DNA of 5,714 nucleotides, filler included, from an uncultured virus (IMG/VR IMGVR_UViG_2061766007_001503) (taxonomy: Duplodnaviria > Heunggongvirae > Uroviricota > Caudoviricetes). It is 3 parts of one record of this genome, joined end to end, with 100 filler letters (N's around TTAATTAATTAA, not from the genome) between each part and the next. Parts side by side here need not be neighbours in the genome. Positions count along the whole stretch, not along the records: positions 1,637 to 3,599 come from IMGVR_UViG_2061766007_001503; 2 more parts are not named here. One strand, written 5' to 3'. Below are positions 1-5,714 of this stretch, in pieces (position 1 is the stretch's first letter; each line of letters starts with the position of its first letter). The position numbers were made by a program, and so were the translations under genes. Below the pieces are notes generated by a model, which was not told where the DNA came from, ran no database searches, and saw nothing but the letters and a program-made list of their open reading frames with translations.

Positions 1-479
1 TTGGTCTTCTAAAAATACATAATTTTGTAATATACCATTATAATTATTGCTTCCTACAATATAATTTGGTAAATTATATGATGGTGAAAACAATTCATAA
101 ACATTATTAGATTCAGGCCCAGTACTAAGACAATTTAATTTAGGAATATCAATATCATATGTTTCAAAAAATCTATAATAATTAGTATATGCCCAACAAT
201 ATGTATTATTTAAGTAATTATTATAGATTATTCCGCCTGGACGTTCTTTTTCAACAGGTTCTGATGTATTAAATTCAAATAATCCTTCAAATCCTAAAGG
301 ATTATCTGCATCAAAGACTTCTATATTATATAAAGAATTTATTATTGGTATCTGTAAAGTTAGACTATTTNNNNNNNNNNNNNNNNNNGAAGTATCCCAA
401 TATCTATTTGTTTTTTATATCTAATAGCATCAGCTATATTACTAAAGATAGGTCTAAAAACTTCAAAATTATTAGCCAT
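1..479 (-). CDS. Asn/Tyr-rich protein with N-terminal 'IFSNIADAIRYK' motif; probable paralog of the BspA-like gene upstream (phage surface/adhesin-like family); interrupted by N gap 371-389 and runs off the window end
   Basis: AAGGAGG then ATG at 479 (MANNFEVFRPIFSNIADAIRYKKQ...). After the gap I read one stop-free minus frame from 369 to 1 (NSLTLQIPIINSLYNIEVFDADNPLGFEGLFEFNTSEPVEKERPGGIIYNNYLNNTYCWAY...VFLEDQ). The frame offset across the gap is attributed to the estimated gap length. Confidence 0.7.
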
Positions 480-513
480 AGATAAACCTCCTTTTTTCTC
501 TATATAAATATAT

Positions 514-543
514 AAAAAAAAGAAGGGTAAGATTAAATAATCT
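514..543 (-). terminator. Probable intrinsic terminator, 5' arm partly lost in N gap 544-553
   Basis: Minus strand reads AGATT-ATTT-AATCT-TACCCTT-CTTTTTTTT: an inner stem AGATT/AATCT, an unpaired TACCCTT whose partner would lie in the gap, then a U-tract just before the next gene's leader. Confidence 0.55.
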
Positions 544-553
544 NNNNNNNNNN

Positions 554-1382
554 TAATCAATTGCATTTGTAAAAAAATTGTCAAAATTACTGCTAATATA
601 TTGGAAATTTAATGGTTGATTAAAAGAAATACAATTATATAATAAACCATTTATAAATTGCGAATTTAAAATTTTTTGATCAATTGGTTGATTAAAAGAA
701 ATACAATTATTATATAAATAATGCGCACTATCTACAGTAGATACTGCATCTAAATTTATATTTGTATTATAATTAGCACAATCTTGAAATAAAGAAGATA
801 AATCAACAATTGATCTTAAAAAAGTAATTGTACCATTATAATTTGGGCAATTCATCATTTGTATTGGTCGCCTACAATTACTAGAATAAATAATATTTGA
901 ATTAAAATTAGCTCCTTCTAAACCTATTACAGACATATATGTATTATTATAAGTATGATCATCTATAAAATATGTAGGATAAAACTCTGATTCTAAATAA
1001 GTATTTGCTATAAAAGGATTATATAATATAAAAGATATGTGATTTATATTACTAGGTTTATCTGCAATTATATATAATNNNNNNNNNNNNNNNNNNNNNN
1101 NNNNNNNNNNNNNNNNNNNNNNNNNNNNNNNNNNNNNNNNNNNNNNNNNNNNNNNNNNNNNNNNNNNNNNTTATTTGATATATAATTAAAACAATATCCA
1201 TGAATAGATTCCAAAGCATCATCATCAACAAAAGTTAAATATGGATATGGAGATAATGTAAAAGCGCCATTATTTAAATTTAAAATTGCTTCAGCTAATT
1301 CAGAAGGATAATAATAATTTGTACTATTTTCCTGGTATCTAACTGCATTAGCTATATCTGTAAAAATACTACTTAAAGTCAT
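554..1382 (-). CDS. BspA/DUF285-type leucine-rich-repeat-like surface protein; one gene broken by N gap 1079-1170, 3' end lost in gap 544-553
   Basis: AAAGGAGG then ATG at 1382 (MTLSSIFTDIANAVRYQENSTNYYYPSELAEAILNL). The frame of the 472..936 ORF is open upstream to the gap at 1078 (LYIIADKPSNINHISFILYNPF...), so ATG936 is internal. It has about 24-aa repeats: LFQDCANYNTNINL, LYNNCISFNQPI, LLYNCISFNQPL (cf. the DUF285 consensus MFxxCxxFNQxL). Confidence 0.65.
613..710. repeat. Exact 26-nt direct repeat (TGGTTGATTAAAAGAAATACAATTAT) at 613-638 and 685-710, 72-nt period
   Basis: Read directly. It encodes the duplicated NCISFNQP unit of the BspA-like protein. Confidence 0.9.
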
Positions 1383-1393
1383 GTTATCCTCCT

Positions 1394-1536
1394 TTATAAT
1401 GTAAATAAATAAATATTATAAGTTTCATTATAATAGCCATTAGAAGTATCTGTCCATATAATAGAAGATCCTGTAATACTTAAACTTGGATCTAATGTTG
1501 TTTTATCAAAATAATTAATAAAAGAAGCTGCATAAA
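1394..1536 (-). CDS. 3' end of an upstream gene missed by the ORF track (...YAASFINYFDKTTLDPSLSITGSSIIWTDTSNGYYNETYNIYLFTL*); likely another member of the same Asn/Tyr-rich family
   Basis: Stop-free minus frame from the contig edge to TAA at 1396-1394, which abuts the AGGAGG of the next gene. The composition matches its neighbours. Confidence 0.65.
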
Positions 1537-1636
1537 NNNNNNNNNNNNNNNNNNNNNNNNNNNNNNNNNNNNNNNNNNNNTTAATTAATTAANNNNNNNN
1601 NNNNNNNNNNNNNNNNNNNNNNNNNNNNNNNNNNNN
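1537..1636. other. Artificial contig-joining spacer (44 N + TTAATTAATTAA six-frame stop linker + 44 N)
   Basis: Exactly 100 nt and symmetric, with a palindromic all-frame stop linker at 1581-1592. The identical construct occurs at 3600-3699. Confidence 0.95.
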
Positions 1637-2178
1637 TTGTGGAATAATGTTAATTAAATCTTGAGCCTTACCAGCTAATTGCATAGTATAAAGTCCTTTA
1701 AGAATATCGTCTTCAATCTGACTTTCAATTTCCTTATAACATTCATTATAAAATTTCTTTGCGTTAAAGAAATTCTGCTCTGCAAAAACAGGTTTTCTTT
1801 CAAGACATTCAATGTATGTGAAATAATGTCCAACCATCATTTCCGCAGTAAATCTTGCAATAGAACCATTAAAAGGATTTTTCTTTCTACAAAACTTAAT
1901 TGCATTAATAGATGCAATAGTAGCTCCCCATTGACAAAGATCAAAATTGTACTGCGGCATACCATTCTCGTCTTGCCCAATTCTAGTAATAGAATGCTCA
2001 GAGCCAACCCGCCATAAATATACTGGAGTATCTTTAATAACATTGATCATCAAAGGGCTCCCTTCAATAGTCATGCGGATCTTCCAATTTAACTCACCAT
2101 CTTCCATAGCGCGCAATTGAGTGAAACCAATTCCATTCTTGCGAAGAAAAGCTACATTGTAGAGTCTCCCAAAAACCC
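1637..2178 (-). CDS. Glycosyltransferase family 2 (GT-A), exon 2 (3'-truncated at contig end)
   Basis: Continues the GT-A fold: (W)VFGRLYNVAFLRKNGIGF, then the acidic 'MED' motif, then YLWR...SITR, as typical of the C-terminal half of GT2 domains. It begins right after the intron's terminal G (2179). Confidence 0.85.
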
Positions 2179-3111
2179 CATTATATTCCATATAAATCGC
2201 TACTTTATATGCGTTCTCTTATGAACTGCTTATAGTTTCCTATAAGATTAGACTATATCACAATCTTTTCAGATTTCTACCATTTCAGAGGCGCTTGCCC
2301 CTTACTTCCTTTCGGAATAGTCGTTGAACTTTACTTTAATCACTTATATACCTCCAATTACTTTGAGTAACTCTCTTAAAATTATTTTCACAATGTCTTT
2401 TAATTGTTTCTCTTTTTACACCAGTGGCTTTACTAGCAGCTAGCATTGAAGGATAAATTGTATGAGTTGGAATATATTCAACTCTTTTACTCGATAATTC
2501 ATTACCAGTTTTTTTATAAATAGGACCAAACTCTTCATATTCATTTAACTGCATCCAATGGAAACCTCCTGCAGTTACTCTTGAAGGTGCATGCCTTGCA
2601 CATTCTGCAATATGGCAACCATTAATGTTAGTTTGCCTTGATGCTTCTGCGGCAGAGAGATATATTTGAGACGTTTCTAAACAGATAATAGGAATATCAT
2701 TTCGAGGAGGAAGGTCTCCGCCAGGGGTTAAATTATATCCATTTTGGTAAGAATCATAATAAGAAATCCAATAAATTTCTCTATTATTTAATTGATCATT
2801 ATTAATTTCTTCAATAACACCCCAATTAAAATTATCTTTACCATATTTTCTTAATGCTCTATGAAAATATAATTCGCTCCCTAAAGAAGCCTCTTCAATG
2901 TGATGATACCATCTTTTTTCTACCTCTTGTATAGTTTGTCCTATATATATTTTATGATTTATTAAATTTTCTACTTTATAAATAATGCCCAATATTTAGT
3001 TTTCGTGATTAAAGTCTTAGCTGCTGATTGCCCTCGACTTTACGTTAGGGGTTCCAGCAATTAGATAGATTTTTCGATATGCATTTCTGCATAAAGCCGC
3101 CGGTTAAATTA
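2179..3111 (-). ncRNA. Group I self-splicing intron, subgroup IA2-like, 933 nt, with homing endonuclease ORF in L6
   Basis: Minus strand elements: P1 exon CCGU(3115-3112)/IGS GCGG(3100-3097) with U-G at the 5' splice site; P2 TATGCA-GAAA-TGCATA (3093-3078); P3 TCTATC(3069-3064)/GGTAGA(2281-2276); P AATTGCTGGAA (3062-3052); Q AATCAGCAG (3029-3021); P6a ACTTTAATCAC(3015-3005)/GTGATTAAAGT(2343-2333); R GTTCAACGACTA (2329-2318); P7.1 TTCC-GAAA-GGAA; P7.2 AGGGGC-AAGC-GCCTCT; P8 AATCT-GAAA-AGATT; S GTGATATAGTCT (2261-2250); P9 CTTATAG-GAAA-CTATAAG; P9.1; P9.2 CATATAAA..TTTATATG; terminal G 2179; P10 AACC(3105-3102)/exon GGTT(2177-2174). Confidence 0.93.
2336..2992 (-). CDS. Intron-encoded GIY-YIG homing endonuclease with two C-terminal NUMOD1-like HTH DNA-binding modules
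   Basis: GIIY...IYIGQT, conserved Arg (KRWYHH), Glu (NNREIYWI) and GYN of the GIY-YIG domain. Two modules follow: PIICLETSQIYLSAAEASRQTNINGCHIAECA and KRVEYIPTHTIYPSMLAASKATGVKRETIKRHC. TTG start at 2992. Confidence 0.92.
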   Translation of the reverse strand: MGIIYKVENLINHKIYIGQTIQEVEKRWYHHIEEASLGSELYFHRALRKYGKDNFNWGVIEEINNDQLNNREIYWISYYDSYQNGYNLTPGGDLPPRNDIPIICLETSQIYLSAAEASRQTNINGCHIAECARHAPSRVTAGGFHWMQLNEYEEFGPIYKKTGNELSSKRVEYIPTHTIYPSMLAASKATGVKRETIKRHCENNFKRVTQSNWRYISD

Positions 3112-3571
3112 ACGGATGTCCCACATCGCCGCGTGGAATAAATCGAACACCTTGAGGGTTATCTCTTACCTCTTGACAGAAAGGAGCTTGAACCTCAATA
3201 ACTTCGGGTTTATTTACTCCTCTGAGTAAAAATTCAATAGAAAATGGAGTGAAGAATACATCATCAGCATCTATAAAAGTAATCCAGTCAGTTTCTGCAG
3301 CATCAAGACATCTCTGTCTTGCGAGTCCCGGCCCTGTATTTTTCTCACAATCGAGAATTGTAATATCAAGATGCGGAAATGCTGATTTTACAAATTCATA
3401 ATCATCTTCAGGATTATCTTTAGCGATGATAACTGAAATCATATCTCTGACAGTCTGAATAGAAATAGAGGAAAGACAGTCTATGATATGGGTCTCCGCC
3501 TTAAAAGCGGGGATACCAACAGTTACTCTCTTTTGTATATCTTCTCTTGTTTTTGTTTGATGCTTACTCAT
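3112..3571 (-). CDS. Glycosyltransferase family 2 (GT-A), exon 1
   Basis: AAGGAG RBS before ATG 3571. Motifs VTVGIPAFKAE..IIDCLSSI..QT, NTGPGLARQRCLDAA and WITFIDADD (DxD). The ORF stops at TAA 3106-3104 a few nt inside the intron, as is typical of phage group I introns. Confidence 0.9.
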
Positions 3572-3599
3572 TCAATTATCTCCTTGTATCTCTTATTAT

Positions 3600-3699
3600 N
3601 NNNNNNNNNNNNNNNNNNNNNNNNNNNNNNNNNNNNNNNNNNNTTAATTAATTAANNNNNNNNNNNNNNNNNNNNNNNNNNNNNNNNNNNNNNNNNNNN
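3600..3699. other. Artificial contig-joining spacer (44 N + TTAATTAATTAA + 44 N)
   Basis: Same 100-nt construct as 1537-1636, with the linker at 3644-3655. Confidence 0.95.
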
Positions 3700-3859
3700 A
3701 TTTTTTATAATTATTATTTTCTTCAAAATAATGATATTTATGACAAAGTTGATAACCATCTAATCCTATAAAACCAAAATAATCACTTAATTGTGAATGA
3801 GTCATTAAGCCTTCAATCATATGTTCGCTTAATTTACTAAAGATTTCTTCTATTGTCAT
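3700..3859 (-). CDS. Ferritin-like four-helix protein, 5' part only (truncated by spacer)
   Basis: ATGA overlap with the upstream gene and a GGAG RBS. MIEGLMTHSQLSDYFGFIGLDGYQLCHKYHYFEE resembles ferritin helices A-B (E..A...Y..M..YF....L.G...FF.....EE..H). Confidence 0.6.
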
Positions 3860-4263
3860 AATTTCTCCACAGTAATAGCTACATTAGTAACAGTAGAAGC
3901 AATCCCGCTTAAAACAAAAGTAAGATTAGAGAGTCCTTCACAACATGAACAGAATTCACGAACAATCGAAGTAAGTGAAAGATTTATAAAATCTCCTGCG
4001 GCGGCCGCGGTTTCCGTAGCGGTAGCCCCTTGGAGCTCTGTGCCATCTTTATAAATTGTTACAGTAGCTTCACCGGTTTCAGTAGGAGCCAATGTAATAC
4101 TAGCATCTATTTTATAATAACCAGTTCCCGCAATTTGAATAACATTCCCAGCTAAAGAAATATTAGGACCAAATCTTCTTACTATTGTTCCTGGTAAAAT
4201 AATACCATCAACGGGTACTTCTTGATTAGATGTATTAACAACATATAAAGCTGATTTACTCAT
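3856..4263 (-). CDS. Hypothetical 135-aa beta-rich protein, BclA C-terminal/C1q-TNF-like jelly roll predicted
   Basis: AAGGAGG RBS. The pattern 'I.LAGNVIQIAGTGYYKIDASITL...ATVTIYKDG..L.GA....T' and terminal 'NVAITVEKL' resemble the BclA-CTD-like fold. It has a CSCC loop. Confidence 0.6.
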   Translation of the reverse strand: MSKSALYVVNTSNQEVPVDGIILPGTIVRRFGPNISLAGNVIQIAGTGYYKIDASITLAPTETGEATVTIYKDGTELQGATATETAAAAGDFINLSLTSIVREFCSCCEGLSNLTFVLSGIASTVTNVAITVEKL

Positions 4264-4280
4264 ATATTTTCCTCCTTAAT

Positions 4281-4314
4281 AAAAAGAAGGCGCCGCAGTT
4301 ATACTACGGCGCCC
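4281..4314 (-). terminator. Intrinsic terminator / stabilising hairpin inside the cassette
   Basis: Minus strand GGCGCCGTAG-TATAA-CTGCGGCGCC followed by TTCTTTTT, a few nt after the stop of the 233-aa gene and directly before the next RBS. Confidence 0.85.
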
Positions 4315-4320
4315 AAACAT

Positions 4321-5022
4321 TTAAATTGCACCGCATCCGCATCCTGTATTAAAACAAGGTGAGGGAACTGCATAGAAAGTATTGCTCGGATAACGAACAA
4401 CAGAAGCAAGCTGATTCTGAAGTTCAAGAGCATTGATTTGCTGTTGCATATCTGCCATTCTGTTTCCAGTGATGGCGTCAAGGATTTTCTGAGTTTGTGC
4501 GGTTGTGTTTGCATTAATTGCGGCGGTGTTCATAGCAGCATCATATCTGCTTTGCGCAATATTTGCATTAATACCTGCACCGATCTCGCTCATGAGCATC
4601 TTTGTAGAGCAGCAGCATTCATTCTGATTAGCTATTGATTGCTGAACTGCAGAACCTACACTGAGAATATCTCTGTCAAGTTCAGAATATTTATCGCCAA
4701 CATAACCAACAATGTCATGATAAACCTGATTTGTAGTAGCTACAGACTGAGCGGTCCCCGCATTAACAGCTGCTAAAATATCTCTCTGATTAGCCATAGA
4801 ATTCTGGTTATCAAACCCACGCTGAACTTCATTGGAGGTTGCTAAATTTTCATAACCAATGGCATTAGCAAATCCATTTCCGCCCCAACCAAGGCCACCA
4901 AAACCGCCATTAGCTAAGATAAGTAAAGCGAAAATCCATAAAAATGAATTATCTCCCCACATACCATCGTTCTTTCCACTTAATAAAGCTACATCACTTG
5001 CACTAAGACCATTTTCTCCCAT
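4321..5022 (-). CDS. Conserved-type hypothetical 233-aa protein: hydrophobic segment, Gly-rich linker, coiled-coil core, Cys motifs (ECCC; C-terminal CFNTGCGCG)
   Basis: GAAAGGAG RBS before ATG 5022. Segment SFLWIFALLILANGGFGGLGWGG; long Ala/Gln/Asn helical region. I recognise the architecture from uncharacterised Firmicute phage/prophage genes but cannot assign a function. Confidence 0.85.
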   Translation of the reverse strand: MGENGLSASDVALLSGKNDGMWGDNSFLWIFALLILANGGFGGLGWGGNGFANAIGYENLATSNEVQRGFDNQNSMANQRDILAAVNAGTAQSVATTNQVYHDIVGYVGDKYSELDRDILSVGSAVQQSIANQNECCCSTKMLMSEIGAGINANIAQSRYDAAMNTAAINANTTAQTQKILDAITGNRMADMQQQINALELQNQLASVVRYPSNTFYAVPSPCFNTGCGCGAI

Positions 5023-5041
5023 AGAATATCTCCTTTCAATT

Positions 5042-5332
5042 TTAGGAATTTAAAAATTGATCTGGATCTATCCCATTCTGTTGTGCATATTGATAAAAAA
5101 ATTGTTTTGCACTCATTCCACTTTGTTGAAATAACTGCATAATATTTTGCATTTGAGGATTTTTTAAAAGAATATTTTGAATGATTGAAGAAGGATCAGA
5201 TTGACCCTGTAAGATATTTCGAAGCATATTAAGGTTACTTCTTAGGGACGGATACGATTTTTGCTTTAGAGATGGTATACTCTGGTTCATCTGTCCCTGT
5301 TGTGGATTGAGCTGTTGAAATAGGCTGTTCAT
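5042..5332 (-). CDS. Small Gln/Met/Asn-rich helical hypothetical protein (NPQ...GIDP motif)
   Basis: AGGAG at 5350-5346 upstream. DPSSIIQNILLKNPQMQNIMQL...SAKQFFYQYAQQNGIDPDQF. It ends 20 nt before the next start. Confidence 0.8.
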   Translation of the reverse strand: MNSLFQQLNPQQGQMNQSIPSLKQKSYPSLRSNLNMLRNILQGQSDPSSIIQNILLKNPQMQNIMQLFQQSGMSAKQFFYQYAQQNGIDPDQFLNS

Positions 5333-5678
5333 TATTGTTTAAAATCTCCTTAATTAACCCAATTAATTCATCTTTTTTGACATATTGAGATAGATCCAAA
5401 TCATTAGTTTGATTATTTGTAGAAGGTAATTCTTCTACATAACTAAAGATACGTAAAGAACACATCCCAATATTATCACTAACCTTAATATACATTTTAC
5501 CTTCAACTTCACTATCTAATAAAATTACCATACTATTAGGGGCGAGTTGCCAGGCCTTCGCACCTTCGATCCCCTGAACCCATACTATATTATTTGTAGA
5601 TGTTGAAGAAAGGTAATTGTTTGTGGGAAATTGTTTTTGAGAAAACATAGTATTCCCCATAGGTGTAAAATTATTCAT
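5235..5678 (-). CDS. Hypothetical 147-aa protein with WVQGxEGAKA...LLDSE...YIK.SD..G motif
   Basis: AAGGAGG RBS before ATG 5678. A compact beta-rich core is followed by YVKKDEL and a low-complexity tail. First gene of the cassette in this window. Confidence 0.85.
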   Translation of the reverse strand: MNNFTPMGNTMFSQKQFPTNNYLSSTSTNNIVWVQGIEGAKAWQLAPNSMVILLDSEVEGKMYIKVSDNIGMCSLRIFSYVEELPSTNNQTNDLDLSQYVKKDELIGLIKEILNNNEQPISTAQSTTGTDEPEYTISKAKIVSVPKK

Positions 5679-5714
5679 AGAGCCTCCTTGATGTATATTA
5701 GAATAGTCTTTAAA

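What the first reader, a model, noticed from the sequence alone, without database searches (positions are those of the whole stretch)
1637..3571. Self-splicing group I intron inside a family-2 glycosyltransferase gene
Seen: two ORFs annotated separately (155 aa and 200 aa) are halves of one GT-A domain, separated by a complete IA2-type ribozyme core (P1-P10 all traceable, four GAAA tetraloops). Splicing after U3112 and after G2179 joins CAT CCG T|GG GTT TTT, creating a Trp codon in frame (...GDVGHP-W-VFGRLY...), for a protein of more than 334 aa. Established: bacterial and phage group I introns mostly sit in tRNA/rRNA genes, nucleotide/DNA-metabolism genes (td, nrdB/D/E, DNA polymerase, recA) and some terminase, lysin or structural genes. 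Inference: a glycosyltransferase is an unusual host gene. Persistence of a homing intron implies this GT is conserved and important across a phage population, for example for virion, host-surface or DNA glycosylation.
Basis: partly seen in the sequence, partly recalled or inferred. Interest (0 to 1): 0.85.

Follow-up and report, generated by a model that had tools for sequence, protein, structure and literature searches.

The report
Mobile self-splicing intron in phage glycosyltransferase
A sugar-transferase gene of an uncultured phage is split by a self-splicing group I intron that carries its own DNA-cutting "homing" enzyme gene; the element is a familiar kind, and only the gene it has invaded is unusual.

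Summary
Observation confirmed. On the minus strand, a family-2 glycosyltransferase (GT) gene is interrupted by a 933-nt group I intron (3111..2179). Exon 1 is 3571..3112. Exon 2 is 2178..1637 and is cut by a contig end.

- **Junction:** splicing at the predicted sites rebuilds the invariant H-P-W-V-F-G motif seen in all 12 aligned intronless homologues, the closest 98% identical over exon 2.
- **Ribozyme:** each half matches Rfam RF00028 at E about 8e-8 once the inserted ORF is set aside. All 77 proposed P1-P10 pairs are standard pairs. The 3' half belongs to a 55-sequence phage intron family with strong covariation.
an intact 218-aa GIY-YIG/NUMOD1 homing endonuclease ORF (2992..2336) sits in the P6 loop.
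- **Distribution:** the same intron sits at the same site in two other uncultured-phage contigs. A probable second intron sits 27 codons downstream, right after the predicted catalytic Asp, in another. Short ORFs in the protein database end at four discrete conserved sites, which hints at an intron hot spot.
- **GT fold:** closest to wall-teichoic-acid glycosyltransferases TarS, TarP and RmlT.
- **Not shown:** splicing itself.

Earlier notes of this scan (unchecked by me) report group I introns in other phage GT genes, at a different site. Verdict: new member of a known kind.

The parts
3580..3585 (-). Shine-Dalgarno-like AAGGAG, 8 nt before the GT start codon
   Evidence: read from the sequence
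3112..3571 (-). GT exon 1: 153 codons plus the first base (T3112) of the Trp codon. Carries the GT2 N-terminal half with the DADD (DXD-type) motif.
   Evidence: ORF; PF00535 49.7 bits; alignment A1
2179..3111 (-). Group I intron, 933 nt, ending in omega-G2179
   Evidence: junction fixed by intronless homologues
2993..3111 (-). Ribozyme 5' segment. Internal guide sequence 3097-3100 pairs with exon bases 3112-3115 (P1, U3112-G wobble). P2 3079-3092. P3 5' strand 3064-3069. P4 3055-3059 with 3022-3026. P5 3047-3050 with 3031-3034. P6 5' strand 3006-3015.
   Evidence: RF00028 model positions 1-136, 34.8 bits, E 7.9e-8; coordinates
2336..2992 (-). Homing endonuclease ORF, 218 aa, TTG start, looped out of P6. 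GIY-YIG domain residues 1-87, NUMOD1 residues 159-200.
   Evidence: phrog_314, E 1e-28; 59.8% identical orthologue in L005; dN/dS 0.24
2333..2342 (-). P6 3' strand, overlapping the endonuclease stop codon. Forms a 10-bp stem with 3006-3015 that closes the ORF loop.
   Evidence: an 11-bp equivalent with different letters, read by eye in the L005 rows of alignment A2
2179..2335 (-). Ribozyme 3' segment. P7 2318-2322 with 2251-2255. P7.1 2306-2317. P7.2 2287-2302. P3 3' strand 2276-2281. P8 2262-2275. P9 2229-2246. P9.1 2213-2226. P9.2 2189-2211. Omega-G 2179.
   Evidence: RF00028 model positions 120-253, 35.1 bits, E 8.2e-8; family covariation; coordinates
3102..3105 (-). P10 guide bases, pairing with exon 2 bases 2174-2177
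   Evidence: 4 of 4 pairs in the window, 3 of 4 in L005
1637..2178 (-). GT exon 2: the last two bases of the Trp codon plus 180 codons. Truncated by the contig end and linker at 1636.
1537..1636 (.). Artificial spacer (44 N + TTAATTAATTAA + 44 N) marking a contig join. A second one lies at 3600-3699.

Best explanation
Window 3111..2179 (minus strand) is a mobile group I intron of the phage IA type. It has P7.1/P7.2 between P7 and P3', and the ORF sits in the P6 loop. It lies inside a phage family-2 glycosyltransferase gene.

Inferred mechanism, by analogy with characterised phage group I introns:
- The gene is transcribed as one pre-mRNA.
- The ribozyme folds around the looped-out endonuclease ORF.
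- An external guanosine attacks after U3112, which is held in P1 by a U-G wobble with the guide sequence.
- The freed exon 1 then attacks after omega-G2179, with exon 2 aligned by P10. This yields an mRNA for one GT of about 373 aa and recreates the invariant Trp codon.

The intron-encoded GIY-YIG/NUMOD1 protein is inferred to cut intronless alleles of the same GT during mixed infection, so that repair copies the intron in (homing). That would explain why the insertion sits in the most conserved stretch of the gene and why presence and absence are both seen among close relatives.

Shown here: the sequence anatomy, the exact junction, the covariation, and the presence/absence polymorphism. Inferred: splicing, endonuclease activity and homing.

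From its predicted fold, the GT itself is most like the wall-teichoic-acid glycosyltransferases TarS, TarP and RmlT. It therefore probably decorates a host cell-wall polymer. This is a low-confidence inference.
For: 1. Junction. All 12 full-length homologues in A1 read HPW-VFGR without a gap, the closest being 98% identical over exon 2. The gene is uninterrupted at this site in 10 of 12 IMG/VR loci and 79 of 80 metagenome loci.
2. Covariance model. RF00028 matches the 5' half (3121..2985, model positions 1-136, 34.8 bits, E 7.9e-8) and the 3' half (2345..2229, model positions 120-253, 35.1 bits, E 8.2e-8).
3. Pairing. All 77 proposed pairs in P1-P10 are standard pairs, with a U-G at the 5' splice site and a G at the 3' end.
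4. Orthologue. L005 carries a 933-nt insertion at the same codon in a GT only 71% identical. Twelve pairs changed on both sides yet stayed paired, in P2, P3, P6, P7.1, P7.2, P8, P9 and P9.2.
5. Family. 75 IMG/VR loci share the 22-nt P9.1 motif. In 55 distinct 3' halves including the window, RNAalifold recovers P7, P7.1, P7.2, P8, P9, P9.1 and P9.2. Of 36 pairs, 22 show compensatory change. 97.4% of cells are paired, and 408 double-change cells compare with 112 in shuffles (0 of 500 shuffles as high). Slid controls score 0.105 or less against 0.544.
6. DNA similarity to annotated phage group I introns: Lactococcus phage Tuc2009 (feature 'group I intron') and the T-even nrdB intron region, 73% over 160 nt.
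7. Endonuclease. GIY-YIG 27.3 bits (cut-off 22.6), NUMOD1 24.5 bits (cut-off 22.8), phrog_314 E 1e-28. The ORF is intact, and dN/dS against the L005 orthologue is 0.24.
8. Exon adaptation. The intron-bearing alleles checked at this codon (the window and L005) use CCG for the Pro codon, which P1 needs. Only 7 of 80 intronless loci do.
Against: - No RNA evidence: splicing was not observed.
- In the whole-window Rfam scan the two RF00028 hits scored 19 and 20.7 bits, below the gathering score of 50. Each half alone is also below 50.
- The contig is only 1963 nt, so the genomic context is unknown and assembly error cannot be excluded from this record alone. Independent assemblies with the same insertion argue against that.
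- The endonuclease ORF starts at TTG with no visible Shine-Dalgarno sequence.
- Some phage group I introns do not self-splice in vitro although they splice in vivo (PMC11878797, passages read). 'Self-splicing' in the strict sense is therefore unproven.
Confidence: 0.93

Rival explanations
1. The ribozyme is a decayed relic or does not splice. The GT is made as two polypeptides (155 aa and about 225 aa, the latter starting at ATG 2191) that either work together as a split enzyme or are both dead.
For: Gene callers see two ORFs. An in-frame ATG lies 4 codons before the 3' splice site. Genes split by homing endonucleases are known in phages (recalled). No spliced RNA was seen.
Against: Every core helix is intact: 77 of 77 pairs. 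P1 and P10 match these exons, and the U-G and omega-G are present. No Shine-Dalgarno sequence precedes ATG 2191. The split would cut a beta-strand region in the middle of the GT-A domain at an invariant Trp. The L005 orthologue keeps the same ribozyme through compensatory changes.
Confidence: 0.04
2. Assembly chimera: an intron from another gene of the community was joined to GT fragments by the assembler.
For: The contig is short (1963 nt) and is flanked by linkers. Related introns with identical 20-22-nt motifs are common in the same kind of samples.
Against: The guide sequence pairs with these particular exon ends. The same insertion point recurs in two other contigs from other assemblies, L005/L202/L208 and L028/L207. 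Seventeen protein clusters end at the same HP residue, six of them on contigs longer than 16 kb.
Confidence: 0.02
3. The intervening sequence is an intein, or a stop-codon recoding artefact, rather than an intron.
For: The break falls just before a Trp codon. TGA=Trp recoding would break ORF calls at such places. This stays possible for some database ORFs that end before W86 or W144, because no DNA was seen for them.
Against: In the window, the codons after Pro153 are TTA ATT TAA, followed by 933 nt with stops in the GT frame and an independent ORF. So it is neither TGA recoding nor an in-frame intein.
Confidence: 0.01

Closest known systems
Phage T4 td intron with I-TevI (recalled textbook case, not fetched here)
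   Same: IA-type core with P7.1/P7.2. A GIY-YIG homing endonuclease ORF is looped out of P6. The insertion lies in highly conserved codons of an enzyme gene. Presence and absence are both seen among relatives.
   Different: The host gene is a GT2 glycosyltransferase, not thymidylate synthase. The endonuclease's DNA-binding part is NUMOD1. No sequence comparison with td was made here.
T-even nrdB intron (RB3 and relatives; records annotated nrdB / I-TevIII)
   Same: The 3' ribozyme half (window 2178-2337) is about 73% identical over 160 nt (H9-H21).
   Different: The host gene is the ribonucleotide reductase small subunit, and the endonuclease is of another family. The blastn rows listed for these records cover only the 3' half.
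Lactococcus phage Tuc2009 group I intron in the major structural protein 4 gene (AF109874.2, feature 'group I intron')
   Same: Both ribozyme ends match at 83% over two short pieces (H5). This is a precedent for a phage intron in a gene outside nucleotide metabolism.
   Different: It is annotated with an HNH endonuclease and sits in a structural host gene. Only about 8% of the query is covered.
The uncultured-phage intron family found here (75 IMG/VR loci sharing the P9.1 motif)
   Same: The same 3' architecture, P7 to P9.2, is kept by covariation. Some members also encode GIY-YIG relatives.
   Different: Among the 47 distinct 3' exons, those that matched a PHROG family (33 of 47) are NrdD, large RNR subunit, terminase, virion structural, head and tape-measure proteins, RNA polymerase beta, topoisomerase II and Sak4, plus a few families of unknown function; 13 other exons were unassigned. 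Only L103 is this GT, and it was identified by tblastn, not by PHROGs.
Introns of Bastillevirinae and Twort-like phages (PMC11878797; passages read)
   Same: These are IA2/IA3-like ribozymes disrupted by a loop that encodes a homing nuclease (32 of 45 introns in that study).
   Different: That paper finds introns only in DNA polymerase, terminase, thymidylate synthase and RNR genes, and asks why they stay in nucleotide and DNA metabolism genes. A GT host lies outside that list. Its supplementary table of split genes could not be read.
TarS, TarP (prophage-encoded) and RmlT wall-teichoic-acid glycosyltransferases, compared with the host protein
   Same: Best structural matches of the model of P0001: TarS 5tzi E 1e-12, TM 0.56-0.63; RmlT 8bz4; TarP 6h1j. 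A profile alignment to TarS runs to residue 203 and places the family's RAMED motif on TarS 'SAED'.
   Different: Sequence identity is only 14-18%. The substrate and acceptor are unknown. No trimerisation or C-terminal domain comparison was made.

Membership tests
Group I intron (Rfam RF00028) | Conserved catalytic core (P3-P8 with paired elements P/Q = P4 and R/S = P7) recognised by the covariance model | tested here: met
   5' half: 34.8 bits, E 7.9e-8, model positions 1-136. 3' half: 35.1 bits, E 8.2e-8, model positions 120-253. All P3, P4, P5, P6, P7 and P8 pairs are standard.
Group I intron (Rfam RF00028) | A single hit at or above Rfam's gathering score (50 bits) | tested here: inconclusive
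   The whole-window scan gave 19 and 20.7 bits, and the halves gave about 35 bits each. The 657-nt ORF in P6 splits the model, so no single hit can reach 50. This is an operational cut-off, not a structural feature.
Group I intron | 5' splice site after a U paired with G in P1; the last intron base is G (omega-G); P10 with the 3' exon | tested here: met
   U3112 pairs with G3100. G2179 is the last intron base. P10 is 3102-3105 with 2174-2177. The junction is confirmed by homologues.
Group I intron | Guanosine-dependent self-splicing | not testable with these tools
   No RNA holder was listed. This needs an in vitro assay.
Subgroup IA2 (phage type) | Extra hairpins P7.1 and P7.2 between P7 and the 3' strand of P3 (definition recalled) | tested here: met
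   P7.1 is 2306-2317 and P7.2 is 2287-2302. Both are kept by compensatory changes in L005 and in the 55-sequence family.
Subgroup IA2 (phage type) | Best match to a subgroup-specific covariance model | not tested
   Only the general RF00028 model is on hand. Similarity to the T-even nrdB intron is the only pointer.
GIY-YIG homing endonuclease (I-TevI-like) | GIY-YIG catalytic domain above the curated cut-off, plus a DNA-binding module | tested here: met
   PF01541 27.3 bits (cut-off 22.6). NUMOD1 24.5 bits (cut-off 22.8). phrog_314 'homing endonuclease' E 1e-28.
GIY-YIG homing endonuclease (I-TevI-like) | Site-specific cleavage of the intronless allele | not testable with these tools
   Only indirect support: an intact ORF, and dN/dS 0.24 against the L005 orthologue.
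Glycosyltransferase family 2 (GT-A fold) | GT2 domain above the Pfam cut-off with a DXD-type motif | tested here: met
   PF00535 49.7 bits (cut-off 23.3) on exon 1. The DADD motif is near-invariant in the family: D91, D93 and D94 invariant, A92 at 90% or more.
Glycosyltransferase family 2 (GT-A fold) | GT-A fold continuing across the splice junction | tested here: met
   Model of the intronless homologue P0001 (pLDDT 79.2). Foldseek: TarS, RmlT and TarP at E 1e-12 to 1e-11 over 337-375 columns. The spliced window protein itself was not folded.
Wall-teichoic-acid glycosyltransferase (TarS/TarP/RmlT type) | Transfer of a sugar to poly-ribitol or glycerol phosphate | not testable with these tools
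   Fold resemblance only, at 14-18% identity.

The most novel reading that the evidence does not exclude
This accessory glycosyltransferase family of uncultured gut and rumen-type phages is a multi-site hot spot for mobile introns. At least three independent insertions fall within 30 codons, all at invariant motifs: before Trp144, inside Met168, and right after the predicted catalytic Asp170. Roughly one allele in ten would be interrupted.

That would show that homing introns spread as readily in a host-surface-modifying accessory gene as in the DNA-metabolism and structural genes where they are usually catalogued. It would also offer a natural set of intron-plus and intron-minus alleles for studying homing in uncultured phages.
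Probability: 0.5. Interest if true: 0.5.

Novelty: new member of a known kind. Interest (0 to 1): 0.36.

Why it matters
The two fragments should be annotated as one glycosyltransferase gene, plus an intron and a homing endonuclease gene, rather than as two hypothetical fragments.

The finding adds a glycosyltransferase to the list of phage genes colonised by group I introns. A recent survey found them only in nucleotide and DNA metabolism genes and terminase (PMC11878797, passages read).

The insertion points mark the residues of this uncharacterised GT family that are under the strongest constraint: the HPW motif and the RAMED motif, which aligns with the TarS 'AED' motif. These are candidate functional sites.

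If the multi-site pattern holds, the family would be a good natural system for studying intron homing and exon co-conversion in gut and rumen phages.

Tried and rejected
- **Whole-window Rfam scan.** It gave only sub-threshold RF00028 pieces. This was resolved by scanning the halves.
- **RNA evidence.** No RNA holder was listed for 1637-3571.
- **Own genome.** None is held for this window.
- **Cultured phages.** tblastn of exon 2 against 50,697 records gave no match.
- **Intein or recoding.** Rejected for the window, because TTA ATT TAA follows Pro153.
- **Recent horizontal transfer between the window and L005 lineages.** Not supported. The ribozyme halves are 78% and 75% identical and the endonuclease ORF 65%. 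The exons are about 67% identical, ranging 57-78% per 60-nt bin.
- **Co-conversion tract against the closest intronless allele, L012.** There are 4 synonymous differences within 12 nt of the junction, followed by 33 identical bases, but identity along the exons is patchy. Inconclusive.
- **Metagenome scan for GT loci.** The 80 loci kept (of 99 that encode a relative) were ranked by match. That ranking disfavours split genes, so 1 interrupted of 80 is not a frequency.
- **Second intron in L011.** The 3' half matched RF00028 at 21.5 bits, E 8.5e-4. The 5' half gave no match at E up to 1.
- **DNA for ORF classes C and D.** None could be obtained. All 18 IMG/VR contigs of the family were typed and none is interrupted there.
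- **Literature.** Three searches and passages of PMC1924603, PMC3706429, PMC5759034, PMC12880540 and PMC11835236 gave no intron in a GT gene. The supplementary table of split phage genes in PMC11878797 could not be read and may bear on novelty.
- **First Pfam call.** It failed on a wrong frame and was repeated with 1637-2176.
Full report
**What is at the coordinates**

On the minus strand there are three ORFs:
- 3571..3104, 155 aa.
- 2992..2336, 218 aa, with a TTG start.
- 2191..1589, 200 aa, whose last 15 residues are X from an N run.

The first is the N-terminal half of a family-2 glycosyltransferase: PF00535, 49.7 bits, profile positions 1-107 of 168. The third has no Pfam hit by itself. 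The middle one is a GIY-YIG plus NUMOD1 protein that PHROGs files as a homing endonuclease (phrog_314, E 1e-28).

The window is not one piece of DNA. Spacers of 44 N, TTAATTAATTAA and 44 N lie at 1537-1636 and 3600-3699. The finding therefore sits on its own 1963-nt contig (1637..3599). The other genes of the window are not necessarily its neighbours, and exon 2 is cut by the contig end.

**The junction**

Reading the sequence, exon 1 ends with the Pro153 codon followed by T3112. The intron begins at 3111 and runs into a stop within three codons. It ends with G2179, and exon 2 begins at G2178. T3112 plus G2178-G2177 makes a TGG (Trp) codon in frame.

A search with exon 2 for longer proteins found 761 proteins at E up to 0.001 among 1224 candidates. 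The 120 best listed are 331-397 aa and carry GT2 domains, and the best (P0001, 373 aa) is 98% identical. In the alignment of both window halves with 12 of these proteins, every full-length protein reads H-P-W-V-F-G-R without a gap exactly where the halves abut. W144 is invariant in the 18-sequence alignment A4, and H142 is nearly so.

At the DNA level the gene is uninterrupted at this site in most loci:
- 10 of 12 IMG/VR loci.
- 79 of 80 metagenome loci. Of these, 77 pass a strict test. L152 and L201 were flagged only for a second paralogue hit and a one-residue alignment offset.

**The ribozyme**

A scan of the whole window with Rfam gave only two sub-threshold RF00028 pieces, 19 and 20.7 bits against a gathering score of 50. 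The reason is the 657-nt ORF inside the intron. Scanned separately, the halves score as follows:
- The 5' half (3121..2985) matches model positions 1-136 at 34.8 bits, E 7.9e-8.
- The 3' half (2345..2229) matches positions 120-253 at 35.1 bits, E 8.2e-8.

I placed all helices by hand and checked them with a script. P1 (with the U3112-G wobble), P2, P3, P4, P5, P6, P7, P7.1, P7.2, P8, P9, P9.1, P9.2 and P10 together make 77 pairs, and all 77 are standard pairs in the window. A 10-bp P6 stem (3006-3015 with 2333-2342) closes the loop that holds the endonuclease ORF, and the ORF's stop codon lies in that stem.

**Comparative support**

L005 is an IMG/VR contig whose GT is only 71% identical over exon 2. 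It has a 933-nt insertion at the same codon, with a 59.8% identical endonuclease. Between the two introns, 12 pairs changed on both sides yet stayed paired, in P2, P3, P6, P7.1, P7.2, P8, P9 and P9.2. The MAFFT alignment undercounts P6, P8 and P9 because of indels.

A 22-nt motif from P9.1 occurs in 75 IMG/VR loci. From these, 54 distinct 3' halves plus the window align well. On that alignment:
- RNAalifold on its own recovers P7, P7.1, P7.2, P8, P9, P9.1 and P9.2. Of 36 pairs, 22 show compensatory change.
- 97.4% of cells are paired.
- 408 double-change cells compare with 112 in shuffles, and 0 of 500 shuffles reached that value.
- Slid controls give a covariation score of 0.105 or less, against 0.544.

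One caveat: the loci were collected by an exact match to the window's P9.1, so P9.1 itself carries no information. The other helices do.

blastn against cultured phages shows that both ribozyme ends resemble annotated phage group I introns. Tuc2009, with a 'group I intron' feature, matches at 83% on two pieces. The T-even nrdB intron region matches at about 73% over 160 nt.

**Subgroup**

P7.1 and P7.2 between P7 and the 3' strand of P3, and an ORF in the P6 loop, are the phage IA pattern (definition recalled). Subgroup-specific models were not available, so 'IA2' is consistent with the data but was not formally tested.

**The endonuclease**

The ORF is intact in both the window and L005. The GIY and YIG motifs lie at the very N terminus, so the TTG start is the only plausible one; a stop lies two codons upstream. 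dN/dS between the two orthologues is 0.24 over 216 codons, which indicates purifying selection. Activity and homing are inferred.

**Distribution and mobility**

The closest relative (L012 = L210 = P0001; L123 encodes the same protein) lacks the intron. Around the junction it differs from the window at four synonymous positions within 12 nt, followed by 33 identical bases.

The intron-bearing alleles checked at this codon (the window and L005) use CCG for Pro153, which P1 needs. Only 7 of 80 distinct intronless loci do. This fits either co-conversion or selection for P1 pairing, and I cannot tell which.

Intron identity between the window and L005 is 75-78% for the ribozyme and 65% for the ORF. 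That is not clearly above exon identity of about 67%. So there is no sign of recent transfer between those two lineages.

Of 18 distinct IMG/VR contigs with this GT, 3 are interrupted:
- L005 and L028/L207 at this site.
- L011 at another site.

**A second site, and hints of more**

In L011 the gene is interrupted by about 919 nt right after the Asp of the invariant RAMED motif, 27 codons downstream. The insert contains a different GIY-YIG ORF, 28.6% identical. By eye it has a 7-bp P1 with a terminal U-G, R- and S-like elements, and a terminal G. Its 3' half matches RF00028 at 21.5 bits, E 8.5e-4. Its 5' half gives nothing. I rate it a probable second group I intron.

A search with exon 1 for proteins of similar length gave 104 proteins at E up to 1e-20. 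Classified by where they end in P0001 numbering:

| ORF ends at | Clusters | Notes |
|---|---|---|
| HP143 | 17 | Includes the window's own ORF. Six are on contigs longer than 16 kb. |
| RAMED170 | 27 | Same position as the L011 insertion. |
| RA167 | 19 | Followed by a conserved read-through tail beginning IN or IK. |
| KTE85 | 7 | Just before W86. |
| No discrete class | 34 | Many are probably contig-end fragments. |

No DNA was seen for these proteins. The KTE85 class, and in principle some of the HP143 class, could instead reflect TGA=Trp recoding, since W86 and W144 are the first two Trp residues of the protein. The RA167 class cannot be explained that way. So the family looks like an intron hot spot, but that claim rests partly on protein ends alone.

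**How unusual is the host gene?**

Among the 47 distinct 3' exons next to the related introns, 33 matched a PHROG family at E up to 1e-5. These were anaerobic and aerobic ribonucleotide reductases, terminase-like proteins, a virion structural protein family, major head protein, tape-measure proteins, RNA polymerase beta, topoisomerase II and Sak4-like proteins, plus a few families of unknown function. Of the 14 without a match, one (L103, the L005 contig) is this GT by tblastn and the other 13 are unassigned.

Literature checks:
- The search 'group I intron' + 'glycosyltransferase' + 'phage' gave 13 papers. None reports such an intron, judging from the listing and abstracts. The matching passages of the top two (PMC3706429, PMC5759034) and of PMC1924603 confirmed it.
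- The search 'intron' + 'glycosyltransferase gene' + 'self-splicing' gave none.
- A survey of Bastillevirinae introns found them only in polymerase, terminase, thymidylate synthase and RNR genes (PMC11878797, passages read). Its supplementary table could not be read.
- Jumbo gut phages carry about 18 group I introns per genome (PMC12880540, passages read). Intron-rich gut phages are therefore established.

Earlier notes of this scan (unchecked by me) describe group I introns in other phage GT genes. Those sit 43 bases after the start, lack an ORF and have a free-standing nuclease beside them. That is a different site and arrangement.

**The glycosyltransferase**

A model of P0001 built from alignment A4 has mean pLDDT 79.2. 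Its best PDB matches are:
- S. aureus TarS (E 1e-12, TM 0.56-0.63).
- L. monocytogenes RmlT.
- Prophage-encoded TarP.

All three are wall-teichoic-acid glycosyltransferases, at 14-18% identity. A profile of A4 aligns to TarS through residue 203 and places RAMED on TarS 'SAED'. By my count of that alignment the Asp is TarS D178, which I recall as its catalytic base.

The only hit in prokaryote genomes is a 42.8-kb contig of a MAG labelled Eubacterium sp., which is weak evidence for a Gram-positive host. In L012 the gene lies between a tail-fibre-like protein (Peptidase_S74 and CBM_5_12) and DUF285 / BspA-type repeat proteins. Modification of a host wall polymer is my best guess, at perhaps 0.4. 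Glycosylation of virion proteins is the alternative.

**Verdict**

The observation and the main interpretation stand. This is a typical mobile phage group I intron with a GIY-YIG homing endonuclease, in an uncommon host gene. It is a new member of a known kind. Splicing and homing remain to be shown.

Noticed in passing
window 1537-1636 and 3600-3699; further N runs at 371-388, 544-553 and 1079-1170: Two 100-nt spacers (44 N + TTAATTAATTAA + 44 N) show that the window is made of separate contigs joined with a stop-in-all-frames linker. Gene neighbourhood across them is not reliable.
   Followed up: partly
L011 3082-4000: A second, different insertion of about 919 nt in the same GT family, directly after the Asp of the invariant RAMED motif. 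It has its own GIY-YIG ORF, a 7-bp P1 with U-G, and RF00028 on the 3' half only (E 8.5e-4).
   Followed up: partly
proteins P0121-P0224: Short N-terminal GT ORFs end at four discrete conserved positions: HP143 (17 clusters), RA167 (19), RAMED170 (27) and KTE85 (7). This suggests several intron sites. The KTE85 class could instead be TGA=Trp recoding at W86.
   Followed up: partly
L048-L122 (75 IMG/VR loci): A large family of phage group I introns shares an invariant 22-nt P9.1 stretch while sitting in many different host genes: NrdD, RNR large subunit, terminase, head, tape measure, RNA polymerase beta, topoisomerase II and Sak4.
   Followed up: partly
L013-L047 (35 IMG/VR loci): The P4-P5 motif of the window's intron also occurs in introns whose upstream exons look like psbA (D1 protein) and RtcB-like genes. 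This was judged by eye from translated exon tails only.
   Followed up: no
window 4282-4365, minus strand: A GC-rich hairpin followed by a U run, between ORFs 4321..5022 and 3856..4263. It gave a sub-threshold match to Rfam ncS54 (23.9 bits against 43) and is probably just an intrinsic terminator.
   Followed up: no
L152 4955-5350: A second, partial copy of the GT C-terminal region lies about 1.5 kb downstream of the intact gene in one metagenome contig.
   Followed up: no
L217 (contig of a MAG labelled Eubacterium sp.): The only hit for the GT family among 185,579 species genomes. It is either a prophage or a phage contig binned with a Firmicutes MAG, and hints at the host group.
   Followed up: no
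window 472-936 and 1068-1382, minus strand; L012 4756-8538: DUF285 / BspA-type leucine-rich repeat proteins lie near the GT in the intronless relative. Fragments of them occur on the window's other contigs.
   Followed up: no
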